From Promethearchaeota archaeon (lineage in GTDB: Archaea > Asgardarchaeota > Lokiarchaeia > Sigyniarchaeales > SOKP01): DNA of 64,000 bases. Shown one piece after another: positions 1 to 64,000 of this stretch. The notes under the pieces are model-generated. The model was not told the DNA's origin and did not search any database. It worked only from the letters and a program-made list of their open reading frames with translations. Both the position numbers and the translations under genes were made by a program. Positions within the stretch are counted from its first letter, which is position 1. Each line of letters starts with the position of its first letter. The stretch covers positions 160,001 to 224,000 of the forward strand of contig JAUVNS010000008.1 of NCBI GenBank assembly GCA_030599585.1, in the 5' to 3' direction.

Positions 1-167
1 GAGCCCTCTAACACTAAAAAAAATACGGCGTAAGGTTCTGGGTGTGGTTCTATTTCAAATCCTGTTTCTAAGGTGACACGATTAATATTAAACATTTTAG
101 ATTTAATAATCGTCTTTAACAGAGGTTCACCTGATAAAAATTTTACATCTGAGAGAAAATCTTTCAT
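1..167 (-). CDS. Cupin-domain protein (partial, runs off window start; not in ORF track)
   Basis: Manual translation from ATG at 167, which overlaps the permease stop as ATGA: MKDFLSDVKFLSGEPLLKTIIKSKMFNINRVTLETGFEIEPHPEPYAVFFLVLEG...; 'LETGFEIEPHPEP...FLVLEG' fits cupin motif 1. Confidence 0.7.
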   Translation of the reverse strand, partial: MKDFLSDVKFLSGEPLLKTIIKSKMFNINRVTLETGFEIEPHPEPYAVFFLVLEG

Positions 168-979
168 TTTTTCATCACTTCCATTTTTTTTTTCATCATC
201 ATCATCTTTTTCTTTTTGCCTGTTTCTGCTAATCTTTTTGGCATTGTTCTTTTATGTAGAATATAACCTAAAATAATCATACCAACGATCCAAATGAATA
301 ACATACCAATATCAAATTGATACGTAAAGTAATTACTCCCACCTACGGAATATCTTAACAAATCCGTTAAAAATGTTATTGGAGAAAGAAATGCTAAAAA
401 CAATAAGTGGGAAGGCATGGTTTGAAGAGGAATAAAAATTCCACTTATAAAAAGTAGAGGGAACTTAATTAAATTCATGATTATCATTACATCTGAAGTC
501 ATATCTGTAGGGTTCGCTGCAATTAACAGACCAAGCGAAGAACCTAAGATTGACATAAGGACTATACCCAAAAATATTAAAAATATCCCAAAAAACGAGG
601 TAAATACAATGGAAAATAGTAGAGCAAAAATAAGCGCTATTATTGATGTAATTATCAATGAATATAGAGATGAGGCAATTATTATCCCTAATAATATTTC
701 CTTTAACGATATGGGAGAGACTAAAATTCGTTCCAATGATTTTTCACGAGTTTCAATAGGCAGCACCACAGGACTAATTGCTGTAGCAGTAAAGAACGAA
801 GTCATAGATATAATTCCAATAAATACTTGATTGAACGAAATTTCTCTGCCAATAACCCAAGAAAGTGTCATAAAGAAAGGAAACATGAGACCAAAAATTA
901 ACACTGGACCTTTTTTGATATAGAGAGAGATATTTTTTTTACTTAATATCCAAATCCTCTGTAAACTATCTTTTATCAT
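164..979 (-). CDS. ABC-2 type transporter permease
   Basis: About 6 hydrophobic segments; 'ETREKSLERILVSPIS' and 'LFISGIFIPLQTMP...SPIT' ABC-2 motifs; directly follows the ATPase gene. Confidence 0.9.
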   Translation of the reverse strand: MIKDSLQRIWILSKKNISLYIKKGPVLIFGLMFPFFMTLSWVIGREISFNQVFIGIISMTSFFTATAISPVVLPIETREKSLERILVSPISLKEILLGIIIASSLYSLIITSIIALIFALLFSIVFTSFFGIFLIFLGIVLMSILGSSLGLLIAANPTDMTSDVMIIMNLIKFPLLFISGIFIPLQTMPSHLLFLAFLSPITFLTDLLRYSVGGSNYFTYQFDIGMLFIWIVGMIILGYILHKRTMPKRLAETGKKKKMMMMKKKMEVMKK

Positions 980-1960
980 TTATTTCCCCTCCCCTCTAGA
1001 ATCTTTATTAATTAGATGGATAAATACCTCTTCTAACGACGTCTCTTCTATTTTTAAATCAGAAATCTTTAAATTATTTTCTTCAGAAAATTTATTTAGT
1101 TTAGTTATATCCTTTAGAGCGTTAGAACTCGAAAAAACAAGATAATCGTTCTTTTCCTTCAAATTCTTAAACATTTTCTTCATCTTATTTTTTAGATCAT
1201 CGGATAAAACGCCATCAATTTTAAATATAATAGAATCTGTAGATTTAAATCGTTCGCGCAGGTTATTAGGACTCTCATCAGCAATTATTTTGCCTCTATT
1301 CATAATTAGAATTCTATCGCAGATAGTTTGCGCTTCTCGTAAGTCGTGAGTAGTGATTAAGATTGTTTTCCCTTCTTTTTTTAATTGAAGAATATAGGTC
1401 CTCATCATCTTAGCGGAAATTGGATCCAAACCGCTTGTAGGTTCGTCAAGAATAAGGATTGGTGGTTCGTGAAGTAATGCTAAACAAAAATTAAGACGTT
1501 GTTTGAGCCCTTTCGATAGTGTTTTTGTTTTAAAATGCCTTTTTTCAATTAATTCAAACTGGTTCAATAATTTTTTAGCTCGGATTTCGATGTCTTCCTT
1601 TGATATACCATAGATTCCACCTGAAAAATTCAAATTTTGCCAAACGGTATAATCTGAAAACGCATTACTAATTTCTGGAACAATTCCAAAATTCATTTTA
1701 TATTTATTTGGATTTTCTGTCATATCCTTTTCAAATATTTCAATTCTTGCCTGGTCATCTAATTTAAAAATACCCGTCAATAATCGAATTGTGGTGGTCT
1801 TTCCCGCACCATTAGGACCAAGGATACCTACAATTTCTCCCTTATTAATAGTAAAGGAAACATTGTCTACAGCAATAAGATCTTCAAATTCTTTTCTAAG
1901 ATTGAAGGCTCTAATCGCACATTTATCTTCTTTATTCGGATTTTGGATTTTTGTTGCCAT
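980..1960 (-). CDS. ABC transporter ATP-binding protein (DrrA/NodI-like exporter)
   Basis: Walker A GPNGAGKTT, signature LSKGLKQR, Walker B ILILDEP, H-loop TTH, C-terminal SLEEVF. Confidence 0.95.
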   Translation of the reverse strand: MATKIQNPNKEDKCAIRAFNLRKEFEDLIAVDNVSFTINKGEIVGILGPNGAGKTTTIRLLTGIFKLDDQARIEIFEKDMTENPNKYKMNFGIVPEISNAFSDYTVWQNLNFSGGIYGISKEDIEIRAKKLLNQFELIEKRHFKTKTLSKGLKQRLNFCLALLHEPPILILDEPTSGLDPISAKMMRTYILQLKKEGKTILITTHDLREAQTICDRILIMNRGKIIADESPNNLRERFKSTDSIIFKIDGVLSDDLKNKMKKMFKNLKEKNDYLVFSSSNALKDITKLNKFSEENNLKISDLKIEETSLEEVFIHLINKDSRGEGK

Positions 1961-2181
1961 GTGAATAACATCCTACAAAATAAAACAATAGCACTTAAAA
2001 ATAATTTTCTTTGAGCATTATAATTACTGCTTTACAGATAAAGCCTATTGTATAAAATGCAGAACAAAATCAATCAATAATACAATTATTTTATAATCAA
2101 AATTTTTCAAGCAGCCATAAAATTATTTTAAATTGAATGAAAATTTAACATTACATAGCTAAATATAATGTGATTTTAACC

Positions 2182-3855
2182 ATGTTTGACAAAGATTATT
2201 TAGAAAAAATCAAAATAGAAAAGGAAAAGTGGGAAGAAAAATTAAAAGAATCAAAAGAGCGCGATGTTAAGTTCGTAACTGATTCTGAAATTCCTATAAA
2301 AAGGATTTATACTCCATTAGATGTTAAGGGGGATTATTTAGATACGGTAAATTTTCCAGGACAAGAACCCTTTACACGAGGAGTTTATCCTAGTATGTAC
2401 CGAGGGCGATTATGGACGATGAGGTTATTCTCCGGGCATGGAACTCCTGAAGAAACTAACTTGCGATGGAAGTACTTGTATGAAAATGGTGAAACAGGTT
2501 TCAGTGCTGCTGTAGATGCCCTCACATTTAACGGTATCGATCCAACGAATCCTGATGGTGCTCCAGAGGTCGGTACGTCTGGTGTACCTCTATATTGCAT
2601 TGATAGTCTTTTTGCTCTAACTGAAGATATACCTATAGATAAAATTAGTGTAGCTTTAGTCGTTGAGCCCTTTACGTGCGCTCCCGTCTGTGCAATGTAT
2701 TTTAACATGGCTAAAATGCGTGGCTATGATTTAAAAAATTTGATGGGAACAACTCAAAACGATATTTTAACGATGACGGTCGGGTACATCCCGTACAAGA
2801 ACAGTCCACCAAACCATTTGTTAAGGGTTGCGTGTGATTTTATTGAATGGACAGTAGCTCAGAAAAACGTTCCTCTTTGGCATCCTATCAATTTTACGGG
2901 ATATAACTACAGAGAGGGAGGCATAGACGCGGTTCAAGAATTAGGTTTCGTATTTGCGAGCGCTTGTTCTCACATTGATAATTTAATCGAGAGAGGTTGG
3001 AAAGCTGATGACTTTGTAGGTAGACTAGCTTTTCATTTAGCCGCTCATAAAGATTTCTTTGAAGAAATAGCCAAATACCGCGCAGCTAGACGAATTTGGT
3101 CTAAGCTCATGAAGGATAAATACGAAGTGAAAAACCCCAAAAATCTTGGTTTTAGATTCCACGTACAAACTGCAGGAAGCTCTTTAACTGCCCAGTTACC
3201 TATGATTAATATCGTTCGCACAGCGATACAAGGGTTAGAGGCTAATTTAGGGGGGTGTCAATCTCTTCATACTAACTCTTACGATGAAGCAATATGCTTA
3301 CCATCGGAACAGGCGGCTCTTGTTGCGTTAAGAACTCAACAAGTGATCGCAGATGAAACTCGAATTACCAATACGATAGATCCCTTGGCGGGGAGCTATT
3401 ATGTCGAATGGTTAACTGATGAAGTCGAGGAAAGAGTATGGAACTACATGGATAAAATTCAAAAAGTAGGGTCCATCGATAAAGCATTGTCTACGGGCTG
3501 GCTCTATAAAGAAATGCGAGACGCTTTCCATAAGAGAAGAACCCGTATGGAGAAAGGGGAAGAAATCATGCTTGGTGTCAATAAATATAACGTACCTTAC
3601 GATACGGTTACCGATGTTTTCAGAACATCAAAAAAAGCTATCGATATCGAAGTAAATAGGATTAATAAATTAAAAGCAAGGAGAGACAACGCAAAACTAG
3701 AGAAAATTTTAGACAAGTTAAGAACTGTATGCGAGAAGGAGGAGAATGTTATGCCCATAATAATGGAAGCTACAAAAGAAGGAGCCACTGTTGGCGAGAT
3801 ATGTGATATTTATAGAGAAATATGGGGCATATGGGAACCACCATTAGCTATATAA
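2182..3855 (+). CDS. B12-dependent acyl-CoA mutase, large (substrate-binding) subunit; methylmalonyl-/isobutyryl-CoA mutase family with non-canonical active site
   Basis: PGQEPFTRGVYPSMYRGRLWTMR, QNDIL, FFEEIAKYRAARRIW, QSLHTNSYDEA, DPLAGSYYVE motifs; ATG at 2182 preferred over GTG 2170. Confidence 0.93.
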   Translation: MFDKDYLEKIKIEKEKWEEKLKESKERDVKFVTDSEIPIKRIYTPLDVKGDYLDTVNFPGQEPFTRGVYPSMYRGRLWTMRLFSGHGTPEETNLRWKYLYENGETGFSAAVDALTFNGIDPTNPDGAPEVGTSGVPLYCIDSLFALTEDIPIDKISVALVVEPFTCAPVCAMYFNMAKMRGYDLKNLMGTTQNDILTMTVGYIPYKNSPPNHLLRVACDFIEWTVAQKNVPLWHPINFTGYNYREGGIDAVQELGFVFASACSHIDNLIERGWKADDFVGRLAFHLAAHKDFFEEIAKYRAARRIWSKLMKDKYEVKNPKNLGFRFHVQTAGSSLTAQLPMINIVRTAIQGLEANLGGCQSLHTNSYDEAICLPSEQAALVALRTQQVIADETRITNTIDPLAGSYYVEWLTDEVEERVWNYMDKIQKVGSIDKALSTGWLYKEMRDAFHKRRTRMEKGEEIMLGVNKYNVPYDTVTDVFRTSKKAIDIEVNRINKLKARRDNAKLEKILDKLRTVCEKEENVMPIIMEATKEGATVGEICDIYREIWGIWEPPLAI

Positions 3856-3869
3856 TTGAGGTGTTAACT

Positions 3870-4268
3870 ATGAGTGATAGAAAAATTAGAGTTTTAATGT
3901 CAAAACCGGGTATTGATGGTCATTGGCGAGGCGGTATCGTAGTGTCCAGAGCATTAAGAGATGCTGGAATGGAACTTATTTTCGGAGGATTTCAGAATGT
4001 CAATCAGATAGTTGAAGCAGCAATTCAAGAAGATATCGATGTTCTTGGCTTATCCATACATAGTGGGGCTCATTTTGCGTATACAAAACAGGTGATCGAT
4101 TTATTAAAAGAAAAAGGTGTTTTCAAGGACATTCTCATTTTAGTAGGTGGGGTTATACCTGCACAAGACTTTCCAAAATTAAAAGAAATAGGCGTAGCTA
4201 ATGTTTATGGTCCTGGTTCAATGACAAGCGATATTGTAGAATTTATACGAGATAATGTAAAGAAATAA
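3870..4268 (+). CDS. Acyl-CoA mutase small (cobalamin-binding) subunit
   Basis: DxHxxG motif (DGHWRG), LGLSIHSGAH, VGGVIP; GAGGTG RBS at 3858-3863 before ATG 3870. Confidence 0.93.
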   Translation: MSDRKIRVLMSKPGIDGHWRGGIVVSRALRDAGMELIFGGFQNVNQIVEAAIQEDIDVLGLSIHSGAHFAYTKQVIDLLKEKGVFKDILILVGGVIPAQDFPKLKEIGVANVYGPGSMTSDIVEFIRDNVKK

Positions 4269-4345
4269 TCTCATATTCATATTCTTTTTATTAATTCTTA
4301 AAAAATAAATCAGCACATTGTAATAATAATCTGAGCTGTAAAAAA

Positions 4346-5584
4346 ATGGTAAAATCTTTTCAAATCCCTTGGGCAGCATGGAGAGAGCCTGATTATTTGG
4401 AATTATCCTTTCCCGATTCCTGGGATGTATCTGCTTGTAGGATGAATGGTGCTGATGGACCTGTTTTAAATGATGATGAAATCAAACATTCGATTTTAAA
4501 TCCGATTGGGACTCAAAGGATATCGGAGTTAGCAAGATGTAAGGAAACTATAGTTATTGTAGTTGATGATATGACAAGAACTACTCCCGTATCAAGAATC
4601 ATTCCTCATGTCCTTGAAGAATTAGATAAAGCAAGTATAAATCTTGATCAAATCACAATATTACTGGCTTTAGGTGCCCACAAGCCAATGAATAGACAAG
4701 ACTGCATTCTTAAACTCGGAAAAGATGTAGTAAATACAATTAACATAGAAAATCATCATCCCTACGAAAACTTAACAAACTTTGGGGAATCCAAGATAGG
4801 CACGCCAATAGACGTTAATTCGACTTATTTGAAATCTGATTTAAAAATTTCTATTGGGGGTGTGATTCCTCATCCATTAGCCGGATTTGGGGGAGGTGCT
4901 AAAAATGTATTACCTGGAGTATGTGGAATTCGAACACTTGAGGCCAATCATTCTGCTGGTATGCGAGGGATTGGTGCGGGGATAGGGCGAATGACGGATA
5001 TTAGAAAGGATATCGAGGATATTGCCGATAAGGTTGGATTAGACTTTTCTATCAATGCAATCTTAACCGAATCAGGAGAAATTGCGGCCATGAGTTCAGG
5101 ACATTTCAGAGACGCCCATAGAAAAGCAATGGAAATAGGGAAAAGGAATTACTGTACTAAAATCACTATTAACAACCAAATTTGCTTCTTCAATCTATTT
5201 CCTGAGGATTCTGAACTAAACCAATCAATTAAGGGATTTAATTTTTTAATGAACGCTCCAAATAACATGCTCGAAAGAAGAGGTAGTATTGTTCTAATGT
5301 CGTCTTCATACGAAGGTCGAGGATATCATAGTCTGATTGCCGAAACAGGAGCTAAACTATATAAAAATATTGGTGATAGTATCGTATGGAAAGCATTTGT
5401 TAAAAAAAGAAAAGTATATTTCTTTTCACCAAATATTAGTGAACCTGAATTGTATCATTTTTATCCAAAGTCCGTGAAACTATATCACGATTGGAACAAT
5501 TTACTAGACGAATTAACCAAAGTCCATGGAGAAACTCCAAAAGCAGCACTCTTTCCGTGTAGCATACAATTAGCTGAAAAATAA
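4346..5584 (+). CDS. LarA-family (nickel-pincer-dependent alpha-hydroxyacid racemase/epimerase, DUF2088) protein
   Basis: DDMTRTTP, ALGAHKPM, PHPLAGFGGGAKNVLPGVCG, EANH motifs. Confidence 0.85.
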   Translation: MVKSFQIPWAAWREPDYLELSFPDSWDVSACRMNGADGPVLNDDEIKHSILNPIGTQRISELARCKETIVIVVDDMTRTTPVSRIIPHVLEELDKASINLDQITILLALGAHKPMNRQDCILKLGKDVVNTINIENHHPYENLTNFGESKIGTPIDVNSTYLKSDLKISIGGVIPHPLAGFGGGAKNVLPGVCGIRTLEANHSAGMRGIGAGIGRMTDIRKDIEDIADKVGLDFSINAILTESGEIAAMSSGHFRDAHRKAMEIGKRNYCTKITINNQICFFNLFPEDSELNQSIKGFNFLMNAPNNMLERRGSIVLMSSSYEGRGYHSLIAETGAKLYKNIGDSIVWKAFVKKRKVYFFSPNISEPELYHFYPKSVKLYHDWNNLLDELTKVHGETPKAALFPCSIQLAEK

Positions 5585-5675
5585 CATTAATTATTCTCTT
5601 TTTGGAGAATTGATTAATAAAAAAATAAAAAAATAATCTTACGATTTTTGGTTCTAATACTAATTTTGTGTTCTT

Positions 5676-7151
5676 CTATCGCTTAACATTCAATTTGTCG
5701 TTGATTCCCGCAATGTCTTTTACAATTTTTTTTCTAAATTCAAGATCGTATTGTGATGTGATGGCAATTTGTTCCATTACTGGGGAACCCCCACCATGAT
5801 AACCTCCCATTTGAGATATTCCTCCTGTTGCGGAACAAAGCATATCTCCAACAAATCTCCAGAATTGTGCAGCATTTTCAGGTGCGATCTTTGGATTTCT
5901 CGTAATGTATTTATAAAGATGATCCTTAACTTCTGGATTCAGAAAATCTCTTTCATGAGGGAAAGTAGCTGGTATACCACCTGAGATATCACATATTATT
6001 TCTGCCTCTCGGTATACATTTTCTCCCGTTAAGCATCTTCCTACATTACAATAAATTGAATTTGGAATATAACTCCCCGGTCCATAAGGAACAAAGCCCA
6101 TACCTGGCACGAATACTTCGGGTTTACCTAGATCCGAAGCTGTATATCCCGCAGCGTAGCCTAGTTCCGTAACCATAATTAATTCCGCTAATTTATGTCT
6201 CACATGGGAAGCTCTTTGAATATTATTGTATTCTGCGGCTAAAGCGGCCGTACCTACTATCAAATCTCCAATAGCAGGCTTACACCCTGAATAGCTGTGT
6301 CGATGAAATAAACCAAATAACAAGGCAAGAACACCACCGTGTTGATGTTCCCCACAAAGAAAAACTCTCTCCCAGGGAACAAAAACATTGTCAAAAATTA
6401 TGTAAGAATCCGTAGCCCCTGGCATAAATCCTCTTTTGAAATGTTCTCTTTCTCTTAGGTTGTGAATTGTAACAACTTGTTTTACGCCTTCATAATCACC
6501 AGGGACTGCAAATGCAACGGCATAATCTTTATCTTCTGGTCTTAGCGCTCTTGTAGGAACAACTAGTATTTCATCGGAGACTGAAGCTTCAGAAATGTGA
6601 ACTTTACATCCATTCACAATAATTCCGTCGCTTCTTTTTTCTACCACATGAACATACATATCTGGGTCTTCTTGATCAGCGGGTCGTTTTATTCGATTAC
6701 CTTTAACGTCTGTTTGAGCACACGCAGCAATTAAATCTTCCTTTTGAAACCGTATCATCCATTTTTTAAAGTTTTCGTGGTAATTAGTCTCTCCTTTGTT
6801 TAATTTATCCGCTTCAAAGCTAACATTATATATTGCGTTAGCTGCGTCACAGCCCATACACCGTTGAATGCAACCGCCAACCTTTTGACATAATCTCCGG
6901 GTCATGTCTTGTTTTTTATGAAGATCGTCCGTACTTTGGTGGATGTGTGTAAATCGATTAATTATTTCACCGGTTAGATGAGATTTAACTTTCATTAAAT
7001 CGCCGTATTCCTCAAACATATCGAAGGTTGTCCCGATCGTGTTAATGCAATTCATTTGTCGTTCGTCTAATCTATCAATCTTTTCGCCGTTGTAGTAGAG
7101 ATTGCTTTTCATTTTACTTAAATCGTTCATATATTCTTCTTTTGTTCTCAT
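5676..7151 (-). CDS. 4-hydroxybutyryl-CoA dehydratase-like FAD/[4Fe-4S] protein (AbfD/HpaB fold)
   Basis: GCIQRCMGCD (Cx3C), AQTDVKGNR, GCKVHIS, FDNVFVPWERVF, HRHSYSGCK (His/Cys cluster ligands), HGGGSP. Confidence 0.88.
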   Translation of the reverse strand: MRTKEEYMNDLSKMKSNLYYNGEKIDRLDERQMNCINTIGTTFDMFEEYGDLMKVKSHLTGEIINRFTHIHQSTDDLHKKQDMTRRLCQKVGGCIQRCMGCDAANAIYNVSFEADKLNKGETNYHENFKKWMIRFQKEDLIAACAQTDVKGNRIKRPADQEDPDMYVHVVEKRSDGIIVNGCKVHISEASVSDEILVVPTRALRPEDKDYAVAFAVPGDYEGVKQVVTIHNLREREHFKRGFMPGATDSYIIFDNVFVPWERVFLCGEHQHGGVLALLFGLFHRHSYSGCKPAIGDLIVGTAALAAEYNNIQRASHVRHKLAELIMVTELGYAAGYTASDLGKPEVFVPGMGFVPYGPGSYIPNSIYCNVGRCLTGENVYREAEIICDISGGIPATFPHERDFLNPEVKDHLYKYITRNPKIAPENAAQFWRFVGDMLCSATGGISQMGGYHGGGSPVMEQIAITSQYDLEFRKKIVKDIAGINDKLNVKR

Positions 7152-7257
7152 TTTTATACCTCTTTTTACGCTTTGATAAATTTGTTTATTTGATTAATCA
7201 TTATTACTTTTATCTATAAATAATTAATACCTTTTTTATGAAAAAGATGATGCAATA

Positions 7258-8463
7258 ATGGATATTTATGATGAAATTTTTAAAATGTGTTCTGCGCATG
7301 GTATAACGTTCTATTCTACTTTACCTTGTTCGCATAATTTAAAATTTATACAAAAACTTGAAGGACTTAATGGAGAAATCTTACAAAATGCAGATAAACC
7401 TTTAATTCACATTCCCCTTGTAAGGGAAGAAAGTGGTGTGTCATTGAGCGCCGGAGCTTATCTTGGGGGTAGAAAAACCGCTATGGTAATTCAAAACCAA
7501 GGCTTAGGGAACATGATTACCCTGTTGCTTTCATTAAATAGCCATCTTAATGGTTCATACAGAATTCCTAATTTATTAATAATAAGTCACCGTGGATTAG
7601 CGAACGAAAAAATCAATGCTCAAAAGCCCGTTGGCTCAAAATCAAAAAATATTCTTGATTTAGTTGGATTTAAACATTGTTCTGTTAAATATATATCAGA
7701 TCTTACAAAGTTTCAAGAATTATTAGAAGAATATGATAAAGGTCAAAATATAGCATTATTAGTAGAACCTGATCATTCTAAACCTCTTTATAGAATTGAA
7801 AGTGAGAAAAATATAACAAGGGATTTCAAAGGAAACACAATTCCAATGAATAAAATCCAAACCACTATGACTAGACATAAAGCGATTTCTGAAATAATAT
7901 TTCAAATAGAGGATGAATTTGTAGTTTCTAATTTAGGTCATCCAAGCAGAGAATTACATAGGATAAAAGATAGAAAGAGAAATTTCTATTTGACATCTTG
8001 TTTAGGTCATTCCTATACCTTATCGCTAGGATTAGCGTTAAGTACAGAGGATTTAGATCAGAAGATTATATGTCTTGAAGGTGATGGAGGATTATTGATG
8101 AATGCTGGGTCTTTATCGATCCTAGCTCATAAAAAACCAAAGAATTTAATTGTAATACTTCTGGATAATGGTGTTTTGGGATCCACCGGAAATACTGAAA
8201 CATATGCTTTAAATGACGTGAATTTAAGCGGTGTAGCACAAGCATTTGGATTTCCAAAATCTAATATAAAAATTATATCAAAAGAAGAAAATTTAGCAGA
8301 AAACTTGAGAAAAGCACTAAAAAACGATGGTCCTTTTTTATTTCATGTTATTATTACAGATGAGTATGAAAGCGTTCCTATTCTGCCATTTTCCGTTATA
8401 GAGATTAAGGAGAGATTCATGAAATCAATTGAGGATGCTAGAGTATCTAATGATCAAATATAA
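7258..8463 (+). CDS. Fused sulfopyruvate/phosphonopyruvate decarboxylase alpha+beta (ComDE-like, ThDP-dependent)
   Basis: N-domain LPCS...VREESGVSLSAGAYLGG...QNQGLGN; C-domain VSNLGHPSRELH...RNFY and ThDP motif GDGGLLMN...LDN. Confidence 0.85.
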   Translation: MDIYDEIFKMCSAHGITFYSTLPCSHNLKFIQKLEGLNGEILQNADKPLIHIPLVREESGVSLSAGAYLGGRKTAMVIQNQGLGNMITLLLSLNSHLNGSYRIPNLLIISHRGLANEKINAQKPVGSKSKNILDLVGFKHCSVKYISDLTKFQELLEEYDKGQNIALLVEPDHSKPLYRIESEKNITRDFKGNTIPMNKIQTTMTRHKAISEIIFQIEDEFVVSNLGHPSRELHRIKDRKRNFYLTSCLGHSYTLSLGLALSTEDLDQKIICLEGDGGLLMNAGSLSILAHKKPKNLIVILLDNGVLGSTGNTETYALNDVNLSGVAQAFGFPKSNIKIISKEENLAENLRKALKNDGPFLFHVIITDEYESVPILPFSVIEIKERFMKSIEDARVSNDQI

Positions 8464-8565
8464 AATTGTTGAAGATTTTGAATTAGCAAGACGAAATACG
8501 CTGAATTCATAAATTTTTTTGAGTAGAATTAATTTATGTTATGATATTATTAACATAAATTTATC

Positions 8566-9774
8566 ATGACTGAAGACAGATTGCAAGTTTATTCTTATCG
8601 ATGGATTCTCTTATTCATCTTTATGTTAGGTAATGTATCACTTCAGATTTTGTGGATTTCTTATGCGACTGTAACACTAGAAGCGGCTGTATATTATAGT
8701 GTAGGTGAATTTGAGATTCTTTTTTTATCGACAATTTTCATGATTACCTACATCCCTGTTTCGTTTATCGCGACTTGGTTTATTAATAAGTTTGGTTTTA
8801 AAATGGGTGTAGGATTAGGAGCTATAATTAATGGCGTTTTTGGCTTTTTAAAAGCTTTAGCTGGACCAAATTATCTTCTAGTTTTATTCTTTCAGATCAT
8901 GATTTCTGTAAGCCAACCGTTTTTCTTAAACAGCGTTTCATTACTATCCGCTAATTGGTTTCCGGAGTCGGAACGCACTAAAGCAACCGGTCTTTCAATA
9001 ATTTCTCAGTTTTTAGGTATCGCTCTTGGTATGGTTCTAACACCAATTTTAGTAGTATTGTACAGTTTTGAAGCGATGATACTTATTTATGGGTTATATG
9101 CTTTAATAATTGGTATAGTGTTTGTCATACTAGCTCGAGATAAACCTCCTACACCACCATCAATAAAGGTTCTTAAAAAAGATGATAAAATAAAAGGAGG
9201 ACTAAATCTACTTTTTTCTAATAAGCAGTTCTGGATACTAATTATTATTATCTTCGTAGGTTTTGGAGCATTTAATATGGTAACAACTTATATCGAGCTT
9301 ATTGTTGCTCCCAGAGGATTAACTTCTATCGAAGCTGGAAATCTTGGTGGATTAATGCTTTTAGGAGGTATAATAGGAGCACAAGTGTTGTCAACATTAG
9401 CAGATAAATTACGGAAAAGAGTATTATTAATAAAAATCTCGCTAATAATTACAGTCACTTCTTTTTTTCTATTATCATTTGCTAACACTACCATTATGTT
9501 ATATGTTTCTGGTATATTATTAGGATTCGGATTATTTTCTGTTGGTCCTGTTTTAATAGAATATGCCGTTGATATTACGGCACCCGTTCCGGAAGCAACT
9601 TCAAACGGGTTGCTTATGGTGATAGGTTCTATCAGTGGAATTATATTTATCTTAGGTTTTGAAGGATTTACTACTCCTTCAGGAGATTATTTCCCTGCTT
9701 TGATCGCATTGTCCATCCTTTCCTTAGTTTCATTTCTTCTCTCCTTCTTTCTTAAAGATCTCAAAATAGATTGA
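8566..9774 (+). CDS. MFS transporter (FLVCR-like)
   Basis: About 12 TM segments; VYSYRW start, WFPESER motif, DKPPTPPS. Confidence 0.88.
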   Translation: MTEDRLQVYSYRWILLFIFMLGNVSLQILWISYATVTLEAAVYYSVGEFEILFLSTIFMITYIPVSFIATWFINKFGFKMGVGLGAIINGVFGFLKALAGPNYLLVLFFQIMISVSQPFFLNSVSLLSANWFPESERTKATGLSIISQFLGIALGMVLTPILVVLYSFEAMILIYGLYALIIGIVFVILARDKPPTPPSIKVLKKDDKIKGGLNLLFSNKQFWILIIIIFVGFGAFNMVTTYIELIVAPRGLTSIEAGNLGGLMLLGGIIGAQVLSTLADKLRKRVLLIKISLIITVTSFFLLSFANTTIMLYVSGILLGFGLFSVGPVLIEYAVDITAPVPEATSNGLLMVIGSISGIIFILGFEGFTTPSGDYFPALIALSILSLVSFLLSFFLKDLKID

Positions 9775-9899
9775 TATCGCATTCTTCATTTTATGCGGTC
9801 CTCTCTAAAGAATTTGTAAGTAAATCTTTATAAACCAATTTCGCATATTTTTACCTTATATCAAGAAAACGATATACGCTTTTTTGGAGGTAATAAAAA

Positions 9900-10100
9900 A
9901 TGAGTTCTTACGGTGAACAAAGAGATAGGGACGATGAGCGCATGCGCAGAGATATATCAGCGATACAAGATGGTATCCAAAGTTCGCACTCATCTGGGAG
10001 GGGTGGATCGGTTAGTAAGAAGAAAAATACAATGATTTGTGTTTCATTCCTCATGATTTTGATAGTCGCAATTGTTGTTGTTGTCCTTATTAATTTATAA
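9900..10100 (+). CDS. Small C-terminally anchored membrane protein, hypothetical
   Basis: GGAGGT RBS upstream; charged N-terminus, KKK, then a ~22-aa hydrophobic segment ending at the C-terminus; U-tract downstream. Confidence 0.65.
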   Translation: MSSYGEQRDRDDERMRRDISAIQDGIQSSHSSGRGGSVSKKKNTMICVSFLMILIVAIVVVVLINL

Positions 10101-10258
10101 TTATGTAAAGATCAGAACTTATCATAATACTTTTTTTTTCTTAAAAACATTTTCAAGCGAAATCCTAAGATTATGTCAAAAACTAAAAAACCAATCTAGT
10201 ATTTTTCTATCTAAGTAATTTATTTCTATAACTAAGAATCTAAGGAAGTCAATTTTTC

Positions 10259-11230
10259 ATGAGGAGTTATGATTTAGGAACATTAATAGCTAATTTTAAG
10301 AAAAAGGACAAAATTGCTTTAGCTAGATTAATTACCATTATCGAGAACGAACCTGAACGGGCACACGAGGTTTTTAAGCATTTTGAAGGAATAAAACACG
10401 AATCTTATATAATTGGACTTACTGGATCTCCTGGAGTGGGAAAAAGTACGTTAACGGGTGCCATAGCTCAAAAAATTTTGGATGAAGGAAAATCTGTAGG
10501 TATTATCTCCGTAGATCCAACGAGTCCTTTTAGTGGAGGGGCTTTTTTAGGAGATAGAGTTAGAATGACTAATATATCCTTACACCCTAATGTTTTTATG
10601 CGTAGTCTTGCTTCAAGAGGTTATAAAGGTGGGATATCAAGAGCAGTTTTCGACATCACAATGCTATATGAAGCTTTTGGAATCGATATAATCATTATTG
10701 AAACGGTGGGAGTTGGACAAGCTGAGTTTGATGTCTACAATTTAGTTTACACAGTTGTAGTTATCTTAGTTCCTGGTTACGGTGATGTTATTCAGATGCA
10801 AAAAGCTGGTATTATCGAGATTGGAGATATCTACGATGTAAACAAAAAAGATTTAGGGGGAGAAGATATAGCCGTACAAATTGAAATGATGCTCGACGAT
10901 ACTATATTTCAGAGTGGATACAGACCACCGGTTGTATTAACTGATGCTATTAAAGGTGAAGGTGTAGATGATTTGCTCCAATACATTTGGGAACATAAAG
11001 AACATATTGAGTTATCTGGTACAATTAAAGAAAAGCAAAAAAATCGGTTTAATTATAAGATAAAAGAACTGGTTTTCACCAAAGTAGAAAAATTAATCTC
11101 AGAAGAAGTTCTCAATAAGAATAAAATTAAGGAAATAGTAAATGACGCTTTGAATAATAGCAGCTTTAGAATTTATGACAAAGTCCACAATCTTTTCGAG
11201 AAACTGAAGTTTAAAATTGAAGGAGAATAA
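10259..11230 (+). CDS. meaB: MeaB/ArgK GTPase chaperone of B12-dependent acyl-CoA mutase
   Basis: ALARLITIIEN, GLTGSPGVGKST, VDPTSPFSGGAFLGDRVRM, IETVGVGQAE, NKKD. Confidence 0.93.
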   Translation: MRSYDLGTLIANFKKKDKIALARLITIIENEPERAHEVFKHFEGIKHESYIIGLTGSPGVGKSTLTGAIAQKILDEGKSVGIISVDPTSPFSGGAFLGDRVRMTNISLHPNVFMRSLASRGYKGGISRAVFDITMLYEAFGIDIIIIETVGVGQAEFDVYNLVYTVVVILVPGYGDVIQMQKAGIIEIGDIYDVNKKDLGGEDIAVQIEMMLDDTIFQSGYRPPVVLTDAIKGEGVDDLLQYIWEHKEHIELSGTIKEKQKNRFNYKIKELVFTKVEKLISEEVLNKNKIKEIVNDALNNSSFRIYDKVHNLFEKLKFKIEGE

Positions 11231-11356
11231 CACATCTTCCTCATTTGGCTCATTTTATTTAGAAAGGTCCCATTGTAACTACCTTATTCTCTCAAGAATT
11301 AAATAACCGTCTTTCAAATTTAGAAGGTAAAACTTATAACACTTTTTATCTAACTC

Positions 11357-12283
11357 GTGACTATGCTCTATAAAAATAAAAGAATCTCTCTCGAAGGGAA
11401 AATGGATGATTGGGGGCCCTTTGGCAAAGATGAGGGGAAATGGTTGATTTTTTCAATTGGAAACCCTGTAGAAGGTCATGGATATGCGCTACCAAGAAAC
11501 ATTGACGATCTACACTCACAACGAATTGCTCATCTTATCTCGTGCAGAACTGGAGGACGATATGTTGGTCATATACCATGGGCAACAGACAATTTCACTT
11601 CAATCGCCAAGGATTGGGCACCAAAATCAATTCCAGTAAAAGAAATAGTAAAAAATATCATATATTTTATAAAATTCCACACTGAAATTTATAAGAAAAT
11701 GGATTTACCGGTTTCGAGAGTTTTTATTTATTCGGGACATGGAGGAAACAATCCCCTTGTTCATCATGCTAAAAAAATACAAGATGCAATGCACTTAGAG
11801 AAACTAATTATATCTACAACGGAAGGAATCGCTGATGATAATATCGACAGGATAATGATAGAATTAGACAAACTATCTATTGAACTCGCAATTAAGGATG
11901 GAAATCCAAGGCAGATAAAAAGGACTTTACTTAAAATATTATTAAGTGCTGCGCATGCGGGGCATTTTGAACATTCACTTGGAGCAGCTTTAGGAGTTTT
12001 GGACGAAGAAAAGCTTAAAATTATGAATGCTGAATTGGAAAGAGATTTTGAATCTGCTCTTAATAAATGGCCTCCAATTGGAGGCTTAAGTGGTTTTTTA
12101 ATAGCAGGTGGAGAATATACAGAAGCTTTAGGGACAAAGGATAAAGATAAATTTGGATTATGGAATTGTTTGAAGCGACTACGCACACTTGATAATGGTA
12201 AAGTAAAAATTTTTAAAGAATTAGGGGAATTGGTTATAAATTTGTTAGTTGAATATTATTCTGAAATAATTTTGAGTAATTAA
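11357..12283 (+). CDS. Creatininase/ArfB-like metal-dependent amidohydrolase (deformylase)
   Basis: EGHGYALPRNIDD, SGHGGN, HAGHFEHS creatininase-family metal motifs. Confidence 0.75.
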   Translation: MTMLYKNKRISLEGKMDDWGPFGKDEGKWLIFSIGNPVEGHGYALPRNIDDLHSQRIAHLISCRTGGRYVGHIPWATDNFTSIAKDWAPKSIPVKEIVKNIIYFIKFHTEIYKKMDLPVSRVFIYSGHGGNNPLVHHAKKIQDAMHLEKLIISTTEGIADDNIDRIMIELDKLSIELAIKDGNPRQIKRTLLKILLSAAHAGHFEHSLGAALGVLDEEKLKIMNAELERDFESALNKWPPIGGLSGFLIAGGEYTEALGTKDKDKFGLWNCLKRLRTLDNGKVKIFKELGELVINLLVEYYSEIILSN

Positions 12284-12453
12284 TTTCTTCTTTTATTGAT
12301 AGGTAGGATCATTTATACTGAATTTTTTTTGAATTCCCTTCATATACCAATAAATCTTTAGATATAACTTTAAATTAAATCTAAACGTAAATTCATTTAC
12401 TAAAAAAATTTAACAATAAGTAACCTACTATAATTTAAAATAAGGTTTTGCAA

Positions 12454-13854
12454 ATGGAAAAAGAAATTGAAACAATTGAAATTAAACACTCTAAAAAGAA
12501 CATGGTTTCATATGGTTTTGGGGCTTATATTAGCGAATTTTTTGGTATGGCCTTCGGAGCGTATGTATTCTTTTATTATGAGACCGTGATTGGATTAGAT
12601 GTCTGGTTAACTAGTATAGGCTTCATCATTTTCGCACTCTGGAACGCAGTGAATGACCCCTTAATTGGTTTTTTAACAGATCGTCCCTTTAAATTTACAA
12701 AAAAATGGGGAAGGCGACTTCCATGGGTTATAATTGGAGGGGTTCCTTGGATACTTAGTTACCTACTGCTATTTACTCCACCAGACGTCGATCCAAATAG
12801 TGGGGCTATCATTTTATTTATTTGGCTCGTGGTTATGACATGTTTGTATGACACATTTGCTTCACTCTTTCAAGTAAATTATTATTCTATTTTTCCAGAT
12901 AAATTTCGAGGAGATAGCGAACGAAGATTAGCTTCTACTTTAAGTACTCAGGTGGCAGCTCTTGGATTAGCCTCAGGATCGCTAATTCCAAGTCTTTTTA
13001 TTGTATTTGGAGAAAGAAGCACATATACCCTACAGGCAGGAGTTGCTGTAATTGTATGTTTACTAGCTCTAGTAGCTGTAATTCCTGGCAGCCGTGAAGA
13101 TCAAGTGCGAATTGATTGTTATCTTGAGAATTGTGAAGAAGAAGTGGAAAGAAGGCCATTTTTGAAAGAATTTAAAGCTATCATAAAACACAAGAACTAT
13201 ATGGCATATGTGATTTCCTTTATGTTTTACACGTGCTTAGTGGCAACAATGGTAGGATCCATTCCATATGTGGCACAATTTGTATTAAATGTGGAAGCTA
13301 AGGATATTATGCTAATAATGGCTGCTCTTCTTATAGGATTGTTTATATCGATGCCCATTTGGAGTAAGATAGCCGATAAAACGAATAACGACAGAAAAAC
13401 AATGTTAATTGCTGCCACATTCTTAACAATTGCTACAATACCGCTTTTCTTTATCAATAATTATTTCATCATGATCTTGGCAATGTTTATCTGGGGAATC
13501 GGTGAAGGTGGCTATTGGGTTATGCTCTCCCCAGTTAGATCGACTGTGATAGATGAAGCTGTGGTTATGTCAGGTAGGAGAACAGAAGGAATCTATCAAG
13601 GCTTTCAAACATTTGTCAGCAGAGTAGCTTTAGTTGCTCAAGCTCTTAGCTTTTCTATAGTCCATACTATTACTGGGTTCGTGGAAACATCCGACACTCA
13701 AACTCCCTCAGCGATATTAGGTGTTCAAATACATTTTGCTTTACTCCCCATGATTTTCATGGTTATCTCAACAATAATCCTCTGGAAATTTTTCAAGTTG
13801 ACACCTGACAAAGTTAAAGAAAATAAAGAGAAACTAAAAGAAATGCGTCTATAA
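12454..13854 (+). CDS. GPH family (MelB-like) MFS sugar:cation symporter
   Basis: WNAVNDPLIGFLTDR...WGRRLPW, GRRTEGIY motifs; about 12 TMs; ATG 12454 (TTG 12448 alternative). Confidence 0.9.
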   Translation: MEKEIETIEIKHSKKNMVSYGFGAYISEFFGMAFGAYVFFYYETVIGLDVWLTSIGFIIFALWNAVNDPLIGFLTDRPFKFTKKWGRRLPWVIIGGVPWILSYLLLFTPPDVDPNSGAIILFIWLVVMTCLYDTFASLFQVNYYSIFPDKFRGDSERRLASTLSTQVAALGLASGSLIPSLFIVFGERSTYTLQAGVAVIVCLLALVAVIPGSREDQVRIDCYLENCEEEVERRPFLKEFKAIIKHKNYMAYVISFMFYTCLVATMVGSIPYVAQFVLNVEAKDIMLIMAALLIGLFISMPIWSKIADKTNNDRKTMLIAATFLTIATIPLFFINNYFIMILAMFIWGIGEGGYWVMLSPVRSTVIDEAVVMSGRRTEGIYQGFQTFVSRVALVAQALSFSIVHTITGFVETSDTQTPSAILGVQIHFALLPMIFMVISTIILWKFFKLTPDKVKENKEKLKEMRL

Positions 13855-14004
13855 TTAAACCAATCTAATATATTTTTTTTTTTCACCTTTTTTAATACTT
13901 CAATCTAGTTGTAAAAGACAATCTCCTTGCTTTTTTATGAAAAAAAACGTTTTTATAGTTTAACAACTAAGATCAAATAATTAAAGTAAAAGAAATGAAA
14001 AAAT

Positions 14005-15501
14005 ATGAATAAAACGGTCATTATTGAAACTAAGTCGGGAAAAATACAGGGCTTTAAGGAAAACGGAATAGAAATATTTAAAGGAATTCCTTATGGAGAA
14101 CCTCCAATAGATGATTTACGATTTTCTCCTCCCGTTTTGAAAAAATACTGGGACGATATATTAGAAGCTACTGAATATGGGCACTGTGCGCACCAAGGAC
14201 ACACTCAACTCGAAGATTTTATGGGTAAACTTCAACCCGAAAGTGAAGACTGTTTAAATCTTAATATTTGGACACCTAGTATAGATAATAAGAAGCGCCC
14301 AGTGATGTTCTGGATTCACGGGGGTAGTTTTATTTTTGGAGGTGGGATTGATACCGTGTATGATGGTTCAGCTTTAGCCCGGCGTGGCGATGTTGTGGTA
14401 GTTACAATCAATTATCGATTAGGGGCTTTAGGTTACTTACATCTTCCCGGTGTTACGGCTAATGTCGGGCACCTCGATCAAATCTTAGCGCTTAAATGGG
14501 TTTGCGATAATATTGGACTATTTGGAGGGGATTCAAGTAATGTAACGATTTTTGGTGAATCTGCGGGGGGTTATTCAGTAGTTGCTTTAGCTGCTATGCC
14601 TGCTGCTAAGGGATTGTTTCATCGTATAATTGCACAGAGCGCTCCTGCTATTGATCCAAAGGTAACAAAGAAACCCTCTAAAAAATTAATGCGTATGCTA
14701 GATGTTGAAAAGGGGGATCTTGACGCATTGCGTAAGATATCTCCCGAAAAAATCATAGAAGCGCAGAATAAGCTTATAGCCGAGGATCCTACAAATCTTC
14801 TTGCTTTTCGACCTCTTATAGACGGAGAGACATTACCAATGCATCCTTTAAAAGCTTTTCAAAATGGTGCTTGTAAGGATATTGAATTTATGATTGGCAC
14901 TAATCTGGATGAAGCTAAGTTGTTTACTGCTCTTGATCCTGAAATGAGTAAAATGAATAATGTCGATGGAGAAAAACACCTTATCGGTTTTCTAGGCAGA
15001 TTAGGTATAGATCTTGCTAAAAGTAAAGCGATAATTGATGCATACAAGCAAGCAAGAGAAGGCATTTTTTCTATCGAACCCTTAGAAATTATGAACGCAC
15101 TTCTCACCGATTACATTTTTCGTATTTCTACAATACACTTACTTGAAGCTCAGAGTAAACATCAATCCAACACATATAACTACCTGTTTACTTGACCATC
15201 TCCAGGTTTCAATGGAGAATTAGGTGCTTGTCACGCTCTTGAGATTCCTTTCGTTTTTAACACACTCACTAATCCTGCTTTTAAAGTTTTTATGGGCAAA
15301 AGTCCCGATTTAGATGCTATTAGTCATAGAGTTATGGATGCATGGATTGCCTTTGCTCGTACTGGAAACCCAAACCACGAAGGTATACCTAAGTGGTTGC
15401 CATATGATGTTGAAAAGAGGCCGACTATGTTAATAGATCACGAGTTTAAAGTCGTTGAAAAGTTTCTTGATAAAGAACGAGTTGCTTGGGACGATATTTA
15501 G
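14005..15501 (+). pseudogene. Type-B carboxylesterase (PnbA-like) interrupted by an in-frame TGA at 15193-15195
   Basis: FKGIPYG, SEDCLNLNIW, WIHGG, FGESAG nucleophile motif; the frame continues past TGA as PSPGFNGELGACHALEIPFVF...WIAFARTGNPN to the stop at 15501. Confidence 0.85.
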
Positions 15502-15528
15502 TAAAACTCAAATTTTTTTTAAATTTTT

Positions 15529-16317
15529 TTAATCTTTTTTAAGCCATTCTTTAAGTGCTGCTTTAACAGAGCGACGCATTTCTACTGAATATTCGGCCCC
15601 TAGTTTACCAAGATAGAGTTGTTGCCCCATATTTTCTGCTCCTTTCACTACGATTTTTCTCTTGTCATCCTTTAACATGTCCTTAAAATCTTTTTCGCTT
15701 AATTTTGAGTATTTATTTGTGAAGAGAATAAATTTTTGAGGAAAGCGTGTTGTGAGGGGGATTTTGTTTTTATCTCCTTTAGGATAACCATAACAGATCA
15801 TTGTTATAGGAAATACCCATTTAGGAAGGTCAAACATCTCACGGTGAATTTCGTAGTTTTCCATAATATCTCCAATATAACATGAGCCAATACCTAAAGC
15901 TTCAGCGGCGACTACGGAATTTTGAGCAGCAATTAAAGCATCACAACAAGCAAGAAGTAAATCAGATTCTTGAGGTGTTTGGAACTCTTTACCTATTTCA
16001 TCACATTTTTCCTTGACTTTACTTACTTCAAAGTAATCCCACCATCGCTGCATGTCAGCTAAAAACAATAAAACTAACGGTGCTTTAGCAATATGAGGTT
16101 GATTATCGCAAGTTTTTACTAATTTATCTTTTAGTTTTTGATCACTAACTTGAATCATCGAATACATCATTAAGTTTCCAGCTGTAGGGGCTCTCATTGC
16201 TCCTTGGATGATAGCGTCTATTTCATCTTGAGAGAGAGTTTTAGGATTGTACGCACGAATCGTTCTTCTATTTTTTATTAAGTCTAATGTGTGATTTTTT
16301 TGACTTTTCTCATCCAT
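15529..16317 (-). CDS. Nitroreductase / NADPH-flavin oxidoreductase (NfsA/Frp-like)
   Basis: NRRTIRAY, APTAGNLMMYS, DALIAAQN...AEALGIGSCYIG; ATG 16317 (GTG 16329 alternative). Confidence 0.9.
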   Translation of the reverse strand: MDEKSQKNHTLDLIKNRRTIRAYNPKTLSQDEIDAIIQGAMRAPTAGNLMMYSMIQVSDQKLKDKLVKTCDNQPHIAKAPLVLLFLADMQRWWDYFEVSKVKEKCDEIGKEFQTPQESDLLLACCDALIAAQNSVVAAEALGIGSCYIGDIMENYEIHREMFDLPKWVFPITMICYGYPKGDKNKIPLTTRFPQKFILFTNKYSKLSEKDFKDMLKDDKRKIVVKGAENMGQQLYLGKLGAEYSVEMRRSVKAALKEWLKKD

Positions 16318-16516
16318 AGTTAATTTCACATTATTTAATATTTAAAAATTTATTTTTTTTTGTTCAACTGTATCCTCAAACATCTTTAATTCGTAAATCT
16401 AAAAATTAGGTAAAGAAGAATTATAGCTCTCTGATTGTTAGATAACTGTACCTCATTCTTTAAAAAGGGACATAAATATTCTAGATATAAATACTGACAA
16501 TAAAAAGGTGTATTGA

Positions 16517-17110
16517 ATGAAATCAAGAAATTATAAAATTAAAGCTAAGCTAAGTTCGGCATTTACCAGCCTTTCCTCATATCTAATCCTCCTAGTCCAA
16601 TATGTTCCTGCAACGGGTATATGGTTTGGTATCATGAGTATTCCATTGGTTACCTACATAATCTTCTTTTTCCAGGATCCAAACATTCTTTTTAATGACA
16701 TTCAATTCTTAACGCGATCTTATGGGTTTTATGTGGTAATATTTGGCTTAATATTTTTTATTTATACTGTTGTTTATCAATTAACACATAGGAAACAATT
16801 AATGCGAACTGGACCTTATAAATACATTAGACATCCGCAGTATATATCTTTCATTATCATGACTCTAGGTATGACATTAGTAGCTTTTCAAACATCTCCC
16901 ATATTCGATTTTATACTTTATAATGTTGAGGGCCATACAATCCTCTTTTTAATCTGGATTGGTGAGGTACTGGCTTATATTGTTTTAGGCAAGATCGAAG
17001 AACTAGCCTTAAAATCTAAATATGGAGATAAATTCTTAGAATATGCAAACGAAGTATCATTTATGATTCCTTTCCTTAAAATTAATAAGATAAACCTCAA
17101 TAAGAAATAA
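16517..17110 (+). CDS. ICMT/PEMT-family membrane methyltransferase-like protein
   Basis: LMRTGPYKYIRHPQY and EELALKSKYGDKFLEY...FMIP motifs; multiple TMs. Confidence 0.8.
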   Translation: MKSRNYKIKAKLSSAFTSLSSYLILLVQYVPATGIWFGIMSIPLVTYIIFFFQDPNILFNDIQFLTRSYGFYVVIFGLIFFIYTVVYQLTHRKQLMRTGPYKYIRHPQYISFIIMTLGMTLVAFQTSPIFDFILYNVEGHTILFLIWIGEVLAYIVLGKIEELALKSKYGDKFLEYANEVSFMIPFLKINKINLNKK

Positions 17111-17118
17111 GTAGGAAT

Positions 17119-17823
17119 ATGAAATTTCATAAATTTAAAATATCTTTTTTTTTCAAATTAGGTTTAACTCTTTGCTCTCTTGCTCTACTCATAATTATCT
17201 TCACTTTGTTAATCCTTTTTTTAGAGCCTATATTCGATCCTAGCATTTACTTCATAAGCCAAGTTGTAATCACCCTTCTAATAATAACTCTAATTTTTGT
17301 TACTGTTTTTACAGTTCTTACAGTTAACGATTATAGGATATATTTTACTAGAAAAAATTATGTAAAACAAGGAAGGTCGTATCTATCTCTCGCTGACATC
17401 TTTGAAAACGAAAATCGGTTGAAAATTTTGACCCAAATCCTCAATAATCCCGGAATCCATCACAATGAATTGCAAAGATCCTGTGATTTGCAGAAAGGTC
17501 AATTACAGTGGCATTTAGAAACATTATTAAAAAATAACATAATAAAAAAGGAAAAACATGGGCAATATACTATCTATTTTCCAATAACATCCTCTTCAGA
17601 AGCAATTAACACGTATAAAAATCGATTAAATAAATCAAAGACTACTAAAAATGTGTTTGATATAATTATAAAAAATCCGGGGATAAATTCCGCTGAAATC
17701 TCTCGTGTGTTAAACCTTTCCCGTAATTCCATTAAATACCATGTTGATAAGTTAATTGAAAAGCAACTAATCAAGTTAGAAAAAAAAGGACATACCTTCG
17801 AATTATATGAATCCAATCCTTAA
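17119..17823 (+). CDS. Membrane-anchored tandem winged-helix DNA-binding protein
   Basis: Two N-terminal TMs followed by two wHTH repeats (NPGIHHNEL...LQWHL; NPGINSAEI...IKYHV). Confidence 0.8.
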   Translation: MKFHKFKISFFFKLGLTLCSLALLIIIFTLLILFLEPIFDPSIYFISQVVITLLIITLIFVTVFTVLTVNDYRIYFTRKNYVKQGRSYLSLADIFENENRLKILTQILNNPGIHHNELQRSCDLQKGQLQWHLETLLKNNIIKKEKHGQYTIYFPITSSSEAINTYKNRLNKSKTTKNVFDIIIKNPGINSAEISRVLNLSRNSIKYHVDKLIEKQLIKLEKKGHTFELYESNP

Positions 17824-17868
17824 GATAGTAATTTAAGAAATCTCAGCATCATTTTTAATTCTTGTTGG

Positions 17869-18057
17869 TTGATTTCGGCAATAGATATTCTCATTCTTTT
17901 CCAAATAGTATTTCCAATTTTCTTATATTTAATGGGTTTAATATATTCTCCAATACAAATATCAGCAGAAAAGCGAAAAAAATTGGAACCCAAAATTAAA
18001 GACAAGATGAACCAAGGGGGAGTAATATACTATGATAACAATGTGGATTATGAATGA
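17869..18057 (+). pseudogene. Possible remnant resembling the last TM and tail of a GPH transporter
   Basis: ILILFQIVFPIFLYLMGLIYSPIQISAEKRKKLE resembles GPH C-termini (compare the ends of 12454..13854 and 18173..19600); weak TTG start. Confidence 0.3.
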
Positions 18058-18172
18058 TTAGTGATTAAAACTGTGAAAGAAACTATGAAACCTAAGGATA
18101 TTTATATGAATAAAAATAATACTTTTTAACAATTAATATTAGAATTTAAAAATAAAAAAATTGGTTTAAAAT

Positions 18173-19600
18173 ATGTCAAAAAAAGAAGAACTTTCCGAGT
18201 GGAAAATCGCACCTACAAAGAAGATGGCTGGCTATGGCTTCGGTTATATCATTGTGAATTATTTATTACTGTATGGATTATCTTCAATGGACTTTTTTTA
18301 CCGAAATGTAATTGGTCTTAGTGCTGAACTAATTCTAGCGGCGATGATTATATTTGCAATATGGAATATGATCAATGATCCATTATTAGGCTTTTTAACT
18401 GATAGACCAATGAAATGGACTAAAAAAAGGGGATTACGAGCACCTTGGGTTGTACTTATGACTGCTCCAATGTTGATATTTTTCATACTTATCTGGACGG
18501 CACCAGTAGCAACTGGGGATGGAATGAATAGTCTCATATACTTGCTTGTTATTGTAAGCCTATTCGATTCATTTTTCTCAATTTACAATGGCCATCTATA
18601 TGGCGGATACACTAACCAATTTCCTTCAAAGTTCGAGCGTAGGAAATCGTTTATGTTAATGACAGTGATGTTGTTTATAACGCTTATTGTTTTGCAGGTT
18701 GTGCAATCACTTATTTTAGAAGCAGGGGAGATAGAGCAGCAACCGTATATCACTAATTCAATAGTAATGGTGATAATATTGGCCATTTTCACTGTCCCTA
18801 CTATAAAGTTTGGAATTGGTGAATCAGAAGAAATGAAATCGATGTTCATTGAAAAATATGAATCTGCTGAAAAAGCCAGTTTCATGGAAGTGGTAAAAAC
18901 AGCTCTTAAAACAAAGAACTTCCGGATTTCGCTCCTTGGGTACACTATTCAAGTAACAGCGACAACTTTATGGAATGCAGCTCAACTTTACTTCTTTAAT
19001 GATGTCTATGGAATAGGTATCGGTGCACAAAGAATACCACTATTGCTTAGTATTATAGCTGCTATTGCTTCGATCCCGTTCTGGTCTAATTTTACTAGAA
19101 AAGGTAATTTCAAGAGAACTTATTGGGTTGCATTTTTGTTACATGGTATTGCGTATCTACCTTTTATGGCTATGTTAGCTATACCTTACGGATCAGGAAC
19201 ATTAACTATAATGCATACAGTATTTTTATTTATCAATAATATATTTTTCGCAGGCGAGGTCACTATGTTGATGCCGGTGGCAGCAGACACATATGACGAA
19301 GTAGCAATTAAATTAGGAAAACGAGCTGATGCCACATTCGTGGGGATTCGGAGCTTTTTCTTCCGTATAGCGTTTCTCGTACAGGCACTAGTGTTCTTTA
19401 TAGTATTAACTTCTACGGGTTATGTTCCCGCCGCCCTAACTCAATCTGAGCCAACTAAAGTGGGAATTATGGTAATGGGGGCATTGATTCCGAGTATTTT
19501 ATTCATTGTGATGTCCCAGATATTTAGAAAATACTATACTCTTGAAGGAAAAGAAAAAGACGACATGATCAAAGCTCTTAAAGAAGCTGGTTTATACTAA
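18173..19600 (+). CDS. GPH family MFS sugar transporter
   Basis: WNMINDPLLGFLTDR...GLRAPW; about 12 TMs; paralog of 12454..13854. Confidence 0.9.
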   Translation: MSKKEELSEWKIAPTKKMAGYGFGYIIVNYLLLYGLSSMDFFYRNVIGLSAELILAAMIIFAIWNMINDPLLGFLTDRPMKWTKKRGLRAPWVVLMTAPMLIFFILIWTAPVATGDGMNSLIYLLVIVSLFDSFFSIYNGHLYGGYTNQFPSKFERRKSFMLMTVMLFITLIVLQVVQSLILEAGEIEQQPYITNSIVMVIILAIFTVPTIKFGIGESEEMKSMFIEKYESAEKASFMEVVKTALKTKNFRISLLGYTIQVTATTLWNAAQLYFFNDVYGIGIGAQRIPLLLSIIAAIASIPFWSNFTRKGNFKRTYWVAFLLHGIAYLPFMAMLAIPYGSGTLTIMHTVFLFINNIFFAGEVTMLMPVAADTYDEVAIKLGKRADATFVGIRSFFFRIAFLVQALVFFIVLTSTGYVPAALTQSEPTKVGIMVMGALIPSILFIVMSQIFRKYYTLEGKEKDDMIKALKEAGLY

Positions 19601-19639
19601 ATTCATAGATTGCAAAATTAAAACGATGCGTGATAAAAA

Positions 19640-20062
19640 ATGTCGATAGACACTCCTAAAAAACCAAGACTCAAGGGTTTTGCCAAGTTCATAGGAAGTT
19701 TAGTTAATATATCCATGGGAAAACAAGAATGCCAAGATTTCGTTCAAGCACAAAAGACCCGGGTTCTTTTAAGTAATCTACAAGATAAAAAATGGGCTGC
19801 ATTGGTCTCGGTTATTAACGATTGTGTTACAGTTGAAGGGATAGAAAAGGGTCCAGATTTCGATATAAAAAAAGTGGGTAAAAATCTTAGAGCATGGGCT
19901 TGGTGGGAAATTCCATCAACCGAAACAATGGTAGATGCAAAAAACTGGAAATCTGGGAAATGGATACTTAAAATGGGAGGAAAGAAAACAAAAGGAGCCT
20001 CACAAATAGCGATTATTGCTCAAGTTCTATCGTATGCTCGTTCATCTGAATCATCTGAATAA
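19640..20062 (+). CDS. Hypothetical protein (possibly SCP2 sterol/lipid-carrier-like fold)
   Basis: Clean 140-aa ORF followed by a U-tract; helix-beta-beta-beta pattern and C-terminal K..KG...I reminiscent of SCP2 (weak). Confidence 0.55.
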   Translation: MSIDTPKKPRLKGFAKFIGSLVNISMGKQECQDFVQAQKTRVLLSNLQDKKWAALVSVINDCVTVEGIEKGPDFDIKKVGKNLRAWAWWEIPSTETMVDAKNWKSGKWILKMGGKKTKGASQIAIIAQVLSYARSSESSE

Positions 20063-20194
20063 AGGGTATTAAAATTTATAACTTCTATTTTTTTTTTTTA
20101 ATTTTTTTAATAACTGATGTTTAACCACATTTGGTTTGCTTTAATGGTTATATATTTCTACTTGCTGATATTTGGGTATTTTTAAATCTTAATC

Positions 20195-21073
20195 CTATGA
20201 GAGTAATTTTGGAAATCTTTGCTTCATTGATAATTCTTTCTGGATGATTTCATTTAGTAATTCTTCTCTCTCTTTACCAGCAAGTATTTCCAATTTTCTA
20301 ATTTTTAAGGGATCAACTTTTTCTCTCAATACACTAATCTCTTTTATTGTTGGAGGATTTGTCTCTTGAATATTCTTAGGGATGACCAAATCAAACCCAG
20401 TTGATTCTTTAACATCCTCGATATCAACGCCAGGATGAGTTGATGCTAACCTCATACGCTTGGTTTTTTCATCAAAATCCAAATAGGCTAAATTAGAAAT
20501 CATACATTGCGGTCCCGCTCCACCACAAATAGAAGGATTACCATCAGGGAAGCCAACGCCGGAAATAAAATCTAATTTTTCGGTTGGAACAAATGTTCGT
20601 GAATCGTGACGAGGAGTGTACAGAAATGATCCTCGGGCGTAGAACATACTAAAGTCAGCTATCCCAGCACAACCCGGTAATCTTATTTTTGGTTTATTCC
20701 AATCTCCAATACAAATATTATTCGTATTGCCGTATTGATCTATTTGTGCCGGTCTAAAGAACTCAATCGTAGTAAGTTTATCCGAAGGAAGAGACTCTAA
20801 CGTACATTCCCCGGAATTTTGAAAGCGATAAGCTCTAGCGGTATTCATTTCTAAATAGAGCAGAGAGACTTGGCGAGGTTCGAACACAAAAGTATTCCCC
20901 ATAATATAATGATAAATGGCGTTTGGTGCGTGTGTCATTTTTGCTAAAGTAAATGCTGCCCATACGCAGGGAGTTGCAACTCCAACGATCATAACGTCAT
21001 CATCTTGAACTTCTCTAGCCATTAAAACTGTAATCATTTCGTCTACGGTATAATCTTTAGAAGTCTCACCCAT
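20195..21073 (-). CDS. Family I CoA-transferase-fold beta subunit (GctB-like) lacking the catalytic Glu
   Basis: EMITVLMAREV...AKMTHAP, AQIDQYGNTN, RLPGCAG, HPGVDIEDVKESTGF; the position of GctB ESG reads IMG. Confidence 0.88.
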   Translation of the reverse strand: MGETSKDYTVDEMITVLMAREVQDDDVMIVGVATPCVWAAFTLAKMTHAPNAIYHYIMGNTFVFEPRQVSLLYLEMNTARAYRFQNSGECTLESLPSDKLTTIEFFRPAQIDQYGNTNNICIGDWNKPKIRLPGCAGIADFSMFYARGSFLYTPRHDSRTFVPTEKLDFISGVGFPDGNPSICGGAGPQCMISNLAYLDFDEKTKRMRLASTHPGVDIEDVKESTGFDLVIPKNIQETNPPTIKEISVLREKVDPLKIRKLEILAGKEREELLNEIIQKELSMKQRFPKLLS

Positions 21074-21246
21074 TTCTTTCCACTTTTCTTAGAGTATTAT
21101 ATTTTTTTAATCGAGAATTCTAGTGTTATATTTATTTGGTAATAAGAAAACATTTAAGATTTTCTAAGAGTCTAATCTGAAAATAATCATAAAGGTGTTG
21201 AAAAAAGTAAAAATTGAAAAGTTATTCGATATTTTTCTTTGTAATT

Positions 21247-21858
21247 ATGTACATTGTCTGTTTTGATTTAGAAGGCGTTTTCACTCCTGAAGTATGGATT
21301 GCGGTAAGTAAAGCTACTGGAATTGATGAACTTAAATTAACTACACGAGATATTTCTGATTATGATATCCTTATGAAAAATCGCATCGCAATATTAAAAA
21401 AAAACAATATCACTCTTAAAGAAATACAAGAGATTATTTCGAAAATGGATTTATTACCTGGTGCAAAGGAATTTTTGGATTATATTCGTTCTGTAGCCCA
21501 AGTAGTTATTGTAACTGATAGTTTTATTGATTTTGTAATACCTTTTATGAAAAAACTGGGTTTTCCTATGTGTTTTTGCCACAATCTTGAAATAAATAAA
21601 GAAGGTATTATTACTGATTATAAAATTCGTATTAGTGAGATGAAAAAAAAGACAGTTTTAGCTCTCAAAAAGTTAAATTACGAAGTGATTGCGGCAGGGG
21701 ATTCGTATAATGATGTATCCATGTTATTAGAAGCAAAACATGGTATTCTGTTTAGACCACCAAAAAATGTGGTCGAACAATTTCCAGAACTCCCGGTTGT
21801 TAATGAATACGATGAATTAAAAGATTTGATTTCTAAATATTTAGGGTTTTCCGATTAG
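21247..21858 (+). CDS. thrH: Phosphoserine phosphatase / homoserine phosphotransferase
   Basis: HAD motif DLEGVFTPEVW, LTTRDISDYD, AAGDSYNDVSML, GILFRPP; ATG 21247 preferred. Confidence 0.92.
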   Translation: MYIVCFDLEGVFTPEVWIAVSKATGIDELKLTTRDISDYDILMKNRIAILKKNNITLKEIQEIISKMDLLPGAKEFLDYIRSVAQVVIVTDSFIDFVIPFMKKLGFPMCFCHNLEINKEGIITDYKIRISEMKKKTVLALKKLNYEVIAAGDSYNDVSMLLEAKHGILFRPPKNVVEQFPELPVVNEYDELKDLISKYLGFSD

Positions 21859-21873
21859 GTTATAAATCGCGCT

Positions 21874-23232
21874 CTAATCTTGAAAATCTTCTAATAAATA
21901 TTCTTTAAAATCCGTATAATTGATAATTTCTTTTGGGTTTGGAAATTCGGATTTATCTTGTATTACTTTTAACGAATATGGCATTTTTGGAACGATGTCG
22001 ATTAATTTGATTATTTCTTCAGGAAATTTTGAAGGATTAGCAGTTTCAAAAGTTAATGATTTAATATCATTATTCTTCGGATAACTATCACGATATAGCT
22101 GGAGCGCAGCCCACCCAACAGCTCCGTGAGGTTCAATTATTTTTTTATATTTATTATAAAAATTAACTATTGCATCTTTAGTTGCTCCATCGCTTATAGA
22201 ATATGAAACAACTTCATTACGAAGCTCTTCCATGTTTGGTATTTTATGTATTACTCCTTTCTCGTCTATTTTACCTCCATAAAGATCAAAGATTCTTGCT
22301 AAATTTGAAGGATGACCAACATTCATAGCATTAGATATGCAGTTTATTGATGGATCGACTTTAGTATAAACTCCCGTTTTTAGAAATTTTGGAAATTCGT
22401 TGTTTTCATTTACAGCTGAGATAAATCTCTTTATAGGAAGCCCCATTTTTTTAGCAATTAGACCTCCGGTAAGATTTCCAAAATTCCCTGAAGGAACAGA
22501 AAATATGACCTTTTCGTTCTTTTTATCTACAATTCTGGAGTATCCCCAGAAATAATAAAGCGTTTGAGGTATCAAACGACCAAAATTTATAGAATTCGCT
22601 GATGACAAATTTATATGGTTTAACTCTTTATCGCCGAAAGCACTTTTTACTAACTTTTGACAATCATCAAATTTACCCTTTATTCCAATGGCAGTTATAT
22701 TTTCACCCAGTGTCGTCATTTGTTTTCTTTGTAAGTTACTGACTTCGTTTTTTGGAAATAATACTACAACTTTAATTCTATACATTTTATAAAATGCTTG
22801 AGCGACAGCACCTCCTGTATCTCCTGAGGTCGCCGTTAAGATTGTGATATTCTTATCATCTACTTCGAGAAAATGTTCCATTATTCTTGCTAACGTTCTT
22901 GCTCCAAAATCTTTGAAGCTACATGTAGGACCACGATCTAAATAGCATATATAATCATTATTAACAATATTTTCTATAGCTATTTCAAAATTTAAGGCAT
23001 TATTTACGATTTGCTGAAGCTTCTCTTGCGATATGATTTTTCCAATGAATTTTGCAATTATAATATTAGCAATATCAACAAAATCCATGTTTTTGAACGA
23101 ATCAATCGTATCATTAGTCAGTCTTGGAATTTTATTTAGCATATATAATCCATTGTCTATAGCTTGGCCTTGTAAAACAGCAGTTTTGAAATCTACATCG
23201 TCTGAATTATAATTTGTTGAGTGAAAACTCGT
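21874..23232 (-). CDS. thrC: Threonine synthase (bacterial class II type); conserved N-terminus extends 30 codons upstream of ATG 23142
   Basis: GPTCSFKDFGAR (PLP Lys), ATSGDTG, NSINFGRL, VPSGNFGNL; upstream in-frame (ACG)-SFHSTNYNSDDVDFKTAVLQGQAIDNGLY matches the ThrC N-terminal domain. Confidence 0.92.
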   Translation of the reverse strand, partial: TSFHSTNYNSDDVDFKTAVLQGQAIDNGLYMLNKIPRLTNDTIDSFKNMDFVDIANIIIAKFIGKIISQEKLQQIVNNALNFEIAIENIVNNDYICYLDRGPTCSFKDFGARTLARIMEHFLEVDDKNITILTATSGDTGGAVAQAFYKMYRIKVVVLFPKNEVSNLQRKQMTTLGENITAIGIKGKFDDCQKLVKSAFGDKELNHINLSSANSINFGRLIPQTLYYFWGYSRIVDKKNEKVIFSVPSGNFGNLTGGLIAKKMGLPIKRFISAVNENNEFPKFLKTGVYTKVDPSINCISNAMNVGHPSNLARIFDLYGGKIDEKGVIHKIPNMEELRNEVVSYSISDGATKDAIVNFYNKYKKIIEPHGAVGWAALQLYRDSYPKNNDIKSLTFETANPSKFPEEIIKLIDIVPKMPYSLKVIQDKSEFPNPKEIINYTDFKEYLLEDFQD

Positions 23233-23233
23233 C

Positions 23234-24256
23234 TCAAAAACCTCTTCTTTTTTTGACTATACTAATAAGATCGTTTAATATAGCAGATGCTGCTTCAAAA
23301 CCGCCAGCTCCCTTCCCTATTAAAATTATGGATCCCGCGTACTTGGTTTGAAGTTCAATTAGGTTCAATGTTCCTTGAACATTTAGAGGTGAATCTCTTT
23401 TAACCAACCTTGGCTCTACAGTTAAATTATTATCTTTAGCAATAGCTAGATGTTTTATTACATAACCATCTAATTTTGCTAGTTCCAATGCATGTGGCGT
23501 GATTTTAGTAATTCCTTTAATCCTTACATCTTCAATAGATTTTGACCATCCAAGTAACTCGTTTGATAGAATTACTAGTTTCCCAGCTGCGTCATAACCA
23601 TTAATATCTAAACTTGGATCCGTTTCTGCATATCCTAATTCTTGCGCCTCTTTTAAAGCTACTGAAAAAGAAATCCCTTCAGCTGTCATTCGACTTAGAA
23701 TATAGTTATTTGTCCCATTTAATATTGCTCTAATTCGAGAGATTGTATTTCCTATAAGACTTTCTTTAATTGATAAAGCAGGAACGCAACTTGCAACCGT
23801 TGCTTCAAATTTAACTAAACAATTCATCTTTTCAGCTAAATTTTGTATATTAGTGTACTGTAAATAAAACGGTGCTTTATTTGATGAAATTACATTGATA
23901 CTATTCTTTAATGCTTCTATAATGTGCGATAATGCGGGTTCTCCAGTATTTGGGTTAGTTGGTGTAGTTTCAATACATATTTCTATATCTAAAGTAGAAA
24001 TTAAATCCTGAGCTTTCACATTACTTGTCCAATATTGATTTTTTCTTAAATTATTGTAATCCTCCAATACATTATCTAAATTTATTCCAGCGTTATTAAT
24101 CAGAGCGCCGTCGTGTTCGAAAATGGCAACTAATTTGAAATTGAAATTAAAGTTAGCTCTAATATAATCTCGTTTTTCTTTTAATAACTGAAGAAAGCGT
24201 GTTCCAACATTTCCCATTCCAATTAAACAGATTTTCACTTCCATATCTTTACACAT
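23234..24256 (-). CDS. hom: Homoserine dehydrogenase
   Basis: GMGNVG Rossmann, SNKAP, FEATV, ILNGTNNYIL, AQELGYAETDPSLDINGYDAAGK, GKGAG. Confidence 0.95.
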   Translation of the reverse strand: MCKDMEVKICLIGMGNVGTRFLQLLKEKRDYIRANFNFNFKLVAIFEHDGALINNAGINLDNVLEDYNNLRKNQYWTSNVKAQDLISTLDIEICIETTPTNPNTGEPALSHIIEALKNSINVISSNKAPFYLQYTNIQNLAEKMNCLVKFEATVASCVPALSIKESLIGNTISRIRAILNGTNNYILSRMTAEGISFSVALKEAQELGYAETDPSLDINGYDAAGKLVILSNELLGWSKSIEDVRIKGITKITPHALELAKLDGYVIKHLAIAKDNNLTVEPRLVKRDSPLNVQGTLNLIELQTKYAGSIILIGKGAGGFEAASAILNDLISIVKKRRGF

Positions 24257-24266
24257 AACTGATTTA

Positions 24267-24758
24267 TTATGATCGTATCAAAAAGAGATTTTTCTCTTTA
24301 CATATTTTTTCAATTTCAGTTGTTAGTTCAAATTTTGTCATAACTTCAGGAAATTCTGCTTTCATCATAACGCTACTTATTTCATCAACTTCAGTAAACT
24401 TAGCGTGTAATTCAAGAACTTTAATGCTCTTGGAATCCAATCGTTTAATGGTTTCTGTTATATCTGAGTCGAAAACGTGCCCAGTTAAAATGAAAGTCAA
24501 GATTTTATTTTTAGAGTTAACAGAAATCTTGGTGAGTTGTATATTATTTTCGGTTAAATTTTTTTTTATGTTTTCTAGCGATATTTCAATTAGTTCTTCA
24601 CTTAATTCAAACCAAATATCAACTGGAATCATGTTATTAAGTTTTTTATCATGATGGTGTAATACACCATGGATATTTCCCCCATTTTGGGAGATTGGTT
24701 TTATTAATTCAATTAAGCTTCCCGGAATATCCGGTAATTTAACTTCTAAGTAAATCAT
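24267..24758 (-). CDS. Tandem ACT-domain protein (archaeal homoserine dehydrogenase regulator type)
   Basis: LPDIPGSLIELIKPISQNGGNI and ILTGHVFDSDITETI motifs; directly upstream of hom. Confidence 0.82.
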   Translation of the reverse strand: MIYLEVKLPDIPGSLIELIKPISQNGGNIHGVLHHHDKKLNNMIPVDIWFELSEELIEISLENIKKNLTENNIQLTKISVNSKNKILTFILTGHVFDSDITETIKRLDSKSIKVLELHAKFTEVDEISSVMMKAEFPEVMTKFELTTEIEKICKEKNLFLIRS

Positions 24759-24954
24759 TTTTGAAATAAGTCCTTTTTTTTTTTAGAAATATATTTAACA
24801 ACCAATTTCATAGATAAAAATGTATCTGGTTTACAACTACCGTATCAAAGGACACTTTTTAATTTTTCTACTAATTAATTGTAATTGAAATACTTGAAAA
24901 AATGATCAATCTCTTTTTAAACTATAATTACAAACTTAAAGCTGGGCTATGTCG

Positions 24955-25830
24955 TTACAATAATATATTTAATATCATTTCTGCGCCGCCAGCATTATCC
25001 AGATATTCAGCGTTCGATTTTACATCAATGAATTTACGCTTATATTCGTTAAAAGGCGTTTTAAGATATTCTTGAATGTGAAGTGCATCGAATGTATAAC
25101 GATCGTAGCACGAAGTGGGATGAGCTCCAAAAGGCACTTTTACGACGGCATTGGTAGTTTGCATTGGTAATTGCGCTTTTCCTTGTAGATATCTAATATC
25201 TTCTGTTTCAAGTAACCTTTCGCAGGTAATAATTGTTTTTTTTGCAGTCTTAGCCATATCGTCATCCATCCAAACTGCTCCCGCTATATTTCCATTGCCA
25301 TATTCATCCGCAAAAGGGACATGTAAAATTGCAACATCTAAGTCTATTTTAGGGATGGCCATAAGTTGAGTGCCTGAACCCAAAGGATCTTCGAACTGTT
25401 TTATATCGTTCCTGACTTTAGGAAAATCAGTACCTATCATCCCTTTTAATGGCATAAATGGAACTTTTAAATACGAGCTTTTCAATCCAAGAGCAATTGA
25501 TGCTTCACTTTCCTCGGAAATACTTACTGAACCTGATTCCACAGCCTTTCTATAATTCGGGGCCATGCCAAATATTTCCATACCAACAAAACAGCTTCTT
25601 ACTTCTGACACGCAGCCCGCACCAATAAGCATATCAATATCTATCCCACCAACAAAAGTACATAGCGATAAACCTTTTTTATTTTGCTTAATCATTTCTT
25701 TACAAGCACTTATTGGTTTTCTCCAAAAAGAAAGCCCTCCAATTCCAACTAAATCACCATCTTGAACATAAGTAGAAATTGCCTCATCTAAGGTCATTAG
25801 TTTACTTTTTTGAATTTTCGATCTCCTCAC
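24955..25830 (-). CDS. Family I CoA-transferase-fold alpha subunit (GctA/IpdA-like)
   Basis: KLMTLDEAI...DGDLVGIGG...RKP, DMLIGAGCV, PFMP...GTD, ADEYGNG, PFGAHPTSC. Confidence 0.9.
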   Translation of the reverse strand: MRRSKIQKSKLMTLDEAISTYVQDGDLVGIGGLSFWRKPISACKEMIKQNKKGLSLCTFVGGIDIDMLIGAGCVSEVRSCFVGMEIFGMAPNYRKAVESGSVSISEESEASIALGLKSSYLKVPFMPLKGMIGTDFPKVRNDIKQFEDPLGSGTQLMAIPKIDLDVAILHVPFADEYGNGNIAGAVWMDDDMAKTAKKTIITCERLLETEDIRYLQGKAQLPMQTTNAVVKVPFGAHPTSCYDRYTFDALHIQEYLKTPFNEYKRKFIDVKSNAEYLDNAGGAEMILNILL

Positions 25831-25965
25831 ATTATAGAATATTGAATTTTAGATATTAAAACGATATTTAGAAACAATTTTTGTTATGTTAAAAATATGA
25901 TATGTTGCACTCTTTTGAATGCAGAAAAAAAATGAAAAATAATTCAAAATTATTAATATATTGCC

Positions 25966-26730
25966 TTATTTTTTTGCTTTTTCTAATTGTTTCTTTAATT
26001 TTACAAAGAATTCTGGGGGCGACATTTGATATGGTGTTGGGTATCTAGTTCCTGCTCTGTGGGTTTTTTCCATACCTTCTATTATTTCGTCAATAATTCC
26101 CATAGGTATTGAGGCAATTAAATCCGTATCAGTTGCCATAGCAAAACGACGATCGCCAAGACATGGAAACGCAATCTGTAGTTCACCTGTAAGAATGGCA
26201 TTTGAGATAGTATCGGCGCAAACTCCATCACAAAACGTTGACATTGAAATTCTCCCTCCTTTTTTCCATAAAGAACCCTGGATTATTCTCATAATCTGAG
26301 CAGAATTACCCCAAATTAGGATCAAATCGGGTTGAAAATCAATTCGGCTTAAAGCACCCGAAACTATAGCAGAATATTGTCCGAATGGTAGTTTTGGCAT
26401 CGAATTTGTAGTTTTTTTAGCCGCTTCTTTTGTTTCATTGTAGCGTCCCACGAAAAAAGCGCCCTCTTCGAAAAGTTTATAAGATTCTTCAAATCCAAGA
26501 GATATTTCGGCTAAGGGACACAAATTATCCTCCTTTACACACCCCATTGTCCATCCGTAATACCTCGCATAACTGAATATTTGACAAAGTGCGATTTTTT
26601 TTTCTGTTTTCTTTAAAAATTTAATATTATTTAATTCTTCGGGATTCTGTAGTAATTTTACGGCAACGGGGAATGTAGCTAACCTAAGATATTTATTAAG
26701 TTTTTCATCTGTTTTTTCGTATTTACCCAT
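25966..26730 (-). CDS. DUF169 family protein
   Basis: LRLATFPVAVKL, ALCQ...AR.YG, CPLA...LG, C.D, PCLGDRRFA; ATG 26730 likely. Confidence 0.8.
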   Translation of the reverse strand: MGKYEKTDEKLNKYLRLATFPVAVKLLQNPEELNNIKFLKKTEKKIALCQIFSYARYYGWTMGCVKEDNLCPLAEISLGFEESYKLFEEGAFFVGRYNETKEAAKKTTNSMPKLPFGQYSAIVSGALSRIDFQPDLILIWGNSAQIMRIIQGSLWKKGGRISMSTFCDGVCADTISNAILTGELQIAFPCLGDRRFAMATDTDLIASIPMGIIDEIIEGMEKTHRAGTRYPTPYQMSPPEFFVKLKKQLEKAKK

Positions 26731-26905
26731 ATTTACTCTACCATTTTTACCATTACAAATTCTAATATTAATTAACATTAACTTCTTTTAAATATTTTTT
26801 CTCAGATAATTTTATTATGATGATTTTTAATTGATTGAGTATTACATCATAATATATTAAGCTTAGAGGTAATGCATCATTAGAAAAAGATTAAAACAAG
26901 GGCTA

Positions 26906-27412
26906 GTGCAAGTTTATTTTGGTAGGGGTAAGGGTAAAACCACTGCAGCCTTAGGACAAGGTTTTCGAGCTACGGGGCATGGATTTAAGGTATATATGAT
27001 TCAATTCATGAAAGGATATCCTCAATATGGAGAAGTAAAAGCCATAGAAAACACTCAGAATTTCGATTTAAAACAGTTTGGCACGCCAGACTTAATAGCA
27101 ACTCCCGGAGAAATTGATTTCGAAGAGGGAAGGAAAGGTATGGAGTTTGCAGAGAAAATAATTATGAGCGATGAATATGACATTGTAATTCTTGATGAAA
27201 TTGGGGTAGCCGTTGAGTATGGGATTGTAAAGATCGAAGATGTATTAAAATTAATTGAAAATAAACCCGAATTTGTCGAACTAATTATAACAGGCGGCCC
27301 TAAGATGCATCCAAAAATCAAGGAACGAGCAGATTTGCTTACTGAAATGAGGATGATCAAACATTACTATTCTTCAAAGGGTATTAAAGCTCGTTTTGGT
27401 ATAGAACATTAA
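26906..27412 (+). CDS. cobO: Cob(I)alamin adenosyltransferase (CobO/BtuR)
   Basis: VYFGRGKGKTTAALG, IQFMKG, ILDEI, ELIITG, ADLLTEM...KH, ARFGIE; true start may lie slightly upstream. Confidence 0.92.
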   Translation: MQVYFGRGKGKTTAALGQGFRATGHGFKVYMIQFMKGYPQYGEVKAIENTQNFDLKQFGTPDLIATPGEIDFEEGRKGMEFAEKIIMSDEYDIVILDEIGVAVEYGIVKIEDVLKLIENKPEFVELIITGGPKMHPKIKERADLLTEMRMIKHYYSSKGIKARFGIEH

Positions 27413-27421
27413 CGAGGTATA

Positions 27422-28600
27422 GTGAGCTATAATATGGGAATTAGGAATTTTATATTTTCACTTGTCTTAAAATTCTCTAAAGTAAAGCTAGATAATATTC
27501 TTATAGATCACCACAAATATCTTGGAAAACGCGAAAATTCGCTCAAAATTTACGACCGCCCACCTAGAAACATGATTTTATCACCCTTTAATTTGACTTT
27601 TAATCCTACAGATCGATTGCTTATCGTAAATTTTGAAGAGGATTCTATTTACTACAGTATAGAGCTTCAAATTTTCAATAAAATTGACAAAGAATTCCCG
27701 CTTGTAATCATGTATCGAAAGGATAACATGAAAGATATTTATTACACTAATGAGATTGTTATAAAAAATAGAAAAAAGATGATCAGTGATTTATTTGGAA
27801 AAGTGTCGTTCAATCAACTTGACAATATCGAATACAAATTCCAATTTGATGAGATGGGCTTGGATGCTTACCTCTTTTTAAAAGATAAGTTAGAAAAAGA
27901 AATTGAGTTCAAAATTAAAGAAAAAATTTCTGGGAGAGAATTGACTTCAATTTTAACCCCTATTGGTACAGTCAGTAAGAAACCTGAGTACTTCACCATC
28001 GTTTTCCTCAACAAGTTCGGTATGGTAATCAAAGAAAACACAGAAATCTTTGTCAAAATTCACGGCTTTTCAAGAAATATAACAGAAATGCCTGTTCCAA
28101 TGAATAAAATGAGTTTTTATTCAGCTCACTATTCTTTAGAACCATTAATCTGTAACTGGAATAATAATTTTAATGGTAACATAAACCCTATAATTTTATA
28201 TCCACCAACCCTAAATGTATCTGATGGTAATATAACATTTAACCTTGTAAAGAACTCTGATTACTACGAGATAAAAAAAATCTCTGGAAACGACGATGAG
28301 GGTCATACTCTTTCCTTCGATTTTTCTCCAGCAATACCTAATTTATTATCTCTAGGAAGCAATTCGAAAATAAATGGAAGATTTTCCGTAATAATTGATA
28401 AAAAAAAGGGGATTTTTGCAGGGAAATATCATTTAGTTCGTATTGGGGAGGCTATTGAGTTTAGAATTACACCAAACAAAGGATGGCAACCATTTCCTGG
28501 AAAATTATGGTTAAAAACTTATAAATGGATTTCAAAAATATATATTCAAGATATCAAAGATATTAAAATCAGTTCCTATTGGCGAAGAATAAAAGGATGA
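27422..28600 (+). CDS. Hypothetical beta-rich protein
   Basis: 392-aa ORF with GAGGT RBS, 9 nt after cobO; no recognisable motif. Confidence 0.7.
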   Translation: MSYNMGIRNFIFSLVLKFSKVKLDNILIDHHKYLGKRENSLKIYDRPPRNMILSPFNLTFNPTDRLLIVNFEEDSIYYSIELQIFNKIDKEFPLVIMYRKDNMKDIYYTNEIVIKNRKKMISDLFGKVSFNQLDNIEYKFQFDEMGLDAYLFLKDKLEKEIEFKIKEKISGRELTSILTPIGTVSKKPEYFTIVFLNKFGMVIKENTEIFVKIHGFSRNITEMPVPMNKMSFYSAHYSLEPLICNWNNNFNGNINPIILYPPTLNVSDGNITFNLVKNSDYYEIKKISGNDDEGHTLSFDFSPAIPNLLSLGSNSKINGRFSVIIDKKKGIFAGKYHLVRIGEAIEFRITPNKGWQPFPGKLWLKTYKWISKIYIQDIKDIKISSYWRRIKG

Positions 28601-28618
28601 TATTTTACTTGGAGCATT

Positions 28619-29848
28619 TTAATAGTACTTTCTTTCTGGAATAGTTTCTATAACATCTCGAATTTTACTTTTCATTTCATTAAAAATCTTTAGTGAACTA
28701 GTAAATTTATTCGATACTACGTCTACTAGATGCTTATCAAGAAAAGATTCCAATGATTTTAGTTTTTCAATATTTCCTTCTGTAATACAATATAAAAAGA
28801 ACTGATTTTCGAGTTTTTTAAATGATAAAAAACGATATTTTTGGAAACCTGATTTTACTGAAATCCATCTTGGATAACCTTTCATGTTTCCAAGAATTAT
28901 TGCTATAATCGCTTCAATTTTTGCAGTCAAGACTGATTCTCTAAAATCATTAATTTCAAATTCTTTTTTCTCTCGTTCTTCTTTAGAATTATTGTTTTCA
29001 GAATCAAGTTCAAATTGTTTTTGCTTTCCAAATTTTAAAACATCCTCTTTATCTAACAAAAGCGAAATAACACCAACCGTTTCAGATGATATTCCAAAAT
29101 AATCTAATCTGAGCCAATTATCTATATAATTAAAATTTGGTTTCTCGAATTTGACTTTTAATTCGACTGCTTCTTCTATATAATTTAAAAATATATTTAT
29201 TTTAATAGAAATCTGGCGTTTATCAATTTCAGCCAATTTTTTAATATTAATTTTATCCTTATGTATCATATCATTAAAAAACCATGAAATCTGATTGAAT
29301 ATCCAATCGCTATCTTTATCTGAAAAATTTCCTATGAGAATGTGTATAACTCCATTTTTCTCAAAAAAACGAGCGATTAACTTTTTTTCTCCTACATTCT
29401 CCTTGTTTCCAAAAATTATCAACATTTTGTCAAGCGTTCCAGATAAAATACTCGTAGAAATATAATCTAAATTATTTGTTAACTCTAAAATATACTTAGA
29501 TTTTTTATTGTTATAATATATGGGAATTCTCTCTTTTGAAACAATTCCGTAAAAAAAAAGGTTTTTGGGAATCTTTTTCTTTTTCTTTGATAAGACTTTA
29601 AGAGCTTTAGGTTCTATTTTTGGAATCTTTTTCTTTTTTGTTCTATTAATATTTTTTTTCGATTCAATTTTAAGATCTTTAGGTCCTACTTCAGTAAATA
29701 AATTATACTTTCCGTACATGAATCGAAACATTTTTATCGAAAAAAGATTACAATTTCTACAGATACAATCTTTTTGATAAGGCGCTACAAAAGTATATCC
29801 ACAATGTTCGCATTTTAACATATTATAAATTTTATCTTCATGTTCCAT
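28619..29848 (-). CDS. Hypothetical protein: N-terminal Zn finger, Lys-rich linker, two putative longin/roadblock-like domains
   Basis: CEHC...CRNC; apparent beta-beta-alpha-beta-beta-beta-alpha pattern twice in the C-terminal ~310 aa. Confidence 0.6.
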   Translation of the reverse strand: MEHEDKIYNMLKCEHCGYTFVAPYQKDCICRNCNLFSIKMFRFMYGKYNLFTEVGPKDLKIESKKNINRTKKKKIPKIEPKALKVLSKKKKKIPKNLFFYGIVSKERIPIYYNNKKSKYILELTNNLDYISTSILSGTLDKMLIIFGNKENVGEKKLIARFFEKNGVIHILIGNFSDKDSDWIFNQISWFFNDMIHKDKINIKKLAEIDKRQISIKINIFLNYIEEAVELKVKFEKPNFNYIDNWLRLDYFGISSETVGVISLLLDKEDVLKFGKQKQFELDSENNNSKEEREKKEFEINDFRESVLTAKIEAIIAIILGNMKGYPRWISVKSGFQKYRFLSFKKLENQFFLYCITEGNIEKLKSLESFLDKHLVDVVSNKFTSSLKIFNEMKSKIRDVIETIPERKYY

Positions 29849-30083
29849 TTTCTATTCTCTTTTTCAACCACTTTAACTATTAATAAAATCAAATTCTACA
29901 AATTTAAACTTATTTTTGTTTACTTTTGTGTAACTATAAAAAGATATGAACCAAAATGATTTTAAAATATTTAAGTAAAAAAAAAAGAAAAGAGATTACA
30001 TATATTTTCGTATAATTTTAAATACAAACTCATTATCCTTTAATTTAAAACATAGAATAAATAAAACTATTCAGCCTAAAGCG

Positions 30084-30434
30084 ATGAAAAAAGAAACCAA
30101 TTTGATAAGTGTATGCGGTTTAAACTGTGGCGAATGTGAGATTTATAATGCTCCTAAAAATGTAGAAATCGCTGAAAAATTAGTAACACATTTTTATGGT
30201 ATGTGGGATAACGTAAAAACTTCTGATTTTCATTGCGGTACTTGCAGAGGAGATCGATCAGAATGTTGGACTGAAGAATGTTGGATTCGAGAATGCTGCA
30301 TAGAGAATAAAAAATTAGATTTTTGTTTTGAATGTAACGAATTTCCATGTAATAAATTAATAGAATGGTCGAAAGAGAGTGAAAAATATGCCAACGCTTT
30401 ACAAACCCTCAAAAATATAAAAAAAAATAGATAA
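30084..30434 (+). CDS. DUF3795 family Cys-rich protein
   Basis: CGLNCGEC...CGTC...CWIRECC...FCFECNEFPC. Confidence 0.85.
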   Translation: MKKETNLISVCGLNCGECEIYNAPKNVEIAEKLVTHFYGMWDNVKTSDFHCGTCRGDRSECWTEECWIRECCIENKKLDFCFECNEFPCNKLIEWSKESEKYANALQTLKNIKKNR

Positions 30435-30460
30435 AGTTAGAAGAAAGTAAATTTCTATAT

Positions 30461-30892
30461 TTAATTCAATAATAAAACGACTGCTTCGCCATCAGTGACA
30501 AGTTCTTCGTTTTGATTATAAACCTTGGTATCGCATCTTATAAATTTTAATTTACCATCCTTTTTGGTGAACTTCTCTTTAACTGTTGCGACAGCCGTAA
30601 GATCATCTCCAAAAAAAACGGGTTTAATAAACCGTACGCTTTGTTCGCCGTAAAGTATCCCTGGTCCAAACAAATGCACACCTAAAGATGCTGATATTAG
30701 GCCTACACTAATAACTCCGTGAGCAACTTGCTTTCCAAACATTTGAGTCTTAGCATACTCTGGATTCACATGAATTGGGTTATAATCTCCAGAAACTTCA
30801 GCAAATTTCATCACATCTTCTTCTGTAATAGTTTTTGTGAATTTTGCAGAGTCTCCAACCTTATAATCATCAAATTTTACGGGTTCTAACAT
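30461..30892 (-). CDS. MaoC-family (R)-enoyl-CoA hydratase
   Basis: FAEVSGDYNPIHVNPEYA...FGKQVAHG hydratase motif; FIKPVFFGD. Confidence 0.92.
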   Translation of the reverse strand: MLEPVKFDDYKVGDSAKFTKTITEEDVMKFAEVSGDYNPIHVNPEYAKTQMFGKQVAHGVISVGLISASLGVHLFGPGILYGEQSVRFIKPVFFGDDLTAVATVKEKFTKKDGKLKFIRCDTKVYNQNEELVTDGEAVVLLLN

Positions 30893-31042
30893 AAATTCAA
30901 ATAATGAATAGACAGATAAAAATTTTGATGATTAAAATACTAGTATTGAAAATAGGTAAATGAAACCGCTTAAACATAAACCAAAACATTCTTGAGATAC
31001 AAAGTATTATAGAAATTTAATTACAGGGATTAACGATTATCT

Positions 31043-32275
31043 TTGAATGATTTGAGTACTTCTAAAGGAAATTCAAGAGTTAAAAGTAGAAATATCTTAG
31101 CTTTATGCATCGCTAAACTAATCCATGGATTTGGAGCAAGTATGTTTAACGTTGTATATCAACCATTTCTTTTAGACATTACAAATTCACTATTTATTAC
31201 TGGAGTTTTAGTTACTTTAGGCAGTGTTATGCAATTTCTGCCCATGCCTTTAGTAGGTAAGTTATCTGATAGGATAGGGCATAAAACTACAATTATCGCA
31301 AGCATTCCAATATATATTTTAGGATTAGTGTTAATTTTCATTTCAGATTCAAATAATATCCTTTACCTAATTTTTGGAATCGTCATGTTCTTCTTGGGAT
31401 TTACCCTAAATAACATGAATGGTCAATTCCTAGTAGCCGAAAATAGTGGATCGTCGAAGGGATTGATGTATAGTCTGATATTTTTTTCGTTCTTTCTTGG
31501 AAGCATCGGTGGAAATGCTTTTGTGATTTTTAGTAAATCGATTAGTACGCGCGTCTTCTTTTTAATATTTATGGGAATATTAATAGTAGAAGGCGTAATA
31601 TTCACATTTTTCCTATCAACTAAATGGAAAAAACAAAAAGCTGACGAACTCATAAATGAGGATCTTCACAGTAAAAAGGAGAAGCTATGGCTGCAATTTT
31701 TTAAGAATCCGAGGATGAGATCGATCCTTATTTTTTTTACTCTAGATATTTTTATTTATGGAATCTCTTTTTCCATTTACAACGGGGGATTACGCGACTA
31801 TTACCATTTAACAACTGTGGAAATATCTTTCATAGTTATTTGGATGAATATTACAAATATGTTATTCCAGATTCCCGCTGGACGTATCACTGATAAGCTC
31901 GGTAAAAAGAAATCTTTAATTTTAAGCGCAATAACGGGTTTAATTTTTTTCATCATAAATATTATAGCCTCGATATTGTGGTCTAATGGAATGACGTTTG
32001 TTCTGATTCCGTCTCTAGTGGTTGCCCATATAATATTTGCTTTTTCAATAATTACGTTTATTCCATCAGAGCAGATTATCCTTACAGATTTAGGAAAAAA
32101 TAAGAAAGCGGAATCGTATGGAATTGTATCATTTATTAGAGGTGTAGGATTTATTCCAACGGGTATAATAGGGGCTCTTTTAATAGAAAATGTCCATTAT
32201 TTAGCCCCCTTTATTATAACATCAATAGGGATTCTAGTGGAAATCTGGTTTTTGTTCAAATTCTTCCACGATTAG
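31043..32275 (+). CDS. MFS transporter
   Basis: GKLSDRIGHK and GRITDKLGKK motif A; about 12 TMs. Confidence 0.88.
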   Translation: MNDLSTSKGNSRVKSRNILALCIAKLIHGFGASMFNVVYQPFLLDITNSLFITGVLVTLGSVMQFLPMPLVGKLSDRIGHKTTIIASIPIYILGLVLIFISDSNNILYLIFGIVMFFLGFTLNNMNGQFLVAENSGSSKGLMYSLIFFSFFLGSIGGNAFVIFSKSISTRVFFLIFMGILIVEGVIFTFFLSTKWKKQKADELINEDLHSKKEKLWLQFFKNPRMRSILIFFTLDIFIYGISFSIYNGGLRDYYHLTTVEISFIVIWMNITNMLFQIPAGRITDKLGKKKSLILSAITGLIFFIINIIASILWSNGMTFVLIPSLVVAHIIFAFSIITFIPSEQIILTDLGKNKKAESYGIVSFIRGVGFIPTGIIGALLIENVHYLAPFIITSIGILVEIWFLFKFFHD

Positions 32276-32414
32276 TGTTTCTGCTTTTCTTATTGCTTAT
32301 CGTAGAAGTGTAAAAAAACTATTAAAAAGAGAAAGAATAAGAAATAAAATAATTCGAAAATTCAATTTAATAGTTTTTAAAATAATAAATAATAATTAAC
32401 TAAAGGTAGAAAAA

Positions 32415-33674
32415 ATGGGAAAATTAGCACGACGCGTTGCGATTGTTGGAGCGGGAATGTCACAATTTGGAAGATTATTCCCTTTGAAGCGAAACCCAGA
32501 TTTATGGGTAGATGCTTGGCTAGACGCAGTAAAAAGAGTAGATAATGGTATTGAACCTAAAGATGTTGACGCTTGTTATATTGGAAATTATTCTTCGGAT
32601 CTTTTTAATCATCAAGGTCATCTCGCACCCCAAATGGCAAACTTCGTAGGATTATCTCCAAAACCAGCATCTCGATTTGAAGGTGCCTGTGCCAGTAGTG
32701 GTGTTGCTCTGAGACAGGGTGTTATTGCGATAGCTTCAGGTATACACGATGTGATCGCTGTTGGTGGATGTGAAACGATGAATGAAGTATCGACAACTTT
32801 GGTAACAGATACTTTAGCTACGGCATCAGATAATTTATTTGAGTACCCTGCTGGCGCAACATTTCCGGGATTATATGCTGCTGTTGCTTCGGCACATTTC
32901 CACAAATACGGAACTAATGCTGAAGATTTAATGAGAATTGGAATTAAAAACCATGAAAATGGAACACAAAATCCATTCGCGCAAATGCAACTTTCAATAA
33001 AAGATCTAATGGATAAAAAATTGTCTAAATTGGAAAAACAAGGTAAAGATATTCCAGATTGGAAAGATGAATTCGATTTTCTTAAGAGTTCCTCTAACCC
33101 TATGATTGCGAGTCCTCTTCGCCTTTTTGATTGCTCTCTTGTAACTGATGGAGCCGCCTGTGTGTTTTTAGCTGCAGAAGATGTCGCCAAACAATTTACT
33201 GACACGCCAATTTGGATTACCGGAACAGGTCAAGGTAGTGCCGCATTATCTTTACACGATCGAGATTCATTAACAAGTTTTGTAGCAACAAAAGAAGCAG
33301 CAAGACAAGCTTATCAGATGGCAAACCTTACTCCAAAGGACATTCAAATAGCGGAATTACACGATTGTTTTACTATTGCTGAATTAGTAGCAATGGAAGA
33401 CTTAGATTTTTATGAAAAAGGTAAAGCTGTTGATGCTATACGCGATGGAGAATCAAAGCTAGACGGGCGCTTACCTTTGAACACATCTGGTGGGCTTAAA
33501 TCTAAAGGACATCCGGTAGGGGCTACGGGAGCTGCTCAAGCTGTAGAAATTTTCAAACAAATGAGGGGAATTGCTGAGAGGAATCGACAAGTTAAATTTG
33601 ATGTAGAGAAAGCACTCTCACACAATCTAGGTGGTAGCGGAGCTACATGTGTAGTTACAATTTATCAAAAATGA
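32415..33674 (+). CDS. Archaeal (SCP2-type) thiolase / acetyl-CoA acyltransferase
   Basis: EGACASSG (catalytic Cys), DCSLVTDGAA, ELHDCF, NTSGGLKSKGHPVGATG, HNLGG. Confidence 0.93.
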   Translation: MGKLARRVAIVGAGMSQFGRLFPLKRNPDLWVDAWLDAVKRVDNGIEPKDVDACYIGNYSSDLFNHQGHLAPQMANFVGLSPKPASRFEGACASSGVALRQGVIAIASGIHDVIAVGGCETMNEVSTTLVTDTLATASDNLFEYPAGATFPGLYAAVASAHFHKYGTNAEDLMRIGIKNHENGTQNPFAQMQLSIKDLMDKKLSKLEKQGKDIPDWKDEFDFLKSSSNPMIASPLRLFDCSLVTDGAACVFLAAEDVAKQFTDTPIWITGTGQGSAALSLHDRDSLTSFVATKEAARQAYQMANLTPKDIQIAELHDCFTIAELVAMEDLDFYEKGKAVDAIRDGESKLDGRLPLNTSGGLKSKGHPVGATGAAQAVEIFKQMRGIAERNRQVKFDVEKALSHNLGGSGATCVVTIYQK

Positions 33675-33684
33675 GGTGAAAAAA

Positions 33685-34107
33685 GTGTCAGAAAATGAAA
33701 AAGAATTTACGATGGAAAGTTATCTGGAATTTTTACAAAGTAAAAAACTCATGGGATCAAAATGTAAAGATTGTGGTGAAACATATGTACCTTCAAGAAA
33801 ATTATGCATAAAATGCAATTCAACAAATCTTGAATGGATTGAGATGTCAGGAAAAGGAAAAATAGCAGCGTTTTCTTGTATTGGAGTAGGAACATCATTT
33901 ATGGCTGAAAAAGGATATTCTATCAAAAATCCTTATTGCTTCTCGGTTATTAAACTTGACGAGGGACCAAAGATTTCGGGTCAATTGACGGGAGTTGACG
34001 AAAAACATCCTGAAACTATTAAAATTGGATCTCCAGTAAAGGTCAAATTTTTAGAAACTGAACTGAAAGGTGAAACAAGAATAGATTTAGGTTTTGAACC
34101 CGCTTAA
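33685..34107 (+). CDS. DUF35 Zn-ribbon/OB-fold acyl-CoA-binding partner of thiolase
   Basis: GSKCKDCG...CIKC...SGKG, PY...IKLDEG; GAGGTGA RBS before GTG 33685. Confidence 0.9.
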   Translation: MSENEKEFTMESYLEFLQSKKLMGSKCKDCGETYVPSRKLCIKCNSTNLEWIEMSGKGKIAAFSCIGVGTSFMAEKGYSIKNPYCFSVIKLDEGPKISGQLTGVDEKHPETIKIGSPVKVKFLETELKGETRIDLGFEPA

Positions 34108-34174
34108 ACACAAATTATTTATTTTTTATTTTAATTTTATTTGATAATATTTAGTAATTTCAAGCAACATAAGA

Positions 34175-35338
34175 ATGGTGTTTTTAATAAAAAAACCGTC
34201 TAAGCTTACTATAATCGCTTTTATTATGTTAATAGTAGTTATTCCTATCGTTATTCCAATTTTCCTTTTATTCAATGATAGTGAGTTTACAAACATTGAA
34301 ATCGAATTGCACTTCAATGGCGATACTGCCTACACTTATGTAGCTGACCAAATGAGCATAAATACCACACACTATAGAATACCTGGTACTCAAGGGAGAG
34401 AAGATTGCGCACAATATTTTATAACTAAATTTCAACAAATAAATCCTCTAATTGGCTATACTCTTCATAATTTTACAATTCAATCAGTAGAATGTCAGAA
34501 CGTTCTCTTTAAGATGAACGAAAACTTTACTAATATCTTAATTTTAGGGGCTCACTACGACTCTAGAGCTAGGGCTACAAAAGATTCGACAAATCCGGAT
34601 TTACCTGTCCCTGGAGCAAACGACGGTGCTAGTGGATCCGCTGTTCTTATAGAACTTGCTGAAGTTTTGTATAGTCGAATGAATAACTTGTCTGTTCAAA
34701 TTTGGTTTCTATTCTTTGACGCTGAAGATCAAGGAACCGATTTGGGAGTTGGAATTTCAGGGTGGGATTGGATTGAAGGTTCTAAGCAATTTGTGCTTGA
34801 AATTGACAATTTTTACAATTCATCAAAAGAAGATTTTGACGCCATGATTCTGTTAGATATGGTTGGAGGAACAAATTTGCGTTTTATTAACGAACAGCAC
34901 TCAACATCCTCGCTATTGAATGAACTCTTTGAAACTGGAAGACAATTGGGATATACAAGCGCGTTTCCTTCTGACCCAATTGTTACTTCTATATCCGATG
35001 ATCATGTACCATTTCTAAATTTTGGTATACCATCTGCTGACTTAATAATTAAATTTTGGAATCAACCTGCTGAATGGCCTTATCACCATACTACTGGCGA
35101 TGATATATCTCACATTTCAAATAATAGTCTAGAAATCACTGGAAAAACTGTAGAACAATTCATCTATAATAATTATTATGATATAACCGATCAATACCAA
35201 GGAAATTTTCCGTGGAGCGATGATTTTAACCTTCTGGATAGTGAGTTATTCCTGTTGATTTTGATTGTTTTGCCAATAATAGGTATTGCTGTTGTTGTAT
35301 TAGTCTGGCGTTCGCGATCAAAAAAGGATAATAATTAA
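34175..35338 (+). CDS. M28 family Zn peptidase / glutaminyl-cyclase-like, with N- and C-terminal membrane anchors
   Basis: GAHYDSR, GANDGASG, FDAEDQG, LLDMVG, DDHVPF, YHHTTGD. Confidence 0.9.
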   Translation: MVFLIKKPSKLTIIAFIMLIVVIPIVIPIFLLFNDSEFTNIEIELHFNGDTAYTYVADQMSINTTHYRIPGTQGREDCAQYFITKFQQINPLIGYTLHNFTIQSVECQNVLFKMNENFTNILILGAHYDSRARATKDSTNPDLPVPGANDGASGSAVLIELAEVLYSRMNNLSVQIWFLFFDAEDQGTDLGVGISGWDWIEGSKQFVLEIDNFYNSSKEDFDAMILLDMVGGTNLRFINEQHSTSSLLNELFETGRQLGYTSAFPSDPIVTSISDDHVPFLNFGIPSADLIIKFWNQPAEWPYHHTTGDDISHISNNSLEITGKTVEQFIYNNYYDITDQYQGNFPWSDDFNLLDSELFLLILIVLPIIGIAVVVLVWRSRSKKDNN

Positions 35339-35372
35339 TTCCTAAATAGTATTTCGAGTATAAATTTTAATT

Positions 35373-35993
35373 TTAAATTTTCTGGCCTAATATTGCACGA
35401 TGGTTAGTTTCATCGATGTATAATTCCGATAAATCAAAAGCGCTAAAAACCCTTTTAACTTCTGCGACAGTAAAAAAATGATGGGGAAGTCCCTTCTCTT
35501 GACCTACTAAAGGAATATATGTTCTTTTCTCAACTTTTCGCATATTTTTCATCTTAAGGTAAAAACCTTGAAGTAAAGGGAATGTAAGAAATATGAAGCC
35601 TTCTGGTTTTAAGGTGCGTCTTATTTCATTAACAGTAAACACAATATCTTTCATTAAATTGTGGTGAATTACTTGAATTGAGATAATAGCATCAAAAAAA
35701 CCATCTTTATAGGGAAAATTTTGCTCAATTTTTTGACAAGTTAATTCTGAAGCTAATTTCTCTTCATTTAACCAATTTTTTGCGATTTCCAAACCATTCG
35801 GAGACCCGTCAAGACCATAAACTTCGAATCTTTTTTTCAAAAAAAACAAAAGATGCCTTCCAGTTCCGCAGCCTAGGTCTAAAATTCGCCGAACCCCTTT
35901 TTCACTGAATAAGTTCGCTAACCTCTCCATATCTGGGTGTGGGGTAGTAAAATATTTACCCTTTTCAGCAAAAACATCGTCCCAGTCAGGCAT
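35373..35993 (-). CDS. Class I SAM-dependent methyltransferase
   Basis: ILDLGCGTGRH, GLDGS, FDAIIS, LKPEG. Confidence 0.9.
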   Translation of the reverse strand: MPDWDDVFAEKGKYFTTPHPDMERLANLFSEKGVRRILDLGCGTGRHLLFFLKKRFEVYGLDGSPNGLEIAKNWLNEEKLASELTCQKIEQNFPYKDGFFDAIISIQVIHHNLMKDIVFTVNEIRRTLKPEGFIFLTFPLLQGFYLKMKNMRKVEKRTYIPLVGQEKGLPHHFFTVAEVKRVFSAFDLSELYIDETNHRAILGQKI

Positions 35994-36020
35994 AATACTA
36001 TTTAAGTCAATAAACTCAAT

Positions 36021-36980
36021 TCAATGATCACATTCGTAGAAATAATGACCGAATTTCTCTTTAAAGGCTTCTGCGACTTCATTGGTTTTTGGACGAATAA
36101 ATGCGTAACCATCTTTAATTGTTTCATAGGTAACGGGTAATGAACCTAACACTTCACCGTCAACTTGGCAAAGATAAGGATCATCTTCTGATTTCAGCAT
36201 TTCAATTCGTACTTTTTTACTCTGATACTCAAAAACATCAGGATGTGGTAATAACGAGGCACTATACATTCTTTTAAATTGAAATAGCAATTTAAACTTA
36301 CCAATATCAACAACGCTAATATCAAATAATCCATCTTCTACACTTGCCTTTTGACACACGTACATTCCTCCTCCGTATGCCCCTCCATTTCCTACCGCGG
36401 TTAAATTAGCCCTTCCTTCGTAAGTTTCATTATCCATTACAACTCTTATTTCTCTGCTTTTCCATTTGAACAGTGTCTTAATAACGATAGAATTGTAGTT
36501 TTTTTCTTGGTTCTCGTTTGCCCTTTTCGCAACCTCTGCATCGAAGCCTTGTGATCCAATACCCAAAAAGTATCGTTCAACACCTTGATCTGTTTTAGCA
36601 AATCCTATATCTGATTTACCTGAATAACCTTCTGCGATAATTTCGCAAGCTCTTTTTATGTCAGGAGTTATCCCGATAACTGCGGGAATGTCATTTCCTG
36701 AACCCATAGGAATGAACCCACATAAAGCTCCAGATTTTGAACTAATGACGCCGTGTAAAACTTCATTACATGTGCCATCACCTCCCGCACCGATAACTTT
36801 ATGTCCTTCTTTAGCTAATTTACTCGCTAATTCAATAGCGTGTCCAGCATACTCCGACTTGAATAATTCATATGACTGCTTAAGATCGTCTAAACATTTT
36901 TTTGCGTATTCTATATCCTGTGCTGCCTGTTTCGACCCCCCAGCAATGGGATTATAGATAATCGCTAATTCTTTTTCCAT
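36021..36980 (-). CDS. Diacylglycerol/lipid kinase family (YegS/DgkB-like)
   Basis: YNPIAG, AGGDGTCNEV, IPMGSGND, GFDAEV, YGGGM, QVDGE. Confidence 0.92.
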   Translation of the reverse strand: MEKELAIIYNPIAGGSKQAAQDIEYAKKCLDDLKQSYELFKSEYAGHAIELASKLAKEGHKVIGAGGDGTCNEVLHGVISSKSGALCGFIPMGSGNDIPAVIGITPDIKRACEIIAEGYSGKSDIGFAKTDQGVERYFLGIGSQGFDAEVAKRANENQEKNYNSIVIKTLFKWKSREIRVVMDNETYEGRANLTAVGNGGAYGGGMYVCQKASVEDGLFDISVVDIGKFKLLFQFKRMYSASLLPHPDVFEYQSKKVRIEMLKSEDDPYLCQVDGEVLGSLPVTYETIKDGYAFIRPKTNEVAEAFKEKFGHYFYECDH

Positions 36981-37157
36981 AATTTATTCACGCAATTAAT
37001 CTTTGATACATTATATTCATTAAAATTCTATAGTATAATTTTAAATCTACAACTATATAAAAATTATAGTTTTGAGATAATCTAAAAATAGAATAGCATT
37101 TTGTTAAAAATCGAGATTTAACATTGAGTTATTAAGAGGATTGTTAATATTCTGATA

Positions 37158-37670
37158 TTATTTCTCTTTCCAAACGCATGAACAGCCAGAACAAATATAT
37201 TTCTTTCCATAAATCCTTGGATAGTCGCAGATGATATCGTTCTTATCAATTAATTCGTGTATTTTATACCAATTTTTATCATCGCATATGGGACACAGCC
37301 GACGGCCTTGAGGTTTTGGGATCGTTAAGATTTCTTCGGATCGTCCAAAAAGACCTTCATTTTTTATAGAATTAAGCATGATATTTTTTTTAATGAAACT
37401 TATTTGAGGAGCTTCAGAATAGTCCGTTTCTGAAGATTTGTGAGGTGTTTCAATAATTTTGGATCCAAATTTTTTTGTTTCGAGAATTTTTATGTAACTT
37501 GAAACTATCGGATTAATTTCACTCTTTTTAGGTAATCTTTCATATTCGCTAATGAAATTGTCTATAAAACTTTCGACATAATCTTTTTCAATGCTTAAAC
37601 CTTTTTCTTCAACTTCTTTAATAATGTCTCCAATGATATAATCTTTTAAGATCGGATCTTCCATAATCAT
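37158..37670 (-). CDS. Hypothetical protein with C-terminal Zn finger
   Basis: RRLCPIC...YGKKYICSGCSCVW; GGGTGAGG RBS upstream. Confidence 0.75.
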   Translation of the reverse strand: MIMEDPILKDYIIGDIIKEVEEKGLSIEKDYVESFIDNFISEYERLPKKSEINPIVSSYIKILETKKFGSKIIETPHKSSETDYSEAPQISFIKKNIMLNSIKNEGLFGRSEEILTIPKPQGRRLCPICDDKNWYKIHELIDKNDIICDYPRIYGKKYICSGCSCVWKEK

Positions 37671-37686
37671 TTACGAACGCCTCACC

Positions 37687-37727
37687 CTGATGAGATCACT
37701 TCAAATATGATGACCTCATTAAATCAG
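37687..37727 (-). promoter_or_regulatory. Stem-loop in the leader of the 37158..37670 gene
   Basis: Minus-strand AUGAGGUCAU / GUGAUCUCAU 10-bp stem (2 G-U pairs), 10-nt loop, immediately 5' of the RBS. Confidence 0.35.
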
Positions 37728-37918
37728 TAATTCTAGATTAAGATTTTATGATATAAAATACTATCTCAAAAGGGACTGGCATTTAAATATCTCAACTGTA
37801 GACACCTTCTTTTATCAGAATATGCTAAATCTTTAAGGGGCTTAGAACAAAATTTATATTAACATCTTTATTTAATTAGACAAGAGCAAGAGGAAATGTT
37901 AAAAATATAAAAAAAAAA

Positions 37919-38542
37919 ATGAAGAACGCAACAGAGAAAGAAAAAAAGCCCGTTTCTAGAAAGAAAATTATCATTGCGGTTGTAATGATTAGTATTGCGT
38001 TCTTTGGATCTTTCTTAGTGTATTTTATCCTTCAAGTTTCATTCAACACAGAATCCCCTATAGTAGTCGTAGTCAGTGGCTCAATGGAACCTCAAATACA
38101 TAAAGGTGACTTGTTGTTTGTAATGGGACGCGAACCAGAAAATATTAAAAACGGAACTATTATAGATAAAGATGGAGATATAATTGTATTCAACGCTCAG
38201 GGATTGTGGCCCTCAGCTCCTATCGAACCAATAGTCCACCGAGTGATTGATAAATACCAAGTAGGCGACACATGGTACTTCAGAACTAAAGGTGACGCTA
38301 ACTCGATTCCTGACGCAGCCCCAATTCCCGAATCTCGTGTTATCGGTGTTGTAGTCGGAGGTATTCCCTACATAGGCTGGGTGAAAATATTCCTTACAGA
38401 ATCTGGCTTATTAATCCCTTTATTAGTTATTATATCGGTGCTTCTTATTGTCAGCATAGTGAGAGATATATATAAAGGCGATGACGATGAACAGGATGAA
38501 AATAATAAAGATGAGCTCGAAAATGCTGAAGAAGAGCGTTAA
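37919..38542 (+). CDS. sec11: Signal peptidase I (archaeal/ER Sec11 type)
   Basis: PIVVVVSGSMEP (Ser), PIVHRV (His), TKGDAN, IPYIGWV. Confidence 0.93.
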   Translation: MKNATEKEKKPVSRKKIIIAVVMISIAFFGSFLVYFILQVSFNTESPIVVVVSGSMEPQIHKGDLLFVMGREPENIKNGTIIDKDGDIIVFNAQGLWPSAPIEPIVHRVIDKYQVGDTWYFRTKGDANSIPDAAPIPESRVIGVVVGGIPYIGWVKIFLTESGLLIPLLVIISVLLIVSIVRDIYKGDDDEQDENNKDELENAEEER

Positions 38543-38698
38543 TATCTGAGTTAAGTGAAAAAACACTCTCATTTTTAATGTTGAATTATCACAATCTTTG
38601 GACTGAAATCTCAAACTTTTGTCTTATAAATTAAACTTTAATATTGATTTAAAGTTAATAGTAAACATCAATAAAATTTTGATAAATTGATGATATAA

Positions 38699-38926
38699 AT
38701 GGCATGGACACCACCTACGAAATTTACAGTGCTCTTCAGCTTTTTACTCTTAGCAGGGGGATTGTTCATATTAGTTGAACAATACTTTGCGCTTGCTGGC
38801 GGCATCCTACCGCCCTTAACTTTCGGAACATTCACTTCTGATCAGTGGTGGGGCATTTTTGGGATGGGATTAGTTTTTCTCGCTTGGTTCCTGATGTTTC
38901 TAGGAGTAAGATTAAAAGGTTTATAA
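38699..38926 (+). CDS. Small two-TM membrane protein
   Basis: TPP start, two hydrophobic helices, ends LKGL; U-tract follows. Confidence 0.75.
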   Translation: MAWTPPTKFTVLFSFLLLAGGLFILVEQYFALAGGILPPLTFGTFTSDQWWGIFGMGLVFLAWFLMFLGVRLKGL

Positions 38927-39107
38927 TTAAAATCAACTTTTTTTTTTAAAAATTCTTTATTAACCAATGTTAGGTTTCAGCACTGGTCGTATTATTAAGA
39001 CTCTGAGAATTCAGTTGTTAGAAGTAAGGTTATAGATGATATTATTCGAATGAATATATATTAATAAGACAATAAGATTTTTATGAAAAAAACAATTAAA
39101 AACAAAT

Positions 39108-39143
39108 GTAATAAAATTCGTAATAAAATTCGTAATAAAAATC
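39108..39143 (+). repeat. Three tandem 12-bp direct repeats GTAATAAAA(T/A)TC upstream of alba
   Basis: gtaataaaattc gtaataaaattc gtaataaaaatc. Confidence 0.75.
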
Positions 39144-39220
39144 TTACGAGAGAACAATAATACAGTATACAAAAAATACAAAATTAAAACAATACAAAAC
39201 AAAACTTAGAGGTAAATAAT

Positions 39221-39520
39221 ATGTCAAAAGAAGCAAAACCTAGAGAACGTGAACAAAATTCTGTATTTGTCGGGCGCAGACCTACCATGAATTATGTAAT
39301 GGCTACAATGATGATCCTTAATACGGGTGAAGATTGTACCGTGAAGGCCAGAGGTAGAGCTATTTCCCACGCGGTTGATGTGTGCGAAATTTTAAGGAAC
39401 CGATTCTTAAAAGGAACTGAATACAAAGACATTAGGCTTTCCACAGAACAATTGGAAGGAGAGAATGGTCAATCAAACAACGTTTCTAGCATTGAAATTG
39501 TACTTGCTCCACCAAAGTAA
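39221..39520 (+). CDS. albA: Alba DNA/RNA-binding chromatin protein
   Basis: VFVGRRPTMNYV, VKARGRAISHAVDV, NVSSIEIVL; GAGGT RBS. Confidence 0.96.
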   Translation: MSKEAKPREREQNSVFVGRRPTMNYVMATMMILNTGEDCTVKARGRAISHAVDVCEILRNRFLKGTEYKDIRLSTEQLEGENGQSNNVSSIEIVLAPPK

Positions 39521-39522
39521 AT

Positions 39523-39590
39523 AGTGGGTTTATAATCTAAACTCACTTCGCTAAAACAAAAAAACTCTCTTTTTTTTATTTATTTTACAT
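39523..39590 (+). terminator. 3' hairpin and U-tract after alba
   Basis: agtgggttta-taatc-taaactcact (10-bp stem, one G-U) followed by tctcttttttttatttattttt. Confidence 0.55.
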
Positions 39591-39850
39591 TAATTTTTTC
39601 ATAAGATAATTTAATTGGTTAAGATCACTGAATTTTATGGTTCAAGAGTAATTTTAGAATCAAATTAATACTCTTATTTTGTGATTCAATATGGTCAAAT
39701 GATGGTAGAATTTGGAGAATTATTAAGGAATGTCAAAACATTTAAAAACTCATATTGTAATACTTTATATTAATAAAAAATCAATTTTAATCCGATTTTT
39801 TAGGACTTTACTAAAATTTAATCAAAGTATAAGAAGAGGAAGAAAAAATT

Positions 39851-40039
39851 ATGGCTAAGGTTGACACTTTATTTGTAAAATCTAAAGTTCGAGAGCACAT
39901 AAAATCTAACAACCTCAATACATCCTCGGGTGTGCTTGATGGTGATACGCTGAATAATTTGATAATTGCGATTCTTGATAATGCCTGTAGACGCTCTAAA
40001 GCGAACGGTCGAAAAACCGTAAAAGCACGGGATCTATAA
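39851..40039 (+). CDS. Histone-fold protein, alpha3-truncated (face-to-face/DUF1931 or Bd0055-like) type
   Basis: LFVKSKVREHIK (alpha1), long alpha2, RSKANGRKTVKARDL-stop (RxTxxxxD motif at the extreme C-terminus). Confidence 0.85.
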   Translation: MAKVDTLFVKSKVREHIKSNNLNTSSGVLDGDTLNNLIIAILDNACRRSKANGRKTVKARDL

Positions 40040-40111
40040 ACAAAATTATAATATAAACTACCTTTCTTTTTTTTATTTTTTACCGAATTAACTTGAGCTC
40101 AGAGTAGGATA

Positions 40112-42217
40112 CTATGGGGTCAGTAATGAGTCTATTGCTATATTCTCACGTTTAAATACTGCTGTGCTTATTCCTGTGGTGTGGTCTTTACTTACGATTA
40201 TTTTATGCGTATTAATATCTGTCGGGATAGATGTGTGAGTAATTAAGAAAATCTGTGAAAATGTTTTTGATTTTATCAAATGCTTGAGTATTCGTTCTCG
40301 TCGAGTCTCATCAAGTGCTGCTAGTGGCTCATCTAAAAGAAGAATATCAATTTTAGGATTTTTTTTAGGCGAATCTTTTGTGGGGCGTATTTTACTCATT
40401 AATTCGGATATAGCTAATCGTAAGGCAATTCCCAAGGCAGTTTTATCTCCTCCAGAAAGAACTTCTATTGACTCAAGAACACCGTTGAAATTATCCCTGA
40501 TTTTTAGCGACAGGCCCGTCTTTTTTGTTCCAGACAAGTCAATAGTTAAATCGCTATATTGACCTGAAGTAAAATCTTTAATATATCTGTTAGTTGTTAA
40601 TGCGATATTTTTGACTAACCGCTTTACAACCATATATTCTGTGACAAACCTCCTAACTAATTCTTTTGATTTACTGATGTGATCGATATCAATTTCGAAT
40701 TCTCCGATTTCTTTTTCCAATTTCTTCATTTGGTTAACCTCACTGCGCAATTCTACAATTTTATTAAGATTTCCTTCGATTTTCCTTCGATTTTCTTTTG
40801 ATTCTTTAATAATTGCAGTTAATTCAGTACTGAGTTTTTTCTTCTCAATTGAAAGAGTTTTTATGTTGGCAGGATTTGTATTTGCAAATTTAGTCTTGTG
40901 TTCTGCTAGAAAAAGATTAGTTTCTTCCTTAGCCTTATTAAAATCCAATGCTTTTTTTTGGTAATTCTGATAATCGTTCCTTAATCCCTGAATCACGGTA
41001 ATCTGTTTTTTAACGTAATCAAGTTTGTTTTGTTTTCCATTTATATCTAAATCGAGATTTTCAATAATTTTCGAAATGGATTTAACTTTTTCTTGACTTA
41101 CTTCAATTTCCTTGTTAAAATTATCCACCATTTCATTATAATGCTCTTTTGTAAGCTCATTTTGGCAAGTAGGGCATTGTGCTACCTCTGCATTATTCTC
41201 GTTCGTAGTAAACAGCAAGCTCTCTTCCATTTTCTTTATTTTTTTTTTACTATCATCAATTCTGCCTTTGGTTTTCCCTAAACCTTTATAGGTTGCTTCT
41301 CTTCTTTTATCCAAAGTTTCTTTTAGCGTTTTGATATCGTTTTCTTCATTAATTAAAAGCGATATTTTTTCATTAATTTTAGATAAGGGTTCAAAGTCTT
41401 TGATATTTAACTTAGTATTTTTGATTTTTCGTTGAAAATCGTTCTTGTAAGCGAGTGAATTTTCTTCAAGTATTTTTTGCTGGTCATAAAGACCTCCTAA
41501 CTTAGAAATCAAGTCATCTGATGGAAAATCAGAAATTTGTTGTTCGTGTTCTTTTTGTAACCTAATATTTTCAGTAAGTTTTTTTTCCAATTCTACATTT
41601 TCGAGCTCTACATCAGTGATATCCTTTTCGATTCGGTCTAGTGGAACTCTTTTCCTTTCCAACTTTTCTTTATTAAATTTAGCATTTTTGGATTCTCTAT
41701 CAAGGAAAGCGAGCGCATCATCGATTATATTGAGCCTGAAAAGATCAATTATCATTTCTCTTAGCTCAGCACCTTTTTTGTTTGCTAACTCTTCCACCTC
41801 TCCTTGTCTTACGAATACTGTATTTAAAGCTTGCTCTGTAGAAATTTCGAAAAAGTTTTCAATATTAAAGGACTTAATTTCACGATAAGAAGTTTTAACC
41901 CATTCAAACAATTTCGTAGTAGTGGCTCCAGTTCTACCCCATTTACGATAAATATTATATTTTATGTTATCAATAGTAAGATAAATAGTTAGTTCGGCTT
42001 TCTCTTCTCCATATGTGATAAATGAGGCTGCATTCCTTCCGCGAAATATTTTAGATCCAAAAAAAGCGAATAAAACCCCTTCTAAAATAGTAGATTTACC
42101 ATATGAGTTCTTTCCACTAATTAATATTAATCCTTTTGGAAATTGCTTCATCTTTTTTGGAAGAGTTAATTGCTTATATCCCATGAAGTTTTTAAAAATG
42201 AGATTCGTAATATGCAT
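40112..42217 (-). CDS. rad50: Rad50/SbcC SMC-like ATPase
   Basis: Walker A GKNSYGKST, Q-loop FVRQGE, coiled coil with CPTC Zn hook, LSGGD signature, LLLDEP, ITH. Confidence 0.93.
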   Translation of the reverse strand: MHITNLIFKNFMGYKQLTLPKKMKQFPKGLILISGKNSYGKSTILEGVLFAFFGSKIFRGRNAASFITYGEEKAELTIYLTIDNIKYNIYRKWGRTGATTTKLFEWVKTSYREIKSFNIENFFEISTEQALNTVFVRQGEVEELANKKGAELREMIIDLFRLNIIDDALAFLDRESKNAKFNKEKLERKRVPLDRIEKDITDVELENVELEKKLTENIRLQKEHEQQISDFPSDDLISKLGGLYDQQKILEENSLAYKNDFQRKIKNTKLNIKDFEPLSKINEKISLLINEENDIKTLKETLDKRREATYKGLGKTKGRIDDSKKKIKKMEESLLFTTNENNAEVAQCPTCQNELTKEHYNEMVDNFNKEIEVSQEKVKSISKIIENLDLDINGKQNKLDYVKKQITVIQGLRNDYQNYQKKALDFNKAKEETNLFLAEHKTKFANTNPANIKTLSIEKKKLSTELTAIIKESKENRRKIEGNLNKIVELRSEVNQMKKLEKEIGEFEIDIDHISKSKELVRRFVTEYMVVKRLVKNIALTTNRYIKDFTSGQYSDLTIDLSGTKKTGLSLKIRDNFNGVLESIEVLSGGDKTALGIALRLAISELMSKIRPTKDSPKKNPKIDILLLDEPLAALDETRRERILKHLIKSKTFSQIFLITHTSIPTDINTHKIIVSKDHTTGISTAVFKRENIAIDSLLTP

Positions 42218-42219
42218 CT

Positions 42220-43536
42220 TTATACCTCCTTCTCCTTTTCCATGTATTTTAATGCATTTTTAAGAGCTCTCATCCCCAATTGGCTAAGTTTATCCACATT
42301 AAAATGGGATTTATCTTCAGTTAACTTCTCTAGAACAAAAGATTTAAATTCTTCATCCGGATGTTCTAATATATAATCTTGAATTATCCCAGCACTTATA
42401 TCATCCTCAAAAGATTCAGACATATCAACAATCTTCCAAATTATCTGCAAGATATTGAATTTATCAGATTGAGAAAAGCAATCTCTCCGTATTCGGGACA
42501 TCATTTCGTTTATTTGCCAATTTTTTTCTGTTGTTATTTCTCCAGTAAAATTGAATTTTAATCTCGCTGCAGTTTTTGGGTTAAAACCTTCATCTGAGAT
42601 AAATAGCTTCAATTCATTGTTGATTAGGTGTTCTAAATCGGAGGGGGATTGATCCGGATTAGCTGTAATTTGTAAGAGTTTGAAGGATCTTTGTAACAGT
42701 TTATCTGTAAAGACTCGCTCTACATTTAACAATTTAGTGTCGGTATTTACATCTACTATTAAATAACCTTGGTTTTCATTAATTTCTTTAAAATTCATTG
42801 GAAGCAAGCTTCCTGAGTAATAATGATTTTTCGATAATTTTTTTAATCCATGTTCGTGCCCTAAAGCAACATAATCGTAATCAAAATCATTAGAATTAAT
42901 TTTGCGATGTAATGTGTAATCACCAGCAGAACCGTGTGCAACTGCAATATTAATTTTTCCCTCGTTTCCAATAGGGTGTTGATTTTCTATCCAATTATCA
43001 TAAGCCGCTTCATAGACTTCGTAATCTTGAAATTCAAAATATGGAAATAAATAGAAGCGCACATTTTTTGCTGGAAAATCCAACTTTAATGGCTCATTAT
43101 TTTTGATCGCCGTCAATAGGTCTCTTTGTTTATAATAATGAAGATTTGAATATCTTTCGACTTGAATGTGTGATTCAAAAGGTGTATATTCATATCCTCT
43201 GAAGATCCCGTGATTCCCTTCAACATATATGAAAGGGATTTGATTATGTGTGTTATCAAAGAAGATATCTAAACCTTCTTTAAATGCTCTCCTCGCAGGT
43301 TCTGGTGGGGGATACGAACTATATTTAGACGGATGGTGAAACATATCGCCACAATGAACAACATAATCTAAATTCTTGATTAGGGATATGTCTGTCATGA
43401 CTTTTAAAAATAAATCGTAAATCTCTTGTTCGTAAGGTTTTGAGTAGTTTTGAATCGCCCACTTGTTTATAACGCCTCTTCTCGTTCGATAACCTAAATG
43501 AGAATCTGATATTTGTACAATTTTTACCATATGCAA
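42220..43536 (-). CDS. mre11: Mre11/SbcD nuclease
   Basis: SDSHLG, CGDMFH, EGNHG, AHGS, YVALGHEH, YSGS phosphoesterase motifs; 2 nt from rad50. Confidence 0.92.
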   Translation of the reverse strand: MHMVKIVQISDSHLGYRTRRGVINKWAIQNYSKPYEQEIYDLFLKVMTDISLIKNLDYVVHCGDMFHHPSKYSSYPPPEPARRAFKEGLDIFFDNTHNQIPFIYVEGNHGIFRGYEYTPFESHIQVERYSNLHYYKQRDLLTAIKNNEPLKLDFPAKNVRFYLFPYFEFQDYEVYEAAYDNWIENQHPIGNEGKINIAVAHGSAGDYTLHRKINSNDFDYDYVALGHEHGLKKLSKNHYYSGSLLPMNFKEINENQGYLIVDVNTDTKLLNVERVFTDKLLQRSFKLLQITANPDQSPSDLEHLINNELKLFISDEGFNPKTAARLKFNFTGEITTEKNWQINEMMSRIRRDCFSQSDKFNILQIIWKIVDMSESFEDDISAGIIQDYILEHPDEEFKSFVLEKLTEDKSHFNVDKLSQLGMRALKNALKYMEKEKEV

Positions 43537-43570
43537 TCCTTATCTTTTTTTCATGTAAAATAAATAAACA

Positions 43571-44752
43571 TTATACCCCTAATACTTTATGTCTCCATTT
43601 TTGAGAATACTTTTTTGTTTTTGGGTCGTATTGTAATTCTAAGAACGCAGCTTCTAACTTATTAAATTCTGACGTTAATAAAGTACTTGCTTCATGAGCT
43701 CCTACAAGACAAAGGGGATAACCACGAGGGGCAAATGGAATTAGATTTTTGATAATATATAAAGCATCCTTCGTGTCTAAATCGTCGCAAATGTCAAACC
43801 TCAAAGCAGAACTATCCTGTTGCAGTCTCGTTAAATACGCTCTACTTTTTGTGTACATTGAAAGATCTGGCATATCCACAAGAAAATTCTTATTCTCATA
43901 TATTTCTGACCAAATTGGCAGCAAAAAATTCCCCTGAGCATCTCTTAACCGGCAAGTCTTTGAAAAACTATAGTATTTTATCTTGTATAATTGAATAAAT
44001 CTATAAAAAAATTCAGTAAAAGCGGTTGGAGGGAAAATATGCTGGCGAAACATTTGAATTCCATCTCCAAGGAAGACTACATTTTCGTTTTTGCCCCAGT
44101 TGCTTATTTCCTTAATTCTGATTAGTGATTTTAGTATCTCATCAGCAGTTCTTATTCTATCAACAACATGTCCTAATGTTGGATAATAGAAAGCGTGAGA
44201 GTTAATGTGATCATCTATTTTTTTTTTATAAGTTGATTCGAACCATTCTTCGAGTTTATCAACTTTATCTTTTAATTTACCTACATAGAATTCTCGTTTA
44301 ATGGTTTTTACAAAATTTTCGATTACTGTTTTATAAATAATAAGTTTATGCTCGTTATCTTCTATGTATGTGGTAATAGGTTTATACATTATTTTTTCTT
44401 TTTGATATTCTCCGTTCTTAAAAGTGAGATGGCATTCTCCAAACTTAAATGATGCAAGTTTTGCATAAGTTCCGCTAAAAGTATTTGAGCTCTCATCAAA
44501 ACCTATAATTTCGTAATTATCGCGTACATAATTCATAGACTCCTTCCCAACTGCGAGATGTGGCATTTCACTAAAGAGTAAATTAGTGTTTTTCAAACTC
44601 TCATCATTGTCAAATTTATCAGTCTCGAGCTCGATCTTCTCTTCTTCAGTCCACTTAGCTCTTCTTTCCTGAATATATTCTTTGAATTTTTGAACATCTT
44701 CGTCAATAGATATTTCAGGTCTTTTTTCAAATGACTTCTCTAATGAGATCAA
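43571..44752 (-). CDS. nurA: NurA-family 5'-3' nuclease
   Basis: IIGFDESS, VFLGDG, FSKT, RFD, GYPLCLVGAHEAS; lies between herA and mre11. Confidence 0.8.
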   Translation of the reverse strand: MISLEKSFEKRPEISIDEDVQKFKEYIQERRAKWTEEEKIELETDKFDNDESLKNTNLLFSEMPHLAVGKESMNYVRDNYEIIGFDESSNTFSGTYAKLASFKFGECHLTFKNGEYQKEKIMYKPITTYIEDNEHKLIIYKTVIENFVKTIKREFYVGKLKDKVDKLEEWFESTYKKKIDDHINSHAFYYPTLGHVVDRIRTADEILKSLIRIKEISNWGKNENVVFLGDGIQMFRQHIFPPTAFTEFFYRFIQLYKIKYYSFSKTCRLRDAQGNFLLPIWSEIYENKNFLVDMPDLSMYTKSRAYLTRLQQDSSALRFDICDDLDTKDALYIIKNLIPFAPRGYPLCLVGAHEASTLLTSEFNKLEAAFLELQYDPKTKKYSQKWRHKVLGV

Positions 44753-44804
44753 TTCGAAATTAAAAGAAATTTTTTATCACCTTAGTTTTTTTTATCTCTT
44801 ATAT

Positions 44805-46547
44805 TTATGGAAGCGAAGTAGGTGGGGGCGCTGAAGACGCGACTTTTTTTCTAAAATTTTCATAAAACCTTTTAGAGTGTTGTTCAAAGTATTCATCATA
44901 GAGTGGAATTTTTAATTTTTGAAAATTTGTAAGCCATATTCCCGAAATTAACGCTATCCCCCTAGTCCCTGTTAAGGATTCTAAATCGCTACGCTGAATG
45001 CCTCCTCCTAGCATTTGGGCTGCAACAGCTTTTTCTTTTTCTGATCTTAAGGGTAAATTAATAACGGTATTCATATTACTTAAAATGCTCTCATCTATGG
45101 GTGAATATTGCTGTGAAATCACTTCTAATCCTAGGTTAAATTTTCTTCCTTGGCGTGAAATATCTTTAAAGACATTATTATGTCTCATCATTTCAGGCCG
45201 TAAGATACTTGGAGCTTCTTCAATTGTAAAGATAATAATTGGTAATTCTGATGGATCTTTAACTGTTGTTCCGGTTTTAATATATACATTTTTCAAATTA
45301 GCTTTATAATTATCATAAAAGTTTTTAGGTAAATTCTGGATTAGCTTTTTTTCAAAAGTAGTGATATCCGAAGATGATTTTAGCGATTTACGAATATCAA
45401 ATAATGTTCTAGCCAAGATGCTATTAAAAAGGAATTGTTCTAAATCGGATATCATGGATGCATTGAATATAATTACATTCCCTTTTTCCAACTTTAGCAC
45501 GATTTCTGGAAGTTTGCTTGCAGCATTAGATTGAAACATTTCAGAATACTCCAACCAGTGCATTCTTCGTCGTATCGCAGCCATAGTTTTTTCGTCATGC
45601 CCTCCTGGAGGACGATAGCCATCAGTTAATAAATTTTCGATATAATTTTCTTGATCACTTCTATATGCTGAATAAATAGCTCCAGCTTGAAGATCGTTAA
45701 AAGAACCTGTCGTAAATAGGTCTTCTGGTGTTATCTCTTGATAATTTACCAGACAAGGAGTGGCTAGACTCTTTAATTCTGCTGGTGGTATACCTTTATT
45801 AGGATAGAGATAAAACCAGGAACCAAATAGCTCTTTGTTGTATCCTGATGTTTTGCATATATCAATAACTCCATATTTAATACATCCCAAGGCATACTCA
45901 TCATGCATGTCAATAGCAAGCATGGAGATTTTAGTCCCTTTCTCTCCGAGAATTATCTGAGCGTTATGCTGTAACAAACCGTCTATAAAAACTTGATTTA
46001 AATTTGATTTCCCCATTCCTGTAGCACCTGCAATAAAAAAATGGTACATTAAATATTTGAAGGGAAAATAGACCTCAACTTTTTTTTCAGATGCTAAATT
46101 ACCCATAAAGATTCCATCAGGAGGGAAAATATATCTCAAATCTTCATGGATGTCGCTTTGATCTTCTAAGATTTCCATTAAATGGGGTTGAAGTGTTTTG
46201 TTTTCCATCAAATCTTCAATTAAAAAGAATACATTGGTTACATGACTCTTTATTTCTTTTGTATTCTTATCTTTTTCTATACAGAGGATAGGACGGCCTT
46301 GAATAACATATTGTAGCTCTGATTCTAATTCTGCTTTGATGTAATCTGTTATTTTAACATTTCTTAATTTTTGGCGTGTAAATATGTAGTCTGATATTGT
46401 TTGTTCGCTAAGGACCTGAACTATTATGGTATATAGCTTATTATTCCTCTGATCTTCAGCAGACAATTTTAAAAAACCATGAAGATGGATGTAGTCCTTG
46501 TAAAAAATTTCAATTGTACTTTCAACAGAATTTATTCTAATAATCAT
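44805..46547 (-). CDS. herA: HerA-family (FtsK/HerA) ATPase / DNA translocase
   Basis: HFFIAGATGMGKS Walker A, IDMHDEY, TIEEAP Walker B, RQGRKFNLG...ISQ arginine-finger motif. Confidence 0.9.
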   Translation of the reverse strand: MIIRINSVESTIEIFYKDYIHLHGFLKLSAEDQRNNKLYTIIVQVLSEQTISDYIFTRQKLRNVKITDYIKAELESELQYVIQGRPILCIEKDKNTKEIKSHVTNVFFLIEDLMENKTLQPHLMEILEDQSDIHEDLRYIFPPDGIFMGNLASEKKVEVYFPFKYLMYHFFIAGATGMGKSNLNQVFIDGLLQHNAQIILGEKGTKISMLAIDMHDEYALGCIKYGVIDICKTSGYNKELFGSWFYLYPNKGIPPAELKSLATPCLVNYQEITPEDLFTTGSFNDLQAGAIYSAYRSDQENYIENLLTDGYRPPGGHDEKTMAAIRRRMHWLEYSEMFQSNAASKLPEIVLKLEKGNVIIFNASMISDLEQFLFNSILARTLFDIRKSLKSSSDITTFEKKLIQNLPKNFYDNYKANLKNVYIKTGTTVKDPSELPIIIFTIEEAPSILRPEMMRHNNVFKDISRQGRKFNLGLEVISQQYSPIDESILSNMNTVINLPLRSEKEKAVAAQMLGGGIQRSDLESLTGTRGIALISGIWLTNFQKLKIPLYDEYFEQHSKRFYENFRKKVASSAPPPTSLP

Positions 46548-46740
46548 GATAATTGACTCTTTTTTCAGTGATCACTACTTTCTTTTATAGCTAAAAGATT
46601 TTATGTTCTTTTAAAGTTAATAGTTTTTACATTTTATAAATCTCATGGACTTTAGAAATTTAATAGTTTTTAAAATAACTATTATGAGACTAATATAAAG
46701 AAAAAAAACGATGGGTTATGATTTCACTTAGTTCTGTCGA

Positions 46741-47922
46741 TTACTTTAGGAACTCCTCAATTAAGTTATATACTTTTTCGAGTATTTTTTGTTCTGGTAA
46801 GAAGGTTAATCTCATATGTCCTTTTCCATAGTCACCAAAACCTGAACCGTAGACTAAACATACGCCTGTTTTTTTAAGTAAATCAACAACTAATTCTTTA
46901 TCGTCTTTCCATTTATTTAATTCTTCTAAATCTAACTTAGGGAAAAGATAGAAAGCACCATTAGGCTTAACGCACGTAATTCCTTCAATCTTACGCAACC
47001 TATTATATGAATAATCACGCCTTTCTTTAAGTTTTCTGACCATATCAATTGTATGGCTACTTGAAGTTCTTAAAATGTCAAGTGCTGCAAATTGTGCAAT
47101 GGAACTAGCAGATAGACGCGCACGAGCCATTTTAGCGATGCCATTTTTTATTTCTTCTAGTTTGTTTTCTGGATCGTGATAGTATAAGTATCCAAGCCTC
47201 CATCCTGTTACCAAGTGAGTTTTTGAGAATCCATTTAATCCAATTATGGGAACATCTTTAGCTAACGACGCAGGGCATACATATGGCTTATCATAGGTAA
47301 TCTGATCGTAAATTTCATCCGATAAAATTGGTAGGTTATACTCTCCGGCAAGATCAATTATCTCTTTGATTTTTTTTTCTCCATATAAGACTCCCGTTGG
47401 ATTATTAGGGGAACAGATTAATATTGCTTGAGTTTTAGTAGTAATTTTTTTCCTTAAATCTTCAATATTGGGCTCCCAATCTTGTTGTTCATCAAGTTCA
47501 TATTCAACTGGTTTACCATCATAAAACTTAGTATAATTGATATATAGGGGATAAGATGGGCCGGGTATGAGAAGTTCTTTACCATTTTCGATTAAACTTG
47601 AAATAATAAAGTTTATTCCCTCTGTAACGCCTGATGTTACAATAATATCCTCAGTACTAACATTGAGATTTTGTCCCTTAAGGAGTTTACTTAATTCTTC
47701 TCTTAATTCAACTACTCCCAATGAATTTACGTAGTAATTCTTGCCTTTACGACTATAGACGGAAAGTGCATCCGAAATAAATTTTGGAGTATGAAAATCG
47801 TAGGAAACTGGATCGCCTATGTTTAAATGGTAGATTGTTTTACCACTTTTAGCAACTTCTTGAGCTACAGCTGCGATCTCTCGAATCGCGTACTCTACAC
47901 CTTTTACTCTATTAGTGAGCAT
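46741..47922 (-). CDS. Class I PLP aminotransferase (AlaA-like alanine/aspartate aminotransferase)
   Basis: VEYAIR, LNIGDP, PNNPTG, SDEIYD, NGFSKTHLVTGWRLG. Confidence 0.92.
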   Translation of the reverse strand: MLTNRVKGVEYAIREIAAVAQEVAKSGKTIYHLNIGDPVSYDFHTPKFISDALSVYSRKGKNYYVNSLGVVELREELSKLLKGQNLNVSTEDIIVTSGVTEGINFIISSLIENGKELLIPGPSYPLYINYTKFYDGKPVEYELDEQQDWEPNIEDLRKKITTKTQAILICSPNNPTGVLYGEKKIKEIIDLAGEYNLPILSDEIYDQITYDKPYVCPASLAKDVPIIGLNGFSKTHLVTGWRLGYLYYHDPENKLEEIKNGIAKMARARLSASSIAQFAALDILRTSSSHTIDMVRKLKERRDYSYNRLRKIEGITCVKPNGAFYLFPKLDLEELNKWKDDKELVVDLLKKTGVCLVYGSGFGDYGKGHMRLTFLPEQKILEKVYNLIEEFLK

Positions 47923-48036
47923 ACTAATTATCCATTATAATTCAAATTTTAATTAATATAATACAATTAAGTTTATAGAAAGAAGAATTAAATAGCTTAT
48001 CTTTCTGCAGAATGAGAGTAATTGAAATAAAAAAAG

Positions 48037-48417
48037 TTAGAACTGAAATTCCCTATTACGCAATTTTGAAACTAAATGCCCTCTCGAGAGGAGTTGTATT
48101 CCAAATTGCGAACTATAGTCGCGCGAGAAATCTGTGGTGATGTTACAAACCATAATGCCACCTTCTATTTCAGGTATATCAACGCATGCTTTATGAAGTT
48201 GCCGTAGTTGTGTTATCGAAATTTCTCTTTTCCAATCTCGAACAAAAACGCCATAATTTCCAAATTTACCATTTTTAATAACAGCGTTAAATGTCCATGT
48301 TTTTCCGGATTGACCCTTTAATTTTGTAGGACCATTAATGAATTCATATTTCTCAGAAAAGACCTTTTCAGTTAACTCTGTTAATGACTTATCTCCTAAT
48401 GACATAAAATCACTCAT
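48037..48417 (-). CDS. Stand-alone Mrr-like PD-(D/E)xK-fold protein, probably catalytically inactive
   Basis: KGQSGKTWTFN, VFVRDWKREI, GIMV...FGIQLL layout of Mrr_cat; acidic/Lys catalytic positions read N, F, R. Confidence 0.65.
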   Translation of the reverse strand: MSDFMSLGDKSLTELTEKVFSEKYEFINGPTKLKGQSGKTWTFNAVIKNGKFGNYGVFVRDWKREISITQLRQLHKACVDIPEIEGGIMVCNITTDFSRDYSSQFGIQLLSRGHLVSKLRNREFQF

Positions 48418-48589
48418 TTTTTATATAAATATAGATTGTAAGTAATATATAAGTGTTATTTAGATAGATAAAGAAAATAATCTTAAAAATAAGTAATACG
48501 CAGATATTATCGTCAGAATATGTGCAAGTTTAAAGATTTCTTAACTTCATACGAAGCCGACAAAAATCTATACTCACACACTTTAGTTA

Positions 48590-49441
48590 TTACGAATTAA
48601 AAATCTTATAATTGAGTAATTTATACAGAGGATAGTGCCCCTCTACATCGGGACCTTCCATCTTTATGTATGTGTAAAGATTTGACTGCAAAAATTCAAC
48701 GAGTTTAAAGGCAATCTCATTACAAATCATGTCGCAATTAATAAAATCATCGACGAGATAATGACACTTGCTATTATGTTTAACACAGAATTTTTTCATT
48801 TGTAAAGATAATCCTTCTGCAGAAAGAAGATCTAAATGATCCCATCGATCTATAAAGCCTCCTAAATTTCTCGGAGCAATATTTCTGAGTTTTTCTTGCA
48901 ATAATTCAATTTTTTTGTTTGAAATGCCATCAACTAAATTTCCTAATCTCTGAGAAATTCCTTTTGCTTCTTTTTTCGCTTCAACTTGACATAAGAAAAC
49001 GTACTGCTTCAAAAGGTTCTCTGCCTTTTTTGCCCTCTGATAGTCGATTATTTCCCATCCTGATAACTTTTTACAACTAATTTCATTCTTGCTTGGATTT
49101 GAAAAATCAGTAGGATATATCCAACATTGAGGTGGTTTAATCCCAGATTTGTGAACTGAGCATCCATTTAAATCTTTATTGAATAAAAAGCATTTACCTG
49201 AGTCTTCGTTAAACCTCAACTGAAAAGAGAAAATATTACTTCTCGTAAAATCAGACTTTTCAGCATATCCCCTTTTAATATATTCTTTAGCCAGAACCTT
49301 TGGAATATCAATCTTAATGGAGCAGCATTCACCTTTACAGATTGCAGAGTCAGTGCAATTAGGACCCTGTATTGCCGATTTCATTAATTTATTAAATTCT
49401 TCGATAATTTGCCAAAAGTAGCTATTTTTCTGATCTATCAA
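48590..49441 (-). CDS. YkgJ-family Cys-cluster (Zn/Fe-chelating) protein
   Basis: CKGECC...KCFLF...CSVH..IKPPQCWIYP. Confidence 0.78.
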   Translation of the reverse strand: MIDQKNSYFWQIIEEFNKLMKSAIQGPNCTDSAICKGECCSIKIDIPKVLAKEYIKRGYAEKSDFTRSNIFSFQLRFNEDSGKCFLFNKDLNGCSVHKSGIKPPQCWIYPTDFSNPSKNEISCKKLSGWEIIDYQRAKKAENLLKQYVFLCQVEAKKEAKGISQRLGNLVDGISNKKIELLQEKLRNIAPRNLGGFIDRWDHLDLLSAEGLSLQMKKFCVKHNSKCHYLVDDFINCDMICNEIAFKLVEFLQSNLYTYIKMEGPDVEGHYPLYKLLNYKIFNS

Positions 49442-49505
49442 GACTGAAAAACCTTTGTTTATACAACGAGATTAATGTGTAGAAAGAACTTTATGGAGAA
49501 TAGTC

Positions 49506-50699
49506 TTATTTTTTCTTTATTTTCTTTATTTCTTCTTTTATATTTTTTTGAAGAATCATAACGTCACGCATTTGTTTACCAATTACATCTATTTCTCTCT
49601 TTAAAGGAGCAGTTTCTGATCGTTTTTCTTTCTCTAATTCCTTTCTGATTAAATTATACGACTTTATCTGGTTTATATTATTCATGAAATACTCTGTCGC
49701 GTCATCCCTGTTTGTTTTTATTCTCTGTAGCGTTTCTAAAATTATTTTAATATTATCAATAGAAGTCGTCCAATAGCTTAAATTTTCGTTCTCTCTTAAA
49801 GAGTCAATCGTTTGATCGATAAATTCTAAAGCCACTAAAAATACATTTTCAGCGTTAATTTCATGGGTCTGACTTTTTGAAAAAGGTTCTAATCTCACTT
49901 CATCTAAAATATCGGAACTGTAGTTAATTAAAATGTTTCCGATAGATAATTGATGTTCAATAGCAGCATCTTTTGCATTGATTTCAGTGATTTCTGTCAC
50001 AAGTTTGAGTTCGTCCAATTCAATTTGTGTAATCAATGGAGTAAATCGTACCCGAAGGTGCTTTTTTCCATAAAACTCGTTTCCTATCCTTATTATTTGG
50101 GTGTAGTCTTGTATTAAATTTTCACCAATGGGGGCGAACAAAACCCCATCTGAAGAATCAAGCTGAAGTAACAATGGAATAATTCTTTCTTGCTTTATAG
50201 CACCAGTTACAAGAATTTTTTGCCAAGGAGCTGATTCAGGTTGACCGTTCAATGGATTATCTACAATCACACTTATTTTATCTTGAAGACCATTTCTCTC
50301 TAAATTATCTTGCGTAATCTTGGCAATAACTTGATTTGCTTCTAATATTACAATTTTCCCTTTAGGGGCTAGCCTATGTGCAAGTGCGGCAATATACCCA
50401 CTTTTAGCCCCTAGGATAAGAAGATCGTCATCATCTTCTAATAATAATTGTTGTAGCATGATTGAAATCATATGTGGAGCAGATATCGTTCTAAGCGTTT
50501 CTGGGTTCTCTTTATTCAGAAAAAATAACACGGGAGCATCGGTATAAATTTTAAAATGGGAATGTAATTCGTTAGGTATAAAATTCTTTAGAGGGACGTC
50601 TAAGAAGGCTTTAACTAATCGGATATCTCTCAAATACCCATTATAAATTAGGGTAAATAATAGCTGAATTTTTGACCGAAATAATTTGCGACTCTCCAT
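49506..50699 (-). CDS. Protein-L-isoaspartate O-methyltransferase-like protein with helical C-terminal extension
   Basis: AFLDVP, TISAPHM, degenerate motif I LILGAKSGY, APWQKILVTGA, VRFTPL. Confidence 0.75.
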   Translation of the reverse strand: MESRKLFRSKIQLLFTLIYNGYLRDIRLVKAFLDVPLKNFIPNELHSHFKIYTDAPVLFFLNKENPETLRTISAPHMISIMLQQLLLEDDDDLLILGAKSGYIAALAHRLAPKGKIVILEANQVIAKITQDNLERNGLQDKISVIVDNPLNGQPESAPWQKILVTGAIKQERIIPLLLQLDSSDGVLFAPIGENLIQDYTQIIRIGNEFYGKKHLRVRFTPLITQIELDELKLVTEITEINAKDAAIEHQLSIGNILINYSSDILDEVRLEPFSKSQTHEINAENVFLVALEFIDQTIDSLRENENLSYWTTSIDNIKIILETLQRIKTNRDDATEYFMNNINQIKSYNLIRKELEKEKRSETAPLKREIDVIGKQMRDVMILQKNIKEEIKKIKKK

Positions 50700-50799
50700 C
50701 TAAATTACAAGATAATGATAATATTTATAGCTATTATATCTTTTTATATTAAAATATTAAATCATCGTAATGATGACAATACTTTAGGTTTTTACTTTT

Positions 50800-51387
50800 A
50801 TGTTCGTATTAGATGCAGCAAACATTAAAAATGCAAGGATAACGATATTTTTAATAACGTTCAATACGCTTCTGTTCCTTCTTTTCTCTTTTGGCGTAGA
50901 AGATTTAGACTATATTTTTTATTTATTAGTTCAAATCAACAGTAAAGTGGTCTATGATTTAGAACTATGGCGTTTAATAACATCAATGTTCTTGCACGGA
51001 GATTTTCTTCACCTTTTCTCAAATATGTTTTCTCTCTTAATTTTTGGATCGTATATCGAACTCAGTTTTTCAAAGGTTAAATTTGTCCTAATATATTTCA
51101 TATCTGGTTTTCTAGGAAGTTTGTTTACTGTATTTTTTTTACCTCTAAACACAATTAGTTTAGGAGCCTCTGGTGCAATTTTTGGGTTATTAGGGGCTGT
51201 GTTATCGATGATTATATTTGATAGAAACAATCCCTTAATTATTTTAGGATTGATTTACGCTTTTTACTTCGTGATCACTTCTTTCAGACCAGGAGTAAAT
51301 TATTTTGCTCATATTTTTGGGTTATTGGGAGGTTTTGTAATAGGATATATTCTCAGAAAAAAACCTCCTACTGAACAAATATATTGA
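50800..51387 (+). CDS. Rhomboid family intramembrane serine protease
   Basis: WRLITSMFLH...HLFSN, GASG (Ser), AHIFG (His). Confidence 0.93.
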   Translation: MFVLDAANIKNARITIFLITFNTLLFLLFSFGVEDLDYIFYLLVQINSKVVYDLELWRLITSMFLHGDFLHLFSNMFSLLIFGSYIELSFSKVKFVLIYFISGFLGSLFTVFFLPLNTISLGASGAIFGLLGAVLSMIIFDRNNPLIILGLIYAFYFVITSFRPGVNYFAHIFGLLGGFVIGYILRKKPPTEQIY

Positions 51388-51392
51388 GCTCA

Positions 51393-52058
51393 CTATTTCT
51401 TTTTCTTTTTACTCTTCCTTGCTAACTCCATTGTAAAATCCTTGGGGCATATGGTATTTAATGGGCATAAATCACATTTAGGATGAATGGGTAAGCAAAT
51501 TTCTTGACCAAATCGTACAAATAAGCGATTCACCCTAATCCATTGACTTTTTGGTATGATTTCTTTTAATCTTTTCTCAGTTTGCTCCGGTTTAGTTGTT
51601 TTAATCCATCCTAATCTATTTGGAATCCTATGTACATGTGTATCCACTGGGATTGCAGGAATATTAAAAGCATATACCAACACGCAATTCGCTGTTTTGG
51701 CTCCTACCCCTGGTAAAGAAATTAATTCGTCAAAATCAACTGGTACTTTCCCCATATAATCTTCTGAGATGATTCGAGAGACCTCCTTGATACGAGCAGC
51801 TTTAACCTTATAAAATCCTGATTTATGTACTAATTCCTCTAAGATTTCAATATTAGCGTTAGAAATGGCTTGAGGAGTTTTGAATCTGGAAAATAATTTC
51901 TTGGTCACTTCTTCGGTACTCGAATCTCTTGTTCTTGCAGAGAGAATTGTCGATATTAATATTTTAAAGGGATCATTTCTTTGCTTTGCTAATTGATCTA
52001 AATGAGCTTCTCCTTCAATAACTTTCTCTATTTCGTCGAGAATTTCTACATAATTCAT
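51393..52058 (-). CDS. nth: Endonuclease III
   Basis: ILSART, HhH LPGVGAKTA, VDTHVHR, C-x6-C-x2-C-x5-C [4Fe-4S] motif. Confidence 0.95.
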   Translation of the reverse strand: MNYVEILDEIEKVIEGEAHLDQLAKQRNDPFKILISTILSARTRDSSTEEVTKKLFSRFKTPQAISNANIEILEELVHKSGFYKVKAARIKEVSRIISEDYMGKVPVDFDELISLPGVGAKTANCVLVYAFNIPAIPVDTHVHRIPNRLGWIKTTKPEQTEKRLKEIIPKSQWIRVNRLFVRFGQEICLPIHPKCDLCPLNTICPKDFTMELARKSKKKKK

Positions 52059-52061
52059 GTT

Positions 52062-53480
52062 TTAGTCTGATTCACCAATTTTTTCGAACACATATAGTTT
52101 TCTTTTGACAATTTGATTTTTTTTAGCATCAAGGATTGCTCTAACATGCGCTTGTTTAAATTGGAGTTTTCTATTTGATTTGTTTACGATCCTATTCAAA
52201 TCTAACATTGGGATTAGTTTGAACTTGTAAAAATTTGCTATTTGTTCAACATTTAATTGTACATCTCCGCCATCGATAGTACCAATAACGGGTGCTATTA
52301 TACTAATCCTACCTTTTGGATTTAAAACTTTAAAACTTTCTCTAAATGTAGCTTTAAATAAAGGATTTAATTTCGATTCAATCAAGTCAACAACTTCAGT
52401 ATAATATGGTTTTTGCTTGTAAAATGGGCCTAACTCCGGTTCTGTACAAATCCCGTCAAATTTTTGTTCATTGAAAATAGAAGAGAGTTGATTTATGTCA
52501 GCTTTTTTGATTCTCTCGTTTAGCATATAAGGTACTGTTTCTTCAAGCTCGTTTAATAACCAGCTAACGTTTCTTTCAGTATTTTTAACTTTAGTTTCGT
52601 CAATGTCCGCTCCAAAAATTTGAAAATCTTCAATTAAGGCAAATAATATTATAGTCCCATTACCAACGAATGGATCTAAAATTGTTTTTCTCTCTCTCTG
52701 TTCAAATAAGTTTAAAAAGTTTAACATTATAAGAGACAATTTTGGTGAAATTGCGCTTTTAAACTCTTTAAATGGTCTTTCCTCATCAATTTTTTTTTTG
52801 AAGTTAGGATCGTCACAAGTAAATGTTCTTGCAATATAACAGCCTTCCTCTGTGAATCCAAAAATGATTTCAGCTCGGTCTCTATTGAACAATCCGTATG
52901 TAATAACGTGATGAGGGAAAATAGGGTTTAAATTACCAGCATCAATATTTTCTTGAGGGTATTTATAATATAAGGATTTCTTAGCACCAATTTCCTTTAA
53001 TAGGGCCATGATTTCTTTATTTAAAAATGGTAAAAAGTGTTTTAAGAGCACATCCGAGTAATAATTATCATCATAGAGATTAGGGTAAATTGAAACAGCA
53101 AAAAATAAACTTTCTCTTCTAATACTAGGAAAAATTTTTTTTAAGGATGAGTTGATAACTTTAAGAATCTCTTTCCTCTTTATATCGACCTGCTTGTACT
53201 TTTCGATTTGTAATGGAAACGCAAATTGGACGGTTTGGATATCAATAAAATCATGTATCTCGGCGATCTTCTGGATTCCTCCTAATATGTATTGAAGCTC
53301 CATTAGTTTATTGGCGTATAATCTATCTTCATGCAAATCATCAAATTCTACAATGGCAATATTCGCCGAATAATCTGTGATTCGACCTTTAAACTGTGAA
53401 TTTTTCAATACATTATCAAGTTCAGCTAAAGACAATTGCCAGTTTGACCCTAAAACAAATAAGAAGCGATTCATAGTCAA
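52062..53480 (-). CDS. THUMP-like + SAM methyltransferase (Trm11/TrmG10-like tRNA m2G methyltransferase)
   Basis: LSLAEL N-terminus, RP...ISPKLS, LDPFVGNGTI, ICTEPELG. Confidence 0.75.
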   Translation of the reverse strand: MTMNRFLFVLGSNWQLSLAELDNVLKNSQFKGRITDYSANIAIVEFDDLHEDRLYANKLMELQYILGGIQKIAEIHDFIDIQTVQFAFPLQIEKYKQVDIKRKEILKVINSSLKKIFPSIRRESLFFAVSIYPNLYDDNYYSDVLLKHFLPFLNKEIMALLKEIGAKKSLYYKYPQENIDAGNLNPIFPHHVITYGLFNRDRAEIIFGFTEEGCYIARTFTCDDPNFKKKIDEERPFKEFKSAISPKLSLIMLNFLNLFEQRERKTILDPFVGNGTIILFALIEDFQIFGADIDETKVKNTERNVSWLLNELEETVPYMLNERIKKADINQLSSIFNEQKFDGICTEPELGPFYKQKPYYTEVVDLIESKLNPLFKATFRESFKVLNPKGRISIIAPVIGTIDGGDVQLNVEQIANFYKFKLIPMLDLNRIVNKSNRKLQFKQAHVRAILDAKKNQIVKRKLYVFEKIGESD

Positions 53481-53548
53481 TTAAAAATAGGTTGTATAGG
53501 TTTAAAAAGCAAGCATATTATTAGTAGTTTTAGTTAAGGAAGAATAAG

Positions 53549-54823
53549 TTAGTCAGTACCTAATACATATTTAATTATTTTAATGATATCCGCTTTACGA
53601 GCCTTAGGAGGTACATTTATATCGTTAGTTTTGCAATAATTTTTCAGTTCCTTAACGGTAAGACTATTTAAATCCTCAGGTAATTCACCTACTAAATCAG
53701 CATTAACTTGACCTTTTTCTTTGTTAAAATCTTTACTATCTCCAGTTATAGTACGCTCATATTTTTCGCCCGAGACATTTTCAATCGCACTTATGATAGA
53801 GTCCAGATCTTCTTTTTTCCTTTTCGGAAGCAGAGATATAATTTCTTCTTCTTCTTGTTCTTCAATTGTTGTTTTCTTCTCTTGTTTCCTTTGATACCTA
53901 TCATGTTGCACAGTTTCCAATTCTTTCATTATTGTCTTATAATTATCTTTGAAATACTTCAAACTTACATTTATTACATCTGAGAGATTACCCCATCTTT
54001 TCTGTTTAACTATTGATTGACCCCAGTGAAATAAGTCTCTCTGTAAATCTAGAGTAATTACTTTACCTTCATATGTTATATCTAAAGTAAGCCACCTTAG
54101 AATATTTGCTATTATTAGATCGTTATCAAAAGCAGAAAACCCATATTCTCTTCCTAAAGACGAGAAAATAGATAAAGTCCCGAACGCTGCCACCTGTCCA
54201 TGATGGTATTCTGAGGTGATGATCAATGGAACTTTAGGGCAATCTTCTTCGACCCATTGCTTTCCATCGAATCGATTTCTCCAACAATTCAGACCTCCTC
54301 TTACTATGACTTCGACGGTTATATTTTTTTCTTCTTCCTTTGACAATTTAAGCGTTCCTAAAGAGCAAGCACTAGATAAAACCATTTTGTGTGCATTTTC
54401 TGTGATATAATGTGGTTTAAAATCAGATAGCAAAGGTCTTTTCTGCAAATTAACATAATTTACTGAATCATTAATTTCATCATTTATAAATTCAAATCCG
54501 AAAAATTTGGTTAATTCGTTAATATTAGTTCTATTTGTGTGTTCTCCACCCCTCGAGCCAACGATTAGTAAGCTTCCGCCTTTTCTAACGTATTCCTCTA
54601 AAACCTCTATTTCTCTCGGATCAAGATTAATGTTTTTAGGTATAGACATTATAATCGCATTATATTTTTTAACTTTATCCAACGAATAAAATCCCGCTTC
54701 TATTTTCCCTAATTTGTAAGCAGAAGTGAAGAGGAATTGAGTAAAATCGGCATAGCTCGAAGCTTCTAAGGTAAGCATGTTGTTGTGGCTGTAATCGAGC
54801 CCGACTGTAATGTCATTTTTCAT
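53549..54823 (-). CDS. GIFT/DUF4350-like domain + ribbon-helix-helix-like segment + C-terminal HeH/SAP (Rho-N-like) domain protein
   Basis: DYSHNN, EIEVLEEYVRKGGSLLI, INELTKFFG, GQVAAFG...DN...NILRWL; ITLDL...NLSDVINVSL; LNSLTVKELKNYCK...KADII. Confidence 0.65.
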   Translation of the reverse strand: MKNDITVGLDYSHNNMLTLEASSYADFTQFLFTSAYKLGKIEAGFYSLDKVKKYNAIIMSIPKNINLDPREIEVLEEYVRKGGSLLIVGSRGGEHTNRTNINELTKFFGFEFINDEINDSVNYVNLQKRPLLSDFKPHYITENAHKMVLSSACSLGTLKLSKEEEKNITVEVIVRGGLNCWRNRFDGKQWVEEDCPKVPLIITSEYHHGQVAAFGTLSIFSSLGREYGFSAFDNDLIIANILRWLTLDITYEGKVITLDLQRDLFHWGQSIVKQKRWGNLSDVINVSLKYFKDNYKTIMKELETVQHDRYQRKQEKKTTIEEQEEEEIISLLPKRKKEDLDSIISAIENVSGEKYERTITGDSKDFNKEKGQVNADLVGELPEDLNSLTVKELKNYCKTNDINVPPKARKADIIKIIKYVLGTD

Positions 54824-54988
54824 AATGAAATCATTCCTAAACTAATGTGTTTAAAAATATAATAATTTCCGCTTTTAAATATTTACAGCAAAATTATCAT
54901 TTCATTACATCACAAAAGAGATAATAAAATCGTATAATATAGGCGTTTTATAAAAATAACATTTACTCGTAAATAAAAAAAAAAAAGA

Positions 54989-56080
54989 TTAGATTTTAAT
55001 CTTAATATCATATCTAGCAAGTAGTAGAGCTATTCCTGCTTCTATTACTATTGGTAAAACTCCAACTAAAAGCATAGTAATTAGAGGATTAGCCACAAGA
55101 AAACTTCTATCAAGAAGACCTATAGCCACATCAAAAATAAAGGCTAATATAAAGAGTAATAGCATATTTTTACCCATTTCTGAAAGTACAGGAATCCTAA
55201 AGTTCATTTTTTCGAATCCATAGAAAACGGCAATTAAGAAGCCAGAGGCCGCGATCGCTAGGAATGCTAGAGATGTTGTTGCGTCGTGATGTTCTGCAGG
55301 TTGGATCCAGTCAAGACAGTAGAAGGCTATTATAAAAATGGTTGCGACTGGTAAAATTCTTTTTTTAAATCCAACATTTGGATCTTCGGGTTCCATTTTG
55401 TACCATTGAGAGAAACATGTCCCAGCAATAGCAATTGCAGCATGATTTAATGAATTAAACGGAAATGGAATAGTTCCTACTCCTCCAAGCCCTTTATGCT
55501 CAAATAGTGGAGTTGCGTAGAGTATCGCATGAAGGATCAATATTCCGATGCAAACATATAACCTTTTATCTGCACTTTTAGGGATTAAATACGCCAAGAG
55601 ATAAGCAGCAAAAGTTCCAATCGCTAAATTTGCTAAGGTACCATACCATAGCACTTCATCCCAAGGAATTCCGTCACCAAAAAGTAACCCCCCAATTAAT
55701 CCGTCATCTAAGAATGCTAGCCCATATAGAACTGCTACACGGATAATGCCATGCTTCCATGCGGCGCCAACGCCTTTTTTTTCCATCCTACTCGTAAAAG
55801 CAATATATGCTACATAACCTAAGATGAACATGAAAATTTGTTGACCAATATCAATAATTGTTATTAAAGCTGGATACCCGTCGTAGTACTGGAATCCGTG
55901 ATTTAAAAGGGGTGGTCCTATAGGAATTTCAGTCCCGGGAAAATTGCCTGAAAGTGGCCATGTAATCACCGATATTATAAGAAAAATAATAATTAATCCC
56001 CGAAATTGATCTAACCATTCATACCGTTTATGTAATTTTGTTTTTCTTTCTTGTTCTACTTCAATTTTTTCCTCAGTCAT
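54989..56080 (-). CDS. Membrane acyltransferase-like protein (HGSNAT / DUF1624-like)
   Basis: RYEWLDQFRG, F.FILG, MGKNML; about 10 TMs. Confidence 0.7.
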   Translation of the reverse strand: MTEEKIEVEQERKTKLHKRYEWLDQFRGLIIIFLIISVITWPLSGNFPGTEIPIGPPLLNHGFQYYDGYPALITIIDIGQQIFMFILGYVAYIAFTSRMEKKGVGAAWKHGIIRVAVLYGLAFLDDGLIGGLLFGDGIPWDEVLWYGTLANLAIGTFAAYLLAYLIPKSADKRLYVCIGILILHAILYATPLFEHKGLGGVGTIPFPFNSLNHAAIAIAGTCFSQWYKMEPEDPNVGFKKRILPVATIFIIAFYCLDWIQPAEHHDATTSLAFLAIAASGFLIAVFYGFEKMNFRIPVLSEMGKNMLLLFILAFIFDVAIGLLDRSFLVANPLITMLLVGVLPIVIEAGIALLLARYDIKIKI

Positions 56081-56248
56081 TTTTTCCTCATCACTTTTTA
56101 TTGTTCAAATTCTGAAAGTAAATTTGGCATTTACTAGTTTTGATACTTCTAAATTTAAAGGTATCTCTTCAAAAAAAAAAGCAAACTTATTATAAGAGTA
56201 CAACGAAATTAAATTAATTTTACAAATTATTAAAAGAGTATCTTAAAT

Positions 56249-57703
56249 ATGAAGAGAAGAGAGTTAATTTCGTTATTTTTCTTTTTGTCGTTAATCCTAA
56301 TCATTGTCATGGATAGTGCTTTGTTTCTACCCAATGAAGTGTTAATTGCCGCTGATTTGGGAATATATTTTGACACTATAGGCATTATCATAAGTATATA
56401 TACTATCGTAAATGGTATTTCAATTCTAGTATTCGGATATTTAACCGATACGATAGAGAGAAAAAAGATTTTAATCCTTGCTGGAGTATTGTGGTCTTTA
56501 ACGGCAATACTGCATATATTCGTAGAAGAATTCTGGCAATTAATGCTTGTTAGGATTGTAGCAGCAATCGCTGTAAGTGTAACCACTCCACTTGTAATTT
56601 CATATTTAGCAGATATAATCTCATCTGATTCACGCTCAAAATCTTTTGCGTTTTGGGGTTTGATAACAAATATAGGAACCTTGGTTGCTGGGATAGTAGC
56701 TTTATCATTTAATGAGATTGATTTCGAAGCTATAGAATTACCCCTCCTTCAGAAAATCGACTTTATCGCCCTTACTTATCCAGATGTGTTATATACTTGG
56801 AAGCTTCCATATTTTTATCTTGGTATTATTGCTCTCATATTTACCATCCTTAATTATTTCATAACCGTAGAACCAAAAAGAGCGGCAAAAGAAAAACAGT
56901 TAGAAGAAGTTTTTTTAGACGAAAATGTCCGGTATTCTTATAAGATCAAATTTTCAGATTTAAAATTCGTCTTTAAGAGGAAATCAAATTTCTTCCTGAT
57001 GTTTAACTTTTTTGATGTCATCGCTTCAGGATTAGTATTAGCTTATATATTCCCCTATATCCAGCTTGAAATTGGTGTTAGTGTTGTCGATATCAAAGTC
57101 ATTATTCTATTTCTCTTCCTAATTGTTTTGGGATTAATAATTGGACAATTTTGGCTTGCACATTTGGGGGATAAAAAAGTTCAGCGTGGAGATCTTTCTG
57201 GTAGGGTGAAAGTAGCGGTTATTTGTTCGATTTTGAATTTACCCTTCTTTTTATTTGGATTTGCGATGACACCTAATGTTGCAAACTCTACTTTCTTCTT
57301 TGGTACTTTGTTGGTCAACGATATTGGATTTTGGGTTTTGTGGTTGGTCTATTGTACGTTTTTAGGTGTAGGTCTCGCTTTAACTATGGGAATTGGTCCC
57401 AATTGGTATAGTTCTCTTATTGATGTTAATTTCCCCGAGAATCGTGGGACTATGGTTGCAGTCGGAGCCTTTATAGATTCTATCGGACGAGCCTTAGGTG
57501 CAATTATAGGTGGTTTCGTGGTAACATTAACGGGAAGCTTTTCTGCGACGATTTTTTGGTCTTTTTTAATATTTGGGATATTTTCTACTTTCCTATGGAT
57601 TCCCCTTTTCTTTACTGCTAAAAAAGATTATTTAGAAATAAATGAGGCTATGAAAAATAGAGCATCTTCGTTAAGTAAAATACAATCAGAGGAATCTCGG
57701 TAA
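56249..57703 (+). CDS. MFS transporter
   Basis: FGYLTDTIERKK motif A, DVNFPENRGT; multiple TMs. Confidence 0.88.
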   Translation: MKRRELISLFFFLSLILIIVMDSALFLPNEVLIAADLGIYFDTIGIIISIYTIVNGISILVFGYLTDTIERKKILILAGVLWSLTAILHIFVEEFWQLMLVRIVAAIAVSVTTPLVISYLADIISSDSRSKSFAFWGLITNIGTLVAGIVALSFNEIDFEAIELPLLQKIDFIALTYPDVLYTWKLPYFYLGIIALIFTILNYFITVEPKRAAKEKQLEEVFLDENVRYSYKIKFSDLKFVFKRKSNFFLMFNFFDVIASGLVLAYIFPYIQLEIGVSVVDIKVIILFLFLIVLGLIIGQFWLAHLGDKKVQRGDLSGRVKVAVICSILNLPFFLFGFAMTPNVANSTFFFGTLLVNDIGFWVLWLVYCTFLGVGLALTMGIGPNWYSSLIDVNFPENRGTMVAVGAFIDSIGRALGAIIGGFVVTLTGSFSATIFWSFLIFGIFSTFLWIPLFFTAKKDYLEINEAMKNRASSLSKIQSEESR

Positions 57704-57765
57704 TTAATTTGACAAAAAGTCGTCGAAATTTCATTTAATTTCGATTACGAGAAAGAATTTTAAAA

Positions 57766-58623
57766 TCAATTTTTATAAACATTTATATCTAAAACTACAT
57801 GATATAAACCCGGACCGTAACTTTTTACGAATCTCTTTGCCAACAGATTGCATTTAAAATCACTTTTTTCTACAATTTCTTTAAATTCATTAAACAAATC
57901 TAAATAATTTTCTTTGTCGGCAATGCCTTCATAATGATATATCGTACCTTCAACTTTCGCTAAGGTTAACGCTTCTTTTATGAAATCTTTTGGAGCTGGA
58001 AATACCCCCATAATCACTCGATCTGCTTTAAGACCTGAATTGCTCAGAGTCATTACTTCAATCTTACTATCTCCATAAATTGGAGTAATTATTTCCTCAA
58101 AATGATTGAGCTTTATATTCTCAGTTAAATATTTAAAAGATTCAGGGTTCAACTCTATACTAAACATCTTTTTAGGTTTTGAGTGTTTTGCTATGGGTAA
58201 GGAGAAATAACCTATCCCTGCAAACATATCAACGATAACCTCACCCTCTTCTACTAAAGTAGCTAAAAATTTCCTTTCGTTTAGATTTCCCATACTAAAC
58301 ATTATCTTTGTAAAATCAAATCTATAGATTACCCCATGTTCTTTATGTTTAGCAATGGGATTATCTACTCCAACAAGAAACTCTATTTTTTCTGGAGTTC
58401 TAAATTGTCCTTTTACCCGCCCTGAGTTTAAATAAACTGATTTTAACTTTGGTAATAAATCTAAGTATTTTTCAGCGATTAGAATTTTTTTTTCAAGTAA
58501 TAGCGGTTTAAATTTTACTATTGCCACATCCCCAATGGTTTGAAATCCTCGAGGAAGAGCAGACAATTCTTCATCAGTTAGAATCCCTATAAGAACGTCC
58601 TTAAGTTTATCTTTAAATCCCAT
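57766..58623 (-). CDS. taw2: Met-10+ family tRNA modification enzyme, Taw2/TYW2 (wyosine aminocarboxypropyltransferase)-like
   Basis: IGDVAI, G.FRTP, HKEHG, MFSMGNLNER, DMFAGIGYF, IELNP, ADRVIMG, VKSYGPG. Confidence 0.75.
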   Translation of the reverse strand: MGFKDKLKDVLIGILTDEELSALPRGFQTIGDVAIVKFKPLLLEKKILIAEKYLDLLPKLKSVYLNSGRVKGQFRTPEKIEFLVGVDNPIAKHKEHGVIYRFDFTKIMFSMGNLNERKFLATLVEEGEVIVDMFAGIGYFSLPIAKHSKPKKMFSIELNPESFKYLTENIKLNHFEEIITPIYGDSKIEVMTLSNSGLKADRVIMGVFPAPKDFIKEALTLAKVEGTIYHYEGIADKENYLDLFNEFKEIVEKSDFKCNLLAKRFVKSYGPGLYHVVLDINVYKN

Positions 58624-58725
58624 TAATTATCAAAAATGCAATCCTTATTCAAAATCAAGTTAAATTATTATATTATAGTATATTACTTTTCAAAAATATT
58701 ATACTAAAAAATTAGAGGATAAAAA

Positions 58726-60585
58726 ATGACTAGTTTAAATGATCCAGAGTTTCTGGTTGACGAAAACAAGGTTTGGTTTACTGGAGGTTATTGGCCTGAA
58801 GGTGTTCCTCACCAACTTAAAGATGTAGACGGTATTGAAATGTTACCGATGTGGGAAGGATTCATAAAATCTGCTAACGATTATGGAATCTGGGATAACG
58901 ATATTTGTATTTTTGTGTATGGTCCATACATGGAAAAAGTTACATTGAGAACTCTTTTCGAATATGCTAAGAAATTTGGCACATTTCTTTATGAAAACTT
59001 AGGAATAAGAAAAGGCGATGTAGTAGCAATCGATCTCCCTAATTCAATAAACTTTGTAGTAGCTTATATGGGTTGTATGTATATTGGGGCAATTGCTCAA
59101 GGCATTAATCCTACTTATAAACCAATGGAATTACTGCACTCATTAACGATGACAAAGGCAAAGGTCTTAGTTTTAATGGACATGCTTTACATCGCCGGTC
59201 CCGCAACAATTCTTCCAAAAACTGATGTGAAATTTCTAATCCCCTCCAATTTTGTTGATTTTTTCACTGCTGACGAAGATACAATCCAAAAACTCGGAAT
59301 TCCAACCGCTAAAGATAAAATCCCGAATGAAACAGAGGATTATGAAATACATTGGATGAAGGACATAATAGACGGGACTGAACCAAAAGAAATTACAGTT
59401 GAAATAGAGGTCTGGAAAGATCCTGCGGTTTATCTTATGACTGGAGGAACAACTGGACTCCCTAAAGTAGCGATGCTAAGCCATGCGAATCTTATTTCAA
59501 ATTTATTCATGATAAAACCCTGGACCAATCTCGAACCAGGCATGATAACTATTGGAAGCATTCCATTTTTCCATAGCTTTGGAATGACTTGTGTAATGAA
59601 TGGAGCTCTATCCTTAGGAATGCAGATGTTACTGTTCCCTAAACCTCCTTCAGACGATGTTTTATCAGAAACAATAGATAAACTTGAAGCACCTCAAGGA
59701 ATAATGTATACGGGAGTAGAAATGTTGTTTAAAAGACTTACAGATTATGTAAACGAAGTAGGTGTTGAAGAATACAAGAAAAAATACACTTTTGCAGAGA
59801 AGCTAAAATATGCTACACAAGGAGCTGGTCCACTTCATGATCATATTCGCGTACCTTTTGAGGAAATCTTCTGTCCGATAAGAGTTGGTTATGGTTTAAC
59901 TGAAACGTCCCCTGTTACTAGCATAGCACCATTTTGGGGTCCTAATAAAACGGGGAAGTTAGGTTTACCTGTATCCGGAGTAGATTGGGCGATATTCGAT
60001 TCAGCTGACTTTGACAAAGGTCCAATTTGTGACGGTACTCCTGAAATGAATCATTTTGGCGTTGAACATACCGGTGAAATTTGTGTTGCCGGACCACATA
60101 TTATGCTTGGATATTTAGGAGTCCAAAGCGAGCAAGAAGACAATCTTAAGATGTGGAACGGAAAGAGGTGGTTGCTTACTGGAGATATCGGGTTTATGGA
60201 CGAACACGGATTCTGTGAAATAAGAGATCGAAAGAAATCTTTAATAAAAGTTTCTGGACATTCAGTATTTCCAAAGGAAGTTGAAGATTTAATGGGACAC
60301 CATCCTGCGATAGATCAAGTTGCTGTAGCAGGATTACCAGACGAAAGCAGTGGTGAAAAGGTGAAAGCATGGATTGTACTAAAGAAAGGGTTTAAAGTTG
60401 GAAAGAATATTGAAGTTGAAGAAATTAAGAAATGGTGCATGGAAAATATGGCGAAATGGAAGAGCCCAAGATTAATTGAAGTCGCTCGAAAACTCCCCGT
60501 GTCAATAACTGGAAAAGTACAACGAAGACAACTCCAAGAAAAAGATATAGCAAAAATGGAAAGTGGAAAAGAAATAAAAGGTTAA
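58726..60585 (+). CDS. Long-chain fatty acid--CoA ligase (AMP-binding)
   Basis: MTGGTTGLPK, GYGLTETSP, TGDIG, DRKKSLIKVSG, GKVQRR. Confidence 0.93.
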   Translation: MTSLNDPEFLVDENKVWFTGGYWPEGVPHQLKDVDGIEMLPMWEGFIKSANDYGIWDNDICIFVYGPYMEKVTLRTLFEYAKKFGTFLYENLGIRKGDVVAIDLPNSINFVVAYMGCMYIGAIAQGINPTYKPMELLHSLTMTKAKVLVLMDMLYIAGPATILPKTDVKFLIPSNFVDFFTADEDTIQKLGIPTAKDKIPNETEDYEIHWMKDIIDGTEPKEITVEIEVWKDPAVYLMTGGTTGLPKVAMLSHANLISNLFMIKPWTNLEPGMITIGSIPFFHSFGMTCVMNGALSLGMQMLLFPKPPSDDVLSETIDKLEAPQGIMYTGVEMLFKRLTDYVNEVGVEEYKKKYTFAEKLKYATQGAGPLHDHIRVPFEEIFCPIRVGYGLTETSPVTSIAPFWGPNKTGKLGLPVSGVDWAIFDSADFDKGPICDGTPEMNHFGVEHTGEICVAGPHIMLGYLGVQSEQEDNLKMWNGKRWLLTGDIGFMDEHGFCEIRDRKKSLIKVSGHSVFPKEVEDLMGHHPAIDQVAVAGLPDESSGEKVKAWIVLKKGFKVGKNIEVEEIKKWCMENMAKWKSPRLIEVARKLPVSITGKVQRRQLQEKDIAKMESGKEIKG

Positions 60586-60611
60586 TTTTTTTTTATTATT
60601 TTTTTTTAATT

Positions 60612-62243
60612 TTACTCGTTTAGGCGTTTGTGCGTTTTTTTCATAATTTTATATATGTTTGTGAATTCATAAAAGAGCTTGTCGTAAACTGCCCTATTTT
60701 CTGGATTTGGTGTGAAAATGTTAGAGTATTCGATTAAATCGGGAATTTGATCCCAGGTAAGGTAACCTAATCCCACTGAAGCGATAAAAGCGGCTCCACG
60801 AGCATTTGCTTGTATAGGATCTTTAACTTGTTTGATTGTCCTATTGAGTACGTCAGCAAAAATTTGACACCAAACATTACTAGTTGCGCCACCACCTATT
60901 ATGTTAAGTTCGGGCATTACTATGTCTTTTTTCGTCATTCCTGGATTATCTTTCATCTTCCCTTTTTGGATAAATTTTTCGACGTACATATGAAGCCACC
61001 TCACATTGTAAGCAACACCCTCAAAGATTGCTCTTATTAAGTGTTCACGCGACATCTCAAGCGATAAATTATAAAAACCACCACGAACAGTATGATCGTC
61101 AACGGGAGCTCTTTCTCCGATAAGCCAAGGAGTAAAAATTAGGTTGTTAGACCCCGCAGGAACTTTCTCAACAATTCTATCCAAAATTTTGTATACATCC
61201 GGAACCTGTTCTTCTTTCATTAATTCATCCTTATGATATAAAATTTTATCTCTTAGAAATTGTAAAGCTCCTCCAGCGATTTCTTGTTCGTTTGCTACAA
61301 AATACCGACCTTTTATTGCTGAGGGGAAGCTAGCCATATTATGAAAGATATCTGTTTTTTTGTATGGTACGTGACATGTTAACCAGTCAGACGTTCCAAT
61401 GTATATGTGCCCTTCGTAATTCTTTACAGCTCCAGATCCAATAGTTGCTGTTTGTAGATCTGGTGCCCCCATGATCATTTTAATCCCCTTTTCTAAACCA
61501 AGCTCATCTGCAATTTCATCTTTAATTGGTCCCAGAACATCTGTAGACCATCTTAAATCTGTAGGGAATTTATTTGGGTCGACTTTAACCATTTTCATTA
61601 TTTTGTTGTAATACTTGATATCGTTGATATCTCGAATGTCTGTAAAAAAATGCATTTGAATGGAAGCGTAAGAGGCGGCAAATTTGCCCGTAAATTTTAA
61701 ATTTACATAATCGTGGGGTTCCAAAAACATAAAAGTCTTATCGTAAATTTCTGGATGGCAATCTTTTATCCACAAAATATGGGCAAGAGGATCTTTTCCT
61801 GATAAACTGGCGCCTCCACCTGTGACCTTAACTAATTTTAACATTTTGCGCACAGAATATCCACTTACTTGGATTAAACTTTTGTGGAATTTTTTCATAT
61901 AAGGTGCGCCTCGAGTGTCCATCCATATGATAGAATTCATTAAATGATCTCCATCTTTATCTAGAGCCACAGTACCACTCCATTGACTCGAATTACAAAC
62001 ACCCACTATGTCATTAACCGAAACTTTTCCGTTTTCAATTACTTGTTTAGCTGTCTTAAGAATGGCATTCCACCAATCGTTAGGATCTTGTTCAACCCCA
62101 CCTCCCTTTTCTACGTATAGAGGAACTTCTTGAAATGCCCAATCGACAACTTCCCCATGGGTTGAGACTATAGCGGCCTTAGGTCCGCCTGTACCATGAT
62201 CAATTGCCAAAATATATTTAGAAGAATTTTCTGTATCTGACAT
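60612..62243 (-). CDS. FGGY family carbohydrate kinase (xylulokinase-like)
   Basis: AIDHGTGGPK, EQDP, IWMDTR, IGTSDW, GERAP, RAIFEGVA, IGGGA...WCQIFADV. Confidence 0.93.
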   Translation of the reverse strand: MSDTENSSKYILAIDHGTGGPKAAIVSTHGEVVDWAFQEVPLYVEKGGGVEQDPNDWWNAILKTAKQVIENGKVSVNDIVGVCNSSQWSGTVALDKDGDHLMNSIIWMDTRGAPYMKKFHKSLIQVSGYSVRKMLKLVKVTGGGASLSGKDPLAHILWIKDCHPEIYDKTFMFLEPHDYVNLKFTGKFAASYASIQMHFFTDIRDINDIKYYNKIMKMVKVDPNKFPTDLRWSTDVLGPIKDEIADELGLEKGIKMIMGAPDLQTATIGSGAVKNYEGHIYIGTSDWLTCHVPYKKTDIFHNMASFPSAIKGRYFVANEQEIAGGALQFLRDKILYHKDELMKEEQVPDVYKILDRIVEKVPAGSNNLIFTPWLIGERAPVDDHTVRGGFYNLSLEMSREHLIRAIFEGVAYNVRWLHMYVEKFIQKGKMKDNPGMTKKDIVMPELNIIGGGATSNVWCQIFADVLNRTIKQVKDPIQANARGAAFIASVGLGYLTWDQIPDLIEYSNIFTPNPENRAVYDKLFYEFTNIYKIMKKTHKRLNE

Positions 62244-62364
62244 ATTTAATATAAATGATAATAAGGTAAATAAAGATTTATTGCGTCAGACATTTTTCCA
62301 TAATTATATGAGCAAATTTAGATTTTCTTAATCAGATATAATTAAAGTATTTTGTTGATTCTAA

Positions 62365-63762
62365 ATGGAATATGAGGAAAAAATAGCGAAAATTAAAAAT
62401 ATTGTTGATTTGCCTATTAGCAAATTCAAACCAGACGAATTAAAAGCGATATTAGAAAGGTATGAGAAAAATCATGCGAAGTCAAAAAAGGCTTTTGAGA
62501 GAGCAAGAAAAATAATCCCTGGAGGCGTAGAACATAATCTCGCCTTTAATTATCCATTCCCTCTAGAGAGTAAGCGTGTTTTTGACTGTTACATGGAAAC
62601 TGTTGATGATGTTATACTTACAGATTATTTAATGGATGGAGGACCGATTATCCTCGGGCATAATCATCCCGTTTTAACGGAAAAGGTTATCGAAGTTATT
62701 CGGAATATTGGACCATGTCATGGAATAACTAATGAATACGAATATCTTGCTGCCGAACAGCTTCAAAAGCATTTCCCTTCTTGTGAAATCATAAGATGGC
62801 TCCAAACAGGGACAGAAGCCGATATGCTTGCCATAAGGATTGCCAGAGTTGCTACAAATCGCAAATGGATAATTAAAATAGGCGGAAGTTATCACGGATG
62901 GTCAGATCAATTGGTTTACGATATGCACGTTCCTGGAACAAAGCTATTAGAATCCCATGGAATACCAAAAAATGTGTTTAAATTCACCGATTCTTGTCCT
63001 CCAAACGATATTGAAACATTGCGGCAAATGTTTAAAGAAAAGCGAAAAGTTGCTGCAGTATTAATTGAACCAATGGGGGGAGAATCAGGAGCTAATCCTG
63101 TCAGACCGGGATTTAATAAAGAAGTAGAAGAATTATGTCATGAAAATAAAGCACTTTTGATTTCCGACGAAGTTGTGTGTGCTTTTAGATTGCATATGGG
63201 TGGTGGTCAAGCGTATTATGGATACGACCCGGACTTATCTGTGTTTGGTAAAATTGTAGGACATGGGTATCCCTCCGCTGCTGCTATTGGAGGTAAAGAA
63301 GAATATATGAAATTTTGCGCAGCAGGAGTGGGTGGTGGAAAAAGAGCTTATAGCGGAGGAACTTTAGCAGCGAATCCGTTAACGTGTGCTGCTGCATATA
63401 ATGCAATTAAATTAGTCGAAGAGACTAACGCAACGGAAATAGCTGGAAAAGCTGGAGCTCGATTAGCTAGCGGATTAAATCAAGTGTTTGAAAAACATGA
63501 ATTACCCTGGTTTTCATACAATTTGGGTGGAACGGTTCATTTTCATACATCCTGTCTTTTTGGTTTAAGTTTTGATATACCCGATCAAGTAGGGCAACTA
63601 CCAAAAAGAAAGAAATTTATGGAATACATAGGAGCGGCTTTGGTGGATCAAGAAATTATCTCTGTTGCGGGAAGCAGGTTTTATATGTGCATACTACATA
63701 CCGATGAAATTGTTGACGAAACCGTTGAAAAAATAGATAAAATCTGCCAAAAAATTGAATAG
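62365..63762 (+). CDS. Class III PLP aminotransferase, glutamate-1-semialdehyde aminomutase-like
   Basis: IPGGV, GPIILGH, TGTEA, GSYHGWSD, SDEVVCAFR, FGKIVGHG, GTLAANP. Confidence 0.88.
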   Translation: MEYEEKIAKIKNIVDLPISKFKPDELKAILERYEKNHAKSKKAFERARKIIPGGVEHNLAFNYPFPLESKRVFDCYMETVDDVILTDYLMDGGPIILGHNHPVLTEKVIEVIRNIGPCHGITNEYEYLAAEQLQKHFPSCEIIRWLQTGTEADMLAIRIARVATNRKWIIKIGGSYHGWSDQLVYDMHVPGTKLLESHGIPKNVFKFTDSCPPNDIETLRQMFKEKRKVAAVLIEPMGGESGANPVRPGFNKEVEELCHENKALLISDEVVCAFRLHMGGGQAYYGYDPDLSVFGKIVGHGYPSAAAIGGKEEYMKFCAAGVGGGKRAYSGGTLAANPLTCAAAYNAIKLVEETNATEIAGKAGARLASGLNQVFEKHELPWFSYNLGGTVHFHTSCLFGLSFDIPDQVGQLPKRKKFMEYIGAALVDQEIISVAGSRFYMCILHTDEIVDETVEKIDKICQKIE

Positions 63763-63849
63763 TTTTTTCTATACTTTCAATTATTACCTTATTTTTTTAT
63801 TTGATTAAGATATACATTCAACAATATTGGTAAGTATTATAATATCTGA

Positions 63850-64000
63850 TCACTCAGGTAAATAAAATTTGCATACGGTGCATTGCCGTGCTTTCAATCT
63901 TCTTTCGGGACCAAGAATTATATATTTACTTTTCATAGTACCGCTGCATTTAGGACAAGTTTTTACAAAATTTTCTTTAATAGAATTTAAGACAAACTGG
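63850..64000 (-). CDS. C-terminal part of a Zn-finger protein (partial; not in ORF track)
   Basis: Manual translation ...VKTCPKCSGTMKSKYIILGPERRLKARQCTVCKFYLPE-stop (TGA at 63850-63852). Confidence 0.65.
   Translation of the reverse strand, partial: QFVLNSIKENFVKTCPKCSGTMKSKYIILGPERRLKARQCTVCKFYLPE

Follow-up and report, generated by a model that had tools for sequence, protein, structure and literature searches.

AdoCbl-dependent acyl-CoA mutases are few. To our knowledge, some six substrate specificities have been described, and every addition has given access to a pathway or to a route in biotechnology. The described systems used here for comparison are methylmalonyl-CoA mutase (MCM, EC 5.4.99.2; P. 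shermanii, PDB 1REQ, and human MMUT), isobutyryl-CoA mutase (ICM) with IcmF, and 2-hydroxyisobutyryl-CoA mutase (HCM), represented by HcmAB from Aquincola tertiaricarbonis (PDB 4R3U). MCM carries Tyr89, Arg207 and His244, and mutants of its His244 are strongly impaired. The class signatures, used here together with PDB alignments, are Phe89, Gln207 and His244 for ICM and, for HCM, Ile90 and Asp117, which serve hydroxyl recognition, with Gln208. HCM has lately been turned into a lactyl-CoA mutase by laboratory evolution (PMC11599936). Sulfate reducers have a mutase pair that is co-induced or clustered with MeaB, an SDR dehydrogenase, a TDP enzyme and two BCR/HGD-type subunits (PMC7888143, PMC8084838).

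The window analysed here is a stretch of 64,000 nucleotides from a Promethearchaeota archaeon (contig JAUVNS010000008.1) that contains a mutase pair and genes for its support (Table 1). The comparisons below suggest that the locus encodes an intact, functional two-subunit AdoCbl-dependent acyl-CoA mutase with its own MeaB, which would belong to a distinct subfamily and act on a neutral short acyl-CoA. We assign this reading a probability of about 0.6.

Table 1. Features of the mutase locus and its surroundings (window coordinates).
Feature	Position	Strand	Details
AdoCbl-dependent acyl-CoA mutase, large (substrate-binding, TIM-barrel) subunit	2182–3855	+	557 aa; PF01642, TIGR00641
Small cobalamin-binding subunit	3870–4268	+	132 aa; PF02310, TIGR00640 at 138 bits
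Block inserted between small subunit and MeaB	4346–9774		Context, not part of the enzyme
LarA-like nickel-pincer racemase	4346–5584	+	Pfam, NCBIfam
AbfD-like 4-hydroxybutyryl-CoA dehydratase	5676–7151	-	Best PDB match 1u8v, 326 bits
Fused ComDE-like TPP decarboxylase	7258–8463	+	Pfam, NCBIfam
MFS carboxylate transporter	8566–9774	+	Pfam, NCBIfam
MeaB-type G-protein chaperone	10259–11230	+	PF03308 256 bits; TIGR00750 287 bits, above cut-off
CobA/CobO/BtuR-type ATP:corrinoid adenosyltransferase	26906–27412	+	PF02572 178 bits

Large and small subunits

The large subunit is a member of the AdoCbl-dependent acyl-CoA mutase family with the MM_CoA_mutase TIM-barrel fold. Its reading frame opens at GTG 2170, and ATG 2182 was taken as the start. 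The protein matches PF01642 with 540 bits (profile positions 2–512) and TIGR00641 with 542 bits. HCM is its best solved relative, both by sequence (4r3u_A, 442 bits) and by fold, where the AlphaFold model (pLDDT 89) superposes with a TM score of 0.94 at 38% identity. Identity to the MCMs (1REQ, human MMUT) is 32–35%, and IcmF matches far less well (189 bits). Against the NCBIfam equivalogs, the large subunit scores 437 bits for MCM (NF006944; cut-off 876) and 234 bits for IcmF (cut-off 1500).

Alignment with 1REQ and 2XIJ shows that the CoA-binding residues Tyr75, Arg82, Thr85, Arg87, Thr195, Gln197 and Arg283 are retained, as are Gln330, Asn366 and Glu370 of the adenosyl site. Most of these positions are invariant in a multiple alignment; the roles given are those of the MCM structures. 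With HcmAB the enzyme also shares the split into large and small subunits, the MeaB partner, the R-L-A of the CoA-binding strand and the DxHxxG of the small subunit. With MCM it shares the fold, the CoA and adenosyl contacts, probably the cobalamin contacts, and the chaperone system.

The small subunit most likely starts at ATG 3870, which gives the same length as in the orthologs; a longer frame from 3822 overlaps the large subunit. When aligned with 2yxb and 4r3u_C, it keeps DxHxxG (as DGHWRG) and the GG motif (VGGVIP). The usual SxL cobalamin motif is replaced by S-I-H-S, so that SxL of HcmAB becomes SxH, and S-I-H is found throughout the subfamily. Small subunits adjoining every subfamily large subunit examined share the DGHWRG-type and S-I-H motifs, with the exception of one ortholog in which the Asp of DxHxxG is missing. 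The subfamily appears to have a B12-domain signature that co-varies with the new pocket described below. Since the CoA- and adenosyl-binding residues and, apart from the Leu of SxL, the cobalamin motifs are retained, the subfamily enzyme is probably active on a CoA thioester.

Substrate pocket and family tree

Pocket positions were assigned residue by residue by alignment with 1REQ, 2XIJ and 4R3U, the numbering of 4r3u_A being offset by an 11-residue tag. A preliminary description of this DNA had picked out four motifs, and all four are present in the translations: WTMRLFSGHG (aa 78–87), QNDILTMTVGY (aa 192–202) and FTGYNYRE (aa 238–245) in the large subunit, and DGHWRG in the small one. The substitutions that it had read from the large subunit are borne out by the solved structures. 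Relative to MCM, Gln88 is replaced by Leu, Tyr89 by Phe, Phe92 by His, Arg207 by Tyr and His244 by Asn. In MCM numbering, the pocket signature is Leu88, Phe89, Ala (at the position of HCM Asp117), Tyr207, Tyr243 and Asn244.

All three diagnostic residues of MCM are therefore replaced, by Phe, Tyr and Asn at positions 89, 207 and 244. The enzyme resembles ICM and IcmF in its Phe89, its apolar pocket and the lack of a carboxylate-binding Arg, but ICM Gln207 is Tyr (Tyr, Phe or Cys in the subfamily) and ICM His244 is Asn. In comparison with HcmAB, Ile90, Asp117, Gln208 and His245 are replaced by Phe, Ala, Tyr and Asn, respectively. Judged from these alignments, the pocket appears to match no studied enzyme.

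Among 25 orthologs at 69–96% identity, positions 88, 89, 117, 243 and 244 are invariant, and position 207 is Tyr or Phe. As only 278 of the 557 columns are invariant in this set, the substitutions are not noise. Across the whole subfamily (63–96% identity), the pocket stays fixed except at position 207, which is Tyr, Phe or Cys and leaves no conserved polar group there for a carboxylate or a hydroxyl.

That the enzyme is still an MCM, binding the carboxylate in another way, is scarcely credible. The public records annotate the subfamily proteins as MCM, and a Tyr/Arg copy is missing from two of the subfamily-bearing genomes examined, namely Ca. Syntrophoarchaeum butanivorans and the closed Asgard genome G202. 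Against this, Tyr89 and Arg207 are both lost, and the large-subunit alignments show no basic residue in place of Arg207 and none nearby as a substitute. The score is below the MCM cut-off, and a bona fide MCM is already encoded in the source genome.

In trees that include sequences with MCM, ICM and HCM signatures for reference, the subfamily is monophyletic (FastTree local support 100; IQ-TREE SH-aLRT 100) and is nested, with support of 97–99, in a large "Tyr-Asn" clade. None of the His244 sequences with one of these three signatures falls in the Tyr-Asn clade. All of them lie in the other half of the tree, as do HcmAB and P0143, a representative with the Ile/Asp/Gln signature. The sister group of the subfamily consists of Tyr-Asn mutases from anaerobes (Thermodesulfobacteriota, Dehalococcoidia, Peptococcaceae, Syntrophoarchaeum GoM and Methanolliviera), which are annotated as MCM and are 44–48% identical to it among the members compared. 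They share Phe89 and the Y-N-Y-R-E motif that contains Asn244, but mostly have Gln88 and Cys, Asn or Gly at 207, and sometimes E-G-D for Q-N-D. The exchange of His244 for Asn, which had been noted in this protein, is real but not peculiar to it, being the hallmark of a very large group of mutases from anaerobes. We found no biochemical data in the literature on the subfamily or the wider Tyr-Asn clade.

Paralogs, distribution and gene neighbourhood

Two further mutases are encoded in the source genome, a canonical MCM with Tyr/Arg/His and an ICM-like protein with Phe/Gln/His. The window's mutase is thus the third paralog, a divergent one that has a small subunit and a MeaB of its own. These paralogs, and the separate, well-supported clade, which contains no sequence with an MCM, ICM or HCM signature, uphold the earlier proposal that the enzyme is neither MCM nor a typical ICM. 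The public label "methylmalonyl-CoA mutase" in these genomes merges at least three enzymes. Consequently, pathway reconstructions that rely on the presence of MCM may be wrong; examples are those of propionate metabolism and alkylsuccinate rearrangement in Asgard genomes (PMC8163825).

The ICM-like paralog is kept in all four subfamily-bearing genomes examined (the window's own, G202, G038 and S. butanivorans). This argues for a different job of the window's mutase and makes it unlikely that the latter is a second isobutyryl-CoA/butyryl-CoA mutase, redundant or differently regulated. The residues at 207 and 244 also speak against a second ICM, and the Phe/Gln/His group and the subfamily fall in different halves of the tree. 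Its Phe89 and apolar pocket would suit such a role, as would the beta-oxidation-type metabolism of the hosts and the three copies in the butane oxidiser S. butanivorans. Butane oxidation in this organism reportedly follows a proposed route via butyryl-CoA.

Orthologs at 69% identity or above are restricted to two Asgard families, the Lokiarchaeia-type family of the source genome and Freyarchaeota; in the GTDB-based sampling, they were found in approximately 33 of 40 genomes of the former family and in 5 of 6 of one other family. The NCBI labels (Thor-, Odin-, Hod- and Hermodarchaeota) had pointed to high conservation across Asgard phyla, an idea that we dropped in view of this sampling. The remaining Asgard families gave only matches of 48% identity or less, which are ordinary paralogs. 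A sister group made up of the copies in G029 and G048 (47–48%) was discarded after inspection of the G029 locus, where a canonical MCM has an epimerase-like glyoxalase, ETF and an acyl-CoA dehydrogenase as neighbours. Outside the Asgard archaea, true orthologs at 63–68% identity are present in S. butanivorans and a Methanospirareceae MAG.

Some features could indicate a catalytically dead or repurposed protein that binds cobalamin or CoA without turnover: His244 and the Leu of SxL (now His) are lost, one ortholog's small subunit lacks the DxHxxG Asp, and in-frame stops occur in one ortholog. The enzyme nevertheless keeps every other catalytic, CoA and adenosyl contact, along with a dedicated MeaB. 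The subfamily is strongly conserved across archaeal phyla, and the S. butanivorans genome, only 1.5 Mb in size, keeps three subfamily paralogs, each with its own small subunit. We consider loss of activity very unlikely.

MeaB orthologs (62–91% identity) lie directly or closely downstream of the mutase pair in most related genomes, and the window's MeaB appears to be a chaperone dedicated to the pair. The adenosyltransferase would make AdoCbl and support the mutase without being specific to it. Both genes had been cited as signs of an active enzyme; their assignments are confirmed by the profile matches in Table 1, and the argument is a reasonable one. Gene order in related genomes is conserved only for the two subunits and MeaB. 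Neither LarA nor the TPP decarboxylase occurs in the two relatives examined, the 96%-identical L039 and L040, which marks them as a recent insertion; the co-orientation of LarA was discarded as a functional clue. AbfD is found in five genomes of the same genus. No cobalamin riboswitch or other Rfam element was detected in positions 1–12000 of the window. As the context beyond the pair and MeaB is variable, no pathway can be read from it.

Parts of this variable context recall an anaerobe-type 2-hydroxyacyl-CoA mutase. By analogy with the sulfate-reducer ketone pathway, such an enzyme would interconvert 2-hydroxyisobutyryl- or 2-hydroxy-2-methylacyl-CoA and 3-hydroxyacyl-CoA. Some Asgard genomes carry two HGD-D genes and an FAD/CCG oxidoreductase after the mutase pair and MeaB, and in Freyarchaeota two SDR genes lie downstream of the mutase. 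Such sets resemble the sulfate-reducer genes introduced above, which likewise include a mutase pair and MeaB, and HCM is the nearest solved relative. A Methanolliviera operon combines HGD-D genes and an activase with a distant Asn244 mutase from outside the Tyr-Asn clade (PMC6703427). A fixed HGD-D linkage was nevertheless rejected: it is missing at this locus, and with 11 HGD-D matches elsewhere in the genome, adjacency may be chance. The HCM signature is missing as well, and no conserved polar residue is available for the hydroxyl, as 207 may be Phe or Cys. We regard this assignment as possible but doubtful. A search of genome contigs with generic patterns, aimed at named ketone degraders, returned 80 loci, which were ordinary MCMs at 50% identity or less, and a homology search from the 586-aa Methanolliviera mutase reached no named sulfate reducer.

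Candidate reaction and substrates

If the enzyme follows the mechanism of its family, the Co–C bond of AdoCbl would break homolytically, and the 5'-deoxyadenosyl radical would abstract a hydrogen from the substrate. The CoA-thioester carbonyl would then shift to the neighbouring carbon, and the hydrogen would be returned. In this scheme Asn244, in place of His, would hydrogen-bond the thioester carbonyl. Given the impairment of MCM His244 mutants, Asn could mean slower or different chemistry.

The pair of positions that holds the carboxylate in MCM is now apolar or aromatic (Phe89; Tyr, Phe or Cys at 207) and Asp117 is missing, so a neutral short acyl-CoA is the most likely substrate. The preliminary description had proposed a non-carboxylated, bulkier substrate. 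The first part is plausible, as there is no basic residue for Arg207; the second lacks support, because the replacements at 89 and 207 are large aromatics and nothing shows a larger pocket. Most likely, the substrate is not one that the genome's MCM or ICM-like paralog converts. The candidate that we favour is a neutral short alkyl- or hydroxyalkyl-acyl-CoA. Within this range, we tentatively put first, at less than even odds, the conversion of an alkyl-branched C4–C5 acyl-CoA into its straight-chain isomer and back, which would feed beta-oxidation; the ICM-like paralog already in the genome makes the simplest form of alkyl isomerase less likely. An HCM-like substrate, a hydroxyacyl-CoA of the 2-hydroxy-2-methylacyl or 3-hydroxyacyl type, is a weaker candidate, and the remaining probability falls to something else. 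A role as an alkyl-CoM "mutase" is unlikely, given the intact CoA-binding residues and the absence of any McrA-type match from the source genome (100% complete by marker genes).

A more specific proposal, which we consider improbable, is a previously unassigned isomerase of anaerobic archaea. It would straighten 2-methyl- or 2-hydroxy-2-methyl-acyl-CoAs from sub-terminally activated short alkanes or ketones for beta-oxidation, or perform a natural lactyl-CoA/3-hydroxypropionyl-CoA rearrangement. We know of the latter rearrangement only as a product of engineering. If true, the straightening of branched acyl-CoAs would bear on the fate of 2-butyl units in Ca. Syntrophoarchaeum with its three paralogs.

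What emerges is a subfamily that is coherent, conserved and cheap to test, with a new pocket and a B12-domain signature that co-varies with it, in hosts whose metabolism is poorly understood: Asgard archaea, the butane-oxidising Syntrophoarchaeum and an ANME-1-related lineage. In a Peptococcaceae MAG, a complete beta-oxidation operon begins with a related Tyr-Asn mutase. The weight of the finding is limited by the dozens of mutase clades in metagenomes that have other pockets and are just as little studied, among which the subfamily is one.

Mutase genes and the substrate pocket

The source assembly of the window (G000:C22:160001-224000) is of the Asgard, Lokiarchaeia type, 4.85 Mb in size with approximately 33% GC. 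The sequence motifs cited in the preliminary description were all found in its mutase genes, and the features of the locus are listed in the table.

Coordinates of the mutase genes and other features in the window
Feature	Position	Strand	Details
Acyl-CoA mutase large subunit	2182-3855	+	PF01642, 557 aa
Cobalamin-binding small subunit	3870-4268	+	PF02310, 132 aa
LarA-like gene (racemase)	4346-5584	+	
AbfD-like gene (4-hydroxybutyryl-CoA dehydratase)	5676-7151	-	best PDB match 1U8V
Fused ComDE-like TPP decarboxylase (2-oxoacid)	7258-8463	+	
MFS transporter (carboxylate)	8566-9774	+	
MeaB	10259-11230	+	
CobO-type adenosyltransferase	26906-27412	+	
Two PF01144 CoA-transferase-fold genes	20195-21073 and 24955-25830		291-292 aa

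Residue equivalences were set by HMMER alignments to solved structures (in 4R3U, the chain numbering is shifted by an 11-residue tag). Relative to methylmalonyl-CoA mutase (MCM), the large subunit has Phe for Tyr89, Leu for Gln88, His for Phe92, Tyr for Arg207 and Asn for His244. The site of Asp117 in 2-hydroxyisobutyryl-CoA mutase (HCM) is Ala. Residues Tyr75, Arg82, Thr85, Arg87, Thr195, Gln197 and Arg283, the CoA contacts in MCM structures, are retained, as are Gln330, Asn366 and Glu370, the contacts to the adenosyl group. The AlphaFold model has a pLDDT of 89 and superposes on HCM with a TM score of 0.94. NCBIfam contains no specific model; for the large subunit, only TIGR00641, a subfamily-domain model, scored above its cut-off. 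Judged by its sequence, the protein is intact and belongs to an uncharacterised specificity class of AdoCbl acyl-CoA mutases; that it is a dead protein seems highly improbable. The CoA site is intact, which speaks for a CoA thioester as the substrate rather than an alkyl-CoM, and a search of the window's genome returned no McrA match.

Among 25 orthologs (69-96% identity), 278 of the 557 columns are invariant, and Leu88, Phe89, Ala117, Tyr243 and Asn244 do not change. At position 207, the window's family has Tyr and Freyarchaeota have Phe. When the Syntrophoarchaeum and Methanospirareceae members are included, position 88 can be Leu, Met or Gln, and position 207 Tyr, Phe or Cys. Across the subfamily, there is no conserved polar side chain at the site that holds the carboxylate in MCM and the hydroxyl in HCM, which would favour an apolar substituent on the substrate. 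The suggestion that the substrate is bulkier finds no support here, because Phe plus Tyr/Phe would fill space and not open the pocket.

The small subunit motif DGHWRG retains the DxHxxG ligand motif, with Trp following the His ligand, a feature of the subfamily's small subunits in general. The SxL site is S-I/M-H in all small subunits adjoining subfamily large subunits (the window, L084, L086, L088, L068 and L060). SxL together with DGHDRG is found in the paralogous small subunits of the same genomes and in PDB entries 2yxb and 4r3u_C. This co-variation may be linked to the lower ligand of the cobamide or to the interface between the subunits. The small subunit of one ortholog (L053) has GGHFRG at the ligand motif.

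Relatives in the tree and in the same genome

The nearest full-length representative beyond the query's own 50%-identity cluster is 46% identical. Trees made with FastTree (139 sequences) and IQ-TREE (LG+G4, SH-aLRT; 68 sequences) agree, and in both the subfamily is monophyletic with a support of 100. Its members in the IQ-TREE set are the window's family, Freyarchaeota, three S. butanivorans copies and Methanospirareceae. Its sister is a large unstudied mutase group from Thermodesulfobacteriota, Dehalococcoidia, Peptococcaceae, Syntrophoarchaeum GoM and Methanolliviera. The two form one clade (support 97-99) with the hallmark Y-N-Y-R-E, that is, His244 to Asn; on these sequences, Asn244 is a trait of the whole clade, not an oddity of the window's gene. 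Every sequence with an MCM (Gln-Tyr...Arg...Tyr-His), isobutyryl-CoA mutase (ICM)-like (Phe...Gln...His) or HCM-like (Ile, Asp, Gln, His) signature lies in the opposite half of the tree. Thus, in trees that covered the MCM, ICM-like and HCM-like signatures but not ECM, PCM, RCM or the ketone-pathway HCM of sulfate reducers, the mutase does not nest in a characterised clade sharing its residues, the outcome that the preliminary description had named as counting against its proposal.

The genome has three PF01642 genes, and the other two lie in the MCM/ICM/HCM half of the tree. One (L002) is a canonical MCM (RQY..., ...VAR..., GYHMRE). The other (L001) is ICM-like (RQF..., ...IAQ..., GYHIRE), accompanied by a separate DGHDRG small subunit and a MeaB of its own. 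Against PF01642, the window's copy reaches 540 bits, versus 737 and 715 for these two. The presence of separate MCM and ICM-like genes and the lower score speak against an assignment as the cell's MCM or an ordinary ICM, in line with the preliminary description. An MCM is very hard to credit, and a redundant ICM activity, although the copy shares Phe89 with the ICM-like signature, is improbable. The ICM-like paralog itself (in L001 1429-4478, contig C50) has A-F-S-L-H-T in place of the usual mutase A-F-D-L-x-T, the conserved Asp being Ser. It is flanked by a radical-SAM-like gene on one side and its small subunit and MeaB on the other. The Asp is likewise replaced in the closed Asgard genome G202 and, as A-F-H-L, in S. 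butanivorans.

Public homologs of the large subunit with 84-91% identity are labelled with many Asgard phyla. In a sample of 200 GTDB Asgard genomes, orthologs of at least 78% identity were confined to the window's family (approximately 33 of 40 genomes). One further family, Freyarchaeota going by the name on representative P0389, has orthologs of approximately 70% identity (5 of 6 genomes). The remaining families gave matches of at most 48% identity, which are ordinary paralogs. The same pocket is also found in true orthologs from two non-Asgard lineages: Ca. Syntrophoarchaeum butanivorans (P0380) and a Methanospirareceae MAG (P0368). S. butanivorans, with an assembly of 1.5 Mb, has three subfamily paralogs (L084, L086 and L088; 63-68% identity to the window's protein) with Phe, Tyr and Cys at position 207, each beside a small subunit. 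It also has one ICM-like copy (L082), and no Tyr/Arg MCM was detected in it with PF01642. Two orthologs (G180:C202:552-2252 and G198:C35:5683-7125) contain in-frame stops, two TAA in one and TGA plus TAA in the other, and may be pseudogenes or assembly errors.

Gene neighbourhood and candidate reaction

Conserved gene order extends from the large to the small subunit and, in most cases, to MeaB, but no further. Five genomes of the same genus have the AbfD-like gene, in opposite orientation, between their small-subunit and MeaB genes. The two 96%-identical relatives that were examined lack LarA and the TPP decarboxylase; we therefore regard these genes as a recent insertion that gives no evidence of function, and rejected them as a clue to the mutase. 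The genes at 4346-9774 could form a route from a hydroxy/oxo acid through 4-hydroxybutyryl-CoA to crotonyl-CoA in which the mutase is not involved. In many related genomes, a counterpart of the first PF01144 gene (76-85% identity) lies within approximately 10 kb of the mutase, often adjoined by a nitroreductase-family gene.

In a different genus, genes for a 161-aa protein, two HGD-D proteins and an FAD/CCG oxidoreductase come after the triad. In Freyarchaeota, the downstream genes include two SDRs, and a Peptococcaceae MAG has a related Tyr243-Asn244 mutase at the head of a beta-oxidation operon. None of the 11 HGD-D matches in the window's genome is near the mutase. The mutase of Desulfococcus biacutus has reportedly been shown to be a 2-hydroxyisobutyryl-CoA mutase. 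Clustering or co-induction of a B12 mutase pair with MeaB, a dehydrogenase, a TDP enzyme and two BCR/HGD-type subunits is described for sulfate reducers that degrade ketones (PMC7888143, PMC8084838). In a Methanolliviera operon (L069), two HGD-D genes and a BcrAD/BadFG activase gene accompany those of a mutase and its B12 subunit, with two more mutase pairs alongside; it has been recorded as 'BadEG plus MCM' (PMC6703427). Its mutase (586 aa; Leu89, Arg207, Asn244) lies outside the Tyr243-Asn244 clade. These contexts hint at the catabolism of hydroxyacyl-CoAs or branched acyl-CoAs, without converging on one pathway.

The substrate is most probably a neutral short acyl-CoA other than those used by the MCM and ICM-like enzymes of the same genome. 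As a candidate reaction, we tentatively propose the isomerisation of alkyl-branched to straight-chain C4-C5 units, at a probability of roughly 35-40%. A hydroxyacyl pair, as used by HCM, would fit part of the neighbourhood evidence and has Ala117 and the apolar pocket against it; we consider it rather unlikely.

The literature on Asgard, Lokiarchaeota and Syntrophoarchaeum acyl-CoA mutases gave generic 'MCM' mentions only, and no paper on this clade was found. Representatives of the mutase family at 50% identity (P0125-P0274) show dozens of residue combinations at positions 89, 117, 207 and 244. Most are without any studied member, and the specificity space is large and unexplored; because dozens of other unstudied pockets exist, we give the present one moderate weight. 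How 2-butyl units are processed is an unsettled question in the literature, where an 'unknown mutase' has been postulated (PMC9118554); although their intact CoA site would suit a CoA thioester better than an alkyl-CoM, the three Syntrophoarchaeum paralogs are candidates for it.

Follow-up and report, generated by a model that had tools for sequence, protein, structure and literature searches.

Translation of thrC, the threonine synthase gene of an uncultured Promethearchaeota archaeon (Asgard, Loki type), very likely starts, as it does in most near relatives of this archaeon, at a conserved ACG codon (positions 23232-23230, minus strand) through near-cognate initiation guided by a ribosome-binding site. 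The gene lies in a 64,000-nucleotide stretch of contig JAUVNS010000008.1, referred to here in full as the window; all positions are those of the window, and the genome itself is designated G000. An earlier note on the same DNA had proposed two routes for thrC expression, namely, an ACG initiator behind a GAGGT motif and a prfB-like +1 frameshift yielding a Hom-ThrC fusion. The comparative evidence favors the first, while the reading frames of hom in relatives and a TAT TGA variant of the junction speak against the second. The region comprises the following features.

24267 to 24758, minus strand: ACT-domain gene upstream of hom (PF01842, 25.3 bits, just below the cut-off of 27)
23234 to 24256, minus strand: hom, homoserine dehydrogenase, 340 amino acids (NF004912, E 1.9e-111; NF004976, 259 bits)
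23240 to 23244, minus strand: GAGGT Shine-Dalgarno motif, complementary to the 16S 3′ end and kept in 9 of 9 ACG species genomes
23233 to 23239, minus strand: seven-base spacer TTTTGAG, which holds the hom stop TGA (23236-23234)
23230 to 23232, minus strand: ACG, proposed thrC start codon, found at the Met1 position in 9 of the clade's 10 species genomes
23143 to 23229, minus strand: thrC codons 2-30, lost in any ATG-only gene call (evidence: pN/pS and the Thr_synth_N domain)
21874 to 23232, minus strand: thrC, threonine synthase, 452 codons plus stop when counted from the ACG (TIGR00260, PF14821, PF00291, 1VB3)

The minus strand reads ...AAA AGA AGA GGT TTT TGA G ACG AGT TTT CAC TCA ACA AAT..., with a single G (23233) between the hom stop and the ACG. 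In the thrC frame, the codons following an upstream TAG (23259-23257) are TCA AAA AAA GAA GAG GTT TTT GAG ACG. Neither ATG, GTG, nor TTG occurs in this frame between the TAG and ATG 23142, which is the first canonical start and corresponds to codon 31, and ATT, ATA, ATC, and CTG are likewise absent between the TAG and the ACG. The ACG aligns with Met1 of ThrC in relatives and is colinear with Met1 of E. coli ThrC (1VB3), residue 9 pairing with residue 9. The sequence is thus exactly as had been described, i.e., no canonical start, ACG at the Met1 position, GAGGT 7 nt before it, and the hom stop 1 nt before it. Such a picture could arise from an error in sequencing or assembly, or from thrC being a pseudogene in this metagenome-assembled genome, given that one T-to-C change turns ATG into ACG and that the site adjoins a five-base homopolymer. 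However, the same ACG is present in nine species genomes and, across different projects, in over 20 metagenome contigs, the assemblies carrying it being independent and from different studies, and thrC is intact and under purifying selection throughout. The other eight ACG species genomes also lack a canonical start in the interval from the upstream stop to the conserved N-terminus. Recurrence of the same ACG in independent assemblies makes it more than a chance event and excludes the point error or homopolymer indel that the earlier note had kept as the mundane alternative; the probability left to error or gene decay is negligible.

The protein read from the ACG scores 239 bits against TIGR00260 (cut-off 167) and matches 1VB3 at E 7e-79. 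PF14821 (Thr_synth_N) spans residues 3-79, corresponding to profile positions 2-78 of 79, and PF00291 (PALP) spans residues 99-386; with scores above the curated cut-offs and a complete N-terminal domain, it is assigned as a threonine synthase. Alternatively, ThrC could begin at ATG 23142 (Met31), the 30 upstream codons remaining untranslated. This ATG is the first canonical start, and 82 of the best 120 public ThrC clusters begin there; no Shine-Dalgarno motif is visible just before it. Purifying selection on codons 2-30 nevertheless equals that on the rest of the gene, with a pN/pS of 0.27 compared to 0.25 for codons 31-130 across the nine ACG genomes. These codons also account for approximately 28 of the 79 Thr_synth_N positions, the first third of the domain, alignment to solved ThrC structures begins at residue 4-9, and the same 30 residues are encoded in relatives whose codon 1 is ATG or TTG. 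On the basis of pN/pS, PF14821 coverage, and the structure alignment, a start at Met31 was rejected as very improbable. These comparisons indicate that codons 2-30 of thrC are translated, and public gene calls very probably shorten ThrC by 30 residues because of its ACG start.

Alignment of the hom-thrC junction across related genomes, as the earlier note had suggested, revealed a conserved ACG rather than an ATG or an in-frame fusion. Within a clade of 10 species genomes (support 100/99), ACG occupies thrC codon 1 in 9, although species of one clade are not independent observations and such counts exceed the number of separate events. The single ATG genome of the clade, G002, is nested inside it, which makes ACG the ancestral state and the ATG of G002 a reversion. 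ATG is also found at this position in G054, G046, and more distant genomes. All six JGI/ENA metagenome contigs sampled carry ACG, and a metagenome pattern scan with this codon left free returned 15 ACG, 2 ATG, and 1 ATT among 18 contigs, while other metagenome lineages have TTG or ATG. Across species genomes, metagenome contigs, and the pattern scan, the only alternatives to ACG were therefore ATG, TTG, and ATT, and ACA, ACT, or ACC was never observed. ACG represents only 14% of Thr codons; across the nine ACG genomes, none of the conserved ACG Thr columns is invariant, and only 2 of 24 G/C-ending four-fold sites are. These patterns indicate that all three bases of the ACG are constrained and that only start-type codons alternate there.

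The 16S 3′ end, ...GGATCACCTCCT, contains CCTCCT and is complementary to GAGGT. In G000 this Shine-Dalgarno motif is carried in the 3′ end of hom, and the seven-base spacing falls within the 6-12 peak found before ATG starts in this genome. GAGGT, the seven-base spacer, and ACG are kept together in all nine ACG species genomes, whether the block lies inside hom or in an intergenic gap, and the spacer retains the pattern (T/A/C)TTTGAN also in species whose hom stop is farther upstream.

The second route, a programmed +1 frameshift at UUU UGA, would fuse Hom to ThrC, make the ACG an internal Thr codon, and predict a junction peptide ...RRGFETSFHSTN, with GFETSFHSTN. In bacterial prfB (RF2), the +1 frameshift occurs at CUU UGA C, preceded by an SD-like element. 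The thrC junction resembles it in G000 and five relatives, where hom ends NTT TGA one base before the ACG, the thrC frame is open across this stop, and an SD-like GAGG lies just upstream; in one of these genomes, G056, the sequence is CTT TGA, as at the slip site of prfB. In contrast, hom does not reach the site in four species (G050, G014, G044, and G013), where its stop codon lies 20-29 nt upstream, being TGA or TAA in frame 0 and TAA in frame 2 relative to thrC, yet GAGGT-N7-ACG is unchanged. Since hom ends in differing frames in these species, one recoding event cannot fit all. The slippery codon is not conserved either, a metagenome variant (L204) having a nonslippery TAT TGA. Moreover, an internal Thr codon would be expected to drift to ACA or ACT, whereas only ACG, ATG, TTG, and ATT occur, so the downstream ACG, unlike anything in prfB, behaves as a start codon. 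In all relatives compared, hom and thrC are separate open reading frames (ORFs), and no Hom-ThrC fusion was found among database proteins of at least 792 amino acids, which is weak evidence. With neither a slippery codon and 0-frame stop conserved (4 of 10 species and L204 depart) nor a conserved fusion, a prfB-type frameshift was rejected as extremely improbable.

Archaeal start codons are described as AUG, GUG, and UUG (PMC7531240), and archaeal aIF1 has been reported to discriminate against noncanonical starts (PMC6237735). The latter counts against initiation at ACG, as does the absence of this codon from the starts that NCBI table 11 allows, and our literature search for ACG starts in archaea or Asgard returned no relevant paper. 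Across the whole of G000, no codon is enriched behind orphan Shine-Dalgarno motifs as strongly as ACG (11 occurrences versus 2.4 expected, p 2.6e-5; Fisher p 0.0004 against ACA/ACT/ACC), and ATT, ATC, and CTG are also enriched there. ACG and ATG interchange at homologous start positions in three further genes, encoding SMC (ACG in 19 genomes, ATG in 2), an oxidoreductase gamma subunit (6 ACG and 2 ATG in close relatives, and ATG in 13 more remote relatives), and a Nob1-like PIN protein (5 ACG, 1 ATG). The aIF1 gene of G000 also lacks a canonical start. Loss of all ACG use in G002 was considered and rejected, as that genome retains ACG at SMC and Nob1. Two other matches to the SD-ACG pattern were dismissed as chance, namely, FEN1, which starts at a downstream ATG (MGV...), and C12:56571, a membrane protein starting at ATG; for a ParB-like ACG candidate (C9:330357), no orthologue was found in five relatives. 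A threonine-responsive control of thrC, raised in the earlier note, found no support, given that the unrelated SMC, oxidoreductase, and Nob1-like genes use ACG too.

Free interchange of ACG and ATG at several genes would also be accounted for if the genomic ACG were converted to AUG by C-to-U editing of the mRNA, or by another lineage-specific device, with initiation itself being canonical; the DNA data would be identical to those expected from near-cognate decoding. In plant organelles, C-to-U RNA editing does create AUG start codons from ACG, and the archaeal case is similar in having a genomic ACG where relatives have ATG. It differs in that ATT, ATC, and CTG are enriched behind orphan Shine-Dalgarno motifs too, a pattern consistent with relaxed codon reading, since none of these codons can become AUG through C-to-U editing. 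The initiator tRNA is, in addition, ordinary, with a normal CAU anticodon. An additional initiator tRNA bearing CGU was rejected, as regex scans for CAT or CGT with an initiator-type anticodon stem gave a single initiator-like gene, with CAU, within a survey in which the tRNA genes detected (17-21 by aragorn, 27 by Rfam tRNA) form a partial set. The low counts reflect that many tRNA genes are intron bearing. To our knowledge, mRNA C-to-U editing has no precedent in archaea, and no DYW-type deaminase (PF14432) was found in G000, in a search whose control set was also empty and which therefore had no positive control. Overall, we regard editing as unlikely.

We thus return to near-cognate initiation at the ACG and propose the following scheme. 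thrC would be an internal cistron of an ACT-hom-thrC operon, of which the ACT-domain gene is probably the first gene, judging from a gap of 10 nt and a common strand. By base pairing with the 16S 3′ end, GAGGT (23244-23240) would position the 30S subunit so that the ACG, seven bases downstream, enters the P site, where the ordinary initiator Met-tRNA (CAU) would read it despite a C:A mismatch at the second base. The decoding would accordingly be done by Met-tRNAi itself, and the product would be full-length ThrC with the N-terminus Met-Ser-Phe-His-Ser-Thr-Asn. Peptides predicted from such a start are SFHSTNYNSDDVDFK, or its Met-bearing form, and MSFHSTNYNSDDVDFK. Terminating ribosomes might also be re-used, and so contribute to initiation, where the hom stop precedes the ACG by one base, as it does in six species; such re-use cannot be a requirement, as four species have no such overlap. 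ThrC output from the ACG is presumably lower than it would be from an AUG, and the codon seems to be kept by selection rather than drift.

Near-cognate ACG initiation is familiar from eukaryotic and viral mRNAs, e.g., AAV VP2 and Sendai virus C′. As in those cases, thrC would use ACG as a start, presumably read by Met-tRNAi with a middle-position mismatch, and yield a functional full-length protein at an output probably below that of AUG. Unlike those sites, which are reached by scanning, depend on Kozak context, and give rise to an alternative isoform, the thrC site would be chosen by a Shine-Dalgarno motif at an internal operon cistron, and its ACG would be the sole start of an archaeal housekeeping enzyme. 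Bacterial infC (IF3) and pcnB use AUU starts, infC being under autocontrol. They share with thrC a conserved noncanonical start behind a ribosome-binding site, which would set the expression level, and the aIF1 gene of G000, itself without a canonical start, is reminiscent of the infC logic. The thrC codon differs from AUU in being ACG, with a second-position mismatch, and because thrC has no role in start-codon proofreading, an autoregulatory loop is not implied for it.

One consequence is a systematic annotation error, in which the 82 of the best 120 public ThrC clusters of this group called from Met31 lose 30 residues and, with them, a portion of a folded domain. The natural ACG, ATG, and TTG variants behind an identical ribosome-binding site also constitute a ready experimental test set. 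More broadly, start-codon stringency appears to be different in the closest archaeal relatives of eukaryotes, which bears on the evolution of eukaryotic near-cognate initiation and of eIF1/aIF1 proofreading. Whether ACG, along with ATT, ATC, and CTG, serves as a regular, selectively maintained start throughout an entire genus of Lokiarchaeia is, in our judgment, evenly balanced; as aIF1 is itself among the genes without a canonical start, stringency may be self-tuned in a eukaryote-like manner. If so, thrC, smc, and nob1 would be held at a low or stringency-dependent output, and the archaeal relatives of eukaryotes would already make systematic use of near-cognate initiation, a process commonly regarded as eukaryotic.

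The genome analyzed here is a 4.85-Mb archaeal MAG with 33% G+C. On the minus strand of the window, its hom-thrC junction reads ...AGA AGA GGT TTT TGA G ACG AGT TTT CAC TCA ACA AAT, as the earlier note had recorded, with ACG at the position expected for Met1 of ThrC. The junction comprises the following features:

23234-24256, minus strand: hom, 340 aa (NF004912, E 1.9e-111), stop TGA at 23236-23234
23244-23240, minus strand: GAGGT Shine-Dalgarno motif, seven bases 5′ of the ACG
23232-23230, minus strand: ACG at the proposed thrC start, separated from the hom TGA by a single base
23232 down to the stop at 21874, minus strand: thrC frame from the ACG, 452 codons

The absence of a canonical start was also confirmed: from the in-frame TAG (23259-23257) to the ATG at 23142, which is codon 31, the thrC frame contains no ATG, GTG, or TTG, and no near-cognate codon other than ACG lies between that TAG and the ACG. 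The GAGGT motif can base-pair with the 3′ end of 16S rRNA (...GGATCACCTCCT). The product of this frame scores 239 bits against TIGR00260 (cut-off 167), corresponding to threonine synthase. Read from the ACG, it carries Thr_synth_N at residues 3 to 79 followed by PALP, and it matches E. coli ThrC (1VB3; E 7e-79) such that residue 9 of one falls on residue 9 of the other. Two paralogous CoA-transferase genes (20195-21073 and 24955-25830, both on the minus strand) lie on either side of the ACT-hom-thrC block, and a HAD hydrolase gene (21214-21858, plus strand) is convergent with thrC, an arrangement kept in metagenome contigs.

The junction was then compared across related genomes, as had been proposed. 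The ThrC clade groups ten species genomes among the 42 of the genus (support 100/99), and the Met1 codon is ACG in nine of them. Only G002 carries ATG and, since it is nested in the clade as sister of the window's genome, ACG was gained on the clade stem and reverted in G002. Of the 120 best ThrC clusters in a public protein collection, 82 are called with 422 aa and a start at Met31 (MLN...), and all six contigs sampled from those behind such calls contain GAGGT-N7-ACG. Searching metagenomes for GAGGTNTTTGA-N-NNN-..., in which the codon was left free, gave 18 contigs: 15 with ACG, 2 with ATG, and 1 with ATT. Since the assemblies come from different projects and the metagenome contigs agree, the sequencing or assembly error considered earlier as the mundane explanation is refuted. 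Full-length public ThrC calls begin at this same codon, which is ATG in one contig (L205) and TTG in two (L206 and L208). In a further contig, L207 (NCBI JAGXNY010000004.1, 32770-34734), thrC is annotated from an ATT located two codons 5′ of a retained ACG and only one base past the ribosome-binding site, a choice probably imposed by the start codons that table 11 permits.

At the start site, only ACG, ATG, TTG, and ATT were seen. Across the same nine ACG genomes, few four-fold sites whose amino acid is conserved stay invariant: 23 of 108 overall and 2 of the 24 ending in G or C; ACG, which accounts for 14% of threonine codons, is kept in none of the conserved threonine columns. By this comparison, the site behaves as a start codon and not as a threonine codon; a sense codon at this position would have given way to ACA or ACT by drift. 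Initiation at Met31 is very unlikely because codons 2 to 30 are constrained to the same degree as codons 31 to 130 (pN/pS of 0.27 and 0.25 among ACG genomes) and make up the opening third of Thr_synth_N.

The earlier note had also raised a prfB-like +1 frameshift at TTT TGA that would yield a Hom-ThrC fusion. In four related species, hom ends 27 (G050), 29 (G014), 21 (G044), and 20 (G013) nt 5′ of the ACG, with TGA or TAA in frame 0, 2, 0, and 2 relative to thrC, respectively, while GAGGT(T/A)TTTGAN-ACG is kept as intergenic sequence. One metagenome variant reads TAT TGA at the hom end and is not able to slip. Both observations refute the frameshift, and no fusion was found among proteins of at least 792 aa, although this is weak evidence. 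Since hom also ends upstream in the outgroups G054 and G046, where thrC starts with ATG, the overlap in the window's genome appears to be derived, with the changed C-terminal end of hom now reaching into an older ribosome-binding site. Judged from these alignments, ribosome-binding site, spacer, and ACG form the conserved unit at the junction. Codon, spacing, and coding constraint across relatives strongly support the ACG-initiator alternative.

Two genes outside the window bear on how ACG might be decoded:

C3, about 55190-55330, minus strand: initiator tRNA gene, CAU anticodon, intron of ~48 nt after position 37
C3:26012-26360, plus strand: aIF1 (SUI1) ORF, N-terminal Cys-rich zinc knuckle

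The initiator tRNA has A1:U72 and three G:C pairs in its anticodon stem, and scans of the genome for initiator-like tRNA genes found no variant with a CGU anticodon. Most tRNA genes of this genome are probably interrupted, because aragorn detects only 17 to 21 of them genome-wide and Rfam tRNA only 27. In the simplest reading, Met-tRNAi would decode ACG as a near-cognate, with the ribosome-binding site setting the position. A less likely alternative is that C-to-U editing of the thrC mRNA creates AUG; a search of the genome for a DYW deaminase, run without a positive control, found none. Returning to near-cognate decoding, the aIF1 ORF has no ATG, GTG, or TTG upstream of roughly its final ten codons, so this start-codon proofreading factor must use a non-canonical start itself. 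This hints that start stringency may itself be tuned in the lineage, a link that we infer. The ribosome-binding site is weaker in the ATG revertant lineage (AAGGT in G002 and L205) and reads AGAGT or AGAGA in the ATG outgroups, which fits compensation between site and codon strength, albeit over very few events. Because C-to-T is the expected direction of mutation at 33% G+C, the persistence of ACG in most lineages suggests that selection may keep it. We found no evidence for the threonine responsiveness that had been suggested.

In the window's genome, 3524 ORFs running from stop to stop over 150 codons or more were listed, and in-frame codons were counted that lie more than 10 codons 5′ of the first canonical start, behind a Shine-Dalgarno 5-mer at the genome's own spacing. 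ACG ranked first (11 observed versus 2.4 expected, p 2.6e-5; Fisher p 0.0004 against other threonine codons), followed by CTG, ACA (not a near-cognate; 11 versus 5.2, p 0.016), ATT (41 versus 20), and ATC, with no enrichment of AAG or AGG. Individual cases include:

C40:110464: SMC, convincing ACG case, 99 codons without a canonical start, Walker A motif included
C24:76396: 2-oxoacid oxidoreductase gamma subunit, convincing ACG case, AGGAGG-N7-ACG, GxGGQG motif 5′ of the first canonical codon
C32:120646: Nob1-like PIN protein, convincing ACG case
C9:330357: ParB-like protein, convincing ACG case
C34:37635, plus strand: UvrB, start ATT ATA ATA behind GGTG, Walker A motif before the first canonical codon
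C50:92345 onward, plus strand: geranylgeranyl-reductase-like gene, GAGGT-TTTTATT-ATT (ribosome-binding site and spacing identical to thrC), GGGPGG before the first canonical codon

Within the window, at 26876-26881 on the plus strand, a CobA/CobO-like ATP:corrinoid adenosyltransferase ORF (...GLVQVYFGRGKGKTTAALG...) has GAGGT and then ATC ATT right after the upstream stop; a canonical codon first appears 11 codons in, and ATT or ATC is its probable start. The minus strand carries two further ORFs in which a near-cognate codon follows a strong Shine-Dalgarno motif: GGAGGGG-N-ATA at 56733, where the first canonical start comes 54 codons later, and AAGGTGA-N5-ATT at 44770.

ACG is conserved at several of these genes. 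The homologous SMC start is ACG GCT in 19 genomes of the genus and ATG in 2, and a second SMC subgroup has ...ATA ACG GTA... in three genomes versus ...ATA ATG GTA... in a fourth. For the gamma subunit, close relatives carry six ACG and two ATG, and 13 more distant genomes carry ATG, with GGAGG preceding the start in every case; the Nob1-like start is ACG in five and ATG in one. Since G002 retains ACG at SMC and Nob1, the trait was not lost there with the ATG at thrC. SMC starts with ATG in the order's other families, three single-contig genomes among them; at this gene, the predicted ACG start is largely a trait of the genus.

Reviews describe archaea as using AUG, GUG, and UUG (PMC7531240), and aIF1 is reported to discriminate against non-canonical starts (PMC6237735). 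In Haloferax ribosome profiling, near-cognate codons made up ~30% of putative alternative sites and were then set aside (PMC7261190). Our literature search turned up no account of ACG initiation in archaea, Asgard lineages included. The ACG-initiator reading of thrC is strongly supported by the comparative data; near-cognate initiation is known in kind, and the new aspect is that it would here be guided by Shine-Dalgarno pairing, in an Asgard archaeon, and for housekeeping genes.
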